DNA of 64,000 nt. Source: Bdellovibrionota bacterium. GTDB lineage: Bacteria > Bdellovibrionota_C > UBA2361 > CAKMMH01. The position numbers were made by a program, and so were the translations under genes. Of this stretch, positions 1 to 64,000 are shown piece after piece. The notes beneath the pieces were generated by a model. It was not told where the DNA came from and did no database searches. It saw only the letters and a list, made by a program, of their open reading frames with translations. The stretch lies in assembly GCA_050952645.1 (NCBI GenBank), contig JBMNLI010000003.1, forward strand, positions 310 to 64,309, in the 5' to 3' direction. Positions within the stretch are counted from its first letter, which is position 1, and each line of letters opens with the position of its first letter.

Positions 1-342
1 GTCTCCTTTTTCATTTTGCATTTATTTTCTTTCTATTAACTTAAATGGGACAAAACCTAAGATAGAATCTTTTTGCAAAGATCCTACAAAACAACTAATA
101 ATTATACCAAACTTAAACTATTAGTAAACTTTTATTCTTTTATTTCATAAAAAAAATCTTACTTAAAATACGAAAATAAATAAGAAAAATAAATTATTTA
201 GAAAAGGTTTTAATTTAAAAAACTTGAGGCTATACGATTTACACTATAGAATTTACACTCTAGAATTTATTATGAAATATTTAATTATAAAAAACTAGAA
301 CAAAGAAATAACAAAAGAATAATAAGAAAAACGAATAAAAAA

Positions 343-423
343 TGCGGAAGAAGGGAATCGAACCCCCACGCCTAAGGCATCAGATCCTAAGTCTGACGTG
401 TCTACCAGTTCCACCACTCCCGC
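343..423 (-). tRNA. tRNA-Leu (anticodon TAG)
   Basis: Reverse complement reads GCGGGAG-TGGTGGAACTGGTAGACAC-G-TCAGA-CTTAGGA-TCTGA-long variable arm-GGGGGTTCGATTCCC-TTCTTCCGC-A. Cloverleaf with long variable arm; CCA not encoded. Confidence 0.96.
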
Positions 424-472
424 ATAAAAACAAGAAATAATATATACCCATTTTAAAAAAATATCAAGCAAC

Positions 473-890
473 AAAACTATTTTCTTAAGGCCCCACCTAA
501 AACGTCAAAGAACTAAAAAACTTTATGCTCGTTCTTTCTTTTTCTTATCTTTTAAATCATCGTCCTCTAAATTAGTTTTTTTAGTTTTTCACGTTTTAAG
601 ATAAGTTAAAGACCTCAAAATTAGCATCACTCACCCTAGGAAGCCCAAAAAAAAATTAACTTTTAAGGAATTTGCATAAAATAAATTAACTTTAAATGTA
701 GCTGTAATTTTTTTTTTAAAACTATAGCTAGTGTTATACAAAAGTCAATTTTCTTTTAAGCTAACCCTAAAAAAACTATTTTCTTAAGGCCCCACCTAAA
801 ACGTCAAAGTACTAAAAAACTTTATGCTCGTTCTTTCTTTTTCTTATCTTTTAAAGGCATCGTCCTCTAAATTAGTTTTTTTAGTTTTTC
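473..890. repeat. ~118-bp direct repeat (473-590 and 772-890) containing the last ~15 codons and downstream flank of clpX
   Basis: aaaactattttcttaaggccccacctaaaacgtcaaag...catcgtcctctaaattagtttttttagtttttc occurs twice with only a few differences. Confidence 0.9.
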
Positions 891-2151
891 CTACATTAAA
901 TATTGCATCTTTTGAAATTATAACATCTTTTACATTACGCTTAGAAGGAATATCATACATCACGTCTAGCATAATATTTTCCATAATAGCCCGAAGTCCC
1001 CTAGCGCCCGATTTTCTTAAAATAGCCTCTTTTGCTATCTCCTCTAATAATTCATCTGGGATAACTAGATTAACATTTTCTATCGCAAATAATTTTTTAT
1101 ACTGTTTTACTAAAGCATTCTTTGGCTCTGTTAGAACTCTTACGAGTGCTTTTTCATCTAACTCCTCTAATGTGGCTATAATAGGCAAACGCCCTACAAA
1201 TTCTGGTATAAGACCAAAGTGGAGTAAGTCCTCAGGTTGCACCTTTGCTAAAAGCTCCCCCTTTTCAGTCTCCGCACTTATTTTAAGCCTAGATTTATTT
1301 TCCTTTACTCCAAAGCCTAGCTTCTTATCTCCAATTCTTCGCCTTATTATATCTTCTAGCCCTACGAATGCTCCGCCACAAATAAACAATATATTGCTAG
1401 TATCTACTTGCAAAAACTCAGACTGTGGATGCTTTCTGCCCCCCTTAGGAGGAATACTCGTAACTGTGCCTTCTAAAATTTTAAGTAGTGCTTGCTGCAC
1501 TCCCTCACCTGAAACATCTCTAGTAATAGACGGATTATCGGACTTTCTAGATATCTTATCTATCTCATCTATATAAACTATACCTTGCTGCGCTCTTTCA
1601 ACATCGTAATCTGCTGCTTGTAGTAATCCTAAAATAATATTTTCTACATCTTCTCCTACATACCCAGCCTCGGTAAGAGATGTAGCATCTGCTATCGTAA
1701 AAGGAACTTTTAAAATCTTTGCTAGAGTTTGCGCTAGTAAGGTTTTCCCAGACCCAGTAGGCCCTATAAAAAGAACGTTTGATTTCGCAAGTTCAACATC
1801 CTTTGCTATATTGCCTGCCGTTATCCTCTTGCAATGATTATAAACGGCAACCGCTAAAACTTTCTTAGCTCTATCTTGCCCAATTACGTATTCATCTAAA
1901 AAAGCTTTTATTTCACTAGGAATAGGAAGCATGCCTTCATTTAAAGTAGAACTCGACTTTGCCTCAGCAGCAATAATATCATTACATATATTTATACACC
2001 TGTCGCAAATATAGCCCCTATCGCCACCTATAAGCTTAGTTACGCCCTCATCATCTGGAGTCCTACCACAAAATGAACAAACTACGGTTTCAACATCATC
2101 TACGCTTTTAGAGCTTCTCCTATTTTTATTATTATCTTTATCCTTTGCCAA
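844..2151 (-). CDS. clpX: ATP-dependent Clp protease ATP-binding subunit ClpX
   Basis: Zn finger CSFC...CDRC, Walker [34 protein letters not shown] loop; TTG start with AGGAAG upstream. Confidence 0.98.
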
Positions 2152-2206
2152 TTTACACTTCCTATAATTTTTTTTACGACTTTCCTATTAATATTAAATT
2201 AAAAAA

Positions 2207-2815
2207 TTAGTCTTTTACACTTTTTTCTGAATCTTCTCTTTTGTTAAATACATTATCGATAATTCCATAATCTTTAGCTTCTAAAGCACTCATAAAATTA
2301 TCTCTATCTGTATCCTTTTCTATTTGCTTTATGGTTTTATTAGTATGTATAGATAAGATTTGGTTTAACTCTTTTTTTACTCTAGACATCTCTTTTGCAT
2401 GAATATCGATATCTGAGGCTTGTCCTTTAAAACCACCTAACGGCTGATGAATCATTATCCTTGAATGCGTTAAAGCGGAACGTTTTCCTTTAGCTCCACC
2501 AGCTAAAAGTAGCGCTCCCATGCTTGCAGCTTGTCCTAAACAAACGGTAGCTATATCTGGCTTTACGTATTGCATCGTATCATAAATAGCCATACCAGCA
2601 GTTACGGAGCCACCAGGGCTATTTATATATAGATAAATATCTTTTTCAGGATCCTCGCTCTCTAAAAATAATAACTCTGCGGCTATTATATTAGCAACAT
2701 TATCGTCTATCTCGGTTCCTAAAAAAATAATCCTATCTTTTAAAAGGCGAGAATATAAATCATAAGAACGCTCACCACGTCCCGTTTGCTCTATTACATA
2801 AGGAATATAATTCAT
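2207..2815 (-). CDS. clpP: ATP-dependent Clp protease proteolytic subunit
   Basis: [30 protein letters not shown] motifs; located between tig and clpX. Confidence 0.98.
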
Positions 2816-2951
2816 AAAAAACCCCTTTAAAATATACTTTAAATTTTATACACACTTCTTAAGCTTTAAAAAAAGCTTTTTAGCTATCTTTAAAAACATA
2901 AAAAATTAAAAATATAAACTAAAAAATTAAACTTTATTTTTAATCAAACTT

Positions 2952-3649
2952 TTAACTTAATGTTGCTAACGCTCCACCTCTTACAGCACTTAGTACTATT
3001 GGGCCAAGAAAATTTATCATATCATCATCTTCGTTATTATCTAAGTTTTTCTTCATTTCTTCTTTAACATCTACGAACGTAATATCTGCTTTTTCAAATA
3101 TCCAATCTAGCACCTTTTCTTCTTTAAACCTACTTATCATTATTTCTTCTAAATTCCTAGCCGTTATATTCTTTTTAAAATTATCGATTGAAACCCATTT
3201 TGATGAAGCGATTTCTTTTAAAAAAGCCTCATATGATGCATCATCAACGCAAATATTTTCATTTTGGATAATATTATTTACTAAATACGACAACCTTAAC
3301 CTTTCTTTAGCAAGAGAATTAAATTCCTTCCTAGCTTTTTCTTTATAAAATTCACCACCCATTTGCTTTAAGGAGCTTATAACCGATTTGCCATAGTCTT
3401 TTAAAATATTATCAATTTCATTATCAAGCATTATTTGTGGAATTTCAAAATCATCACAAATTTCTAATAATTTTTCTCTTATCGCCTCTTCTCTTAAAAC
3501 TTCTTTGTAACTTTTTAAAACTGCCTCTTTACTAATATCAACATTTATAAGCTTCTTTACACTACTAATATCTTTAATAGTATAATTGTATTCTTTTTCA
3601 TTTCTAGTTTATTTAGCTCTAGCTTATTTGATCGTTTAGTTGTGTTCAT
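2952..3649 (-). pseudogene. Trigger-factor paralog, internally deleted (N-terminal strands fused to the C-terminal domain) and frameshifted near its 5' end
   Basis: ORF 2952-3431 matches the tig C domain. Its frame stays open upstream to a stop at 3609-3611 and reads EKEYNYTIKDISSVKKLINVDISKE...EKLLEICDDFEIPQIMLDNEI. The ATGs at 3649 and 3601 are in another frame. Confidence 0.75.
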
Positions 3650-3709
3650 TTTTTATCTTAATAATTTAAATAAGTTAATATAATACTTTTTTTTCTTTAG
3701 TAGTTTTTT

Positions 3710-5173
3710 TTAATCATCACTTGCATTTTTATTGTCTTCTTTTTTATTATTTTCTTTATTATTATTTTCTTTATTATTATTTTCTTTACCATCTTCTACA
3801 CGATCTTCTACACTATCTTCCATAGTGTTTTTTAGCGCTACATAAGAAAATTTAACTTTATCACAAATCGTATCTAGAGCCTTAATCCTACTTAACTCAA
3901 GCATAATGCTAGGCTTTAAATTATTGCTCATCATGTCTTGCCTCATTTTTGCTAACGAAACTCCAACCTTTCTTGAAATATTGCTTAAATAATCGCTATA
4001 CTCTTCCTCGCTAGCTTCAATATTCTCAATCTTTATAATATCATCTAATAAAAATGCGGTTTGCACTCTTTCTTTTGCTAAGCCGTTATAACTATCTCTT
4101 AATGTAGTTCTAATATCTTCAGCTAATTCTTTCATTGAAACAGACTTTTCGTAAATCCCAAATCGATGCGATATAATATCTTCTATTTCCCTATCTAGCA
4201 TCGTTTGAGGAATTTCAAAATCATAACTCTCAAGCAACTTCTTCTTTATAGCTATTTTCTCTCTTTCTTTATTAGCTCTTAAAATTTCATCTTGCAAACT
4301 TTCCTTAACTTTATCTCTAAGTTCACTAACACTGCTAAGAGAAAAGTTGCTTTCAAGAAAATTTTTTGTAAGCTCTGGTTCTTTCTTTTGGAAAATTTCT
4401 TTTAATTTTACTACATATACGACTTTGCCTGCATCAAACTTGCCTTTTTTGTTCGATATCTCTATTAAAGAAGGGCACTCTTTAGTTTCTCCTTTTTTCA
4501 TAGTTAACAAAAGCTCTCTAACAGCACTATCAGAGCTTCCATCAATTTTACTATTCCATATGCTCTCGCTTAACCCTCGCACATGCTCTTTTTCCTCTTC
4601 TAAAGAGCCATCTTCATATTTGTAGCTAAGAGTAAATTTTACGGTATCATCTTTTGTAGGCGTATCTCTATCTTCTACAGCCTTTAACGTGCTATACCTT
4701 GATATTAAATCTTGCATAGCCTTATCGAGCCTTTCTTCGCTGTATTCATCCTTTTGTACTTCAATCTCGATGCCAACATATTCTGGCACTTTTGGAGGTG
4801 TTGGAAAAAGCTCTACGGTGGCAGTAAAAGAAAAACCATCTTCCTTAGTATCGCTCGTAATATCAACATTAGTAACGGAAATCACTTTTAAATCGCTTTC
4901 TTTAATGCAACTATCTATCGCCTCATTTAATAATTTTTCTTTTGCATCTACCATCATGGCTTCCTTATAAATCGCCTCAACCATATCTTTAGGAGCCTTC
5001 CCTTGGCGAAAGCCTTTTATTTTCATATTTCTTGCAGCATAATTTAATAAATTTTGATATTTCTTTGAAAAATCTTCTTTACTTACCGATATATCTAACA
5101 ACTTTACAACGCTATTTACATCAGTAATAGTGCAATTAAACTTTCTTTCAGATTTTTGACCTTCTAAACTCAT
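3710..5173 (-). CDS. tig: Trigger factor
   Basis: GFRQGKAP ribosome-binding signature, FKBP-like middle domain, FEIPQTMLDREI in the C domain; upstream of clpP-clpX. Confidence 0.95.
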   Translation of the reverse strand: MSLEGQKSERKFNCTITDVNSVVKLLDISVSKEDFSKKYQNLLNYAARNMKIKGFRQGKAPKDMVEAIYKEAMMVDAKEKLLNEAIDSCIKESDLKVISVTNVDITSDTKEDGFSFTATVELFPTPPKVPEYVGIEIEVQKDEYSEERLDKAMQDLISRYSTLKAVEDRDTPTKDDTVKFTLSYKYEDGSLEEEKEHVRGLSESIWNSKIDGSSDSAVRELLLTMKKGETKECPSLIEISNKKGKFDAGKVVYVVKLKEIFQKKEPELTKNFLESNFSLSSVSELRDKVKESLQDEILRANKEREKIAIKKKLLESYDFEIPQTMLDREIEDIISHRFGIYEKSVSMKELAEDIRTTLRDSYNGLAKERVQTAFLLDDIIKIENIEASEEEYSDYLSNISRKVGVSLAKMRQDMMSNNLKPSIMLELSRIKALDTICDKVKFSYVALKNTMEDSVEDRVEDGKENNNKENNNKENNKKEDNKNASDD

Positions 5174-5390
5174 TACTACCCCTTTTATTATTCCTTAACA
5201 TAGAAAAAATTAAATATTAAATTAAATATTAAAAAATATTACAATTACATCTTTACTTGCGAATTTTAAAATATAAAAACAAAAAATAGGATAACAGAAA
5301 GCACTAAATTTTACAACGTTTTAACTTAAAACTTTAATAGAAAAACCTTTTAATTTAGTTTAGGAAAACTTTGATAAATCGATATAAACT

Positions 5391-5837
5391 CTATTTGCAA
5401 GGCACAAATAATATAGGAACTTTTATTTCTCTTAAAACTTTTTCAGACACACCACCAACGACAAATCTCTTTAATCCCGTTCGACCACTACTAGACATTA
5501 CAATCATATCTACATTGTTTTGTTGTGCATAATTTACTATCTCTGTATGCACTGCCCCTTTAGCCTCAAGGACTACTGGTTTTAATTTTTTATAATCAAA
5601 CTTAAGTGCTATGTTATTTAAATCCTTTTCTACTTCTTCTAATATTTTTTTATGCACATCTTCGGAAATTAAATTAGGTTGTTCTAAGATTGAAAATAAT
5701 GCAGTCTCCGCAATGTCCGTAACGACGGCTAGCAAATCTATACTTGCATCGTACTTCGTAGCTATATCCTTAGCGATAGGAAAAGCTTGCTTTGAATTTT
5801 CAGATAAATCTGTGCAAAGTAATATTTTTTTAAGCAT
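5391..5837 (-). CDS. Universal stress protein (UspA family)
   Basis: KKILLCTDLSENS N-terminus; DMIVMSSSGRTGLKRFVVGGVSEKVLR...VPILFV C-terminus. Confidence 0.93.
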   Translation of the reverse strand: MLKKILLCTDLSENSKQAFPIAKDIATKYDASIDLLAVVTDIAETALFSILEQPNLISEDVHKKILEEVEKDLNNIALKFDYKKLKPVVLEAKGAVHTEIVNYAQQNNVDMIVMSSSGRTGLKRFVVGGVSEKVLREIKVPILFVPCK

Positions 5838-6005
5838 ACGCTTATACTATATAAAAAATTAAATATCTTATTTATTAAATTTTAGCATAACCTACATTTT
5901 ATTTAACACTAAACATTACACTAAATATTACATTAAATATAATTGTATTATTATAATTATGCTATTGTACTATTATGCTATTAAATGTAATTGCATTACT
6001 ACATT

Positions 6006-6587
6006 TTATTGCATTATAAACTCTTTAAAATACACGGCAACTACCACACTGTCTTCAATCGCTAACGCATCGTTTATCGCATCTATTAGCTCTTCTCTTA
6101 AAGCCTCTTTGCCATCTTGCGTTAAAAGTTCTTCAGGAGTTTTATAAGATAGCGTATTTATAACGGCATCTCTTATCATAGCCTCTCGTTTTTCAAAAAT
6201 CTTAGGAAGTGTTTTTGCAGAAACCTCTTCTTCTCCTTCCTCTTTTTTACTTTCTTTTTCTGCTTGAGTCCCACTTTCACCACCTATCAAGCTCGGGTCG
6301 TATTCAACAAGAATTGTAGTTCTTAAATAAGTAGTAGGCTTAGCTAAATTTACCACGAATGTATCTAGCTCTTGCACTTCATATCTTGACTGTTCCTCTG
6401 CCATTTCTGTCTCCACTTCTTTATTAGCATTCGCATCATCTTTTTTACCAAAGACGAAAAAAGCTACGACACCTCCTATAATAATTAACGCTACGAGTAT
6501 TATAACTATTAATAAAACTGGAGATTTTTTTTGTTTTACATTTTCATTATTTTCTTCTTTAGAATCTTTTTTTTCTTTATCAGCCAT
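6006..6587 (-). CDS. fliL: Flagellar basal body-associated FliL family protein
   Basis: Single N-terminal TM helix; FVVNLA, IRDAVINTLS, GKEALREEL, VYFKEFIMQ. Confidence 0.9.
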   Translation of the reverse strand: MADKEKKDSKEENNENVKQKKSPVLLIVIILVALIIIGGVVAFFVFGKKDDANANKEVETEMAEEQSRYEVQELDTFVVNLAKPTTYLRTTILVEYDPSLIGGESGTQAEKESKKEEGEEEVSAKTLPKIFEKREAMIRDAVINTLSYKTPEELLTQDGKEALREELIDAINDALAIEDSVVVAVYFKEFIMQ

Positions 6588-6666
6588 AAAATGTTCCTAT
6601 AAAAAAAACTGCTATTACTAAGTAATATATTGATTTTTTTCAAAAAGACAATAATATATTTTAACT

Positions 6667-7848
6667 ATGAACATATTATTTTTAGCACCAGAACCATTTT
6701 TTCAAGAACGTGGAACTCCAATAGCCGCAAAGCTTGCACTTCAAGTTTTATCAAAAAGAAAAGATACTAAAATAAAAGTCATATGCTACAATGAAGGCAA
6801 AGAAGAAAGCTTTGAAGATGTTGAGATAAGAAGGATATCACGCCTCCCCTTTACCGATGGAGTAAGACCAGGGGCTTCATTAAAAAAACTAGCTTTAGAT
6901 GTAATTTTATTTTTCACTACGATAAATGAAATTATAAAAAATAAAAAAAATACTTACGACCTTATCCATGCAATAGAAGAGTCTGTATTTATAGCATTAT
7001 TTGCAAAAAAAATATTTGGAATAAATTATATATACGACATGGACTCCTCTTTATCAGATCAGCTAATAAATCGCTATAAGTTCTTGAAAATCTTTAAGGG
7101 CTTATTTAGGTATTTAGAAAGGTTAGCGATAAAAAACGCAGTAGCAGTTCTTCCTATGTGCGATGCGTTAGCTACGCAAGCCTTAGATTGTGGAGTAGAA
7201 ATAGTTAAAGTCTTAAGAGATATAGCGTTAAACGACCTAGACGATTACAAAGAAGAAGCTAGCGATTTAAGAAAAGAATTAAACTTACCTAAAGATACTA
7301 AAATCGTGCTATACGTAGGCAATCTAGAGCATTATCAGGGGATAGACTTGCTTATAAAAAGTTTTGCTCTTATAAAAAAGGGCTTTGATAATCTTAAACT
7401 TATAATTATAGGTGGAACTAAAGAACATATCGAAAAATATAAAAAGTTAGCAAGCAATTTTCACGTATCAGACAGCGTCTACTTAATAGGACCAAGACCT
7501 GTAAAAGCGCTAGGAAATTATTTATCGCAAGGAGATATTTTAGCTTCTCCAAGAATTGAAGGTGAAAATACATCGATGAAGATTTACTCTTATCTTTTAG
7601 CAGGAAAGCCAATCGTTGCCACTAATTTACCTACACACACGCAAATTCTTACGGATTCTATTTCCTTTTTATGCGAACCGACCGTAAAGGATTTTGCACA
7701 AGGAATAAAAGATCTTTTAGAAAATCCAGATTTTAGTGATATTATAGCTAACAATGCTAAGAACGAAGCTAAAGAAAAATACACTTTCGAGGTTTTCACT
7801 AAAACGCTAAACGATTTATATGATAAAGTAGAAGATAAAATAAAATAA
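6667..7848 (+). CDS. Glycosyltransferase family 4 (GT-B)
   Basis: LYVGNLEHYQGIDLL; SPRIEGENTSMKIYSYLLAGKPIVAT. Confidence 0.9.
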   Translation: MNILFLAPEPFFQERGTPIAAKLALQVLSKRKDTKIKVICYNEGKEESFEDVEIRRISRLPFTDGVRPGASLKKLALDVILFFTTINEIIKNKKNTYDLIHAIEESVFIALFAKKIFGINYIYDMDSSLSDQLINRYKFLKIFKGLFRYLERLAIKNAVAVLPMCDALATQALDCGVEIVKVLRDIALNDLDDYKEEASDLRKELNLPKDTKIVLYVGNLEHYQGIDLLIKSFALIKKGFDNLKLIIIGGTKEHIEKYKKLASNFHVSDSVYLIGPRPVKALGNYLSQGDILASPRIEGENTSMKIYSYLLAGKPIVATNLPTHTQILTDSISFLCEPTVKDFAQGIKDLLENPDFSDIIANNAKNEAKEKYTFEVFTKTLNDLYDKVEDKIK

Positions 7849-7890
7849 TAAAAAAGCTTAAAGTTAAAAGTAATATAAATTATTTTAGTT

Positions 7891-9021
7891 CTACCTTTTA
7901 GCCGTTTTAATATTATCTTTTATAATATTACTACTTATAGCATTATCGCTTATACTATTTGCCGCAATACTACTAGTTCTATTTGAAAGATAAGTTGCAA
8001 GCCTTACAAACGCTAAAGGATTTACAGACTTTTTATTTACCTTAATCTCGTAATGAAGATGGTTTCCAGTTGAGCGTCCCGTAGAACCTACTAGACCTAT
8101 TACATCTCCTCTATTTACTTGCATGCCTTTAGAAACTAAGATTTTTGATAGATGTGCATAACGTGAAATTAAATTATTCCCATGCTTAATATCGACTACA
8201 AGCCCATAAGTATCATTATATTTAGCTTTTACAATGAGCCCTCTTCCAGTTGCCCTAACAGCGGAGCCATAAGAAGAAGCAAAGTCGACGCCTAAATGCT
8301 TTACTATTTTTCCTGAAAACGGAGAATGTCTTATTCCGAAATGAGAACTAATGATATTGCTTTCTAATGGTAGCCCTATTGGCATAGTCGCAACGGTTTC
8401 ATTTAACGCATCTAACTGCTTAATAATTTCTTTTCTTTTAATATTATTTTCAATACTTTCAGCACCATTTATACTTTCAGCACCATTAAAGCGATCGGTT
8501 TTAAAATTTAAGCTATTTTCTAATTTATCATCTAGAGCTTTTATCTCTAGTCCCCCAATCGAATCTGCTTGGTCTGTAGCGCTAGCGGGGTCGATTAGCA
8601 CTCTTGCCTTACTATCGTTTAAAGCATCGTTAAAAGCATTAATTTTAGTAGTATTTTCTATTAAATCTGCTAGCTCTTTATTTCTTTTGCTTATATCTAG
8701 CTCGTACTCAGTGTATTTTTTATTTGCATCTAGAATTTTTGCCATTTCGTTTTCTAGGAAAGAATTTTTTCTTTTTAAAAATTCTCTTTCTTCTTTTAAA
8801 TTTTGAATTTTTTTATCACCTAGAATATATGCAAAATGTTTTTTAGTTTGTCTTATGGCATTTTGCGACGTAAGAAAGCCTACTACCAAAAAGCCACATA
8901 GAAAAATAGTAAAAAACGATGCAAATATTAGCAATGGCAAAATATCGATCTCGAGTTTTCTTAATTCTTTTGAGTTTGGCATCATATACCAAAACTGTAA
9001 TTGTTTATCTTTTAAGCGCAT
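7891..9021 (-). CDS. M23 family metallopeptidase
   Basis: HLGVD (HxxxD), YAHL, STGRSTGNHLHYE; N-terminal TM helix and coiled coil. Confidence 0.92.
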   Translation of the reverse strand: MRLKDKQLQFWYMMPNSKELRKLEIDILPLLIFASFFTIFLCGFLVVGFLTSQNAIRQTKKHFAYILGDKKIQNLKEEREFLKRKNSFLENEMAKILDANKKYTEYELDISKRNKELADLIENTTKINAFNDALNDSKARVLIDPASATDQADSIGGLEIKALDDKLENSLNFKTDRFNGAESINGAESIENNIKRKEIIKQLDALNETVATMPIGLPLESNIISSHFGIRHSPFSGKIVKHLGVDFASSYGSAVRATGRGLIVKAKYNDTYGLVVDIKHGNNLISRYAHLSKILVSKGMQVNRGDVIGLVGSTGRSTGNHLHYEIKVNKKSVNPLAFVRLATYLSNRTSSIAANSISDNAISSNIIKDNIKTAKR

Positions 9022-9141
9022 TTTTCTAAAATAATAAAATAGAAGAACACATATTTTTACTTATTTTTACTTATGTTTATTTTCAACTTTTATCTTTTAA
9101 TTTTATTTCTTTACAAGATTATCTTTTAAAAATTATCTTTT

Positions 9142-10791
9142 TTAAGATGCAATCAACTCACGTGCTGAAGCTTTAGAAGCTTCCGTAACCTCATAGCCTG
9201 CAAGCATTCTTGCGATTTCTTCTATTCTTTCATCTCCTTTAATTTTAGTTATTTGGCTTAAAACCTTACTATTATCGTTTTTACTATCATTTTTAAACAC
9301 TACATAATGTGCATCAGCCAAAGATGCTACTTGTGGTAAATGCGTTATGCATATAACTTGCGAAGTCTCGGCTAGTTCTTTTAATTTAATGCCGACCGCT
9401 CTAGCCGTCTTTCCAGACATTCCGCTATCTACTTCATCAAAAACTAAAACATTTACCCCATATTTATCTTTTAATATCTTTTTTAAAACTAATAAGATTC
9501 TAGAGAGTTCCCCTCCAGAAGCTATTCTCTTTAATGGCTTAACATCGTAGCCCTTATTTAAAGAGAGCATAAATTCTACATCATCTACCCCAGTTTCGTC
9601 AACTGCTGTTTTATTAAATAGCACTTTAAAATTTGCATGTGGCAAGTTTAGTTCTTCAAGTTCTATTTTTACTAAATTTTCAAGTTTTTTAGCGTGTTTT
9701 CTTCTCTCAGCAGATATTTTCTCTGCAAAATCAACTACTTTAATTTTTAATTTTTCTACATTTTCTTTAAAAGTTTCTAAATTATCAAAGTTTTCATAAG
9801 TTTTTAATTCATTTAAAATACTTTCGTAGAGTGCTATAAGCCCAGCTTCATTAGTAGCATATTTTCGCTCGAGTGAAGCTATTAAAGAGAGTTCTTCTCT
9901 TAGTTCTTCTAAATTTTCATCATCTAAATTTAACGTAGACGTGTATTTATTATACTCATTTTCAAAATCGGTTATAAGAGAAGATATATTTGAAAAACTT
10001 TCTTCTACGCTTCCTACATTTTCATCGCATCTTGAAATCACTGAAAGCCTTTTTTCAATTTCACTTACTAAGGAAAACAGCCCATTTTCTTCTAGCAGTA
10101 AACTTAAAATCTCATTTGAAATATTTTGAATTTTTTCTATTTGAGTAAACTTTTTTATCTCTTTTTCTAAGAACGATTTTCTATCTTTTTTTAAAGATAT
10201 TCTCTCTAGGTCTGTTTTTAACGCATTAAGTTCAGCTATTCTTAGAGCAGTTTGATTTTTCTTATTTACAAAATCGTTATATTGCTTTTCAAGTTTCTTA
10301 TAATTATCGAACAAAGCTCTATATTCAATTAGCTTATCTCTTAAATTTGCATAGCGATCTAAAACCTCTAAATGGTAAGAGGCGTTTAATAAATCTGCTT
10401 GTTCATTTTGACTACATAGAGAAATTATTTTCGATGATATCTCTGATAAAGTAGAAATATTTGATATTATTCCATTTATATAAATGCGAGACTTATCTTT
10501 GCTTATAACTCTACTTATTATAAGCTCTCTTTCTTTAGCCACATCGGGGAGCGTTAAAAAAATATCGTCTTCAAGTAAACTTAAATCGAAAACTGCTTGA
10601 ATTTTACACTCCGAGCCATTTGGGCCTATAATATCAACGTTTGCTCGCCCACCTAGGAGCATATTAAGTGCAGAAATTATTATAGACTTTCCAGCACCAG
10701 TTTCACCAGTAATTACATTGAATCCTTTATGAAAATCGATTGTAGATTTTTTGATGATTGCCAAATTTTCGATATCTAGTTCTTTTAACAT
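9142..10791 (-). CDS. recN: DNA repair protein RecN
   Basis: ITGETGAGKS, ASGGELSR, VFDEVDSG, CITHLPQVA, EEIARMLAG. Confidence 0.97.
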   Translation of the reverse strand: MLKELDIENLAIIKKSTIDFHKGFNVITGETGAGKSIIISALNMLLGGRANVDIIGPNGSECKIQAVFDLSLLEDDIFLTLPDVAKERELIISRVISKDKSRIYINGIISNISTLSEISSKIISLCSQNEQADLLNASYHLEVLDRYANLRDKLIEYRALFDNYKKLEKQYNDFVNKKNQTALRIAELNALKTDLERISLKKDRKSFLEKEIKKFTQIEKIQNISNEILSLLLEENGLFSLVSEIEKRLSVISRCDENVGSVEESFSNISSLITDFENEYNKYTSTLNLDDENLEELREELSLIASLERKYATNEAGLIALYESILNELKTYENFDNLETFKENVEKLKIKVVDFAEKISAERRKHAKKLENLVKIELEELNLPHANFKVLFNKTAVDETGVDDVEFMLSLNKGYDVKPLKRIASGGELSRILLVLKKILKDKYGVNVLVFDEVDSGMSGKTARAVGIKLKELAETSQVICITHLPQVASLADAHYVVFKNDSKNDNSKVLSQITKIKGDERIEEIARMLAGYEVTEASKASARELIAS

Positions 10792-10908
10792 AGTAGAGAC
10801 ATAAGTAGAGAAAAACAGTATTTAAATCGTGTTTAAATAGTATTTACAAATATATTATACACAATTTTTGCGATTATTTATAATACATTATTTTTATAAA
10901 AAACTCTA

Positions 10909-11814
10909 CTAACCTGCCATTTGACCTAAACTAATATTATTAATTTTCGCATAAGTTTCTCTGTAAACACTTTTAAGATAATCTTTATATTGGCATTGAC
11001 TAATGCTATCCATTTGCTCTTTAAAATACTCTAATGAAATATAACCTAACTTAAGAGCTATTTCTTCAGGGCAAGACATTTTTAGACCTTGCCTAGCTTC
11101 TAAGATTTCTACAAACGTAGAAGCTTCGGATAATGCCGATGTAGTTCCACTATCTAGCCACGCAGTTCCTCGCCCTACTGGGACAACTTTTAATTGCTTC
11201 CTTTTTAAATATTCAACGTTTACATCGGTTATTTCATATTCTAGACGCTTAGATGGCTTTAAATTTTTTGCGATTTCGACTACATCATTATCATATATAT
11301 ACAAACCAGGAACTATATAATTTGATTTTGGCTCCTTTGGTTTTTCCTCTATACTAATAACATTTCCCTCAATATCAAACTCTATTACACCAAAATCTTG
11401 AGGATTAGTTACGGGATATCCAAAAATAGTAGCCCCAGTTTTATGTTCCCTTATAGAAGAGATATGACCAAAATTTCCATGAAATATATTATCACCTAAT
11501 ATTAAAGTGACGTTAGAACTACCAATAAAATCTTTACCTAAAACGAACGCTTCTGCAATACCTCTTGGGCTTTGTTGAACGATATAAGTAAAGTTTAACC
11601 CAAATTTTTTCCCATCTCCGAGAAAATTTGCAAGCACTGGCGTATCTTTAGGAGTCGATATTATACATATGTCTCTTATCCCTGCTAGCATCAACGTGCT
11701 TAAGGGATAATAAATCATAGGCTTATCAAAAACTGGCAAGAGTTGCTTGCAACACACTTGCGTTAACGGATATAACCTTGAACCCGTTCCACCTGCTAAA
11801 ATGATTCCTTTCAT
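10909..11814 (-). CDS. rfbA: Glucose-1-phosphate thymidylyltransferase
   Basis: GIILAGGTGSRLYP, KQLLPVFDKPMIYYP, LILGDNIF, EEKP, AWLDSGT. Confidence 0.96.
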   Translation of the reverse strand: MKGIILAGGTGSRLYPLTQVCCKQLLPVFDKPMIYYPLSTLMLAGIRDICIISTPKDTPVLANFLGDGKKFGLNFTYIVQQSPRGIAEAFVLGKDFIGSSNVTLILGDNIFHGNFGHISSIREHKTGATIFGYPVTNPQDFGVIEFDIEGNVISIEEKPKEPKSNYIVPGLYIYDNDVVEIAKNLKPSKRLEYEITDVNVEYLKRKQLKVVPVGRGTAWLDSGTTSALSEASTFVEILEARQGLKMSCPEEIALKLGYISLEYFKEQMDSISQCQYKDYLKSVYRETYAKINNISLGQMAG

Positions 11815-11988
11815 AAAAGCACCTTTAAATTATTTCTTTCTTCACGTCAAAAAATGTTTTTTAGCTTAAAACATAGCATCAATTTGCTTAAAGCATAAAC
11901 GCTACGAAAAGCAATCCTTTAAACTACCTTAAAACTAAACTACCTTAAGATAAACTACCTTAAAACGTGAAAAAACATTTATATAAAT

Positions 11989-12201
11989 TTATTGGTTTTG
12001 GAATTTAGCGTATTTTTTCATAAATTTATCTACACGCCCTTCAGAGTCTACTATTTTTTGCTTTCCAGTATAAAATGGATGACACTCACTACAAACACCA
12101 ATATTTATTTCTTTTGCCGTAGAACCCACCTCGAAAGTGTTTCCACAACCACTACACGTAACTTTTGATTGATAAAATTCAGGATGAATATCTTTTTTCA
12201 T
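11989..12201 (-). CDS. rpmE: 50S ribosomal protein L31 (Zn-binding type)
   Basis: MKKDIHP...CSGC...[12 protein letters not shown]...GRVDKF. Confidence 0.98.
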
Positions 12202-12673
12202 AATATATATCTCACTATTCTTTTTTTTTTAACTTTTTTTTTTACAACTTCTATTTATATTTATTTATTAACACTCGTTATTCAAAACGAAATTCAAAAC
12301 GAAATTTTTAACGAAATTAAAAACTAAAAACTATATAAACATATCTTTGAAGTTTTTTATAAGCCAAGCTTTATACTTTATTTAGTATTTTATTTGACCA
12401 TTCCGTTTGCCTAACGCTTTATACTACTTTAAATACACTCGATTTGCAATATTTTAAAACCAACAAATTATAAAACTTAAAAAAAAACATAAAATAAAAA
12501 CGTAAAACCTCAGATAAGATATAATATATTTAAAATAGATGCATTTATACTACTACACTAAATATTATATAAAATATTATATAAATCACATTTAACATAT
12601 TACTTATAGTATAATATTACTTATAGTATAATAGAAAAGCAAAACGCATCTATTTTTAAAATTATCCTAAAAA

Positions 12674-13654
12674 TTAAGCAAAAGCTTTTCCTGCAGAACC
12701 TAAAACATTTATACATTTATGTTTGTATAATTCTTTTAATGCATCTCTAGCAGGTCCTAAATACTTACGAGGATCGAACTCTTCAGGTTTTTCAACGAAC
12801 ACCTTTCTTACAGCAGCAGTCATTGCTAAACGTCCATCAGAGTCGATATTAATCTTACATACTGCACTCTTTGAAGCTTCCCTTAATTGGTCTTCACCAA
12901 TACCGATAGCATCTTTTAATTTTCCACCATGAGAATTAATTATTTGAACTAAATCTTGTGGAACAGATGAAGAGCCGTGAAGAACTATTGGAAAGCCAGG
13001 AATTCTCTCCTCGATTTCTTTTAGAATATCTAAGCGAATCTTAGGGTCTTGTCCAGGCTTGAACTTGAAAGCTCCGTGGCTAGTTCCAATCGAGATAGCT
13101 AGGCTATCTACGCCAGTTTTAGAAGTAAAGTCTACCACCTCATCTGGTTGAGTGTATGAGTGCGAATCAGAGGACACTTCATCTTCTACACCAGCTAGCA
13201 CTCCAAGCTCCCCTTCCACAGTTACGTCGAACTCACGAGTGTAATCTACTACTTTTTTAGTGATTGCAACGTTTTCATCGTAAGGCAAGCTTGAACCATC
13301 GATCATCACCGATGAAAAACCAAACTCTACACAACTTTTACAAACTTCAAAAGTATCTCCATGATCTAAGTGTAAAGCTATAGGAAGACATTTACTCCCC
13401 CCGAGAATTTCTCTTGAATATTCAACTGCGCCTTGAGCTAAATAACGAAGTAGTGTTTGGTTAGCATACGAACGAGCCCCTTTTGATACTTGTAATATAA
13501 CTGGGCTTTCAACTTCACAACAAGCTTGAATTATCGCTTGCAATTGTTCCATGTTATTAAAATTATATGCAGGCACAGCGTATCCACCAGCCATTGCCTT
13601 TTTAAACATTTCTCTAGTATTTACTAGTCCTAGGTCTTTATATGAAACTACCAT
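12674..13654 (-). CDS. fba: Class II fructose-bisphosphate aldolase
   Basis: ALHLDHG, SSVMIDGS, VEGELG, IGTSHGAFK, VLHGSSS, KINIDSD. Confidence 0.96.
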   Translation of the reverse strand: MVVSYKDLGLVNTREMFKKAMAGGYAVPAYNFNNMEQLQAIIQACCEVESPVILQVSKGARSYANQTLLRYLAQGAVEYSREILGGSKCLPIALHLDHGDTFEVCKSCVEFGFSSVMIDGSSLPYDENVAITKKVVDYTREFDVTVEGELGVLAGVEDEVSSDSHSYTQPDEVVDFTSKTGVDSLAISIGTSHGAFKFKPGQDPKIRLDILKEIEERIPGFPIVLHGSSSVPQDLVQIINSHGGKLKDAIGIGEDQLREASKSAVCKINIDSDGRLAMTAAVRKVFVEKPEEFDPRKYLGPARDALKELYKHKCINVLGSAGKAFA

Positions 13655-13913
13655 CTTTCGCTCCTATTAAAATAATAAAACAATGTGGATTTTTAAAATA
13701 TCTTAAAAAGTAGTTATTTAGAAAAATTTAAAAAGAAAATTAAAACTAAAAACTTTAAGATATATTTCGCTAAAAATTTTAGAGTTTTTAGCTATCCACC
13801 ACAAACATTATAATATATCATAAGAGAGAAATGCGAAACACTTTTATTTTTTTTTAGTTAAATTACATTTAAATTACTTTAATTATAAATAAATTATAAA
13901 TAGATTTTAAATT

Positions 13914-15302
13914 ATGAATAAAAAAAATATATTGCAAAACAAAGCACTTACGCTTTTATTTACGATTTTATTTTCATCTTTTCTAATAAATAATTTTTTC
14001 TTAGTAAATATAGCATTTGCTAAAGAAAATAATAAAAATATAAAAGATAATAAAAATATAGATGATAGTAAAAATATAAAAAAAACCGATAAGCATCCTT
14101 TTTTACTTTTAAAATCCGATACCGTTTGTGCTAGTGGGTTTTTTACTAATAATCAAAAAATAATAACTGCAAGCCACGTAGTAAAAAGTTGTGTGAGAAA
14201 CAATTGCGATCATTTTAGAATATTTTATAATGATAAAAACGTTTTATTTTCATCTTTAAAAATAGATAAAATTTCTTATGCGTTAGATATCGCTATTTTA
14301 GATATCGATTTTTTAGATGAAGCTCAAAAAGCGTTATTTAAAAATGGCATCGACATATCTAAAACGAATAAAGTTTATCCTAATGAAGAACTTAAAATTT
14401 TAGGCTTTCCAAAGTGTGGAAATTTTCAGATTTCTAAAGCCGTGGTATCTGAAGATAACAACTTACAAATTCACGTGCTATCTAAAATTCATTTTGGGAG
14501 TAGTGGCTCTCTAGTGTTAAACAAGGACGATAAGTTTGTAGGCATGGCAACTAAGAGTCAGAGTGTTCGCTCTGCCTTAAAATCGCTTATCGTAGGCTCG
14601 ACGCTTAATGCAAATATTATAAAGGGCGTTCATATAAATAAGCTTTCAAAATTAAAAGACTCTAAAATTTTACCTTATGAGATTTCAAAACTAAATGAGT
14701 ATTACGAGCAAAATATTTTTAATAATTTTTCTCCTACTAGATATCCTAATACGTTTAATTATATGGTTATGGCGAATAATATTTTTGTTAATTTACCTCT
14801 TTATAAAGTGCAAGGCAAAAGTTTTATTAAGGATATTTTACAAAGTTCATATAATGCCCCTTATATTCTCTCTAATATTTCGTATTCTAGACCATTAAGA
14901 AAGGCTGAAGAAGATGCAGAAAAGCTAGTGCTATTATATTCATTTGAGAAAAAGGGTTTTACTAATAATGATTTTAAAATTTTAGATGCAACTAAATTAA
15001 AAAACTCTTTTAATATAGTTGAAAGAAGCAAAGAGCATAAAGAGAAATTAAATTTAATAGTAGATAATGCTAAGAAGCACACTCAATATAGTTATATAGT
15101 TTCGTTTTTAGCAACTAGCATTTGGTTTATCATTCTTTTTATATTGATTATATTTTTCTTAGTATTTTCTACGGGCTATTATTCTTCAAAATTTACGGGA
15201 AGCAAAAAAAGAAGATTCTTAATAACTATTCTTTTTTTATTTACCTGGCCTATATCTCTAATAGTATATTTATTTATTTTAAGGAAAAGCAAAAAGAAAT
15301 AA
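13914..15302 (+). CDS. Trypsin-like serine protease with signal peptide and C-terminal TM helices
   Basis: Triad motifs ITASHV (His), LDIAIL (Asp), HFGSSGS (Ser); signal peptide ending AFA; two hydrophobic C-terminal segments. Confidence 0.75.
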   Translation: MNKKNILQNKALTLLFTILFSSFLINNFFLVNIAFAKENNKNIKDNKNIDDSKNIKKTDKHPFLLLKSDTVCASGFFTNNQKIITASHVVKSCVRNNCDHFRIFYNDKNVLFSSLKIDKISYALDIAILDIDFLDEAQKALFKNGIDISKTNKVYPNEELKILGFPKCGNFQISKAVVSEDNNLQIHVLSKIHFGSSGSLVLNKDDKFVGMATKSQSVRSALKSLIVGSTLNANIIKGVHINKLSKLKDSKILPYEISKLNEYYEQNIFNNFSPTRYPNTFNYMVMANNIFVNLPLYKVQGKSFIKDILQSSYNAPYILSNISYSRPLRKAEEDAEKLVLLYSFEKKGFTNNDFKILDATKLKNSFNIVERSKEHKEKLNLIVDNAKKHTQYSYIVSFLATSIWFIILFILIIFFLVFSTGYYSSKFTGSKKRRFLITILFLFTWPISLIVYLFILRKSKKK

Positions 15303-15335
15303 CGCAAACGAATAAGGCTTTAAAATAAAAAATAT

Positions 15336-15364
15336 TTGGCTTTAATAGCCTTATAGTATATAAT
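15336..15364 (+). promoter_or_regulatory. Putative sigma70 promoter of the peptide-rSAM operon
   Basis: TTGGCT-17 nt-TATAAT, about 80 nt upstream of the small ORF. The region is AT-rich, so a chance match is possible. Confidence 0.55.
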
Positions 15365-15446
15365 ATTCACGTAATTGTTGTTACTGCATTTGTGTAAGAG
15401 TAAGGCTATATAATATAATAGTTTAAGCAGTAGCAACTTCTTAAAC

Positions 15447-15539
15447 ATGGAAGATCCTATGGAAAATATAAATGAAAATGTAATTGTTAACTATGATGAA
15501 ATAGAAAGTGAAAATTGTAGCTGTTGCTACCACGTATAG
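15447..15539 (+). CDS. Putative RiPP precursor peptide MEDPMENINENVIVNYDEIESENCSCCYHV (alternative start ATG 15459, 26 aa)
   Basis: Hand-translated ORF below the ORF-track cutoff. Acidic leader with a Cys/Tyr/His-rich C-terminus; lies directly upstream of an RRE-rSAM/SPASM gene and is followed by a stem-loop. Confidence 0.8.
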   Translation: MEDPMENINENVIVNYDEIESENCSCCYHV

Positions 15540-15573
15540 TCATGTGTGGGTACAACACTTTTATTTTAATTTT

Positions 15574-15616
15574 AAGCATAAGTTATAAAAATCGTAATTT
15601 TTGATAACTTATGCTT
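15574..15616 (+). terminator. Stem-loop between precursor and maturase (leaky terminator or mRNA stabiliser)
   Basis: AAGCATAAGTTATAAAAAT-cgta-ATTTTT(g)ATAACTTATGCTT: 19-bp stem with one bulge, followed by a T-rich tract. Confidence 0.75.
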
Positions 15617-15645
15617 TTGTGTTATTTTAAACTAAAGTCCAAAAT

Positions 15646-16983
15646 ATGTTTATAATCCCTGAAATTCAATTTGTACTAGATAAAGAAAAAGATAAAATAT
15701 ATATTATTAATCTTATAAATGCAGCAACTAGCTTAATAAATAAAGATTTATACAATAAGATTCTAAATTTAGATTTCAATGGTATAGATAGGGCTACACT
15801 TGAAAATTTGAAAAAACGGCGATACTTATTTGAAACAGAAAATGAATATAAAAAATTTATAACATCTTTAGAACAAAGCATTGAACAAAAAGAAAATGAA
15901 TCAATTCCTAATTTTCTATTAATTCCAACATACTCCTGCAATTTAAATTGTATATATTGCTATGAAAAATCATATAAAATTGACAATATAAACACTAGAA
16001 ATAGCATAGGAATATTCAATAAATACTTAACAATTATTGAAACCATTCTTAAAAAATATATCATAGATAATAATAAAGATGTTCATATAACGCTAATGGG
16101 TGGGGAACCATTGATGAAAAAAAATTTAGAATTAATTGAACACATGCTTAAAAATATTAATTCGAAGGGCTATAGCATCAATATAGTAACAAATGGTATT
16201 GAATTAGAATATTTTTTAGATTTATTAACAAAATATAATGTTTCGCATATACAAATAACACTAGATGGAGACAGCGAAATAAATGATAAAAGACGAATTT
16301 ACCCTAAAGGTGGAAGTAGTTTCGCAAAAATTATTGAAAATTTGAAATTGGCATTAGAAAAGGATTTGAAAGTTTATTTGCGTGTGAATGTCGATGAAGA
16401 AAATATAACTGGTCTTCCTAATTTAGCTAGAATTCTATGTAAAAATTTTAATAATGATAAAAACTTAAAACCTTATATCTACTTATTACAGGATGGTGGT
16501 TGTTCAGGTGATGATAAAATAATCAATGAAAATATCGGAATCAATAAAATCTACGAACTAGAAAACAAAAATCCAGAAATGAAAATATTCCACAAAAAAT
16601 ATCATCCAGCAAAGTTTTTGCAATCCATTTTTGAAAATAAAATATATCACCCTGTAATGAGACATTGTGGTGCATCAAAAAATCAATATATTTTCGATTT
16701 CAATGGACGAGTATATAAATGTTGGCATGGTATAGGCAGTAAAGAAAGCGTCTGTGGTGAAATAAATGATACAATTAAATTTAATTCGCTTAATGATATA
16801 TGGAAAAACAGAAGCACTAAAAATATTAAAAAATGTAATAATTGCAAATATAGATACATTTGTGGTACTGGATGTCCTGCTGCTACACATAAGGAAGTTA
16901 CGGCAGATATTATAAAAACTACTAGTTGTGTTGATTATGAAACTTTAATAAATACAATGATTATAAACCATTTTAACAGGTAA
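15646..16983 (+). CDS. Radical SAM/SPASM peptide maturase with probable N-terminal RRE
   Basis: CNLNCIYC, GGEPL, SPASM cysteines C...GRVYKC...CNNCKYRYICGTGC...C; ~85-aa N-terminal extension with a strand-strand-strand-helices pattern. Confidence 0.92.
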   Translation: MFIIPEIQFVLDKEKDKIYIINLINAATSLINKDLYNKILNLDFNGIDRATLENLKKRRYLFETENEYKKFITSLEQSIEQKENESIPNFLLIPTYSCNLNCIYCYEKSYKIDNINTRNSIGIFNKYLTIIETILKKYIIDNNKDVHITLMGGEPLMKKNLELIEHMLKNINSKGYSINIVTNGIELEYFLDLLTKYNVSHIQITLDGDSEINDKRRIYPKGGSSFAKIIENLKLALEKDLKVYLRVNVDEENITGLPNLARILCKNFNNDKNLKPYIYLLQDGGCSGDDKIINENIGINKIYELENKNPEMKIFHKKYHPAKFLQSIFENKIYHPVMRHCGASKNQYIFDFNGRVYKCWHGIGSKESVCGEINDTIKFNSLNDIWKNRSTKNIKKCNNCKYRYICGTGCPAATHKEVTADIIKTTSCVDYETLINTMIINHFNR

Positions 16984-16988
16984 AAAAT

Positions 16989-18989
16989 ATGATAGAAAAT
17001 GAACCAGTTGTCACATTAGGAATATTTGCTCACGCAAATGCAGGGAAAACTACCATAACTGAAAAACTATTATGTGAAACTAATGAGATTAAACAACCAG
17101 GAAAAGTTGATGAAGGCACAACAGTAACAGATAATTTAAAAGTTGAAAAAGAAAGAGGAATATCAGTTAGATCTGCATTAGTTAATTTCAAATTACCATC
17201 ATTAAAAAAAGTTCAATTAATAGATACTCCAGGACATATTGATTTTTCGGCAGAAGTTGAGCGTGCAGTTTCTGTTTTAGATGCGGGTATCCTTGTAGTA
17301 TCTGGTGTTGAAGGCGTTGAAGCACAAACATATACTATTTGGGAAGCTCTTATAAAAAAAAATGTACCAGTTATTATTTTCATAAATAAAATGGATAGAA
17401 AGGGAGCAAGCTTTAATGATGTGATAAAACAATTACAAGATGAGTTAAGCGAAGCTATCGTTCCAATAGTTAATATTAAAATTAACAATGAAAAAATAAT
17501 TTTATCAGATATTTCCCCAATGACACTTTTAGATAAACTTAGTGAATTCGATGATGAATGTGTTGAGATGTATATGAAATGTTCTGATAGCAAAACATTT
17601 CCTGAAAAAAAATGGTTAGAAGATAAAATTAAAGATTTATTAGAAAAACAAAAAATTTTCCCTGTAATTGGTGGAAGTGCATTACAAGGAGACGGTATCA
17701 AAGAATTTGTTTTATGTTTAGATAAGTTTTTACCAACATTTAAAAGAAACGAAACTGATGAATTTTCTGCTATTGTTTATTCAATAAGAGTTGATAAAAC
17801 CGAGGATTTATACGTTAAAATATTATCTGGAAGCGTGAGAAAAAGACAAATGGTAAGAATTTCTGACGAGGAAACACAAAAAATAACTGATATTAAAGTT
17901 CCCTCTGTCCTTAATAATATTTCAGTAGAATCTGCAAAAAGTGGAGATGTCGTAATACTAAATGGGCTAACCGTACCAGCTGGAACAACGTTGGGCAATG
18001 CTAAAATTAAACCTATTAAATTCGTTAAACCACTTTTGAACATGAGCATAAAATCTAATAATATGCTAAAAGTTGTAGAAGTCCTAAGAATACTTCAAAA
18101 AGAAGATCCATATTTAGAATTTCATTATAACAAACTAACAAGTGAAATCACCATTAGTTTAATGGGGGAGGTTCAAGCTCAAGTTATAGAACAAATAGCT
18201 AAAGAAAGATTCAATTTAGAAATTCAAATGGTAAATCCAACAATTATTTGTAAAGAAACACCACAAAAAATTGGTAAAGCCAAATGTTCTTATACGAAAG
18301 TTTCTGGTCTAGAACTAGAAATTGAACCATTAGCAGAAGGGAGTGGATTTATATTTGAAAGCAAAATCCCAACAGGAACTCTATTGAGAAAATATCAAAG
18401 ACAAGTCGAACGTTTAATAATGCAGTATAAAGAACAAGGATTATACGGATGGACAGTTTCCGATGCAAAAGTTTCATTAGTAGACGGATACTTTGATTCT
18501 ATGGGGTCACAAACTTTAGATTTTAATATTGCAACACCGATAGCTTTTTTTAGAGCTTTGAGAAATGCAAATACAAAAATACTTGAACCAGTGTGCAAGT
18601 TTAGTCTAAAAGCAGAGGAAAAAGATATAGGAACTATATCCACAAGACTGGAAATAAAAGAAAGCAATTTTCGCATCCGAACTGGACTGGGAAAGTATGT
18701 CTATTTTGAAGGGACATCACGACTTGAAAATATATTGTCATTTCAAAATGAAATAAGTAAATTAACATCTGGAAAAGGAGAATTTATTTATGAACTTCAT
18801 CACTATCAAGAATGTATAGATCAATCAAGAGAAATTCCTTTCATCGGATTCGACCCTAGAAATGAAGCTAATTTTGTTGTAAATCAAATGGGAGCAAGTA
18901 TGGTTCCGTTAGATGCTGTTCCAACTAAAAAGAAAAATACGAGTTCAAAATATGCATGGAAAAAATTAAAAAAAAGTTTGGATAGATAG
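16989..18989 (+). CDS. TetM/TetO-like (EF-G superfamily) translational GTPase, divergent ribosomal-protection-like protein
   Basis: AHANAGKTT, ERGISV, DTPGH, NKMD, GSAL; EDPYL, LMGEVQ, EQGLYGW, ILEP. Length and domain layout match the RPP family. Confidence 0.9.
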   Translation: MIENEPVVTLGIFAHANAGKTTITEKLLCETNEIKQPGKVDEGTTVTDNLKVEKERGISVRSALVNFKLPSLKKVQLIDTPGHIDFSAEVERAVSVLDAGILVVSGVEGVEAQTYTIWEALIKKNVPVIIFINKMDRKGASFNDVIKQLQDELSEAIVPIVNIKINNEKIILSDISPMTLLDKLSEFDDECVEMYMKCSDSKTFPEKKWLEDKIKDLLEKQKIFPVIGGSALQGDGIKEFVLCLDKFLPTFKRNETDEFSAIVYSIRVDKTEDLYVKILSGSVRKRQMVRISDEETQKITDIKVPSVLNNISVESAKSGDVVILNGLTVPAGTTLGNAKIKPIKFVKPLLNMSIKSNNMLKVVEVLRILQKEDPYLEFHYNKLTSEITISLMGEVQAQVIEQIAKERFNLEIQMVNPTIICKETPQKIGKAKCSYTKVSGLELEIEPLAEGSGFIFESKIPTGTLLRKYQRQVERLIMQYKEQGLYGWTVSDAKVSLVDGYFDSMGSQTLDFNIATPIAFFRALRNANTKILEPVCKFSLKAEEKDIGTISTRLEIKESNFRIRTGLGKYVYFEGTSRLENILSFQNEISKLTSGKGEFIYELHHYQECIDQSREIPFIGFDPRNEANFVVNQMGASMVPLDAVPTKKKNTSSKYAWKKLKKSLDR

Positions 18990-18991
18990 TT

Positions 18992-20020
18992 ATGAATATT
19001 TCTTTTAAAAATAAAAAACAATTGCCTTTTGATAAGTTAATCCAAGTTGAAAATAAAATATATCTTACTCAACAAATAAAAAATTATGATATAATTAAAT
19101 CTATTGATATTGAAGATATAAAAAAGAGAAGAACAAGAAGTTTTTATGAAAAAGATTTTAATATCCCACAAAATATTTTTTTACTAACTTCATTTAGGGG
19201 ATATGTTATATTTGGCAGGAAAATACGCTCAATTTTAAATATTGAAAAAAAAATAAATGCAATTAATTGTAGCATGATTACAGCCTCTATGTTATTGGGA
19301 ATTTTTAAAGAAAAATACAAAATAAATAGAACAATAAAAGTTAGCTACTACCCTCTTTACGATGAAGAAAAAATTTACATATTCAATGAAATAAAAAAAG
19401 ACCGAAATATCGATATAAGCTTTCCTTATACATATAAAAATTTCTACACAAATAAAGAGAAAATATGTTCCGAATCGGGCTGGAGTTTTAATTATAAAAA
19501 AAAGAAATATTTAGGATATGGCGAGCATCATATAAGAAAATTCACAATAGATTTTTTTAAAGACTATGATTTTAGATTAAAAAAAATAATATATGATCCA
19601 GCTTGCTCTACAGGAGAATTTTTAAAAAATTTTAAAAAAAACTTTCCTAATTCTTATACAATCGGACACGATTTAAGCAAAGAAATGATAAACCATGCCA
19701 AAAATTATGTTAATGAATATTTTTGTTGCAATGCATTAAATTCGCCATTAAAGCCCAATAGTGTTGATATAATGTTTTTAAGATTTTTAAATTCAGAAAT
19801 TGTTTCTACTAAAATGGCTTATAAAATTATGCGTGTTCTTCTGAAAAAAATTAAAATTGGAGGGCTAATAGTTTGCTTTGGTCATACACCTGTATTACTA
19901 AAAAAACCATGGTTTAAGAAATTAAAATTAAAAATTTTAAATTGTAATGGATATGATAAAAGTAGAGATGCGATATTTCAATATTATGTATTACAAGTAA
20001 CTAAAACAACACTTTTGTAG
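18992..20020 (+). CDS. Class I SAM-dependent transferase (methyltransferase fold)
   Basis: Motif I YDPACSTGEFL, GHDLSKEMI, SVDIMFLRFLN; starts 2 nt after the GTPase stop. Confidence 0.82.
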   Translation: MNISFKNKKQLPFDKLIQVENKIYLTQQIKNYDIIKSIDIEDIKKRRTRSFYEKDFNIPQNIFLLTSFRGYVIFGRKIRSILNIEKKINAINCSMITASMLLGIFKEKYKINRTIKVSYYPLYDEEKIYIFNEIKKDRNIDISFPYTYKNFYTNKEKICSESGWSFNYKKKKYLGYGEHHIRKFTIDFFKDYDFRLKKIIYDPACSTGEFLKNFKKNFPNSYTIGHDLSKEMINHAKNYVNEYFCCNALNSPLKPNSVDIMFLRFLNSEIVSTKMAYKIMRVLLKKIKIGGLIVCFGHTPVLLKKPWFKKLKLKILNCNGYDKSRDAIFQYYVLQVTKTTLL

Positions 20021-20085
20021 AATACTTTTCATAAATTCATAAAATTTTCCCCTATCTCACTTTCAAATTTTAAAATCAGGCTTCT

Positions 20086-21297
20086 TTAAAAAACTTCCAC
20101 ATTAGCCTTTGGCACTACTACTTTACTGCCATTATTAAGAAGCACTATAACGCCTCTAGCTACGATACCACTTTCAAAAACTATCTCTTTTATTGGCATC
20201 TCTACAATAGTTCCAAATAAACCAAAATATGGGGCTTTTAAAATTCTAACCTTACTTCCAACCCGTAAACCTTTAGCGTAAATCTCTTCCTTACTAGCAT
20301 CTGTATTATCAAATTTATCATCTATTTTATTATTTAATTTTTTATTAAGCTTATCTTTATTAAGCTTATCTCCTATTTCTTTAAGTGTCTCAAAAATTAT
20401 AATTTCAGGCCTTATAGCCCCAGCTCTTATTTGAGTAGTGCCATTAATGGAAACATCTCTTCCTATGTTTTTATTTAATATATCACTAGCTTTATAATTA
20501 AATTTAATATTTCCCAAACCCTCAGTAATAATTATCGATATAGGAATATTTTCATTCCCAGTCACTGCAACTCCTATATCATACCCTAAAAACTCTTTTA
20601 ATGTTTTAGAAAAAATAGATGGCACTATAAGGCCTACCGCTCCTAAAGAAATAATGCCATTTATAAATTTTATATCTGGCGTAATATCACTAAATACTAT
20701 TTTGCCTTTTAATGCTTTGCCTTTTAACTGCTTATCGCCTATTAATGTTTTCTTTTCTAAATCTTCTAAACTTGAAATTTTCTCTAAACTTCCAACCCTT
20801 TCTCCTCCTATGCCAAAAGCACCTTGAATAATCGAAGCATTAGTTTTTATAACGACGCTTTTTTCGTCATTGCACGCGTCAACCTTGCCTGCAATATAGC
20901 TTAACAATAGAAAATTCTTAGGCTCAAGCCTTATACCAATCGTGCCAGTTTCTTTAGAGATAAACTCTATAGTTCCTTTGTATTTACTTTTATACTCACT
21001 ATTAAAAAAATTAAATAGTCCCTTTTTTCTAACTAAAATATCATTAACTTTTACAGCATCATTAACTTTTACTAAATAACTATTCTTTATATCTTGCGCT
21101 TCTAAACCTAACTCCTTTGAAACTCTAAGAAGCATCAACTCTCCTACTAGCTCAGTTTTCCCTATAACTGTATCATTAGAAATATAGTCCCCTAAACCTA
21201 CTAATATTTTACCGCTTAGAGGAAGCTCTCTTGCTCTTTTAATTTCTACATTTTCCTTAATTATCAAACTTGGTGTAAAGCTAAAATTTTCTACCAT
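20086..21297 (-). CDS. Hypothetical protein paired with the GlmL-like gene
   Basis: IQGAFGIGGERVG, DIGVAVTGNE, TQIRAGAIRPEIII, and a C-terminal KOW-like VGSKVRILKAPYFGLFG; co-oriented with the GlmL-like gene. Confidence 0.7.
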   Translation of the reverse strand: MVENFSFTPSLIIKENVEIKRARELPLSGKILVGLGDYISNDTVIGKTELVGELMLLRVSKELGLEAQDIKNSYLVKVNDAVKVNDILVRKKGLFNFFNSEYKSKYKGTIEFISKETGTIGIRLEPKNFLLLSYIAGKVDACNDEKSVVIKTNASIIQGAFGIGGERVGSLEKISSLEDLEKKTLIGDKQLKGKALKGKIVFSDITPDIKFINGIISLGAVGLIVPSIFSKTLKEFLGYDIGVAVTGNENIPISIIITEGLGNIKFNYKASDILNKNIGRDVSINGTTQIRAGAIRPEIIIFETLKEIGDKLNKDKLNKKLNNKIDDKFDNTDASKEEIYAKGLRVGSKVRILKAPYFGLFGTIVEMPIKEIVFESGIVARGVIVLLNNGSKVVVPKANVEVF

Positions 21298-21363
21298 TTA
21301 TATTTACCATTTAATTTTACTTTTTATATTTTACCTTCTCTTTATTACCTTCTTATCATCTCC

Positions 21364-23295
21364 CTAACTTCTCCCCCTGCCATCTAATAGCAATCCAAAA
21401 TCATTTGCAACGATTTCTTTTTTTAATATCTTATTTTTTCCATTTCCAAAATCGACAGATTTTTCTAATGGTAAAAGCATAAGACGATATTTCTTTTTAC
21501 TAGTAAGTGCTACATTTACGATCTCCCCTTTTCTTATCTCTCCTAAAAGTTCATTATCTGCATAAACTTTAGCTAATACATCGTTTTTTGTTTTCTTAAT
21601 ATTATATTTAGGAGCTATGACATGGCAAATTCTTACTAAGCAATCATTTTCAAATATTGAAAAAGAGGCTTCTTTATTTAATTTAGAAAGAACTCCTAAA
21701 TGTGGAAGCATAAAAATAGAATCTACCGCCATTTCGACTATGCCTACAGGCTTAAAAGCATCTAGCATAATAATTGCACTATCTAATCTATTTGGCGAGT
21801 GGCTAAGCACTCCCCCAGAGCCTATAATCAAATCGATATTCTTAATATCTATAAAAGATTTTGAACTTTTTTGAGAAAATATATTTGCTATGCCAAAAGA
21901 TTTATTAAAATTTTTTATTTCTACACCAAAGCTTTTATGATGTGCAAAAGACAACCTTAAGGCCTCTCTTGCAACGGCTTGCTCTATCTTTAAATCATTT
22001 ATAGTTTGAGGCAAGGTCGTAGGACGAAGCATTTTGTTTTTTAAGATATCTTTAAGCTCATCGCAATCTATATCGAAATCGAGCCACCTTTTAACATTTT
22101 CTATTCCTGCTTCTAAAAGCACATTCCCAATAGAATAACTCATTCCTAAATTTGCACTAACAGTTCTAGTAAATTTCGGACTTTCGCTAGCTTCCCCTTT
22201 AACTACACTAAAAACATCGGTCGTAGCTCCACCGATATCGACACAAAGTATTCCGATATTATTTTTTTGGCCATAGCTTTCAATCATTTCACTAACTGCT
22301 AAAGGAGTAGGCATTATGGGGATACTTACCCACGATAAAAGCTTATCATACCCAGGAGAGTGGCTCATAACGTGGCTTAAAAAAATATTATGAATCGCCT
22401 CTTTTGCTTCTTTTAAATTTTCATTGTCTATATTAGGGCGAACATTTTCTATTATTTGAAGAGAAAACTTCTCACTAAGGATTTTTTTTATTTCATTGCT
22501 TGCATCTTTATTACCAGCAAAAATTACTGGAAGCTTTAAAGTATTTCCAAAACGTGGGCTTGGCGATGCCGAAAGTAAAAGCTCGGCTTTTTCTATAACA
22601 TTTTTTTTATCTCCTTTATCAAAACCGCCAGCAAGTAAAAATATATCTGGATTTAATTTTTTTATTTTTGAAACGCTTTCATAATCTTCTAAAAGATCAT
22701 CTTCAGAAAGCACATCTAGCACTATCGCACCTGCTCCAAGAGCTGCCTTTTCGGCAGACTTTGCACTTATGCTTTTTACTAACCCACTTACTAGCATTTG
22801 TAGCCCCCCTCCAGCAGAACTAGTAGAAAGGAACGCATCAACACCTATATTATTTTCATCTACTTTTTTAACTTTATCTTCTCTTATATTTTCCTTCGCA
22901 TCTTCCCTTATGTCTTCTCTTACGTCTTCTTTTGTATCCTTCTCGTTATCTTCCTTGTCTTTCTCTTTTTTATCTTTTTTAATATCTCTATCTTCTTTAA
23001 TATCTTCTTTGCTTACATCTTCTTTGCTATTTCTTATTATTAAAGGAAGCGCCTTAAGCCCTTTATTTATAGCACTTTCAGCTACTAGTTTTTCATCTGC
23101 ATTTTTTTCTAGCTCTAAGAATGAATTTAAAACACCCAAAGTCACATCTGAGATAGGCTTTTCAACTGTTGTAGGGGCTTCTCCTCTAGCTTTTAATTTC
23201 CAGCTACCATTTATTTTTTCAAATAAAATAGCCTTTGTAGTAGTAGAGCCACAATCTGTAATTATAACCTTGTTAATTTCTTTCTTAGCACTCAT
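21364..23295 (-). CDS. Glutamate mutase L (GlmL)-like ASKHA ATPase
   Basis: ITDCGSTTTK, TSSAGGGL, VDIGGATTDVFS, RTVSANLGMSYS, IIGSGGVLSH. Confidence 0.85.
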   Translation of the reverse strand: MSAKKEINKVIITDCGSTTTKAILFEKINGSWKLKARGEAPTTVEKPISDVTLGVLNSFLELEKNADEKLVAESAINKGLKALPLIIRNSKEDVSKEDIKEDRDIKKDKKEKDKEDNEKDTKEDVREDIREDAKENIREDKVKKVDENNIGVDAFLSTSSAGGGLQMLVSGLVKSISAKSAEKAALGAGAIVLDVLSEDDLLEDYESVSKIKKLNPDIFLLAGGFDKGDKKNVIEKAELLLSASPSPRFGNTLKLPVIFAGNKDASNEIKKILSEKFSLQIIENVRPNIDNENLKEAKEAIHNIFLSHVMSHSPGYDKLLSWVSIPIMPTPLAVSEMIESYGQKNNIGILCVDIGGATTDVFSVVKGEASESPKFTRTVSANLGMSYSIGNVLLEAGIENVKRWLDFDIDCDELKDILKNKMLRPTTLPQTINDLKIEQAVAREALRLSFAHHKSFGVEIKNFNKSFGIANIFSQKSSKSFIDIKNIDLIIGSGGVLSHSPNRLDSAIIMLDAFKPVGIVEMAVDSIFMLPHLGVLSKLNKEASFSIFENDCLVRICHVIAPKYNIKKTKNDVLAKVYADNELLGEIRKGEIVNVALTSKKKYRLMLLPLEKSVDFGNGKNKILKKEIVANDFGLLLDGRGRS

Positions 23296-23395
23296 AAATT
23301 AGCACTCGTAAATTTCTTTTTAACCCCCACTTTAAACGTTTCACGAACTTTTTTGTTTATTTTTATTTAATATTAACTTAAACTTTAACTTAAAC

Positions 23396-24256
23396 TTAAC
23401 AAAGCGTATCTAATACTTGTTTAATGCTACTTATTACCGCTAAATGTCCTTCGCCTTTTATATCATAAAGCTTACTATTTTTATAAAGTAAAGATAAGTA
23501 TTTTCCCATTTCGTAAGGCACGTATGGGTCATTAGTGCCGTGAAAGACAGCCACAGGAACATCTATCTTAGAAAAATCAACCCCCCAAGGCTTACAGTAA
23601 TTTACGTAATCGTTTTTTATTCCTCCTACGCCATTTTTAACGGCTTCATTTAAATTGCTTTTTAAATATTTGTTGTTATATTTTAATGATAAATATTGCT
23701 TATCTTTTTTAGACATAAAAATTTTAAGCCATACTATCATAATATCTGGGTATAATCTCCAAATGTTTGCAATAATTCCTACCCAAAATAAAGAAAAACT
23801 TAGCGCCTTTCTTCCTAACTTTAAAAAGAACTTGTTTGCAAAACTCATTCCTTTAAAAACTTCCTCTTTGTCGATAGGAGAAAGACCGCTAACTACAACG
23901 GCTTGCTTTACTCTATCTTTTAACGTAGCACAAACGCTAGCAAGGTAAGGGCTTCCACCTGAAACTCCTATTATTTTAAATTTATCGATACCTAATGCAT
24001 CTACTAATTCTTTAAATATCTCTCCGTAGTCTGCTATGGCCATACCCTTTATATAAGTAGTGTTTCCATACCCTATCCTATCGACTCCTATTATTTTTAC
24101 ACGGTTTTCAACTGCGTGTTTTTCAGCAAATAGCGGCTCGCATCTACACCCAGGGAATCCGTGAAGATAAAAAACGATATTATCAGAATCTAAATCACCA
24201 AACTCTATAACTCCTACCTGCACATTATTTTTTAGTTTAACAATTCTATCTTGCAT
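23396..24256 (-). CDS. Alpha/beta fold hydrolase
   Basis: HGFPG, DRIGYG, GVSGG nucleophile elbow, HGTND, GEGH. Confidence 0.9.
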   Translation of the reverse strand: MQDRIVKLKNNVQVGVIEFGDLDSDNIVFYLHGFPGCRCEPLFAEKHAVENRVKIIGVDRIGYGNTTYIKGMAIADYGEIFKELVDALGIDKFKIIGVSGGSPYLASVCATLKDRVKQAVVVSGLSPIDKEEVFKGMSFANKFFLKLGRKALSFSLFWVGIIANIWRLYPDIMIVWLKIFMSKKDKQYLSLKYNNKYLKSNLNEAVKNGVGGIKNDYVNYCKPWGVDFSKIDVPVAVFHGTNDPYVPYEMGKYLSLLYKNSKLYDIKGEGHLAVISSIKQVLDTLC

Positions 24257-24330
24257 TTTTATAACCTTTATTTATAAATAATATTCTTTAATTAAAATCT
24301 TACAAATTTTTTCTTACAAATTTTGTTCCT

Positions 24331-25197
24331 TTACAAATTTTTTACGTATTCTTTTAAATACGCTTTAAAGTCGTCTCCTAAATCTTCTCTTTGCGTAGCT
24401 AGCTCGATAGTCGTTATAAGGTATCCTAATTTATTTCCTATATCGTATCTCTTCCCATCGTACTTGCGAGCCACACCCCCCTTTTCATTACATAACAATT
24501 TTAGAGCACACGTTAGTTGATACTCGCCATTTTTAGAAACTTCTATTTTTTCTAAATATTCAAAAATATCTGGCGTTAAAAGGTATCTACCAGCGATTGC
24601 TAAGTTTGATGGCGCTTCTTCTATACTTGGTTTTTCTATTAAATTATTTACTTTGTAAATCTCATCTTCTATCTTAGTTCCATCGATGATACCGTATAAA
24701 TTAACGTTTTCTTTTGCCACTTCTTCTATGCTTATAACGGACTTATTATACTTTTCATAAGTTTTTATAAGCTCTTTAGTGCAACACTCTTTACCTTTTA
24801 CGATAGTATCTCCGAGTAAAATAGCAAACGGCTCATCGTTTATAAAATGCTTAGCATATTTTATAGCGCCACCTAATCCATTTAATTCTTTTTGTCTTAC
24901 GTAAAATATTTCTGCCATATCTGAAATTTTAAGCATTTCATCGTAGAGCTTAAGTTTTCCTTTTTTCTGCAATTCGCATTCGAGTTCAAAAGACCTATCG
25001 AAATGATTTTCTATGGATTGTTTATTTCTTCCCGTAATTATTAAAATTTGCTCTATACCGGCCTCTACAGCTTCTTCTACTACGTATTGAATAGTAGGTT
25101 TATCAACTACCGTTAGCATCTCTTTTGGCTGTGCTTTCGTAGCAGGTAAAAATCTAGTGCCAAAACCTGCAGCAGGAATAACCGCCTTTTTAATCAT
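24331..25197 (-). CDS. galU: UTP--glucose-1-phosphate uridylyltransferase
   Basis: KAVIPAAGFGTRFLPATKAQPKEML, VRQKELNGLG, IEKP, RYDIG. Confidence 0.97.
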   Translation of the reverse strand: MIKKAVIPAAGFGTRFLPATKAQPKEMLTVVDKPTIQYVVEEAVEAGIEQILIITGRNKQSIENHFDRSFELECELQKKGKLKLYDEMLKISDMAEIFYVRQKELNGLGGAIKYAKHFINDEPFAILLGDTIVKGKECCTKELIKTYEKYNKSVISIEEVAKENVNLYGIIDGTKIEDEIYKVNNLIEKPSIEEAPSNLAIAGRYLLTPDIFEYLEKIEVSKNGEYQLTCALKLLCNEKGGVARKYDGKRYDIGNKLGYLITTIELATQREDLGDDFKAYLKEYVKNL

Positions 25198-25685
25198 TTG
25201 TTTTTTCTCCTAAATTAAATTTTTATATTAAATCTTTCTATCTTTTAAATCTTTCTATCTTTTAAATCTTTATATCTTTTAACGAATAATTATTCTATAT
25301 TATTTTTCTTAAATTACTTTTCTTAACTATTTTTCTTATTTATTTAACTTTATTTAACTAAAACTCTCCTTTTTAGTTTTTAAACATCAATTTTAAGCAA
25401 TGCTAACTACCTTAAATAGCTATATTTCTAGTTTCTAAAATCTTTTTTATAAACTCACTATAAAAACATTAAATTAAAAACACTAAAAATTTTAAAGACT
25501 TTAAACAACAAATATTTTTTGCTATCATAGTTATAGTTTATTTAAATCTAAGGATCATTTAAAAATTGCTTTTTGGCAAGATGTCCTTTTTTGTATATTT
25601 AATATTTATAATTTACAATTTATATTTTTATCATTTTTTATTTTTATTTATTTTTATACTAATTATTTTAAAGGAAAAGTGTTTT

Positions 25686-27326
25686 ATGAAAAGTCAACTA
25701 CAAATCGAAAGATCAAAATATGAGCCTAAACTACCTAAAGGTTTAAAATCGAACATAACTCTAAGAGAGGGAGAAAAAACTACTAGCGTAAAAGATGAAG
25801 AGGAGATAAAAAAGCTATTTCCTAACACTTATGGAATGCCTTTAATCACGTTTGAGCAAGGAGAAGAAAAAAAGAGTTATAATGCTGTAAATGTAGGAGT
25901 TATTCTTTCTGGTGGTCAAGCTCCGGGGGGACACAATGTGATTGCAGGAATTTTCGATGGCGTAAAATCTATAAATAGCGAATCGAAACTTTATGGCTTC
26001 TTAGGAGGTCCTGCTGGCTTAGTCGACAATAAGTATATAGAGATAACTGCTGAGCTTGTAGATGAATACAGAAATACTGGTGGATTTGATATTATAGGCT
26101 CAGGAAGAACTAAATTAGAAGAAAAAGAACAGTTCGATAAGGCATTAGAAAATTGCAAGAAGCTAGGTATTAGTGCTTTAGTAATGATTGGTGGAGATGA
26201 CTCGAATACTAATGCATGTATTCTTGCAGAGTATTACATATCGGTAGGAGCAGATATTTGTGTTGTAGGTTGTCCTAAAACTATCGATGGCGACCTTCAA
26301 AATGAGATGATAGATATTTCATTTGGTTTCGATACGGCTTGTAAAGTTTACAGTGAACTTATCGGAAACATAGAGCGTGATACGAACTCTGCTAAAAAGT
26401 ATTGGCACTTTGTAAAACTTATGGGGCGTTCTGCTTCTCATATTGCGCTAGAGTGTGCTTTACAAACTCACCCTAATATTACGATTATTTCAGAAGAAGT
26501 TGCAGAAAAGAAGCAAACTTTAAATGAGATAGTCGAGTATATCGCAAGCATCGTAGCAAAAAGAGGAAACGATGGCAAAAACTTTGGAGTAGCTTTAATC
26601 CCAGAGGGGCTTATTGAGTTTATCCCAGATATGAAGACGCTTATATCAGACCTTAATGATTTGCTAGCTAACAATGAAGAGTTTAACAAGATTGATAGCA
26701 ACGAAGAAAAAAGAAAATACGTAGCTTCAAAATTATCTAAAGAAGATGCCGCTTTGTATGCTTCTCTTCCAGTGCCAGTAGCGGAGCAACTAATAATGGA
26801 TAGAGACCCACATGGAAACGTTCAAGTTTCAAGAATTGAGACTGAAAAACTTTTAATATCTATGGTAGAAAAATTATTAAAAGATTGGAAAAATGAGGGT
26901 AAATATAAAGGCAAATTTTCTGCGATAAATCATTTCTTTGGCTATGAGGGTAGATGCGCCGCTCCTTCTAACTTTGATGCCGACTACTGTTATTCGTTAG
27001 GCTTTACTGCTTCTTATCTATTATCTGAAAGAAAAACTGGATACATGGCATCTATAAGAAACATTACTAAACCTTCCGATGAGTGGGTAGCAGGAGGAGT
27101 GCCTATTACGATGATGATGAATATCGAAAGAAGACATGGAAAAATGAAGCCAGTTATTCAAAAAGCTTTAGTAGATTTAAATGGAAAAGCATTTAAGGAG
27201 TTAAAAGAAAATAGAGAGGCTTGGGCCTTTGAAACACACTACGTGTACCCAGGGCCTATTCAATACTTTGGTCCTTCGAGCGTATGCGATAACCCTCCTT
27301 ATTCTATTAAGCTACTTAAGGCTTAA
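25686..27326 (+). CDS. pfp: PPi-dependent phosphofructokinase (long type)
   Basis: [34 protein letters not shown]. Start moved to ATG 25686, which follows AAGGAA. Confidence 0.96.
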
Positions 27327-27464
27327 AAGAAAATTGACGAAAGCTTTAGCTCCGAGGAAATTTTCTTTTGGGCCTTCACACGCACATTACGTTAAGGTGG
27401 ATTTTTTGAAGAAAGCTTAAAAATTCCTTAGAATTTTTTAAGCTACTTAAGGCTTAAAAGAAAA
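27307..27464. repeat. 27-bp direct repeat of the pfp 3' end flanking a ~104-nt structured spacer
   Basis: ttaagctacttaaggcttaaaagaaaa at 27307-27333 and 27438-27464. Confidence 0.85.
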
Positions 27465-27689
27465 ATTTAGGCAAGGCTTAAAAAATTTTTTATTTCTTAA
27501 GGTTTGCCTAAAACGCTAAAGAACAAAAAAACGATTTTTAAAAAATTAAATTTGTTTAAAGATGTTTTTTATAATAAAATATTAGATGTTCGATGTTGTT
27601 AGTAAATGTTTCTAGTGAATGTTGCTCTTTGGAACATTACTATAGAACTAAAAAATATTTTAATTTTTCAAATAAAGGGGAAAAAAGAT

Positions 27690-27881
27690 ATGAAAAATGG
27701 AAATAAAAACGAAAATAAACAACTAGATTGCGAAACTAGGGAGTCGTTATTAAAAAAACAGTTAGAAGTTTTAACGGAAAATAATAAAACCTATAAATAC
27801 GAAGCGCTAGATGCTTCAACCCTTGAAAATGGCAAGCTAGATTTTTTTGAAAAAGATTATCTAAAAAACAGAACTTATTAA
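27690..27881 (+). CDS. Small hypothetical protein (63 aa)
   Basis: ATG preceded by AAAGGGG; charged, soluble-looking sequence; no recognised motif. Confidence 0.5.
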   Translation: MKNGNKNENKQLDCETRESLLKKQLEVLTENNKTYKYEALDASTLENGKLDFFEKDYLKNRTY

Positions 27882-27900
27882 AATTTAAAATTTAAAAGTT

Positions 27901-30729
27901 TTAAGAAAAAGCGTTTAACTCATCTAATGAATATTTATTAGGAGGCCAGAAAACACCTTTTCTTATTTGTCTAATAAGTTCTTTAGTTTCAAGAATAGCA
28001 TTTTCGAGTTCTTGCTCCCCAATCTTTGATTGAGAATCTTTTGGTATCTCATAAAAATATTCTTTTTTATCGTACAAGTTTAAGTAGGCAAAACTTATAT
28101 TTTCCATCTTTTTATTTCTTAAAAAATATTCTAAATATAGTGGCATTTGGTAATCTAGCCAAGTTTTCTTTGTAGTGCTGTAAATTTTGCTAAGATTAGT
28201 AGGAGAACTACTAGATTTATAATCTATAATAGTCGAAAGGTTATCTTTTTTATTATAATCTAACCTATCTATTCTTCCTGTAATTTTAACTTTTTTATCA
28301 TCTACATTTAAATAGAAATCTTCTAAACTTTTTTCAGTTTCTACGATTTGCCAACCTTCTTTAGCTCTTTTAGCTTGCCATTTAGAAAAATCTTTGAATA
28401 TATTTTCTATACCTATCACTTGAATATTTATTGCAGGCAAACAATTTTTCCCAAAATTATTATTTATATAAATTTTTAAGCTATTAGATAAAAATGTAAA
28501 AATTTCTTTTTCGTCGATAGAATCTTTTACTAAAGATTTACCAAAACTATCTAACACATCATGAAGCAGAGTGCCAATCTTTAGCGCATCTAGCTCATTT
28601 ATATTAGTTTTAGCTTCTAGCACTTCAAAGTCGTTCTCATTTTTTTGGTAATACTGCAAATAAAATTTATAGGGGCACTCTTTATATACTTTTAGTGCGC
28701 TTACAGATATTTTATTTAAATCATACTTAGCAACATTTGGGGCGCTAAAAAACTCTATATCGCTAATTTCATTATCGTCATCTAAATTATTCGTTAAATT
28801 ATTCGCTAAATTATTTTCTGCATTCGGTTCGCTAGCTTCCTTATAAAATGATAAAAGTCTTTTAGCTTGTTTTTGAGAACTAGTCATAAGCAATATTTTA
28901 CTTAACAAGTTAGTATTTTCGGAAAATAAATCGTATTTTAAAGGAACAAAATAGACTTGTTTTTTAGAACTTAGTATAGACTTAGTCATAAATATATCTC
29001 TTGCAAGTCTAAAATCATTATCTATAAGTCCTAATACTTTTCTTAAGCTATTAGGCAAAAACTCATCTTGGTTAATGCTTTCAGGCCAAGTGCCTTCTTT
29101 TAAGCCTGCAAGAATTACAAACTCTGCATCATCGTTTTGTATCTCTAGCCACCCTTGAATTTCCACTGCATCATCATCTAAAATGGCACCAAGCGAAGTG
29201 TCCCTTACTAAATTGTTTAACAACATTAGTGCATCTTGAAGCGTAAATTTAAGCCGAGTTTCAAAGAGCTTGTTATTTAAATTAAGGATAGCCGTTTTAT
29301 AAGCGCTATACGTTGTAAGCAAGACATTATCTTTATCATTTACTCTAGAAATTTTTTTCTCGCCATATAATTTAATTAAAATATTTAATACGTCTTCACT
29401 CCACGACGACAAAGATTTTCGCTCATTAAAATTTAAAATTAGCTCATCTAATAATTTAGAAACCTCTTTTACTATTTTATCGCTATTACTCCTTTCATCT
29501 ACAATGCAATCGTTTTTTAAGTTTCTATACATATACGGCAAATGATTTTCGTTATATTCATCTAAGGCAACTAATATATCTTTCTTATTTAATAGTGGAT
29601 TATTTAAAACAATATAATTTAGTATATCTCCATGACGAATTAAATTTGCAAAATTAGTATACGTTGGCATTTTAGCGTAGTTTTGCAAAAGTTCTATAAA
29701 GTAATAAATAGGTGTGCTCGTTATATTTTTCTCTCTAACTGAAACTACTTTTAAATTTTTATTTTCTGCAGCTTGTTTAATACTAGAAATTATCGAATCA
29801 TCAGTAGAGCCGATTACTATATCATTTGAAGCGTAATCTTTTGAAGCTTTAATTATTAGATTACTTACGATTTTACCTAGTTCTCTTGGGCTATTTGCTA
29901 AAATTATATTTTCATCATTTATATCGATATTTTCTAAAAGCCATTTATCTACTTTTACATTTCCAAATTCATCGAAAGCTTCGCCCTTAGTTTGAGGAGC
30001 GTAAATTAAATGAGCAATAGGAGAAGAGATTTTTTTTAGGATATCGCAAAATATAGGATTTATATCTGGAATATTTATAAGCACTGTGTCTGCACCTAGT
30101 GCTAAACTACCGTCTTTTGTAGAGTTTAAAAAATTTTTTCTTTCTATAATAATATCTGTAAAATTTAATTTTTCTAAGTTTTTTTTATATTCATCATAAA
30201 TTTTACTAAGCACTAACCATCTATTATCTTCACTAAAACTTTCTAACATTTTTGCTTTCGAGGGGATATCTTCAAAAGATAAATTAGCGCTAGAAATTTC
30301 TTTATATAGTGAGAAAATTTTTTGAGCTAAGGAGATTATAGAAGTGCTATCGTTTTTTAAACTATTTTTCTTATATATAGTTTCTTCTATTAGCGAAATA
30401 TTATCATTTATAACTTTTATAAATACAAGGAGCGATTGAAAATCGTTTATTAGTTTTTTATTATAATCAGTATTATTATTGTTAGAAAAATTAACTACAT
30501 AATCAAAAAAGCCTTTTTGAGTATACGCTCTAGGGGGAATAAAACTTATGCCTCTTTTTTCAGATTTAAGAAGTAAAATCTCTAGAAGTCTTTTATGAGT
30601 TTTAGATCCCATTACGACTAGAGAAATATTTTTTAAATTAAGTGCTTCATTGCTAGCATAATTTTCTATAAGATAATCTGAAGCAAGGTCTAAAAGATGC
30701 TCATTCGAGCCTAAAAAAACTTTTTTCAT
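27901..30729 (-). CDS. AddB/RexB-like PD-(D/E)xK nuclease
   Basis: C-terminal ISVSALKVYKECPYKFY, IGTLLHDVL, GRIDRLD, IIDYKS, YQMPLY; inactive helicase-like N-terminal region. Confidence 0.85.
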   Translation of the reverse strand: MKKVFLGSNEHLLDLASDYLIENYASNEALNLKNISLVVMGSKTHKRLLEILLLKSEKRGISFIPPRAYTQKGFFDYVVNFSNNNNTDYNKKLINDFQSLLVFIKVINDNISLIEETIYKKNSLKNDSTSIISLAQKIFSLYKEISSANLSFEDIPSKAKMLESFSEDNRWLVLSKIYDEYKKNLEKLNFTDIIIERKNFLNSTKDGSLALGADTVLINIPDINPIFCDILKKISSPIAHLIYAPQTKGEAFDEFGNVKVDKWLLENIDINDENIILANSPRELGKIVSNLIIKASKDYASNDIVIGSTDDSIISSIKQAAENKNLKVVSVREKNITSTPIYYFIELLQNYAKMPTYTNFANLIRHGDILNYIVLNNPLLNKKDILVALDEYNENHLPYMYRNLKNDCIVDERSNSDKIVKEVSKLLDELILNFNERKSLSSWSEDVLNILIKLYGEKKISRVNDKDNVLLTTYSAYKTAILNLNNKLFETRLKFTLQDALMLLNNLVRDTSLGAILDDDAVEIQGWLEIQNDDAEFVILAGLKEGTWPESINQDEFLPNSLRKVLGLIDNDFRLARDIFMTKSILSSKKQVYFVPLKYDLFSENTNLLSKILLMTSSQKQAKRLLSFYKEASEPNAENNLANNLTNNLDDDNEISDIEFFSAPNVAKYDLNKISVSALKVYKECPYKFYLQYYQKNENDFEVLEAKTNINELDALKIGTLLHDVLDSFGKSLVKDSIDEKEIFTFLSNSLKIYINNNFGKNCLPAINIQVIGIENIFKDFSKWQAKRAKEGWQIVETEKSLEDFYLNVDDKKVKITGRIDRLDYNKKDNLSTIIDYKSSSSPTNLSKIYSTTKKTWLDYQMPLYLEYFLRNKKMENISFAYLNLYDKKEYFYEIPKDSQSKIGEQELENAILETKELIRQIRKGVFWPPNKYSLDELNAFS

Positions 30730-30787
30730 AAAATTCTACATTAAAAAATTACCGTAAAGATTACTATAAAAAAACTTTACCATTTAA

Positions 30788-30889
30788 GTTCTTTGACGTT
30801 TTAAGGGGGGGTTAAGACCTCAAAATTAGTATCACTCACCTACAAAGCCTTAAAACAATTTTTCTAATCCACTTAAAACATCAAAGAAC
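30788..30889. mobile_element. MITE/REP-like element with 18-bp terminal inverted repeats
   Basis: GTTCTTTGACGTTTTAAG ... CTTAAAACATCAAAGAAC (1 mismatch). Related copies or arms at 496-513, 584-812, 23321-23348, 27494-27524 and 35043-35090. Confidence 0.65.
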
Positions 30890-31035
30890 CACTATTTATT
30901 ATAATTTTATTCTAGTGCGTTTTAGGGCGTGTGTTTAATATGCCCTCCACTCTTTCTTAATAAAATCCCAAAACGGAAAACTTAAGCTAAGCCCCTTAGG
31001 CTTAGGTACTTTTAAACGAGTAAAAAAAACAAATT

Positions 31036-31269
31036 TTACTTATTTAATAAGAAAATAACATCATCATCGAATACAGAAAGCTTAATTTTGTCTTCTTTTA
31101 TTAGCTCGCATAGTGCCTGTGCTATTTCTTTTCTGCTAGCGTCTACCATAGGTCTTTCATCGGCTTCATGCATATTATAAAAATTTCTAAAATACAATCC
31201 TTCTTCTGCTTCTTGATGAGTTAGCGCTTTTAATAATGTTTGTTTAACTTCTTTTAAATTATTAGCCAT
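31036..31269 (-). CDS. Small hypothetical protein, possibly winged-helix
   Basis: AGGAGA RBS; helix-helix-beta-hairpin pattern (SRKEIAQALCELIKEDKIKLSVFDDDVIFLL). Confidence 0.7.
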   Translation of the reverse strand: MANNLKEVKQTLLKALTHQEAEEGLYFRNFYNMHEADERPMVDASRKEIAQALCELIKEDKIKLSVFDDDVIFLLNK

Positions 31270-31280
31270 AGCGAAATCTC

Positions 31281-31316
31281 CTATAATTAAAGTTCTCTTA
31301 AGAACTTTAATTATAG
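31281..31316. promoter_or_regulatory. Perfect 16-bp inverted repeat abutting the RBS of the 77-aa gene
   Basis: CTATAATTAAAGTTCT-ctta-AGAACTTTAATTATAG. Confidence 0.6.
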
Positions 31317-31516
31317 ATTATCATATATAAATAATTTACAAAATAAGAAAAGATTCTAGGCGTTTTTAAAAATATTTAAAAAAAATATTCTAAAAAATTT
31401 TAAAAAAATGAAATTTTTAAAAATTTTATTCGACTACTTTATTAGTGTTTTAGTATATTAGCGTCTTATGTATTTTAGCATTTTAGTATTTAGTAGCTTT
31501 TTTTAAATAAAAAATT

Positions 31517-32104
31517 ATGGAATTACATTTAAAACTTAATAAAATTAGTAAAAACGATATCGACCAGGAGATTTTTGAAAACAATCTTTTTTTAGCTTTA
31601 AGATTAAAGAATGAAATATTAAATAAGAGAAGAAAGTTTGCATCATCTTTAAAAAAGATAAAAGACATTCACATTAAGAAGAGTAAAAAAGATGCTTATA
31701 AAGAAGCAAAGGCTGAAATTTTAAGTGAATTTTTTAAAGCCAACGATTTTTATCATCAAAGTGTGTTAAATGCTAATAAAGACTGCCTAGATGTTTCTTT
31801 AAAAATTGCAAAAGAAATTATCGAAAAGGAGCTTTCAGACGATTTAAGTATATTAGTAAATAAGATAAACGCATCTTTAAAAGCATTAAACGATGCTGAA
31901 AATTATAAGGTAAAGTGCAACACGAGTATCGCAAAAAAGATGATGAAAGAGAATATCGGCGTGCATACTATTATAGATGATTCTCTTAAGGACAGCGAAG
32001 CAATATTGATATCGAGCGCTGGAAGCATTCAAATAGATATTGAAGATGAGTTTAATTTTTTAAAATCTAAATTAAAGGAAGAGCTACGAACTATATGTTT
32101 ATAA
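31517..32104 (+). CDS. FliH/SctL-like export ATPase stator
   Basis: Coiled coil, then LDVSLKIAKEIIEKEL and DDSLKDSEAILISSAGSIQIDIE; overlaps the ATPase gene. Confidence 0.7.
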   Translation: MELHLKLNKISKNDIDQEIFENNLFLALRLKNEILNKRRKFASSLKKIKDIHIKKSKKDAYKEAKAEILSEFFKANDFYHQSVLNANKDCLDVSLKIAKEIIEKELSDDLSILVNKINASLKALNDAENYKVKCNTSIAKKMMKENIGVHTIIDDSLKDSEAILISSAGSIQIDIEDEFNFLKSKLKEELRTICL

Positions 32105-33399
32105 ACAAATTAACTATATCAAATAGCGACTATTTACCACCAATAATAGGGCGTATAAAATCTATTTCAGGAAATATCATCTCTGCCTATTTGCCATCAT
32201 CTTGCGTAGGTGATGTTTGTTATATAAAAAACTTACAAAAAGAGGATATTATGGCAAAGGTTGTTTCATTTGATGAGGATTTAGTAAAATTATCTATTTT
32301 TGAAAATGATAAATTTATCTCTCCACATTCAACAATAAAAAACACTAGAAGAAAATTAACCATTCCATTTAGTGGAGAGGAAGGGAATCTTATTATCGAT
32401 GCGATAGGAAATAATTTAAGGGGAGAGACTAAGAAAAATCATAGTCTTACATTAGAGGCAGCTTCCCCGGAGGCATTAAAAAGAAAGACTATAAACAAAA
32501 TTATGAAAACTGGTATAAGTGCCATAGATGGGATATGTTCCATAGGAAAAGGGCAACGTGTCGGGCTTTTTGCTCCTCCTGGGGTTGGTAAATCGACGCT
32601 TTTAGGCATGATATGTAGAAACTCTAATGCTGATATAAATGTAGTAGCACTAGTTGGGGAGAGAGGAAGGGAGGTAAACGATTTTTTATTAAATACTTTA
32701 AAAGATGATGGTTTAAAAAATACTATATTAGTAATAAGCACTAGCGATGAAAACTCTATGCTTAGAGCTACCGCCCCTCTTACTGCTACTGCCATTGCAG
32801 AATATTTTAGATCTCAAGGCAAGGATGTTCTTTTAATGATAGACTCTCTTACTAGGTATGCTAGAGCAACAAGAGAGATAGGTTTATCTGCAGGCGAAAT
32901 GCCAATTAGGCAAGGCTATCCGCCTTCTCTTTATATCGATTTAGCAAAGCTTGTTGAAAGAGCTGGAACGTCCGATAAGGGTTCAATTACTGGCATTTAC
33001 ACAGTGCTTGAAAATGATGAGAAAGATATCGACCCTCTTTCTGAAGAGGTTAAAAGCTTACTAGATGGACATATAGTTTTACAAAAGCAGATTGCCGATA
33101 TGGGGATAAGACCTAGTATTTCCATTCTCGACTCGACTTCTAGGCTTATCGATAAAATTCATTCTTCTGAGTACTTAAAAACTATTCAAGTTATTAGAAA
33201 AGTTATAAAAATTCTTCAAAAGGAAAAAGATCTTTTGCTTTTAGGAGCGACACCATCAAAGGAGCTTAAAGTTGCTTTAAGATTAGAGTGCAGGCTAAAC
33301 GACATCCTAAACCAGCAAATAGATGAAAAACGAAACTTTGATGCCACATTAAATGAGTTTTCTAGCATCGCTCGTGAGTTTCTAAGTGAGTTAGGGTAA
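32095..33399 (+). CDS. fliI: FliI/SctN family export ATPase
   Basis: GKGQRVGLFAPPGVGKSTLL, LVGERGREV, IDSLTRYARA, GYPPS, LDGHIVL. Flagellar versus injectisome assignment is not certain. Confidence 0.85.
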   Translation: MFINKLTISNSDYLPPIIGRIKSISGNIISAYLPSSCVGDVCYIKNLQKEDIMAKVVSFDEDLVKLSIFENDKFISPHSTIKNTRRKLTIPFSGEEGNLIIDAIGNNLRGETKKNHSLTLEAASPEALKRKTINKIMKTGISAIDGICSIGKGQRVGLFAPPGVGKSTLLGMICRNSNADINVVALVGERGREVNDFLLNTLKDDGLKNTILVISTSDENSMLRATAPLTATAIAEYFRSQGKDVLLMIDSLTRYARATREIGLSAGEMPIRQGYPPSLYIDLAKLVERAGTSDKGSITGIYTVLENDEKDIDPLSEEVKSLLDGHIVLQKQIADMGIRPSISILDSTSRLIDKIHSSEYLKTIQVIRKVIKILQKEKDLLLLGATPSKELKVALRLECRLNDILNQQIDEKRNFDATLNEFSSIAREFLSELG

Positions 33400-33600
33400 A
33401 GTATAGAAATTTAAGATTTTATGTTTTTTAAAAAATTTATTTGACTAAATATTAATAAAACGCATACTATAAATCTTAAGTGACCTTGATATTCGCGTAA
33501 AATATCAAAATAGAGAATCACTTAAGAGACTTAAGCTTAAAGTTAATAGGCAAGTCTCTTAAAAAATAACAACACTTTGCTAGTACGAAAGGGCAAAGAG

Positions 33601-34851
33601 ATGATTAAGGCTTTTTTATCGGTTCCAACTAATGCCTATAACACAATAGCAGGTGCAATTGATGGAATAAGATTTAATAGTATCTATTATTATAATGATG
33701 GCATCACCACTAAGAGGGTAACATTATATTCAGGAAATAAGAGCGAAGAAGGTGAACAATTAATTAATATGCTTGAGTGCGTTAGGTTTTATATATCAGT
33801 ACAAGAAGAAAATTTATCTTATAGGGAAGATGGAGATGAATTTTCTGTAACTGTTAATGATGTTATAATGAACTATAACAAGGAAAACTTTGCAAAAATT
33901 TACGATATCATAAATGAAGAAGAAAAGCTTTGCAGGAATAAAAAACCTTTTGTAATAATTAGTTTTCTACTTGAATCTTGTGGAATTGATGAAGTTTGCA
34001 TTGATAATCAAGGGTTTCAAGTGATTATAAAAAAAGAAGAAAATGGTACGTCTTCTACAAATTTCTTATACGACGGTATGTTTATAATTCCTGTTGACGA
34101 TACGATATTTCGTCTTCTTGATGTGAATATTTATGCGAAAAATAGTAGATATATACATGCAACTCCTTCTGCCCCAATCGATGGCAACGTTACTGTAAGA
34201 GATATGGGAGTTAGGTTTGCTAGCTATTTGCCTAATGAACTCAATGCTCCTAAGCAGGAAGACGGCTTACTTCATATCAAAAGTTTAAAAGATGCTATTG
34301 ATAAAATATGCCTTGGTACAGAACGTTATAAGTTATCTAATTTGGTGAAATACCCGATTATCATAGAAGATAATGGTTATTTTTACCACGATGGCGAAGC
34401 GTATCCTCTGACATGTGCAGATGCTGGGTTCATTCATAATAAAGATCTGGGCCTTGTTTATTATCTAACACAAGAAGAATTAGAAGCTAAATTTAATGTG
34501 GAGTATAAAGGAGGGTCTGCTTTTCCTTTTACCTGGAGCGAGTCTGCTATGTTTTTTCCAATTACCGGAGAGATAAAGGCTCAATATCCTTCAGGTGTAG
34601 TAGTTTACAACCCTTACGACGGCTACGTGCGTAGCTTTGGTATGGACGATGTCGGCTACGTCGGTGTTATAGGAACAGAAAATTGCTTTTTCTGCTCTTC
34701 TAAATATTATCAGGATCATATTGATGAAACCTTAGAAGAACCAAAAGAAAGAGAAAATACACTCCCTCGGGCTGTATTGTCATTCATAAAGCTAAGGCGA
34801 ACACTTCCTTACTCTTTGCAACCTTCAGGCATTGGATACACTCGAACTTAA
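33601..34851 (+). CDS. Orphan hypothetical protein
   Basis: Long ORF; ATG 33601 follows GAAAGGGC; TTGACT-18-TACTAT at 33441-33470; no recognised family motif. Confidence 0.75.
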   Translation: MIKAFLSVPTNAYNTIAGAIDGIRFNSIYYYNDGITTKRVTLYSGNKSEEGEQLINMLECVRFYISVQEENLSYREDGDEFSVTVNDVIMNYNKENFAKIYDIINEEEKLCRNKKPFVIISFLLESCGIDEVCIDNQGFQVIIKKEENGTSSTNFLYDGMFIIPVDDTIFRLLDVNIYAKNSRYIHATPSAPIDGNVTVRDMGVRFASYLPNELNAPKQEDGLLHIKSLKDAIDKICLGTERYKLSNLVKYPIIIEDNGYFYHDGEAYPLTCADAGFIHNKDLGLVYYLTQEELEAKFNVEYKGGSAFPFTWSESAMFFPITGEIKAQYPSGVVVYNPYDGYVRSFGMDDVGYVGVIGTENCFFCSSKYYQDHIDETLEEPKERENTLPRAVLSFIKLRRTLPYSLQPSGIGYTRT

Positions 34852-34869
34852 AGTGAACCCTTTTAAAGC

Positions 34870-34932
34870 GACCTTGAAAGTGAATGTGTTTTCTTAAATT
34901 TTAAGAACCCTAACCCTTTCGCTTTCAAGGTC
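34870..34932 (+). terminator. Long stem-loop downstream of the orphan gene
   Basis: GACCTTGAAAGTGAA ... TTCGCTTTCAAGGTC (15 bp, one G-U) enclosing a ttcttaaa/tttaagaa inner stem. Confidence 0.55.
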
Positions 34933-35212
34933 TATCATCTTTTAGAGGTATGCCCGCTTAGTAGTAAAGAGTTTTACAAAAAAGGTTTTAAAACGCATAA
35001 ACTTTCAAGGTCACTTTCTTTAATTTTTTTTAGTAATTTTAATTCTTTTACATTTCTAAAATAGGCTTAGCTCTCAAAATTAACATCGCTTATTTTAACA
35101 ATTTATGTAAGTGTTTCCTAACTTTTCTTTAAATTATTTTGAGTATGTTATAAAGTTAAAATTAAATTTTATACGTAAAACAAGGAAAAGTTTAGGCTAA
35201 AAAAAAACAAAC

Positions 35213-35767
35213 TTACGCTCTACTTACATACTCCTTAGTATCGGTATTAACTATAATCTTCTCCCCCTCCTTTATAAAAGGCGGAATACTTATACTTAAA
35301 CCAGTATCCGTAATAGCTGGCTTATATACGTTTGTAGCAGTAGCACCTTTAATTTCAGGTTGAGTTTCCACAACGGTTAAAACTACACTCGATGGAACTT
35401 TAACGGCTATAGGTTTATTTTCATAAGTAGTGATATCAACTTCCATCTCGTCTTGCAAGTAATAAACGGCATCTCCTAAAGTTTCATCATCTAAATGAAC
35501 TTGCTCGTAAGTTTCTTTATTCATAAAACAATACCCATCTTGGTCTTTATACAAGTATGTAGCCTTATACGAAAAAACATTCGCCTCTTCAACATCTTCT
35601 GAAGATGCAAAAGATACCTCAGTTTGATTTCCTAACAGTAAATTTCTTAATTTCACTTTAACTAACGCCCTACCCTTTCCTGGGGTAATATGCGTAAACT
35701 CCATAACTCTATATGGAGCACCTTGATATATTATAACAGTCCCTTTTCTTATAGCAGTCGCTTTCAT
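35213..35767 (-). CDS. efp: Elongation factor P
   Basis: HITPGKGRA, FMNKETYEQ, KPAITDTG, PPFIKEGE, EYVSRA. Confidence 0.97.
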   Translation of the reverse strand: MKATAIRKGTVIIYQGAPYRVMEFTHITPGKGRALVKVKLRNLLLGNQTEVSFASSEDVEEANVFSYKATYLYKDQDGYCFMNKETYEQVHLDDETLGDAVYYLQDEMEVDITTYENKPIAVKVPSSVVLTVVETQPEIKGATATNVYKPAITDTGLSISIPPFIKEGEKIIVNTDTKEYVSRA

Positions 35768-36000
35768 TATACTTAATCTCCAAATTAATAGTGTTTATAT
35801 TTTTAAAATATTCGTTACATTTTACCACACAAAAAAATTATTTAAAACAAAATTAAAAAATACAAATCACGGATACAAATCACGAATGTAAATTACAAAA
35901 TATAAATTTTTTGCTCTTTACATCTTAAAACCAAACTTTAAAATAAGTTAGGAAAATTGCAAGATAATAAAAAATACTAAATAAAAAAATATTAGATAAA

Positions 36001-36107
36001 AAAAGGGGCGCGCTCCCTTTCTTTATTAAAACTCACTTATTTAAACTCACTTATTAAAGTCTATCTTAAGTAAAGATAAAATAAAGATAAAAGAAGCACG
36101 CCCCTTT
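36001..36107 (-). terminator. Long-loop GC-rich hairpin terminating the H1-like gene
   Basis: aaaggggcgcgctccctttctttatt pairs imperfectly with aataaagataaaagaagcacgccccttt; followed by a U-run on the minus strand. Confidence 0.6.
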
Positions 36108-36145
36108 AATAAAAAATCTCAAAAATTATTCTTCAAAATAATAAA

Positions 36146-36661
36146 TTATTTCTTAGCACATTTTTTAGCAGCTGCACTTATTCTTTTTGCACCACAAGAA
36201 GAGGCTTTTTTAGCTACAACTTTTTTAGCTGGTGCAGCCTTTTTAGCTACAACTTTTTTAGCAGTAGTTGCTTTAGTAGTAGTAGCTTTTTTTGCTACAG
36301 TTTTCTTAGCGCAAGCTTTTTTAGGAGCTGCCTTTGTAGCAGTAGTTTTCTTAGCTACAGTTTTCTTAGCTATAGTTGCCTTTGCAGTAGTTGCTTTTTT
36401 TGCTACAGTTTTCTTAGCGCAAGCTTTTTTAGGAGCTGTCTTTGTAGCAGTAGTTTTCTTAGCCACTGGTTTTTTAGCTACTGGTTTTTTAGCTACTGTT
36501 TTTTTAGCAGTAGCTTTCGTAGCAGTAGTTTTCTTAGCTACAGTCTTCTTAGGAGCTGCTTTAGTAGCAGTAGCCTTTTTAGCTGTAGCAGTTGCCTTTT
36601 TAGCTACTGGTTTTTTAGCAGTAGCTTTCTTTGTTGTTGTTGTTTTCTTATCTGTTGCCAT
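36146..36661 (-). CDS. Histone H1-like Lys/Ala/Thr repeat protein
   Basis: Almost entirely [TPV][13 protein letters not shown] repeats; GGAG RBS. Confidence 0.9.
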
Positions 36662-37261
36662 ATATATTATTTCTCCAAAATAATGTAATGTGAAAACCTA
36701 TTAACGATTTTCTTTCACCAATTTTGAAGTAACCCGTTTATCTCATTAATTAAAATTTCTTTAAAGTTACAAAGTTTTTTATATTTAAATTCGGTACTGC
36801 AAAAATCCTATATTAAAACGTGTAACACAATTTTTATTAATAATTATAAAAAAGGTTACGTAACCTCTTTTGCTAATAAGCTTGCCATTATTTTTTTTAA
36901 TTGACAAGAGATTATTTTTTAATTTGTGAAAAAAGTTTTTTTTAAAAAAACTTTCTTAAGCTCTCACTATTTTATTTGATGATAAATTTTTAAAATGGTT
37001 TCACTATGAGTATAGTTTCGGAATTTTAATAATACTTGAAAAAAAATATTTTCTTATTTCGCTAATAATAATTTTTAAAAATTATTTTTTAAAAAATAAA
37101 TGTAAAATTTAAAATTTTTAAAACAGATATACTCTATAAATAAAGGTATATTTCTAAATCGAAAAATAAAGAAAACTAAAGTTTAAAGATTTGTTATCTC
37201 GGTATAAAACTAACTTCAAAAGGAAAAATTCTAATTTTAAGAAATTCTATTTTTAAAAAGA

Positions 37262-39547
37262 CTAAATGCCATACTGCATTTTTCTCCAAGCCTCTTCTCT
37301 TCTTTCCTTGTCTGGGTCATCTATAATCTTATCTAATAGACATCTTCCTAGTCTAGCATTAATAACCTCAAGACTAGCATTCTTTGAGTCTGGAACTAAA
37401 GGATCCATAAAGTCTGGGTGATACCTAAGCATATGCTCTAAAACTGCTCGGTCGTGTTCCGACTTTGCTAAAATATTCCAAATATTTTTACCAATCCAAG
37501 CAAAATCGTTATGATTCCACTCGAGCATTTTCATTATAAATTGTGCAGCAGTTCCTAACTCCTCTGGAGCAGGTGGTCTTTCAAATTGGTAAGCTCCTAA
37601 ACTATCCCTCATTCTCTCAGCGATAGAAACTAAGTTGCTTACTAACTGTGGCATACATTCTTTAGAAAGCACACGTCTTTCAAGTGATGAGTCTAAATAG
37701 TGCATTCTTATAGGATGCATTCTTCTTAAAAGTGCTTGATCTATAACTCTATTAAAGTTCTTAGTAAAAATTATAAGTAAATTATCTAGGTCTGCATCTA
37801 TCGGAGGTCTAGACTCTAAGTAGATTCTCCCATCTTGAATAGGTCCTAAAAAGAATGTATCTATCGACCCTTCTACTTTATCTAGCTCATCTACTAAAAG
37901 TATAGTAGGCTGACTTTGGGACTTTAAAAAAGCTTTAGATAAAATTCCTAAGTTCATAAGTTTTTCTTTTGGAGTTTCGTCCATATCTGCTGCTCTTGTT
38001 GCCATTGCTATGGCAGATGGCACTTCGATTAAATGAGAAGTGTTCATGCCTGCATAACAGCTAGTACACATAAGCTCCGCCCCAGTGATTTTTGCTAAAC
38101 ATTTTGCAAAGAAACTTTTACCACAACCAGACGGTCCTTCCATAAGAATTGCCCTTACTTTTTCCGTTTTCGTATTTAATAAAAGTGAAACTTGCGCAGC
38201 TACAAAAGGGAGTGCTTGGTAGCCAACATCGGCAAGCCTTCTAGAAAGCTCCTCAGGTTCGCCCACATTAGTAAGACCAATTTTTTCTGGTTTATACGCC
38301 TTAGCTCTTTTTGCTTCATCTATATCTTCTACGATTCCTGAAAGCAAATCCTTACCAAGCCTAGCATAGATTTGCTTTATAGTCGCATTTCTATTATCAG
38401 GAACTAATGGGTCTTGAAAATCTGGGTGATACCTAAGCATAAGCTCAAATATTCGTCTATCGTGATCTGATTTTGCTAAAGTATAAAAAATATTTTCCCC
38501 AACGAATGAGAAATCTATAAGCTCCCAATCTATCATGCTAGTTATGTAGATTCCAGCTCTTAATAGTTCCTCTGGAGCAGGCGGTCTTTCAAATGGATAA
38601 GCTCCATTTTTATTTCTCATAATTTCCGCTATTTTAATTAAGTTCTCGACTAACTCTTGTCTGCAATGAACCGATAAAACTTTTCTTTCTAATGAGCAAT
38701 CCATAAAATCCATTCTTATCGGATGGATTCTTCTTAAGAGTGCATCATTTAATATTCTCTCAAAGTTCTTAGTAAAAATTATTAAAAGATTATCTACGTT
38801 AGCCTCGATTGGCGGACGAGACTGAAGCCAAATTTTAGCATCTTGAATAGGTCCTAAAAAGAATGTATCGATAGCGATATCTACCTTATCAAGTTCATCT
38901 ATAAGTAGTATTACAGGTTTTTCTTGAGACATTAAAAAAGCTCTAGAAATAATTCCAAGTTGCATTAACTCTTCATCGGAAACTTGCTCCTTTCGAGACA
39001 TTTGGTGAATCATAGCCATGGTAGATGGCTTTTCGATTAAATGATCTAAGTTCATTCCTTTAAAACAAGATAGACACATAAACTCGGCACCAGTTATTTT
39101 TGCTAGAGATTTTGCTAAGAAACTTTTTCCACACCCAGAAGGACCTTCTAACATTAAAGTTCTTACGCTAGGAGTTGGATTGTTTAAAACTAACGCTAGT
39201 TGTGCTGCATAAAATGGCATACAAAAATAGCCTACTTTTGCAAGTTCTATTTCTATCTCTTCTGGGGTTCCTAAATTTGTCAAACCTATTCTTCTTGGTT
39301 TGTATACATCTTTAAAATTCTTGTTTACAACTCCTAGTTCGGAGCCATCGGTTAGTTTTTCCTTAGTGCCTTGATTAGTATCTTCATAGAAAATATACTC
39401 TTTCCCGCTTTTGCTTTTAATTGGCATTACTTTTGAGATGTTATCTATATTATCTTTTATATTATCTTCTATATTATCTAAAGCATCTTTTATTTTAGAC
39501 ATCGATGGGTTAACCTTTTTTAAAAATCGTAGATAATCTATCGGCAA
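37262..39547 (-). CDS. Tandem-duplicated MoxR/CoxD-like AAA+ ATPase
   Basis: Two copies each of EGPSGCGKSF, LL[IV]DELDKV, ALLRR and FERPPAPEEL. Start uncertain (TTG 39547 or ATG 39502). Confidence 0.88.
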   Translation of the reverse strand: MPIDYLRFLKKVNPSMSKIKDALDNIEDNIKDNIDNISKVMPIKSKSGKEYIFYEDTNQGTKEKLTDGSELGVVNKNFKDVYKPRRIGLTNLGTPEEIEIELAKVGYFCMPFYAAQLALVLNNPTPSVRTLMLEGPSGCGKSFLAKSLAKITGAEFMCLSCFKGMNLDHLIEKPSTMAMIHQMSRKEQVSDEELMQLGIISRAFLMSQEKPVILLIDELDKVDIAIDTFFLGPIQDAKIWLQSRPPIEANVDNLLIIFTKNFERILNDALLRRIHPIRMDFMDCSLERKVLSVHCRQELVENLIKIAEIMRNKNGAYPFERPPAPEELLRAGIYITSMIDWELIDFSFVGENIFYTLAKSDHDRRIFELMLRYHPDFQDPLVPDNRNATIKQIYARLGKDLLSGIVEDIDEAKRAKAYKPEKIGLTNVGEPEELSRRLADVGYQALPFVAAQVSLLLNTKTEKVRAILMEGPSGCGKSFFAKCLAKITGAELMCTSCYAGMNTSHLIEVPSAIAMATRAADMDETPKEKLMNLGILSKAFLKSQSQPTILLVDELDKVEGSIDTFFLGPIQDGRIYLESRPPIDADLDNLLIIFTKNFNRVIDQALLRRMHPIRMHYLDSSLERRVLSKECMPQLVSNLVSIAERMRDSLGAYQFERPPAPEELGTAAQFIMKMLEWNHNDFAWIGKNIWNILAKSEHDRAVLEHMLRYHPDFMDPLVPDSKNASLEVINARLGRCLLDKIIDDPDKERREEAWRKMQYGI

Positions 39548-39776
39548 AATATATATCTTGCTTATCTTATCGAATGCTTCTAATAATAAGTAAAGTATTT
39601 TTAAATTTACGGCTTAAATATAATTTACCCTATTTAATTTCAAACATTTAATTTCAAACATTTAATTTCAAATAGCTTTTGATTTGCAAATATTACTTTC
39701 TAACTATTACAAAATATTATTAAATATCACATAATATAACATAAAGAAATTATTCAATATTACCGTTATTAGAATT

Positions 39777-42755
39777 ATGGAAAATTCAAATAAAAAGATA
39801 GTTATTAAGAAAATTTTATCAAACGAGTTAAAAGCAAACCCGACGCATACTTTTGAGGAAGAAGAGCTAGATAATAAAATTGATGTTAAATTTTTTGAAC
39901 CAATAAATGAAGAAAATATAGATGGCGTTCTAAAAGAATTAGAAAAAGAAGATATACAATACGACACTATAAAAACTAGATTATCGGAAGAAGAATTGCA
40001 AAGAGCAGGTATCACATTAGCAAAAAGAATTTTCGAGCTTGCACAACCAAGACGTGAGACTAGAGATAGTTTATATTTAAACGCTTTTAATGTAGTTCTT
40101 GAAAGTTATAGGATATCGGATCAATATAGAATTTTACAAGTAGCACACCAATTTTTCTTAAATGAATATCGAGATTACATGGAGACTAGAGGCGAAAGAC
40201 CAGGGATCCTATCGCAAATAGTCAGGCGAGTTGGAAAAGAAAACCAAGAGAAATATAGACATATAGTAAATGGTGTAAACTTAAGTAAGATAGCAAAAAA
40301 CATTTTTGATATACTTAACGATAAAGAAAACTTAAAACAGGAACGTATAAAAAACTTGCTATATGGAAATTCTAAAAACGAGATTTCGGCTATTAGATCA
40401 AAAATAAATATCTACTTTATCGACTTAGTATGTCATAAATTATCGGATTATATCGTAAGCTATAAGCAAATAAATAAAAAAAATGAAGATATTTTATTTG
40501 AGCTTTTCGCTGATAAGGAAGAGTACAAAAAATATTTCTACACTTACACCTCTCCTGAAGAGGAAATATATTATCTACTATCAGGGAGAGAAGAAAAAGA
40601 AATAAATCTTATAAAAGATAGGTATAATAAATTAAAACAAAAAGACAGTGCATTTAATGATGATTTATCACACGTTTTTAAAGGCGACCCTATAACTTTA
40701 AACGAGATAACCACAGGGATAAATTATGAAGACGTTGCTAAAAAAATATACGATATGCTTTATCCTAAAAACGATGAAACTTTAGGAGAAGAACTCCTAT
40801 CTGCTGGCGTTTATCATAAGATAAATTTTAGCGTTAACTTGCATGAGATATCTAGTTTAAGCTATATAGATTCTCACGAGAAAAGACAGATACATCAAAG
40901 AGAGAAAATCCTACAAGAGTTCTCTTATTTAAAAGGGAATAAAGCTAATAAAGCAAACGAAGCTTTAAAAAAATCTTATGGAATAACGCTATCTCTAGAT
41001 ATTTTTCCTGAATTATTTTCGTTCGACCCACAGCAAATCGCTTTTAAAGTAAACAACGCCTTATTTTTAAGACTAGAGGTTTTTGATATTATAAAAATAC
41101 TTAGGTTTTATGACACATTTGAGTTAAACAAGATTAAAAAAGCTTACAAAGTAAACTTTAACTCATCGCTAGAAGACGATATTTATGATTATGCTATAAG
41201 AGCATTAAAGGGAAGATTTAACGACCATACTAAGAATGCCTTTAGCGATATACTTTCAGGGCTTACTAGATTAGACTCCTCTTATGATTTAGTTAGTTAT
41301 CTATTAGCAAGTAAAGATTTCTTTACCGCTTGGGATGCAGAACACCAAATCTCACAAAACATTACTAACGCTACTTATCGTATAGCAGAAATTATAAACG
41401 ATGAAACTTTAAGTTTTGAAGAGATTGAAGCATCATTAACTAACATTCTTAAAAATTTTAGCTACGATGAAATGGGAGAGCTAAAGCAAATGTTTTATAA
41501 TTTAGTTGAGCCTAAAGAGACCTTTACTAAAATTATCGTAGATATTTTTGGCACTGAAAAATCTTTAAAGTTAGATTATATTATAAATAATTTTAAGAAT
41601 GATAATAAAACATTAAGATTTCTTCTTCCCTGCTCTCCTTTATATTTGCAAAATGAGTTAGCTGGTAATAATTTAGAAAATTTAAAATCAAACCTTTCAA
41701 AATTAAACCTTTCAAAATCTAATAAGGATAAAGATAAAGATAAAGATAAAGATGAAGATGAGTATTTAAAACTTCTTAATGCTACTAATTTATATGCTAA
41801 TTTTTTAGTAAGGAATTTTTACACTCATATTTTAAGGGGAGATGATGCAAACAAGTTTGTGTTAGAGGCTTTCGATTTAGATTATAAATACATAAAAGCC
41901 GTAGAGCTTATATTTAATGCTAAATATTCCTCCTTAAGGCGATTATTAAAAGAAATGGCAAACATTAGAGTGCTTTCAAATGATGTCTTAGCTCTAACTA
42001 TATTAAAGCTTGAAAATATTCCTATAACTATAGTTGATGATATATTGTTTTGCATAAATCAAAAGAAAATACGTGATGCTTTGAAGATATTTAATAAATA
42101 TCCTATCAATCAAAAAACATTAGAAGATATTTTTGAGATTATCACTTTGCCTAGTGATGTTAGAAGCCCTAAATTAAAGCAGATAATAAAAGAGTCTGGA
42201 GCTAAATTAACGGATATTAATGAATGTATATTATACCTAGATGGTTTTTCTCCGAAAGAACTTGCTAAAAAACTAAGACAAATTATCGTTCAAAACTTAG
42301 CAGAGTTTAAAAATGATTTAGTAAAAATGAAAGATGATTTAACTAATTTATTTTTAGGGACGCTCGAACCTAATCTAATTCCTAGCGATGTAAACTGGAA
42401 AATAGAGCAAAACTACATTGCTACTCTATATTATAAATCGCTATTTAATGAAGATATTATTGAAACTTTTAAAAAATTAAATTTTAGCAGTGAAGATATA
42501 ATAAGCCTAGCGACTTTAATTTATGGTGAAGAAATAGTATCTAAAGCTCTCATTTTAGAAGATATAGTAAGCGAGCAAGTAATAGAAGAGCATAAGATAA
42601 ATACATTAAAACAAATTCTTCCTTTAAGGCATAAACGTTTTATGATGATCTTAAGAAAATTCTTTAATAGCTACACAGCACATAATAAAAAGTTAGAAGA
42701 CTATATTGAAGAAAATGAAAAGATAAGAAGATTGTTTTTAGGACAAGAAGATTAA
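39777..42755 (+). CDS. Large all-helical protein with annexin-like repeats
   Basis: FDPQQIAFKVNNALF...IIKILRFYDTFELNKIKKAYKVNFNSSLEDDIYD resembles the annexin repeat consensus; further degenerate copies. The ORF is certain, the family call is tentative. Confidence 0.6.
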   Translation: MENSNKKIVIKKILSNELKANPTHTFEEEELDNKIDVKFFEPINEENIDGVLKELEKEDIQYDTIKTRLSEEELQRAGITLAKRIFELAQPRRETRDSLYLNAFNVVLESYRISDQYRILQVAHQFFLNEYRDYMETRGERPGILSQIVRRVGKENQEKYRHIVNGVNLSKIAKNIFDILNDKENLKQERIKNLLYGNSKNEISAIRSKINIYFIDLVCHKLSDYIVSYKQINKKNEDILFELFADKEEYKKYFYTYTSPEEEIYYLLSGREEKEINLIKDRYNKLKQKDSAFNDDLSHVFKGDPITLNEITTGINYEDVAKKIYDMLYPKNDETLGEELLSAGVYHKINFSVNLHEISSLSYIDSHEKRQIHQREKILQEFSYLKGNKANKANEALKKSYGITLSLDIFPELFSFDPQQIAFKVNNALFLRLEVFDIIKILRFYDTFELNKIKKAYKVNFNSSLEDDIYDYAIRALKGRFNDHTKNAFSDILSGLTRLDSSYDLVSYLLASKDFFTAWDAEHQISQNITNATYRIAEIINDETLSFEEIEASLTNILKNFSYDEMGELKQMFYNLVEPKETFTKIIVDIFGTEKSLKLDYIINNFKNDNKTLRFLLPCSPLYLQNELAGNNLENLKSNLSKLNLSKSNKDKDKDKDKDEDEYLKLLNATNLYANFLVRNFYTHILRGDDANKFVLEAFDLDYKYIKAVELIFNAKYSSLRRLLKEMANIRVLSNDVLALTILKLENIPITIVDDILFCINQKKIRDALKIFNKYPINQKTLEDIFEIITLPSDVRSPKLKQIIKESGAKLTDINECILYLDGFSPKELAKKLRQIIVQNLAEFKNDLVKMKDDLTNLFLGTLEPNLIPSDVNWKIEQNYIATLYYKSLFNEDIIETFKKLNFSSEDIISLATLIYGEEIVSKALILEDIVSEQVIEEHKINTLKQILPLRHKRFMMILRKFFNSYTAHNKKLEDYIEENEKIRRLFLGQED

Positions 42756-42849
42756 GAGCTTAAAGAAGCTTTTCTTAAGAACTAAAAATTATCAAAATAT
42801 AATTCAAAAAATAATAACGCTCCATTCGTACTAAATTTGTTAAAAAAAC

Positions 42850-42873
42850 GAAGAGCTAAAAAATTAGCTCTTC
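42850..42873. terminator. Probable bidirectional intrinsic terminator
   Basis: GAAGAGCTAA-aaaa-TTAGCTCTTC between convergent genes, with an A-run on the left and a T-rich run on the right. Confidence 0.75.
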
Positions 42874-42928
42874 ATTTTCAAAAGAAATTATTTTTTTCTA
42901 AAGCTCTATTTACGCTAAGCAAAGCATA

Positions 42929-45376
42929 TTACTTAGTAGTGCTCTTATCGCTTTTTATTCTCATACCATAAAAAGACCTATATACGAAATATAATCCTAG
43001 AGCGAAAAGAACGTATCCAACGTAAAGAGCAATATTTGGAGCTTTTACAGCTATTTCTACCGCTAGCAAACCAAATAATGTAGTAAATTTAATAACTGGA
43101 TTAAGCGCTACCGATGAAGTGTCTTTATAAGGGTCACCTACCGTGTCCCCTATAACCGTTGCGGCATGTAAATCGGTACCCTTTTCCTTTAAATCGACCT
43201 CTACAACTTTCTTAGCATTATCCCAAGCACCACCAGCATTTGCCATAAATAACGCTTGGAAAAGGCCAAATACTGCTATAGATACTAGGTAGCTAGCGAA
43301 ATACGTCGGGTCAAAGCATGCGAAAGCTAGCGTCATACAAAATATCACACCAAAAATATTCATCATCCCTTTTTGAGCATATTGAGTGCAAATTTTTACT
43401 ACATCTTTCGACTCTTCAATCGATGCACCACAATCATCTTCAAGCTTTATATTGGCTTTTATATATTCGACAGCTCTATATGCCCCAGTGGTAACTGCTT
43501 GCATAGAAGCTCCCGTAAACCAATATATTATAGAACCACCAGAAATAAGACCTAATAAAACTTTTGGATTTAATAAGTCTAAGTTTAAATTTAGCATTAA
43601 AATAATCGAGAAGATCATAGTTGTAGCTCCGATTACTGCCGTTCCAATAAGAACTGGTTTAGCAGTCGCCTTAAACGTATTACCAGCCGAGTCGTTTTCT
43701 TCTAGCAACTCTTTTCCTTTTTCAAAATCTGGAGTAAAGCCATAATCTTTTTTTATTTCTTCACTAATGCCCTTAATCGTCTCTATTTGAGATAACTCAA
43801 AGACAGATTGAGCGTTATCAGTCACGGGTCCATAAGAATCAACCGCAATAGTCACGGGACCCATACCTAAGAAACCAAAGGCTACTAAACCAAAAGCAAA
43901 CACTTCAGGGTGTATCATAAACTCGGAAAGTCCTTGAGTAGATGCCATGTATGCTACGAACATAAGAGCCGCAATTACTAACCCTTTCCAAAATGCCGAG
44001 AAATTCCCTGCCACTAAACCTGAAAGAATAGTAAGCGAAGCGCCTCCTTCTCTAGAAGCATCTACTATTTCTTTTACGTGTTTAGAATTAGACGATGTAA
44101 ATATCTTAGTAAATTCAGGAATAAGAGCTGCAGCTAACGTTCCGCAACTTATAATCACTGAAAGAATAAACCAAGTATTTTGGGCTAAATCATTTCCTAA
44201 TAATACATAACTAGTAATAAAAGTTATTATAATAGAAATAATAGATGTAATCCAAACTAGCGAGGTAAGCGGAGCTTCAAAATTAAAACTTTCAAGCTTT
44301 GAATATTTTGTTTTAGAAATGCAAGAATTTATTGAATACGAAAGCATAGAGGTAATAATCATTAAAACTCTCATAGCAAATATCCAAACTATAAACTTGC
44401 CTTGCATAACTAATGCGCCATCTTGCATCACTCTTACACTACTATCATCAAATTCCATGCCAACTGCTAGCACTATAAAACTTACTAATGCCACTCCCGT
44501 AACGCCATAAGTTTCAAAACCATCTGCAGTAGGTCCTACCGAGTCGCCAGCATTATCGCCAGTGCAATCTGCTATAACTCCAGGATTTCTTGGATCGTCT
44601 TCACCGATATTAAAAACGATTTTCATTAAGTCTGCACCTATATCTGCTATTTTTGTAAAAATACCACCACAGATTCTCAAAGCTGCAGCACCTAAAGACT
44701 CACCTATGGCAAATCCTAAGAAACAAGCCCCAGCATACTCTCCAGGAATTACTAATAAAATAAATAGCATCATTATTAGCTCAACACATATTAGTAGCAC
44801 CCCGATAGACATTCCAGAACGCATAGGGATATCATAAACAGGGTATGCTTTCTTAGTTAATGAGGCAAATGAGGTTCTACTATTAGCATAAGTATTAATT
44901 CTAATTCCAAACCAAGATACACAGTAAGAACCTAAAATACCTAGCACTGAGCAACCAATAATCAGGGCAACTTTTGAAAGCTCCATATCTTGCAAAACAA
45001 GAAAATAATAGCACATACAAATAGCTATCACAGTTTCTAATATTATTAAAAACTTGCCTTGTTGTAAAAGATATGTTTTACACGTTTCATAAATAAGAGA
45101 AGACACTTCTAACATGCTTTTATGAGCTGGAAGTTTCTTTATTTTTGAAAACTCGTAAAGCCCAAAAAGTATGCCAAGCACGCAAATAAGAATACCAGTC
45201 CATAATATTTGCACGCCAGACACTCCTACACCAAACACGGTAAATGGAACATCTAAAGACGGAATTGGCAAGTCTGCTTCACTAGCAAATAGGTTAGCTG
45301 GGAAAAGCACGCTAACTAATAAAACTAGTGCTAGACTATTTAATATGTTCAACTTTTTAGAACAATTTTTTATCAT
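42929..45376 (-). CDS. hppA: Membrane-bound ion-translocating pyrophosphatase, K+-independent signature
   Basis: GGIFTKIADIGADLMK, EDDPRNPGVIADCTGDNAGD, DSYGPVTDNA, GNTFKA, GDTVGDPYKD. Start moved to ATG 45376 (AAGGAA RBS). Confidence 0.96.
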   Translation of the reverse strand: MIKNCSKKLNILNSLALVLLVSVLFPANLFASEADLPIPSLDVPFTVFGVGVSGVQILWTGILICVLGILFGLYEFSKIKKLPAHKSMLEVSSLIYETCKTYLLQQGKFLIILETVIAICMCYYFLVLQDMELSKVALIIGCSVLGILGSYCVSWFGIRINTYANSRTSFASLTKKAYPVYDIPMRSGMSIGVLLICVELIMMLFILLVIPGEYAGACFLGFAIGESLGAAALRICGGIFTKIADIGADLMKIVFNIGEDDPRNPGVIADCTGDNAGDSVGPTADGFETYGVTGVALVSFIVLAVGMEFDDSSVRVMQDGALVMQGKFIVWIFAMRVLMIITSMLSYSINSCISKTKYSKLESFNFEAPLTSLVWITSIISIIITFITSYVLLGNDLAQNTWFILSVIISCGTLAAALIPEFTKIFTSSNSKHVKEIVDASREGGASLTILSGLVAGNFSAFWKGLVIAALMFVAYMASTQGLSEFMIHPEVFAFGLVAFGFLGMGPVTIAVDSYGPVTDNAQSVFELSQIETIKGISEEIKKDYGFTPDFEKGKELLEENDSAGNTFKATAKPVLIGTAVIGATTMIFSIILMLNLNLDLLNPKVLLGLISGGSIIYWFTGASMQAVTTGAYRAVEYIKANIKLEDDCGASIEESKDVVKICTQYAQKGMMNIFGVIFCMTLAFACFDPTYFASYLVSIAVFGLFQALFMANAGGAWDNAKKVVEVDLKEKGTDLHAATVIGDTVGDPYKDTSSVALNPVIKFTTLFGLLAVEIAVKAPNIALYVGYVLFALGLYFVYRSFYGMRIKSDKSTTK

Positions 45377-45519
45377 GTTTTTCCTTTTAATAAATAAAAA
45401 TACTTTTAAAACTATATACTCTAAATTTATCACGTTAAATTTATTATACTAAACTTAATACAATAAATTTAATACGCTAAATTTTATTACGTTTAAGATT
45501 ATACGTTTCAAACGTCCAT

Positions 45520-45724
45520 AAAAAAAAACGAGGCTACTTAGAGAAACTTTTTCTTAAAATTTTACTTGTAGCCTAAAATGCTTGCACCTTAAGCAAACAC
45601 ACTACAAATAAAAACACTTTGTTTCCTAAATACCTCGAAATGGACATTAAAAATCTAAAACTTATTAAATCAATTTCTATCAAATCAACTATGATATAAT
45701 AACTAATAAAAATATAAGTGACAA
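45520..45724 (-). promoter_or_regulatory. hppA promoter plus leader with intrinsic terminator (candidate attenuator/riboswitch or sRNA)
   Basis: TTGTCA-17-TATTAT at 45724-45696; AGGCTAC...GTAGCCT-CG-T9 at 45574-45520, upstream of the ATG. Confidence 0.6.
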
Positions 45725-45868
45725 TACATAAAAAATATTAAATAGATAAATATAGCCTTGACCCATTTTTAAAAACTATTATACTATACTCGTCGTGAAA
45801 AATGTTTTTAGATGCAATTTTTGCATCTAATGGTTTTAGCAACAATAAATATGAAAGGGCTATGCATC

Positions 45869-46592
45869 ATGGATACACATGATACAAGTCAAGATACAAG
45901 TCGAGGTGTAAGTGTCACCAGGCGTAAATTCTATTACGATGAGTCTCTTGTCCCTGCAAATTGGGGGGGGGGAGGAAGGTTGGCTCCTCGAGGTTCTCTG
46001 CGTTCGCGTTAAGGATAAAATTGCGGACGCAAATCACAATGGAGAACAAGTCAAAATTGTGGGGGGTCGTTTTCGCCGCGGTGATGGAAGGTTCTTCGAC
46101 GTCAGATTTGGATTGGGCTTTGATCATGAGTTCTGGAATCTCTCCTCAGCTGAGCAAGAAGATGTCCTGAATAACCCCGAAGAATTGGCAGCTCTCATCG
46201 AGAGAATTAAAGAGACGTATGGAGCTGCTATCCTCGTGGAAGAGCCTGAAGGAGCAGTTCCACTCCCCGAGGAACTTGTGGAGAAGCTTAGGTATGATGG
46301 TGGAAAAACGCCTTACAAACATACTCAGTATAGAGCTGTCGGATTTGATTGTAAAGGCAAAAGAGCTTCATTCTCTAACCCTCTTTCTATGGATCCCCCG
46401 CTTGAAATTAAATACGAAGGTGGTGAGGCGTGGTTTGACGATGAAAACGGTAAGCGCTTCTACATCGAAATGTTTATATTTTCAAACTCGGTACGCATTC
46501 ACGGTCTTATTCTTGTCCTCACTGATAAGCGTTGCAAATGCGATCTCGAAATTAAAGACGGTAGGTCTGCGTGGGGCGTGGCGGTTCACTAA
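45869..46592 (+). pseudogene. Orphan gene frameshifted at a G10 tract
   Basis: ATG 45869 (after GAAAGGGC) reads MDTHDTSQ...VPANWGG. With G9 it continues EEGWLLEVL... to stop 46592. Visibly more GC-rich than its flanks; promoter-like TTGACC at 45758. Confidence 0.7.
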
Positions 46593-46677
46593 TTGCAAAG
46601 CTTCCCTCCTTTTTTCTCCGAAAGTTTAGGAGAGCAAGCTTCGCCTAATTAAGGTTATGCACAACTAGGAATTTAAT

Positions 46678-46722
46678 AATGCGTTGTCAAAATTATTATA
46701 TTTTTGGCGACGCATTTTTTTT
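46678..46722 (+). terminator. Intrinsic terminator
   Basis: AATGCGTTGTCAAAA...TTTTGGCGACGCATT followed by a T-run. Confidence 0.75.
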
Positions 46723-46739
46723 AACTACTTTTTTAAAAC

Positions 46740-47459
46740 TTAAGACACGACTCCAATTAAATAACTTAACGCAATCTCTACTCTTAAGATTCTTTTTCCT
46801 AATCCTACACTTTTAAAATTTTTCGAATGAAAATATTCTATTTCCTTTTCACTCCACCCACTTTCTGGGCCGATGGCGATAACTTTTACATCTAAAAGAT
46901 TAGGAAAGTTTTTTCTATTTAACTCCTCACTGCAATTAGTATCGGCTACAATATTACTTAAAGCATTAGAGCTAAAATCTTCAAATTTCATACATTCGTA
47001 AATAGAATTATATATTTCAATCTTAGGAAAAATAGTATCACCAGTTTGCGCCATCGCTAACAAACATTCTTTTCTAATATTTTCCTTGCTTAAACTATTC
47101 GATTGAATATAGCTTTTAGGTACATTCTCCCCTCTTAGAAAAATTATTTTTTTAAGCCCAAGTCCAACGCCTATATGCAATACTTTCTTATTAGTCTGAG
47201 GACGACACACAGAAACTATCAACGTTAAATCTTTTTTTTCTAACGGCTCTTTATCTAACTTAGTATTTATATACAAACCATCGCTAGAAATTTTCTCGAT
47301 TATCCCCCTTCCTCGTCTTCCTCCTATTATACCGATATTTAATTCCTTTCCTTTTTCTAAAACATACCTATCGCTAATAATACAAAGCCTATCTTTTTTA
47401 ATAATCCCTAGCGACTTATCACTATTTAATTCTTCTTTTTCAAGTAATAGAAAATTCAT
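46740..47459 (-). CDS. rsmE: 16S rRNA m3U1498 methyltransferase RsmE
   Basis: SPOUT C-terminus IAIGPESGWSEKE...GLGKRILRVEIA. Confidence 0.88.
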   Translation of the reverse strand: MNFLLLEKEELNSDKSLGIIKKDRLCIISDRYVLEKGKELNIGIIGGRRGRGIIEKISSDGLYINTKLDKEPLEKKDLTLIVSVCRPQTNKKVLHIGVGLGLKKIIFLRGENVPKSYIQSNSLSKENIRKECLLAMAQTGDTIFPKIEIYNSIYECMKFEDFSSNALSNIVADTNCSEELNRKNFPNLLDVKVIAIGPESGWSEKEIEYFHSKNFKSVGLGKRILRVEIALSYLIGVVS

Positions 47460-47498
47460 AAGAAATTTATTAACTAATAATTTTTTTTTATATGAAAA

Positions 47499-47945
47499 CT
47501 ATTTTTTAGTATACACTTTGCCAGTATATAAATCTTTACACTTAGCAGGAAACGTTTTATATACTATCCCCCCTGCCTTTACACAACTATCAAAATCATG
47601 CACGCCTTTAAATTGCTCTTTTAATTTTTCTAACTCAGCTTTTTTTAAATTTTTATTTTCATTATTATTATCATTATTATTATCACCACTATTATTATCA
47701 CTAGTCTCACGGCTTACCACTTCACGCACTACTAAACCTTTACTTGAAATCTTTTTTTCTTCTCTTTGGTTATCTCTTTGATTATCTTCTTTACTATCTT
47801 CCATTAAGATCTCCTTTTTTGTAATTTCACTGCTCGCTTTATTGTTATTAACATTCGCATTATTACTCGCATTATTACCAGTGCAAGCTAAACATATACT
47901 AGGTAAAAAAACGAAAAAAAGCTTTATTAAAATGTTTCTTCTCAT
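47499..47945 (-). CDS. Putative lipoprotein with small C-terminal two-Cys domain
   Basis: Lipobox CLAC; Asn-rich linker; DFDSCVKAGGIVYKTFPAKC...GKVY. Confidence 0.7.
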   Translation of the reverse strand: MRRNILIKLFFVFLPSICLACTGNNASNNANVNNNKASSEITKKEILMEDSKEDNQRDNQREEKKISSKGLVVREVVSRETSDNNSGDNNNDNNNENKNLKKAELEKLKEQFKGVHDFDSCVKAGGIVYKTFPAKCKDLYTGKVYTKK

Positions 47946-47991
47946 AAAATGTATCTCCTTTTTTAAAAAAACTTTTTGCCTACATGGATAT

Positions 47992-48606
47992 CTAATTTAT
48001 TTTTAATTTATCTCCAACTTTTATCCCATGTTTTTTTATAGAAAACGAAGGGAGTTCTACCGCATATCTAGCCTTTCTTCCTATCGTATACCTTGGTATA
48101 TCATCATCGTCAATGTTTTGTCCCCCTACGGGAAGCATATTTTGTATACCACCAATTACTATAAATTTATTATTTAAAAATACAATATCTAAAGGTATAT
48201 AAGTATTCTTCATCCAAAAATACATCACGATATCTTCATCATATACAAAAAGCATGCCCTCATTTTCTTTTATAGCCCTTACATGCATCAATCCTCTTTC
48301 TCGCTCCCTAGGTGTAGCCGCTACCTTTAAATTAAATTTAGCCTTAACGCTGTTATCCTTATCTAAAAAAACTCCTAACACTACTTTATTTTTGCTATTT
48401 GCATAAACATTTTTACTAAATTTTTCACTTATAGCATCTTGCAATACGCCTTGCTCTATATTTACTTGCTCTAAATATACTTGCTCTAAATATATAAGAA
48501 ACACCCCTAAAAATATGGAAAGCAAGCTAAAAAGTAGAATGCCCTTTTTAAAATCGATATATTTATTCTTTTTTTGAAATTTTTCTTTAACTTTTTTCGA
48601 TATCAT
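47992..48606 (-). CDS. DUF192 family protein
   Basis: VAATPRERERGLM, EGMLFVY, FWMKNTYIPLDIVFL, YAVEL, GIKVGD. Confidence 0.92.
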   Translation of the reverse strand: MISKKVKEKFQKKNKYIDFKKGILLFSLLSIFLGVFLIYLEQVYLEQVNIEQGVLQDAISEKFSKNVYANSKNKVVLGVFLDKDNSVKAKFNLKVAATPRERERGLMHVRAIKENEGMLFVYDEDIVMYFWMKNTYIPLDIVFLNNKFIVIGGIQNMLPVGGQNIDDDDIPRYTIGRKARYAVELPSFSIKKHGIKVGDKLKIN

Positions 48607-48887
48607 TTTTAGAGTTCTTTTTTAAACTAACTTTTAGGCTAATATACTAAATATATAAGAAATTTTCACTATATTTATTATATTATTTATTTGCACATAC
48701 TCTACGAAATACTTTAAAACTTAAGAATTTAACTAGAATTTCAAGAATTTATTGTGCAAAAACTTAAATTATATGATAGAATAAAATTGTTTGCGTAGAT
48801 ATTTTTTATTTACTACACAAAAAATGAAGCTTTAATAAATTTATAAACAAAAAATTTATAAATAAAATAAAGGAAAAATTAAAACGC

Positions 48888-51386
48888 ATGAATGCTAAAC
48901 TCAATTCTTATCTTAATGCTAATCATAACGCTAATCTTACTTCTAGTCTTAATAAAATTAGACAAAGTAAAAATAAACAAAATAAAAAACAAAGTAATAA
49001 ACATTGTGGCGTAAGTCTTTTAGAGTTCGTTATAACCTTGCCCATTACGATGTTATTTTTATTTGGCGTTACGGATATTATGCGTGTGTTAAGTGCTCAA
49101 ACTGCTATCGATAGCGGAACTGAAGCTGCGCTTAGATGCCTAGCCCCTATAAATGGCGATTGTGCTGCTAGCCCTAGTAGCAATTACGTTAAAACATTCG
49201 ATGTTTACAAGCTAAATCAAGCTAATACATACTTAACAGACGGCTATGCTTTTTCTGCAACGGCAAACACTGTGAATGCTAACAAATATGAAACTAACGT
49301 TTCAGCAGAAGTGCTCACTCACGGCTATGCAAAAATTAAACCCTTTAAAACTATTTATCAAGAAAAATCTTACCCTGCTTCAGTGCAAACTAGTTATTAT
49401 CTAATGACTAGAAGTTTGCCAAAAATTTTAGGAAATGCTTCATCGCTAGAATCGCAAAAATTCGTATTAAAAAATAACGAAGGAGTAAACTATAAACCAA
49501 CGGTTAAAAACAATAGTCCCTTTTCATTAATTATAGATAAAGAAAAAAAAGAAGCTAGCGGTTATAAGTATATCTCATTTACCATTCCATCAGATAAAAA
49601 TTGCCCTCAAACTTTACCATGTTTCGTTTCAAAAAATATCGATAAGAGAAAAGCTTCTAGAAGTAATGAAATAAAAGATACAAACTTTAACAAGACTTGC
49701 AATCTTGCTTTTTCTTGGAAAAATAATGATAAATTCGGTAGAAATAATGAAATCGAATATAAAGAGGTCGCAAATAGTGGCATGGTTTGCAAGACCACCC
49801 CTATTTTATTATTCGTTAAAGGGAACGCAAGCATTGCTGATAAAGATGCTGCTAAAGTTGATATCGACCTATTAGATAAGAAAGGCAACCTTATAAGATC
49901 TTTAGGGGGAAGAAGCTTCGATAAGCAATCGAGCGCTTCATTAGTAGCAAGAGGAGCAGAGACTGAAAATTATTCTAGTGATTTACAAAATAAATTTAAA
50001 GATGCCGAGCTTACTTTTCACCAAGCTATACAAATAGATTACGATAAAGAATACCAAATAAGATTCAAGTTAGAGCGCACTAATAGCTCTGCAAATGATA
50101 AAGTCGTATGGAACTTTGATGAGCTAAATATTTTTACTCCCGAATATGAGCTAAAAAATATTGAAGATAAGTGTAAAAATCATATTTTTCTAACTGAAAC
50201 TGATAAAGAAAAATTAAAAAGATGCTCTCTAGAAAACATACCTAGCAGCGCTTTAGACTCCTTAACATTTACATTCAACATACCTAGCTCAAATGGCACT
50301 CCTAGTGGCAATAAAATTGAAAGTAGTTGCTCACTACAAAAAGCTAGCTTAGAAGAAATTTTAATTAAAAATAAGATAAATTCAGATTTTCAAAGTGCTT
50401 TTGTCGAAAGCAAGCCTATCCCATGTAGTGGATTTGAAACGATAAAGTACGATTGCCAAGCTCAAAACTTAGGAGCAAAAACCCTTAAAGAGTACGATGA
50501 AGCTTGCCCTTTAAATATAAGTAAAAAAGATTACGCTTGGCTAGACTATTTTAAACCTGTAAATACTAGAGAGTATGATACTAAAACTATAAAGCTAGGG
50601 ACTACCACGTGGCAAAAAAATGATTGCTTCGATAAGCTAGAAAACCACTTAGACCCAAGCTTTAATAAATACAAAGTTTTAAAAACTGAAAATAAAAACA
50701 TAGGACAAGATGCGGTAGATTTATCTAATGATAAGTTTTGCGATAATTTTAATACTGAAAAATTTAATTGTAGCGATTTTTCTATAACATCTAAAAAAGT
50801 AGAACCAACGGAAGGTAGTCAATTTCAAACCTTGCTATTTGGAACGCATGTAGGCGAGCTTTGTGAATGGAAAAATGATGGGTGGAAAGACGTTTTATAC
50901 GATGAAATTAAAACTAATTGGAATAACGAATACTCTAAATCATGCTTTCATATGCAAAAAAATAAATCTGGCAAAAAAACACTCTCTAGCATTCCTAGCG
51001 ACGACTGCGTAGAGTATTTTTTATCTAGCAATCAATCTAATGAAACTAAAAATTTTCTAGGAAATTTTAATGAAAACTCGATTCCAGAAGAATGCACTAA
51101 CTCGACTAGCGTTTGCGAAATTAAATTTACAGGATTTAAAAAAACAGCGAATACATCGGGTGAAAGTGATTTTGAAAAAGCTAAAAATATCGCTTTTAAT
51201 ACTATTCAAAAACTATTTCCTAATTCTAGCAAAGATTGCAATAATAATTATTGTTTAAATTTTGAAAGTCAGGAAAATAATAACGACGTGCTTTTTACCT
51301 CTAAAATGAAACTTCCTATTTACACACTTCTAGGAAAGGAAATAGAAATTAAGTCGAGTTCCATTAAAGCAAAAGAAAAATTTTAA
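48888..51386 (+). CDS. TadE/TadG-type pilin-like protein with large Cys-rich domain
   Basis: Prepilin site G|VSLLEFVITLP followed by a hydrophobic helix and AALRCLA; many Cys across ~700 aa. Confidence 0.78.
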   Translation: MNAKLNSYLNANHNANLTSSLNKIRQSKNKQNKKQSNKHCGVSLLEFVITLPITMLFLFGVTDIMRVLSAQTAIDSGTEAALRCLAPINGDCAASPSSNYVKTFDVYKLNQANTYLTDGYAFSATANTVNANKYETNVSAEVLTHGYAKIKPFKTIYQEKSYPASVQTSYYLMTRSLPKILGNASSLESQKFVLKNNEGVNYKPTVKNNSPFSLIIDKEKKEASGYKYISFTIPSDKNCPQTLPCFVSKNIDKRKASRSNEIKDTNFNKTCNLAFSWKNNDKFGRNNEIEYKEVANSGMVCKTTPILLFVKGNASIADKDAAKVDIDLLDKKGNLIRSLGGRSFDKQSSASLVARGAETENYSSDLQNKFKDAELTFHQAIQIDYDKEYQIRFKLERTNSSANDKVVWNFDELNIFTPEYELKNIEDKCKNHIFLTETDKEKLKRCSLENIPSSALDSLTFTFNIPSSNGTPSGNKIESSCSLQKASLEEILIKNKINSDFQSAFVESKPIPCSGFETIKYDCQAQNLGAKTLKEYDEACPLNISKKDYAWLDYFKPVNTREYDTKTIKLGTTTWQKNDCFDKLENHLDPSFNKYKVLKTENKNIGQDAVDLSNDKFCDNFNTEKFNCSDFSITSKKVEPTEGSQFQTLLFGTHVGELCEWKNDGWKDVLYDEIKTNWNNEYSKSCFHMQKNKSGKKTLSSIPSDDCVEYFLSSNQSNETKNFLGNFNENSIPEECTNSTSVCEIKFTGFKKTANTSGESDFEKAKNIAFNTIQKLFPNSSKDCNNNYCLNFESQENNNDVLFTSKMKLPIYTLLGKEIEIKSSSIKAKEKF

Positions 51387-51475
51387 AATAATTATCTCTT
51401 TAAGCTTTAAAATTAAGAGTTTAAATTTAAGAGTTTAAAGGTGGGTTTTAAGTTTTAATAAAGCTAAAATAAATC

Positions 51476-53284
51476 TTATTTTCTACTTTCTAAATATTCC
51501 CATCTATCGAACAAGCTTTTAAGTTCTTTATCTAAAGCAGCTAAATCACTAGACACTTTAGCAAGTTTTATATGATCGGAAAATATCTTGCTAGAATTTA
51601 ATAGCTCTTTAGTTTCTTTAAACTCCTTTTCTTTTAAGCTTATCTTATCTTCTATTTCTTCTAACTCTTTTTTTTCTTTAAATGTAAGTTTCTTTATCTC
51701 TTTATTATTTTTATTAGTATTTTTAGTTTCTAGCGTTTCTTTAACATTATTTTTTATATCTTTATTTTTTAATTTTCGTTTTACATACTTTGCCCATTGT
51801 TCAAAATCTGCAAACTTGATTATAGTTCCTTCATTATCGACAAAGCCTATACAAAAATTACAAAGATTATCTATAAGTTTTCTATCATGGGTAACTAATA
51901 AAACGGCTCCTTTAAAATCTAAAATAGCATCTTCTAAAACTTCGATAGACGCTATATCTAAGTCGTTCGTAGGCTCATCTAAAACTAAAAGGTCTGCTTC
52001 TTCGGTTATAATTCTTGCTATATACACTCTTGCTAGCTCTCCTCCTGAAAGAGAGGAAAGCGGTTTTTCAAGGTCTGCTTCATTAAACATAAATTTCTTT
52101 GCCCATGGGATAATATGTATAGTTTTATTTTGATAAACTACCGCATCGCTTTTAGGCGATAAAGCTTTGCTAAGCGTCGAAGTAAGAGGGAGTTCATCTC
52201 TAAGCTGAGAAAATAATTTTATTTTTAAATTATGAGCTTTTTTTATTTCCCCACTATATTCACTTATTTTCCCTACAATTAAATTTAACAAAGTAGTTTT
52301 TCCTACGCCATTATTACCTAAAATTCCAATGCAATCCCTAGGTCTTATTAAACAAGAAAAATCTTTTACTATATTTTTATTAGGAAAAGAAAAAGATAAA
52401 TTTTTAATCTTTAAAAGCTCTTTAGTTTTTCTATCACTACTTTGAATTTCAAAATCTAAAGATTTTTTGCTTAATAATTTTTCAGTATCTTTTAGCTCAT
52501 CTTGTAGGTCATAAGCTTTTTGAACTCTAAATCTTGCTTTCGTTCCTCTTGCTTTAGGCATTCTACTAAGCCAATCATTTTCTTTTCTTAATACCGATTT
52601 TATAGCATCTTTTTTATTTATTACGCTTTGGATATAAAGCTCTTTTTGTCTAAGAAAATTTTCGTAGCTACCATCAAACTCGTAAAAATTATTTTTGTAG
52701 CAAGAAGCTATTTCAATTATTTTTTTAGGACATCTTTCTAATAAAGCTCTATCGTGCGTTATAAGAACCCAAGCTATATTAGGAGAATTTAGATAATTTT
52801 CTAAAAACTCTATTCCGCTAAAATCGAGATGGTTAGTAGGTTCATCGAATAAGACGATATCTGGATTTGCAATCATAGCTTTTAATATGGCTAACCTTTT
52901 TTTTTGTCCACCAGACATTTTATCTATACTAGTAGTTTTTAAAAACTCATTTTGTGCTATGTATTTTTCTACTTGCGTCTCGGGTGCTAATATATTTTTA
53001 TTTTTTATAGCTTCATTATATAAAACTTCGTATGGAGTTTTTTCGGTAAAGGTCGTGTTTTGTTTAACGTAAGATATAGTTAAATCTTTTGTTTTTTTTA
53101 CTACGCCAAACTCTGGCTCATATATACTAGCGATTATTTTTAAAAGTGAGGATTTTCCTACTCCATTAGGACCTATAAGCGCAATTTTATCATTACTACT
53201 GATAGTTAATGATAAATCTTTAAATAAAGTTTTACCTGAAAAATCCTTAGTTATATTTGATAATGTAATAAGTGCTCTTTGCAT
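51476..53284 (-). CDS. ABC-F family ATPase (Uup-like)
   Basis: Two NBDs (GPNGVGKS/MSGGQ/DEPTNHLD; GNNGVGKT/LSGGE/DEPTNDLD), ARGTKA linker, C-terminal RWEYLE coiled coil. Confidence 0.93.
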   Translation of the reverse strand: MQRALITLSNITKDFSGKTLFKDLSLTISSNDKIALIGPNGVGKSSLLKIIASIYEPEFGVVKKTKDLTISYVKQNTTFTEKTPYEVLYNEAIKNKNILAPETQVEKYIAQNEFLKTTSIDKMSGGQKKRLAILKAMIANPDIVLFDEPTNHLDFSGIEFLENYLNSPNIAWVLITHDRALLERCPKKIIEIASCYKNNFYEFDGSYENFLRQKELYIQSVINKKDAIKSVLRKENDWLSRMPKARGTKARFRVQKAYDLQDELKDTEKLLSKKSLDFEIQSSDRKTKELLKIKNLSFSFPNKNIVKDFSCLIRPRDCIGILGNNGVGKTTLLNLIVGKISEYSGEIKKAHNLKIKLFSQLRDELPLTSTLSKALSPKSDAVVYQNKTIHIIPWAKKFMFNEADLEKPLSSLSGGELARVYIARIITEEADLLVLDEPTNDLDIASIEVLEDAILDFKGAVLLVTHDRKLIDNLCNFCIGFVDNEGTIIKFADFEQWAKYVKRKLKNKDIKNNVKETLETKNTNKNNKEIKKLTFKEKKELEEIEDKISLKEKEFKETKELLNSSKIFSDHIKLAKVSSDLAALDKELKSLFDRWEYLESRK

Positions 53285-53369
53285 TTTATTAGAATACTAC
53301 ACTAGGATAAAACTTGACTAGAGTAAAACTTTTTATCTTTCTAAATTGTGAATTAAAATAAATTTAAAA

Positions 53370-53846
53370 CTAATCTTCTTTAGGATCGTGCGTTCTAGCC
53401 TCAGCTGCAAAAGAAAGCACTGCGCTACAAGCAAGCTCGATACTTAAAAGGTCGCGAGGCCCTAATTTAATTCTTCTTCGCTCTTCTTCCGTTCGGCCCG
53501 TAACTAGCCTTAGCCAACAAAGCTCCTCTCCTGTAAGACGTCCTTGTTGTCCTTTTGGCTTATCTCTATAAAGTTTAATTAAAATATCAGACTGGTCTTT
53601 ATCGCTACCTTGTAAAATGATATTTTCATCTAATGATTCAACACCGTAAAGAAATGCTCTAGTAGTTGCCCATAGACCGCCGATAGCATCTAATGGCACG
53701 AGCAAATTTAGATATCCTTCAGCATTTTTATCCTCAACACCATCGACTATTGCCACATAGCAAAGTCTAAGTCCAGAAGCTTCAGGAATTAATTGAAGAC
53801 GACCAAAGCTTTTTATTATTGAAAAAGTTATTCCACCTGTATACAT
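53370..53846 (-). CDS. Hypothetical protein
   Basis: 158-aa ORF with GAGG RBS; no recognised motif. Confidence 0.7.
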   Translation of the reverse strand: MYTGGITFSIIKSFGRLQLIPEASGLRLCYVAIVDGVEDKNAEGYLNLLVPLDAIGGLWATTRAFLYGVESLDENIILQGSDKDQSDILIKLYRDKPKGQQGRLTGEELCWLRLVTGRTEEERRRIKLGPRDLLSIELACSAVLSFAAEARTHDPKED

Positions 53847-53993
53847 AATAGATAAACCTCATTAAAAACGATAAAATTCTTAAGAATTTACTAGTAAACT
53901 CATATTTTTAAAACCTATATAAGGTACTATACTTTATTTGATGTTTCAAGACTAAAAACGATTTAATTTTAATTAAAATTTTACAAATATTTT

Positions 53994-55577
53994 TTAATTT
54001 TTCTTTTTTAAAACTAATATCGATACATTTTTATCCTTAGTCGGAACGCTTAACATACCGTAATTACTATATTTTTTATTATTTTCGATATTGTTTTTAT
54101 ACCAACTCTTATACCAAGCCTCTCTTTTGTTTTTTACATTTAAAACTACATCTGTAAAGGTCGGCTTATATTTTAAAAAATAACTAGGCTCGACAACCTT
54201 ATCATGCCCTGGCGAGCGAAGACGCACAGCTTTTACCCCTCTTAGTTCTTTATTAGTAAGTCCGTAAATATCGTAAATTATCATATCAGAATAAAAAGCT
54301 ACTAACCCCACCCCACCTAACACGACGGAAGGCTTTTTATTATTATTTTTAGTATTAGACGAATCGCTAGCATTTTCTAAGAGCGCTTTAGCCATAAGCA
54401 TTCTTCTATAATTATTAAAAATTAAATAATCGTAAGACTCTCTTTCGCTCCTAAACTCTCTAGTGTTAAATCTAAAATGGAATTTTGATAAAAAGTTTCT
54501 ACTAAACGCATGCACGTTGTAAATACTTAAAAATGATACTAGAGCTAAAGCTAAAACTATACTTAAAGAAATAATCGCTAAAGCCTTACTTTTTTTAATA
54601 TTAAGAATTTCATTTATAATAAACGCTAAAGGGAGGACTTGAAACAAACATAGTGGCACTAAGAATCTTGAAAATGGCAAAAAATCTCCTCCTACTATAA
54701 TTGGGTATAGAAACAGTGCTAAGTATATAGCTAAATATTCAAAACTATATTTAACTTTTTTTATAACCATTATCATTAAACCAAAAAAAGATAATATGCT
54801 AAGAGGCTCCGTAAGCAAATAAATAATATTATAATTAAGCCCTCTTTTTAAAAGCTCAAAACTAAAGTTTACTTTCATATAGACGGTATTCGGAAATAAA
54901 TCTCCAAAATACAAAGTTCTGCTAATATAATAAATACTATATAAAAATATAAATTTTAAAAACAAATTGACGTTCGTTTTTTTTCTAAAAAAAGATATTA
55001 AATATATAAAAATAGCAAAAAAAACTCCTTCAAATCTTATAAGACTTAAAAGTAGACTTATTAGCAAGACAATCGCTTCATTATTTTTTTTGTTTTTAAT
55101 TTTATTTAGTTTTCTTTCTTCTATTATTAAATAATAAAATAGTAAAAATATTAAACTAGAATAAACTAAAGTTTCTAATCCACTAGTAGACCAAACGAAA
55201 AAACTTGGGAACAAGACTAGTGAAAATAGTAGCGTTAAAAAACTTACCTTATATGAAAACTTGAGCTTATTTACTATTACATTATTTATAAAACAAATAA
55301 AAAACACTGCAAATAAGTATGAGATAATGGGCATTGCTATCGTTAAAGGTATTTTTGCATAATAAAAAAAACTTGCAATCAGAACCCATAAAAAGTTTGT
55401 ATACCCTTCAACTGGTTCAAAACCTTTATTAAAAACTAGACCATTTCCATTTGCAAGATTCTTTGCGTATTGAAACGATATGTATGCATCATCGCATACA
55501 AAATAAAATTTATAAGAAAAAAAACTAAATAGTGCTATAAGAAGATAAATATAGTATTTTTTAAAAAATTTCTTCAT
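53994..55577 (-). CDS. Polytopic membrane glycosyltransferase (GT-C-like)
   Basis: DDAYISFQYAKN...EPVEGYTNFLW, SGLET, RFEG, PNTVYMK, GGDF, DIYGLT; many TM segments. Confidence 0.78.
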   Translation of the reverse strand: MKKFFKKYYIYLLIALFSFFSYKFYFVCDDAYISFQYAKNLANGNGLVFNKGFEPVEGYTNFLWVLIASFFYYAKIPLTIAMPIISYLFAVFFICFINNVIVNKLKFSYKVSFLTLLFSLVLFPSFFVWSTSGLETLVYSSLIFLLFYYLIIEERKLNKIKNKKNNEAIVLLISLLLSLIRFEGVFFAIFIYLISFFRKKTNVNLFLKFIFLYSIYYISRTLYFGDLFPNTVYMKVNFSFELLKRGLNYNIIYLLTEPLSILSFFGLMIMVIKKVKYSFEYLAIYLALFLYPIIVGGDFLPFSRFLVPLCLFQVLPLAFIINEILNIKKSKALAIISLSIVLALALVSFLSIYNVHAFSRNFLSKFHFRFNTREFRSERESYDYLIFNNYRRMLMAKALLENASDSSNTKNNNKKPSVVLGGVGLVAFYSDMIIYDIYGLTNKELRGVKAVRLRSPGHDKVVEPSYFLKYKPTFTDVVLNVKNKREAWYKSWYKNNIENNKKYSNYGMLSVPTKDKNVSILVLKKKN

Positions 55578-55663
55578 CGATATTTCTTTAATAATTCTTT
55601 AATAACTCTTTAATATTTCTTTAATAACTCTTTGAATAAAGTTCTTTTTAAAAATATTTTTAA

Positions 55664-56797
55664 TTAAACTACTCTATCTAAAGCGTGTTTACTAGTAAAG
55701 GGACAAACCGACTCACATTTAATATTTGGAAAAGTGCATCTTGCTCCTTTTGAGTATTTAAGCAATGTTTCATGGACAAAAGGTGCCGTTTCTTTAGAGT
55801 TTTCTATATATTTTTCTAACAATTGTTTGCTTACTCTCATTATCTCTAGTTGTGCGTGTCCACAAATTCTTTCCGTAATTTTTGATATAAAATTAAAATA
55901 CGTTCCCGACTCGCGAATATCGACATACATACCTTGTGGCATATTTTCTTTAAGAGAAGTTATATCGCTCTCCCAATCTTTCTTTAGCTCATCACTTTCT
56001 AAAATAGGTGGCATAAAAAATTTAAACTCGCTAGGCAAAGACATACTATAATTAATCGTTCTATGTCTTTGAGCTTGCGCAAGATAAGAAAGCGACGCAA
56101 GATATCTCGTGCTATACACCGTAGAAAAAACCTCATAGAAAGGCGAACTATCAAATAGTCTTAAAAACCTTTTTTTACTAAAAGGGTTTAAACGAGGCTC
56201 TCTAAAATCTATTAGCTGTTCGCAAAACTCTTTCATAAACTTTACTATATTTTGATAAAATATATTATTTTTATCCTTATTATTTATTATAAAATCATCA
56301 AACAAGTTCATTAAGTAATTAAGCTGCCTGAAAGATGTCGTGTAGAGCATTTTAGTAGGAGTAAAAACAGATGTTAAGTTTCTAGCATTTTCTTTAGCGA
56401 GCTTTAAGACCCTATCTTTTTCGATAAAAGAATATTTATCGGTTATTAACTTTGAAAAAATATCGACCCATTTTTCATAAATATCTTTTTCTTTACTAAG
56501 CAAATTCATCGTTGTGTAGCGTGCAGATTTTTCAGAAGTTACGTAAGGAGGTTCATTATTTAAAATCATAGCACCAAGCTTAGGAATATCGGTTATGTAA
56601 AACGTAAGTGAGACGTGTTCAAAAGGGCTATGGTGCCCACTGTTTAGAAGATCTTCTGTAAGCACTTGAGATTCTTCTTTAGTAAGCGTATCGAAATCAT
56701 ACTTTGAATAGCAGACTCTTGCCGAGGCTCTAGAAAAATTTAACGCTTCTTGTTTCGATTTTATATTTAACGTTGATGCTTTTAACTCAATTTTCAT
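55664..56797 (-). CDS. thyX: FAD-dependent thymidylate synthase ThyX-like (long, two-domain)
   Basis: GHHSPFEH, SEKSARY, AQAQRHRT, ERICGHAQLEI. Confidence 0.8.
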   Translation of the reverse strand: MKIELKASTLNIKSKQEALNFSRASARVCYSKYDFDTLTKEESQVLTEDLLNSGHHSPFEHVSLTFYITDIPKLGAMILNNEPPYVTSEKSARYTTMNLLSKEKDIYEKWVDIFSKLITDKYSFIEKDRVLKLAKENARNLTSVFTPTKMLYTTSFRQLNYLMNLFDDFIINNKDKNNIFYQNIVKFMKEFCEQLIDFREPRLNPFSKKRFLRLFDSSPFYEVFSTVYSTRYLASLSYLAQAQRHRTINYSMSLPSEFKFFMPPILESDELKKDWESDITSLKENMPQGMYVDIRESGTYFNFISKITERICGHAQLEIMRVSKQLLEKYIENSKETAPFVHETLLKYSKGARCTFPNIKCESVCPFTSKHALDRVV

Positions 56798-57013
56798 ATA
56801 TCCCTTTTTTTTATTTTTTTAAACTTTTATTGAATACTTAACCCTTAAAAGGATATCTTATATTTATAACGAATAAAAGCAGTTTTTAAAAATAAAAAAA
56901 TATGATACTTTATTTCTATTAGTATTTTTATTTGATCGCAACATTTTTATCACTTTTTTTTATTTTTATTACATTTTTATTACATTACTTATTACTTACT
57001 TTTTACTTTTTAT

Positions 57014-58159
57014 ATGAAAAAATCTATATTTTTATTAACACTTTTTACGACGACTCAATTTTTAATATCTTGCACTTTATCGAAAGACAAGGCCTACGAT
57101 AGTCTAGTTTCAAAATTAAAAAATAGAGGTATGATAGCGTTAAGTTCGGAAAATCCTTATATAGCTCCTAACTTACTTATTGCAAAAGAAATCGATGCGA
57201 ACAAAGAACTAAAAGGCTTTATAGACCATAGAGGGCTTCCAAATGTAATTCAAGTAAATAAAGAATATTTTAGACCTATAAAATACAGGTTTTACTATGC
57301 TTTAGAAAGAGCATTTTATAATTTAGAGTTAGTAAATAATACTTGGGTTATAAACGGGCCTATTCCTATAAATCAATTAGAAGCAAATCAAATATATTAT
57401 TTAACGGGAGGAAATTTTAAAGCACCTCAAATATTATTATCAAGTGAATTATTATCAAACAAAGAAAATCTTAATAATCAAAACGATAATATCATAACTT
57501 TAAATAACGATATAACTAATAGTGCAAGCAGTGCTAATGATAATATTAAAAATAATATCACTCAAAAAAGCCCAAGCATTACATCGCCTTCTTCTAAATT
57601 ACCTAAAAAAAGCGAGCCTAAATCTTTACCTAAACAAAACGTAAAGCAAGGCTATCAAGGGGCGATTAAAAGTGATGTAGCAAAGGGGCAAAGCAGTGCC
57701 ACAAAAAATGCTAGGGGCGATTCTTTATCTAGGGAAGCTGTATCTAGAGAAAATGTTATACTCGATGATATTATAAAAAAAACTAGCACCTATTCAGCGG
57801 AGCTAAATTACCAAGGGGATCTTATTCATTACGTTACGTACAGAGGGGAGAATCTCTCTTTAATATCATTATGGTATACAAAAGACCAAAGCAATGCTGA
57901 TAAAATTGCTAGAATAAATAGCAAAAGGTCGCAAGAAGCCCTTAATATAGGTGATAAAATTATTATTCCATCTTATTTATTAAAAAACAAAAATAAGCTT
58001 ACACAAAAAGCACTGCAAGATATAACTAGCGCTTTTAGTAGTAGTAGCAATAATGAAACTTTAAATAATCAAAACAAAGCTACTATAAGTAGCCCTCAAA
58101 ATTATCAAGAAAACACGAAAGGTAATATTAATATAAATAATGAGATAGAGTTTTTTTAA
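57014..58159 (+). CDS. LysM-domain lipoprotein
   Basis: Lipobox LISC; LysM HYVTYRGENLSLISLWY...IARIN...LNIGDKIIIP. Confidence 0.82.
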   Translation: MKKSIFLLTLFTTTQFLISCTLSKDKAYDSLVSKLKNRGMIALSSENPYIAPNLLIAKEIDANKELKGFIDHRGLPNVIQVNKEYFRPIKYRFYYALERAFYNLELVNNTWVINGPIPINQLEANQIYYLTGGNFKAPQILLSSELLSNKENLNNQNDNIITLNNDITNSASSANDNIKNNITQKSPSITSPSSKLPKKSEPKSLPKQNVKQGYQGAIKSDVAKGQSSATKNARGDSLSREAVSRENVILDDIIKKTSTYSAELNYQGDLIHYVTYRGENLSLISLWYTKDQSNADKIARINSKRSQEALNIGDKIIIPSYLLKNKNKLTQKALQDITSAFSSSSNNETLNNQNKATISSPQNYQENTKGNININNEIEFF

Positions 58160-58168
58160 TAATTATTT

Positions 58169-59137
58169 TTATTTTAATATTGTCCATTTGCAATCGATTG
58201 AAAAAATAGTAGCTGGCATACCAATCATTTGAATATCAAACTTCAAGCTAGGCTGAACCTTAGATGTCGCATTATGTATCCTAAAACTAAATTGCCATCC
58301 CCTATCCATATATAGCTCTAATGTATTATTACTTCCTTCCTTAAAATCAAAACTAATTATTCTCGTTGGGAGCTGAGAAATCGGTATTGTTATAGTATTA
58401 CTACGTGCATTCGTCGATTTTTTATTTAACGTCCCTCTTAAATTATAACATTGAACCATAGTTATCATTTTACTATCTAAAGCAATTATTTTATAAAAAT
58501 CAAATTGCCCAAGTAAATATTCAACTATTTTTTGAGGTATTTGTAATTTTTTATTTTCATTTTGCCTCATTATTTCATTTTTAAACGAAAGAAGTATTCG
58601 AGCATACACAAGCTCGTCTTTCTTTGGTATATCTTTCCATAGTGATTTTTTTGTTTTTTCTTTTTCTAAAAAATTAAAAACTAAACCTATCTCATCTTGA
58701 TATTGCTTAGAGCTTTTTACACCAAACCATTTTTGTGCAAAATCAAATTTTTTTGACAACCTGCTATGTTTTACAGCAAAATGATTATGCTTTATACTTA
58801 ATCCGACTTCCCAATTTATCCCCTTTCTAATAATTAAGATATCTCTTACATCTTTAACTTCTCCACGGCTATCCGCCTGAATCTTAAGCTCTAATACATC
58901 ATCCCCATCTTCTAAAATAAAAGGTTCAAAATCAAAAATTGCCATTATACCTGCATATGCACTCGTTTTGTAGAGACTTTTTTCAAGATTATTAAGTTTT
59001 GCATAAGCCTCTTTAGCAAAAAAATAATTATTATTTTTCTCAATTTTAACTGGTCTTATTTTTTCAATCTCTTTAAATAAAACATCTAGACAAGCATACT
59101 CATATGCACGTCCTTTAATATTGCTTTTATTACCCAT
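58169..59137 (-). CDS. HaeIII-family type II restriction endonuclease
   Basis: [44 protein letters not shown]; overlaps the MTase gene by 8 nt. Confidence 0.88.
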
Positions 59138-60182
59138 TGCAAGCGGCCTTATAAAAATCGTAGTTAGAATTTTGTTCTAAAGCATATGTCTTATTCTTAT
59201 CAATTCCTTTTAAAGCTTCTTTAATTGACTTTGCCATCTCGTATGCTAAATTTATAGGAACGGCATTTCCTATCATTTTATAACCATCATTTAAATTCGT
59301 ATAATAAAATATAAAATCATCCGGGAAGCCTTGAACTCTCGCAGCCTCTCTTACAGTTAGTCTCCTATATAAATGCTCTTTGCCCACTACAAAAATATTT
59401 TTATTTTTTTCAACTTTAGGCATTGCTGGTGCTTGAGGGTGGATTTGACATTGCCTCCCAGAAGCTTGAACTGTAAATGCTTGCTCATTCCAACCTCTAA
59501 CTCTGTTTCTACTCATAAAAATTGGAGAATACTCTCCAATAAAATATTCATGATTGCAAACGATGCATTTGTCTTTATTTGTCTTGTTTTTTTCTAATGC
59601 TGGAATTGCGCTATCTTTTAAATCCCAAATTACGTCTTTAAATACAAGCTTTTTCTTATAAGGAGTAGGTGGTGTAAAATTAACTTTCAAATCTTTTCTA
59701 AAACCTACATAAAATACCCTCTTTCTATCTTGTGCCACTCCATAATCACTAGCATTTAATAAATTTACAAAAACATCATACCCAGCCTCTTCAAATTGTA
59801 AAATTATATTTTCTACAGCACTATCGTGTCTTTTAGCCATCATGCCCTTTACATTTTCTGCTAAAAAAAACTTTGGCATTTTATCTTTCAACACCCTTAT
59901 ATATTCATAAAACAATTTTCCCCTTGGATCATCAATCCCCTTAAGCGAACCAGCCTCACTCCACGACTGGCAAGGAGGGCCACCTATAATCCCATCACAT
60001 TCTGGAAATTGTGATGATTTAATTTTACATATATCTTCTTTTATTAGTGTAGTTTTGTGATTTCTTTCATAAGTTTCCCAAATTGTCTTATCATATTCAT
60101 TAGCAACTATAATCTTAAACTTGGCCTTTTCAAATCCTAGATCAAGACCACCTGCACCTGAAAATAAACTTATTAAGTTCAT
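59130..60182 (-). CDS. C5 cytosine DNA methyltransferase, M.HaeIII-like (GGCC)
   Basis: LFSGAGG, GGPPCQ, ENV, QDRKRVF; target-recognition region IFMSRNRVR...[11 protein letters not shown] as I recall for M.HaeIII. Confidence 0.93.
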
Positions 60183-60252
60183 ACATATCTCCTAACAAAA
60201 AATTTAAGCTCTTTAAATCTTGTCTTAAAAACTCTAACTCTAACCCTAACTT

Positions 60253-61374
60253 CTACCTATCGATATCTCCTAACATAATATCGATAGAACCTAATATGGC
60301 TATTAAATCGGCTACCATTATGTCTTTACAAATATGGCTTAATATACTTAAATTGCAAAACGAGGCTCCTCTTGCCTTTACTCTATAAGGTTTTTCAGTC
60401 CCATCGGAAACTATATAAAACCCGAGCTCCCCTCTTGGATTTTCGCATGGAATATAGCACTCGCCTTTAGGGACTTTTAATACCTTTGGAAGTTTTGCTA
60501 AGAACTCTCCACTAGGCAAATTATCGATAGCACTTTCTATAATTTTTAAACTTTCCTCTATTTCTAAAAGTCTTACGTAGTATCTGTCCCAGCAATCTCC
60601 TAAAGTGCCTTTTAACCCTTCCCCTACCGAGACATTAAAATCAAAATCGTTATAACTTAAATATGGGGCGTTTTTTCTTAAATCAAAATTTACCCCACTT
60701 CCTCTTAAACAAGGGCCAGTAAGTGCAAAAGCTATCGCATCTTCTTTATCGATAACGCCAATATTAGCAGTTCTTTTTATAAAAATTAAATTCTCCGAGA
60801 TAAGTTTATGGTATTCGGGAAGTCTTTTTCTCATAATCACTATAAACTCTTTAATAGCTTTTATAGTCTCACTATCAAGGTCGCGTGCCACTCCACCTAT
60901 TTTATTATAATTATATAAAAGTCTATTTCCTGACAAAGTTTCTAAAATTGAAATTACTTGCTCTCTCTCTCTAAAAGCGTACAAGAAAGGCGTATATGCT
61001 CCTAAGTCTAAAGTGTAAGAGCCAAAAGCTATTAAGTGTGATGCGATACGATTAAGCTCTGCTACGATTACTCTTATATAACTAGCTCGCCGAGGAAGTT
61101 CTATTTTTGCTAACGCCTCTACGCCTAAACAAAAAGCTATTTCGTTATTCATCGAAGATAAATAATCTAATCTATCTGTGTAAGCTATAACTTGGTTATA
61201 CCTTACATTTTCTGCAACTTTCTCAAAGCATCTATGCAAAAATCCTATTTTAGGATAAACCTCTTTTATAATTTCTCCATCACTTTTTACAACGATTCTA
61301 AGCACTCCATGAGTAGAAGGATGTTGAGGCCCAAAATTTACTAACATACTTTCAGTCTTTAAATTCTCGTTCAT
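60253..61374 (-). CDS. nuoD: NADH-quinone oxidoreductase subunit D
   Basis: NFGPQHPSTHGVLR, GFLHRCFEK, DRLDYLS, ENPRGELG, DIMLGDIDR. Confidence 0.97.
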   Translation of the reverse strand: MNENLKTESMLVNFGPQHPSTHGVLRIVVKSDGEIIKEVYPKIGFLHRCFEKVAENVRYNQVIAYTDRLDYLSSMNNEIAFCLGVEALAKIELPRRASYIRVIVAELNRIASHLIAFGSYTLDLGAYTPFLYAFREREQVISILETLSGNRLLYNYNKIGGVARDLDSETIKAIKEFIVIMRKRLPEYHKLISENLIFIKRTANIGVIDKEDAIAFALTGPCLRGSGVNFDLRKNAPYLSYNDFDFNVSVGEGLKGTLGDCWDRYYVRLLEIEESLKIIESAIDNLPSGEFLAKLPKVLKVPKGECYIPCENPRGELGFYIVSDGTEKPYRVKARGASFCNLSILSHICKDIMVADLIAILGSIDIMLGDIDR

Positions 61375-61384
61375 ATCTTTTTTT

Positions 61385-61909
61385 TTACCTTTTTATTCCG
61401 TGGTACTCCGCTACCATCTCGTAATCTTTTCTTAAAGGGTATCCTTCCCAATCTAGAGGAAGTAAAATTCTAGTAAGCTCTTTATGGTCTTTAAATTTTA
61501 TTCCCATTAGGTCAAAGACTTCTCTTTCTAACCAATTTGCCGATGGGTATATATCGGAAAGTGTTTCTATAGTGCACTCCTTCCCTTTACATGCTTCTTT
61601 ACACGATTCTTTACAGGGTTCTTTATGCGATTCTTGACACGTTTCTTTATACTCTTCTTTGTAAAGAAAAACTTCTAAGAGTAGCGTTTTATTTTTAGTC
61701 GTTGATAGAAAGTGATATATAACATTATAAGATTTTTCATAATCTACGCTTGAAATAAGGCTTAACATATCAAAGCCATAGTTTTTAAGTTTTAAAACTA
61801 CGCCTTTAAAATCTTCTTTCTTAACTATAATTTTATTTTGTCTATCATCTAAACCATTAACGAAATCGAAAGTATTACCTAAAATTCTTGTTAATTCTAC
61901 TTGCTCCAT
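61385..61909 (-). CDS. nuoC: NADH-quinone oxidoreductase subunit C
   Basis: [16 protein letters not shown]...RILLP...GYPLRKDY. Confidence 0.95.
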
Positions 61910-62520
61910 ATGGCTTTTATCCTTTCTCTTATTGGGTGTTCATGTGCTATTTTTTCTTGCACTCTAAATAAGCCTTCTAAAAGAGCTTCGGGGCGTGGTG
62001 GACATCCAGGGACGTATACATCAACGGGAACTATTTTATCGATACCATTTACTACGTGATATCCATATTTGCTATAAGCTCCTCCCCCTATGGTGCAAGC
62101 GCCTAGCGCCATGACGTATTTTTTCTCTGGAATTTGTTCATATAGCCTTTTAAATCTTGGAGCCATTTTATAAGTTAAAGTGCCTGCAACTATTAAAAGA
62201 TCTGCCTGCCTTGGAGATGGTCTAAAAACTCCTGCCCCAAACCTTTCTATATCGTATTTACTAGCTCCAGTTGCCATCATCTCTATAGCACAACAAGCAA
62301 GACCAAAAGTGACTGGCCAAATAGACGAGCCTCTAGACCAATTGATAGCAGCTTCAAGGGGAACTATTATTACATTTGAAGAAAGTCCTTCTTTAAAAAG
62401 CGTTTTTAAATAATACATATACTTATTAGTATCAGAACCACTTAAGGCACTTCTTTTTAAAAGCTCTTCTGCTCCTACAAAATCTGGCTCTCTTTTTAAA
62501 AATTCATTTTCTTTTAACAT
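61897..62520 (-). CDS. nuoB: NADH-quinone oxidoreductase subunit B
   Basis: [35 protein letters not shown]. Confidence 0.97.
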
Positions 62521-62653
62521 TATCTTTTACCTAAACTTTTATTTACCTGTATTTTTATTTACTTATTTATTTACTTATTTACTTACTTATTCAAAGTCTA
62601 CTTATTTAAAGTTTCTTTATCTATATTTTATCTATATTTTCTCCATTATTTTT

Positions 62654-63043
62654 TTATTTTGGTTTTTTAGGCTTTATCCAATCTAAGTTGCCTGCAGACC
62701 ATTCATATATAAATCCTACTAACAACAATAATAAAAAAACTAAAACTACGCTAAATGCGAAAAGCGAATTTTTATCATTTACATATTCTTTATATACTAA
62801 AACGATAGGAACTAGCAAAGCTATTTCTAAATCAAAAAGGATATACACTAGTGCTATATTAAAAAAACGACTATTTATTTTTAAATCAGTATCCCCTATG
62901 GTTGGCTCGCCACACTCGAATATTTCTTCTTTTTCTCTATTCTTTTTTCTTGGAGCTACTAAAAAACCTAAAAATAGTAAAGACAGCAAGAAAAATATTG
63001 ATATAATAATAAATATTAAGACTGCGCTAAAGTTAAGTAACAT
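62654..63043 (-). CDS. nuoA: NADH-quinone oxidoreductase subunit A
   Basis: FECG, LFDLEI, YEW...LDW; three TM segments. Confidence 0.95.
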   Translation of the reverse strand: MLLNFSAVLIFIIISIFFLLSLLFLGFLVAPRKKNREKEEIFECGEPTIGDTDLKINSRFFNIALVYILFDLEIALLVPIVLVYKEYVNDKNSLFAFSVVLVFLLLLLVGFIYEWSAGNLDWIKPKKPK

Positions 63044-63152
63044 AAAGAGTAGACCTTTTACTTTTTAAAAGACTTAAATTTTTTAGACTATATATTTTAT
63101 ATATTTTATACGTTATTTATTGTACATGATTTATTATACATACTTTTTGAAT

Positions 63153-64000
63153 ATGAAAACATACAAAAATATTACTTTAATTTCTTTTTTATTTATAACC
63201 CTTAATTTATTAGTAGCAAAAGACTTATTTTCACTCGAAAATAATAATCTTGAAAATAATAATATTGAAAATAATAATATTAAAGAGATAAGCGATAACT
63301 TGCTTATTCCTAAAGCGACTGCACTAGAAACTAACACACTAGAAACTAATACACTAGAAACCGACACACTAGAAACTAATGTGCCTCCTACGGAAACTCC
63401 CGAAGAAATACCAAGCGATATTTTAGAAAATGGCAATAATATTAAGTTAGATGCATCACCTACTAATCAAGTAAATGAAACTAATGCACAAGTAACTATT
63501 GAGGAGCTTTCAGATGAAATGCCTAGTGAGGTAATCAGCAATGTAGCTAATAGTGAAAATAATAAAAGCGATAGTAGCAATGCTAGCAACAATGCTAGCA
63601 GTAGTGATAATAGCGATGCTTTAGAAAATGGTATTTCTAAAATAGATATTTCTAATTTAACTTCGAGTGAAATAAAGGGGCTAGGACGTAAATTAAGAAC
63701 ATCGCCTAAGGAGGAACTTCAAGAAATACTTGAAGCACTAAGGGCGCTAGGCAAAAACGCAAAGCCTGCAACGAGTGAAATTTTAGCATCGATACATGAA
63801 AAAAAGACTAGTAAAGAGGCTGTAGATATTTTAATTACTATCGGCACGCCGCAAGCAATTTCAGGTTTAGCAAAATTAATTTCTAATCCTAACAAAGCTC
63901 TTAGCAACTATATTTTAGAGAACATAGTAAAATTAAAATCGAGTGCACAGTTTGCTATTGAAGAAATATTTGCTAACTTTCACGATGAAGCGCTAAAGAA
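63153..64000 (+). CDS. Exported HEAT-repeat-like protein (runs off the window end)
   Basis: Not in the ORF track because there is no stop in the window. Reads MKTYKNITLISFLFITLNLLVA..., then an acidic repeat linker (LETNT-like x4) and HEAT-like EALRALGKNAKPATSEI. Confidence 0.72.
   Translation, partial: MKTYKNITLISFLFITLNLLVAKDLFSLENNNLENNNIENNNIKEISDNLLIPKATALETNTLETNTLETDTLETNVPPTETPEEIPSDILENGNNIKLDASPTNQVNETNAQVTIEELSDEMPSEVISNVANSENNKSDSSNASNNASSSDNSDALENGISKIDISNLTSSEIKGLGRKLRTSPKEELQEILEALRALGKNAKPATSEILASIHEKKTSKEAVDILITIGTPQAISGLAKLISNPNKALSNYILENIVKLKSSAQFAIEEIFANFHDEALK

Follow-up and report, generated by a model that had tools for sequence, protein, structure and literature searches.

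Closest Described Systems and Makeup of the Locus

The SCIFF/ranthipeptide systems (CteA/CteB, PapB family) pair a short precursor, its core containing Cys, with an RRE-bearing radical SAM (rSAM)/SPASM maturase encoded directly downstream, an arrangement shared by the locus described here; they differ from it in their many-Cys core, as against a single C-x-Y-H unit, and in their other accessory genes. By sequence the nearest solved relative of our maturase is 5wgg (E 3.5e-24), which, like 5why, we take to be CteB. Membership of the SCIFF, ranthipeptide or sactipeptide families was nevertheless rejected, the maturase scoring 74.1 bits against the SCIFF maturase model (cutoff 425) and 111.9 bits against that of PapB (cutoff 340), and the window peptide matching no NCBIfam model at E values up to 0.1. 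No curated model reaches its cutoff. The best-scoring ones for the maturase, CefB (NF038107, 139.7 bits versus 600) and TIGR04463 (110 versus 525), were dismissed on scores far under their cutoffs; the "Cys-every-fifth" rSAM/SPASM enzyme CefB, of which we know of no experimental description, does share with one repeat form of our peptide (locus L039) a Cys at every fifth residue. The CLI_3235/CcpM system was likewise discarded, the rSAM scoring 61.6 bits against CcpM (TIGR04068, cutoff 500) and the window peptide giving no match to TIGR04065, the CLI_3235 bacteriocin precursor model (cutoff 26 bits), to which the L039 peptide is weakly matched at 16.5 bits (E 0.0071). Triceptide maturases, which install three-residue cyclophanes, fared no better (YhhB 88.9 bits versus 445, FxsB 56.4 versus 370). 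A Y-H-x triplet is present in the core, its use as an aromatic-x-x unit not being readable from sequence alone.

Microcin C offers an analogy of design, which for our locus is a proposed one: it too is a ribosomal peptide joining a warhead against translation with an aminocarboxypropyl transferase. Immunity in the microcin C cluster is given by the S66 peptidase MccF, and seven of the related loci described below also have an S66 peptidase gene, the window's own cassette having none; microcin C has neither rSAM nor GTPase, unlike the present cassette. MccD is named as an aminocarboxypropyl transferase in PMC11869996. The Tet(M), Tet(O) and TetB(P) proteins share their five-domain translational GTPase build with the third protein of our locus.

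The window, by which we mean the whole analysed stretch of 64,000 nucleotides, carries these genes as a compact cassette in the order peptide, hairpin, rSAM/SPASM maturase, Tet(M)/Tet(O)-like GTPase and isonocardicin-synthase-like transferase, with the following features:

15447 to 15539, + strand: small ORF of 30 codons plus TAG stop (15537 to 15539), starting at ATG 15447, with no Shine-Dalgarno-like sequence upstream
15459 to 15539, + strand: favoured precursor gene from the second in-frame ATG, 26 codons plus stop, MENINENVIVNYDEIESENCSCCYHV
15459 to 15515, + strand: leader, residues 1-19, with an M-x-S/N-[ILVF]-N motif and a V-I-V patch
15516 to 15536, + strand: core/tail, residues 20-26 (C-S-C-C-Y-H-V), from alignment and codon use
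15522 to 15524, 15528 to 15530 and 15531 to 15533, + strand: codons of the invariant core residues C22, Y24 and H25
15574 to 15628, + strand: 19-bp hairpin (15574 to 15616) and U-rich tract between the precursor and rSAM genes
15646 to 16983, + strand: radical SAM/SPASM peptide maturase, 445 aa, with an RRE-like N-terminal domain (about residues 1-85)
16989 to 18989, + strand: translational GTPase, 666 aa, starting 5 nt past the rSAM stop, sister to Tet(M)/Tet(O)/TetB(P)
18992 to 20020, + strand: class I SAM-dependent transferase, 342 aa, isonocardicin-synthase-like, starting 2 nt past the GTPase stop

We read the small ORF, with considerable confidence, as encoding the precursor of a radical-SAM-modified RiPP family not described before, on the basis of protein-level conservation next to orthologous maturases, the RRE-like N-terminal domain of the maturase, and a controlled co-fold of the two. 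Surveys of rSAM RiPPs have been published, and their supplementary tables may list the family; the literature searched holds no description of this cassette or of a CxYH rSAM peptide.

The Precursor Peptide and Its Conservation

The ORF reads MEDPMENINENVIVNYDEIESENCSCCYHV and has the layout described in the original prediction, with 30 codons from the first ATG, 26 from the second, and a seven-residue tail holding all three Cys residues together with Tyr and His. Comparison with relatives points to the second ATG (15459) as the most likely start, giving a peptide of 26 aa, since this form aligns gap-free with the 26-aa peptides of the family, GAGGAGG-type sites precede the homologous start in relatives, and the closest relative (L025) has GTG at that position with AAGGAGG ahead of it; in the window itself GGAAG lies 5 nt upstream. 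A 30-aa form of the precursor may also be made, given that in another locus (L023) the residues M-D-D-K extend the peptide at the same point and ATT stands where the usual start falls. No ORF of at least 60 aa overlaps 15447-15539 on either strand. That the ORF is unannotated agrees with exact look-up in a collection of 15 billion proteins, from which both its 30-aa and its 26-aa form are absent. Also absent are six of eight related forms (seven peptides, one in two lengths); the two present are longer repeat forms, one of 32 aa in a cluster without name and one of 39 aa named "hypothetical protein". Short contig pieces from four DNA runs are identical to the window over 15506-15700, a span that leaves most of the ORF uncovered.

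The rSAM family was found via an alignment search of metagenome_contigs. Among the 26 loci (window included) whose rSAM shares 35% identity or more, 25 have a small ORF ending in C-x-Y-(H/N) beside the maturase gene, and the ending is strictly CxYH in 23 of these; in 24 of the 25 the ORF precedes the rSAM gene by 63-600 nt in the same orientation, locus L037 having it on the opposite strand. A regular-expression scan for the same design next to distant rSAMs (45 loci, 40,040 bases upstream) returned none, and scanning both strands of the 64-kb window, as well as the 1,947,914-base genome in all six frames, retrieved this ORF alone.

Alignment of 20 distinct peptides shows N5, C22, Y24 and H25 to be invariant and S21 nearly so. 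C23 occupies the variable x position, and C20 is common only to the window and L025. At the N-terminus the motif M-x-S/N-[ILVF]-N is near-invariant, with M1 and S3 conserved besides the invariant N5, and the middle of the peptide is variable, so that a conserved leader recognition motif and a conserved core stand at either end. As judged from this alignment the core motif is (S)CxYH and not CxCCxH, with C22, Y24 and H25 invariant and two of the window's three Cys residues not conserved. The CxCCxH-like tail that had been expected upstream of homologous rSAMs is thus not the conserved element, and a search for it would have failed. The CxYH unit is repeated in three loci (three times in L039, twice each in L034 and L087); repeats are typical of RiPP cores. 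At the DNA level, 17 distinct 26-codon sequences use synonymous codons for the invariant residues (TAC in 9 and TAT in 8 for Tyr, CAC in 6 and CAT in 11 for His), and for Ser21 codons of both families, AGY and TCN, occur, a pattern of codon use that fits selection on the protein.

Maturase, Predicted Leader Recognition and Candidate Crosslink

The maturase combines Radical_SAM and SPASM domains and has, besides its CxxxCxxC motif, eight more invariant Cys residues. Its model (pLDDT 88.4) has an N-terminal domain of beta-beta-beta-alpha-alpha-alpha topology which, although Pfam PqqD gives no match at E values up to 0.001, is RRE-like by this predicted fold. The nearest folds are 5why/5wgg (E 3e-16, TM 0.60), solved under the heading "thioether bond formation in sactipeptides" and 16-18% identical in the structural alignment, together with SuiB, TigE and anSME. 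Scanning genome_contigs with the single rSAM protein gave only distant rSAMs (at most 32% identity), and a plasmid search only distant radical SAM proteins (at most 33%).

Co-folding of the rSAM with the peptide scored 0.82, against 0.02 for the best of three controls. Of 80 solved complexes 58 reach that mark, as do 2 of 110 mismatched pairs, counts that apply here approximately, since we used alignments of our own. At least 95% of contacts are the same from run to run, and partner pLDDT is at least 77. The lowest-error contacts join peptide residues 5-9, 11 and 12 (30-aa form) to rSAM residues 19 and 25-35, in the RRE-like domain, and to 328/331; the tightest are those of the leader segment M-E-N-I-N (residues 5-9) with rSAM strand 25-32, while residues 16-29 in the same numbering touch residues of the barrel and the SPASM domain. 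The models thus support an arrangement in which the leader N-terminus would lie as a strand on rSAM residues 25-32 and the core would sit between SAM barrel and SPASM domain. Placement of the leader on the RRE-like domain had been anticipated; for the V-I-V patch, proposed as the element that binds the RRE, the co-fold is kinder in part, since residues 12-14 do belong to the interface but are not the whole of the element, M-E-N-I-N being held most tightly. Solved RRE-leader complexes, SuiB-SuiA (5v1t) and ChlB-leader (9gm3), are among the fold matches, and likeness to these could account for the score, so that the co-fold speaks for a compatible design rather than for binding. Together with the family-wide conservation and the RRE-like domain, a co-fold that passes its controls supports the central claim of the original prediction, that the ORF encodes a precursor, leader first and core at the C-terminus, for the rSAM next to it.

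Within such a precursor the rSAM would form a crosslink inside the four-residue C-x-Y-H unit. Judging by its invariant Cys and by the solved folds closest to the maturase, the foremost candidate is a thioether from this Cys to Tyr or His, to which we give an even chance; in SCIFF peptides, ranthipeptides and sactipeptides such a bond joins the Cys sulfur to the alpha, beta or gamma carbon of the acceptor.

Accessory Enzymes, Rival Readings and Distribution

The GTPase gene follows that of the rSAM in 19 loci (window included) and the transferase is present in 15; L088 and L092 were left out of these counts, the frames downstream of their peptides being broken under codes 11 and 4. In L034, which has a CxYH peptide, a glycosyltransferase-like gene takes the place of the GTPase. 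Going by gene content, neither GTPase nor transferase is obligatory for CxYH peptides. The conserved cassette contains no leader peptidase and no exporter among its genes, with which a secreted antibiotic sits badly, and a trypsin-like peptidase encoded at 13914-15302 was rejected as leader protease, its homologues being absent from all related loci (E 1e-5).

Against PDB the transferase matches isonocardicin synthase (8zhu) at E 9e-35, over residues 89-335 of 342 and chain residues 82-324 of 326, the next match reaching only E 0.046, and by this alignment it is a near full-length homologue of that enzyme. According to PMC11869996, NAT and McalACT, the two characterised family members it names, move the aminocarboxypropyl group from SAM onto a phenol oxygen, and this activity is hard to predict from sequence. 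Homology is unable to separate methyl from aminocarboxypropyl transfer, and we assign the enzyme as a putative 3-amino-3-carboxypropyl transferase. Isonocardicin synthase (NAT, 8zhu) and the bivalve bursatellin transferase McalACT act on non-ribosomal substrates, whereas the substrate of the cassette enzyme is presumably a ribosomal peptide. Arguing from these homologues, we tentatively suggest, at somewhat under even chances, that it would add a 3-amino-3-carboxypropyl group to the product, most likely on the Tyr phenol. Such a group on Tyr would be homoserine-ether-like. Tyr is still invariant in L025 and L038, which are without the transferase, and thus is not conserved solely as an alkylation site.

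The GTPase has intact G motifs and shares 31-33% identity with TetB(P), Tet(O) and Tet(M), versus 25% with the genome's own EF-G; its best PDB and plasmid matches are Tet(M)/Tet(O)/TetB(P) proteins and its Atlas neighbours are Tet clusters. It is not, however, taken for a tetracycline ribosomal protection protein. The score against the ribosomal protection equivalog NF012153 (cutoff 775) is 453.6 bits for the window protein and 535.7 for that of L022. In a tree of 10 cassette GTPases, three Tet proteins and the genome's own EF-G on a long branch, the cassette proteins form a separate, well-supported clade (100/99 versus 98/95). Where Tet(O) has Y-Y-S-P-V-S in its domain IV loop, the cassette GTPases have F-D-S-M-G-S, invariant in the 13 aligned, and unlike Tet(M)/Tet(O)/TetB(P) they have a basic, conserved extension at the C-terminus. 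A producer protecting itself has a precedent in Otr(A) of the organism that makes oxytetracycline, and by analogy the cassette GTPase could shield the producer's ribosomes from the product, a role that we hold to be possible but somewhat short of probable. The full picture, a new RiPP class in which a tiny Cys-crosslinked C-x-Y-H warhead bearing aminocarboxypropyl-Tyr binds the ribosome and the GTPase is its immunity factor, is rather unlikely to be right in all its parts.

Between peptide and rSAM genes lies the hairpin at 15574-15616 (dG -24.4 kcal/mol, z -2.74, one of 200 shuffles as good), missed by a consensus scan; of the 24 other intergenic regions that were folded, most have a hairpin at the same place, with unrelated sequence. 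The window's hairpin probably acts as a leaky intrinsic terminator, and its position 3' of the peptide gene would let the precursor transcript exceed those of the enzymes. Such a hairpin between the ORF and an operon with a Tet-like GTPase is also what one would see were the ORF a tet(M)-like, translation-coupled attenuator leader for a ribosome-protection operon and not an enzyme substrate at all, an annotated leader peptide being present in tet(M) records. This alternative, already named in the original prediction as one that would overturn it, finds no support: folding of 15400-15630 gives no antiterminator pairing with the 5' arm of the hairpin, in MFE or centroid structure, and comparison with the tet(M) leader yields an hhalign probability of 0.12% over two aligned columns. 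An attenuator would, moreover, leave unexplained the amino-acid conservation at both peptide ends, the tandem CxYH repeats, the adjoining RRE-bearing maturase with its control-passing co-fold, and the CxYH peptide of L034, where the GTPase does not follow the rSAM; we regard it as very improbable. Less probable still is the reading that a frame merely happens to be open in this AT-rich intergenic DNA. At 31% GC an open frame of 30 codons is nothing unusual (an estimated 9% or so per start, not significant alone), and a promoter scan of the region is at chance level (35 hits versus 34.8 expected), but homologous ORFs at 25 of the 26 related loci and at none of the 45 control loci, the single instance in the genome and the synonymous substitutions at invariant residues leave this reading, on the conservation data, already refuted.

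A more serious competitor accepts the peptide as rSAM substrate but makes it the scaffold on which, after the manner of PQQ and mycofactocin, an intracellular product is built, be it a small molecule, a cofactor or a modulator of translation, with general peptidases trimming the modified peptide and the GTPase as the product's user or partner instead of immunity factor. It accommodates a core of just four to five residues at the extreme C-terminus, the lack of exporter and dedicated leader protease, the extra genes at some loci (S66 LD-carboxypeptidase in 7, M29 aminopeptidase in 4, an alanine-racemase-like gene in 12) and the placing of the GTPase in a clade apart, with an invariant domain IV loop peculiar to it. 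Distribution tells against it: only one of 64 genera of the window's phylum has the cassette, and in G001, the only congener searched, a decayed remnant from which the peptide is gone marks the cassette as dispensable, neither of which resembles a housekeeping cofactor. The core repeats in three loci also suit a secreted or multi-copy product better, and the GTPase has its closest relatives among ribosomal protection proteins that displace drugs. We consider a scaffold improbable, if clearly less so than an attenuator.

If the RiPP precursor reading holds, the family is a widespread one of uncalled precursors with a new minimal core motif, CxYH, and its association of rSAM maturase, ribosomal-protection-like GTPase and aminocarboxypropyl-type transferase is a combination undescribed in the literature searched. 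Gene callers miss the 26-aa genes of this family, and such clusters therefore look like orphan "radical SAM protein" genes. The presence of a resistance-like GTPase in a RiPP cluster then points directly, and in a testable way, to a peptide that targets the ribosome, and bears on the origin of Tet-type protection proteins. Should the proposed functions be true, a RiPP cluster would for the first time show immunity of the ribosomal-protection type, and aminocarboxypropyl transfer to the side chain of a ribosomally made peptide would likewise be a first. The family comprises more than 20 distinct peptides, and the matches listed for the maturase comprise more than 120 clusters at 90% identity. 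GC content of the cassette is 0.23-0.31 versus 0.31 for the genome, which is not decisive for transfer. The cassette ranges over low-GC gut bacteria, an anaerobic-digester lineage and a bacterium recoded to read TGA as Gly.

The probable precursor peptide and its conserved core

The open reading frame (ORF) under study occupies part of the 343 nt that separate a trypsin-like peptidase gene (13914–15302) from the radical SAM/SPASM maturase gene (rSAM, 15646–16983). The features considered are:

15447–15539, + strand: precursor ORF, ATG at 15447, second in-frame ATG at 15459, TAG at 15537–15539; 30 codons (26 from the second ATG)
15574–15616: 19-bp hairpin followed by a U-rich tract, between precursor and rSAM (fold z −2.74)
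15646–16983, + strand: rSAM, 445 aa
16989–18989: Tet(M)/Tet(O)-like GTPase
18992–20020: isonocardicin-synthase-like transferase

Because an open frame of such length is unremarkable in 31% GC DNA, relatives were examined. Among the matches listed in public assemblies the window rSAM has more than 120 homologue clusters at 44–53% identity, and a metagenome scan with an alignment of this protein and 27 homologues gave 78 loci. The set compared here comprised 26 loci, the window included, with an rSAM at least 35% identical and upstream sequence present. A same-strand small ORF ending C-x-Y-(H/N) plus 0–6 residues occurs in 24 of these, 63–243 nt upstream of the rSAM gene except in locus L041 (591 nt). 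With L037, where the peptide lies on the opposite strand 1.7 kb from the rSAM, the small ORF is found in 25 of 26 loci; in L040 no CxYH peptide was found. Strict CxYH is present in 23 of the 26, with L088 and L092 ending in C-T-Y-N-A-H. An identical scan of the 40,040 bases preceding the rSAM genes of 45 more distant loci returned zero such ORFs, and scans of both strands of the window and of the whole 1.95-Mb genome returned this ORF alone. The peptides of L088 (4844–4909) and L092 (4778–4843) are shorter, at 22 aa, and start with MKSIN as in the family; downstream of them neither code 11 nor code 4 gives intact frames, pointing to error-rich assembly or decay.

Alignment of 20 distinct peptides, numbered on the 26-aa form, gave the consensus MKSINKKVVVxxxxVxxxNASCHYHx, with N5, C22, Y24 and H25 invariant and M1, S3 and S21 conserved at 90% or more. 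Among 17 distinct 26-codon DNA sequences, Tyr24 is encoded by TAC (9) or TAT (8), His25 by CAC (6) or CAT (11) and Ser21 by AGC, AGT, TCT or TCA, and this synonymous codon use at conserved residues points to selection on the protein. The C-x-Y-H unit is repeated two or three times in three loci; repeated units are frequent in RiPP cores. As first described, the C-S-C-C-Y-H-V tail of the window peptide holds all three Cys and the His, together with one of two Tyr. Its proposed role as a Cys-rich CSCCYH core stands in part: the tail is conserved as (S)CxYH, which from the alignment is the functional core, whereas C20 and C23, two of its three Cys, are lineage-specific. The closest relative, the L025 peptide (54% identity), also has the additional Cys at position −2 from the invariant one; its start codon is GTG, behind a strong AAGGAGG. 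In L026, two identical 26-aa precursor genes (124–201 and 258–335), each with its own ribosome-binding site, stand in tandem upstream of the rSAM.

We favor the 26-aa form as the likely precursor, since it aligns gap-free to the family and since the Shine-Dalgarno pattern points to the second ATG: GGAAG lies 5 nt upstream of it and nothing similar precedes the first, and the homologous start in relatives is preceded by GAGGAGG-type sites. Most family peptides are exactly 26 aa long. The 30-aa form is also possible, and the L023 peptide carries a four-residue extension resembling that of the window. The co-oriented Trypsin_2 peptidase gene (13914–15302, + strand) stops 145 nt before the precursor; its membership of the cassette is unsupported, as a homologue occurs in no related locus at E 1e-5.

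The maturase and the intervening hairpin

The rSAM comprises Radical_SAM and SPASM domains, with eight invariant Cys beyond CxxxCxxC. No curated NCBIfam model came near its cutoff (best CefB, 139.7 bits vs 600), and among solved structures 5wgg is closest in sequence (E 3.5e-24). Its AlphaFold model (pLDDT 88.4) has an N-terminal domain with three strands and three helices and matches best the folds of 5why/5wgg, SuiB, TigE and anSME, supporting an RRE-like assignment of that domain at the level of the model. Co-folding with the 30-aa peptide, as the original prediction had proposed for the leader, scored 0.82 (best control 0.02), with at least 95% contact agreement between runs and partner pLDDT of at least 77. 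The leader M-E-N-I-N is placed on rSAM residues 25–32, the third strand of the N-domain, and the tail contacts barrel residues 147, 149, 181, 203 and 279 and SPASM residues 340–347, 359–361 and 410. Among solved complexes 58 of 80 reach this mark, as do 2 of 110 mismatched pairs; these counts apply only roughly, since we used our own alignments. As complexes of this kind have already been solved, the score speaks for a fitting design and not for binding of this pair; a compatible binding model for leader-plus-core peptide and maturase is supported to that extent. Overall, a conserved leader-plus-core peptide with a maturase bearing an RRE-like domain is supported.

At the place equivalent to the window hairpin, most of 24 other intergenic regions folded contain a hairpin of unrelated sequence, in several followed by T runs. 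We infer a leaky terminator that would raise the precursor-to-enzyme transcript ratio. Reading the peptide as an attenuator leader found no support, because MFE and centroid folds of 15400–15630 gave no alternative pairing of the 5′ arm of the hairpin and the peptide does not resemble the tet(M) leader.

Accessory enzymes and the proposed product

A translational GTPase follows the rSAM in 19 loci, the window included, and a class I SAM-dependent transferase follows the GTPase in 15; in the window 5 nt separate rSAM from GTPase and 2 nt separate GTPase from transferase. The GTPase matches Tet(O) (306 bits) and Tet(M) (291 bits) best, being 31–33% identical to TetB(P)/Tet(O)/Tet(M) and 25% to the genome's own EF-G, with G motifs intact. 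It falls below the curated cutoff for ribosomal protection proteins (453.6 bits vs 775), and cassette GTPases form a separate clade in the tree. Where Tet(O) has Y-Y-S-P-V-S, which we take to be the loop reaching the tetracycline site, they have F-D-S-M-G-S, invariant in 13 of 13 aligned. They also carry a conserved C-terminal extension, D-P-R-N-E ... K-K-K-K-x-S-R-S-K-F (window residues about 617–666), beyond the Tet(O)-aligned region. The transferase shows homology over nearly its full length to isonocardicin synthase (8zhu), with E 9e-35 against 0.046 for the next PDB match. According to PMC11869996, isonocardicin synthase and a bivalve homologue are aminocarboxypropyl transferases acting on phenols, an activity that sequence alone does not readily reveal. 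On Bacillus cereus 03BB108 plasmid pBFI_2 (L101, 5633–7846), a gene with the annotation "YcaO-like family protein" has a C-terminal part 34% identical to the window transferase (query 60–335) and looks like a fusion of such a transferase with another peptide-modifying enzyme.

We propose that the rSAM would crosslink residues within C-x-Y-H, most likely by a thioether from the Cys to Tyr or His, because the Cys is invariant, in L039 the unit recurs at five-residue spacing, and a thioether-bond-formation entry is among the nearest solved relatives. The transferase may aminocarboxypropylate the product, by analogy most likely at the Tyr phenol, and the GTPase may shield the producer's ribosome. 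The main rival is an intracellular small molecule or modulator instead of a secreted antibiotic, and is kept as such because a conserved exporter and leader protease are missing from the cassette. No curated family model fits peptide or maturase, the 26–30-aa peptides are absent by exact look-up from a 15-billion-protein collection, and a full-text literature search, supplementary tables of published surveys not covered, returned no description of the CxYH peptide or cassette. We rate as new the rSAM RiPP core motif and an accessory-gene set for which no precedent was found.

Variation and distribution of the cassette

Related loci add alanine-racemase-like (12), S66 LD-carboxypeptidase (7) and divergent LysR regulator (11) genes, identified by Pfam in the L022 representatives only; the added genes of L022 (9433–10500, 10512–11333 and 3758–4651) include these three, with equivalents in other loci. 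The window is without them, its genome having a 29%-identical racemase elsewhere only and no S66 match. In L025 and L038 the GTPase is present and the transferase absent. Two variant cassettes contain an rSAM of the same clade: in L034 (3164–6030, 53% GC) a CxYH peptide of two units and the rSAM are followed by a glycosyltransferase-like gene, and L040 (3914–7489) has an Rgg regulator, the rSAM and an MFS transporter. Because accessory genes differ from locus to locus, the rSAM–CxYH pair is the constant core.

The distribution fits horizontal spread, given patchy presence in the phylum, a remnant in a congener, low GC with strong Shine-Dalgarno sites, a GTPase structurally nearest to a mainly Bacillota cluster and a locus reading TGA as Gly. 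Among 124 species genomes of the window's phylum in the collection, only the window genome and one congener matched. This congener (G001), the sole other genome of the genus there, retains the C-terminal half of the rSAM (214–261 aa) and 177 aa of the GTPase; no precursor peptide was found in the remnant (L011, G001:C41:95422–99180, at 950–2121, minus strand), which has a MurG-like gene upstream and a context unlike the window's. Most cassette loci have 24–33% GC and strong Shine-Dalgarno sites, and the Atlas cluster closest in structure to the GTPase consists mostly of Bacillota. L037, a metagenome locus of 24.9% GC, comprises:

5001–6350, + strand: rSAM
3625–4788, + strand: M29 aminopeptidase, directly upstream
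3057–3143, − strand: precursor

All 10 in-frame TGA codons of its rSAM fall at family Gly positions, so TGA encodes Gly in this organism (code 25, SR1/Gracilibacteria type).
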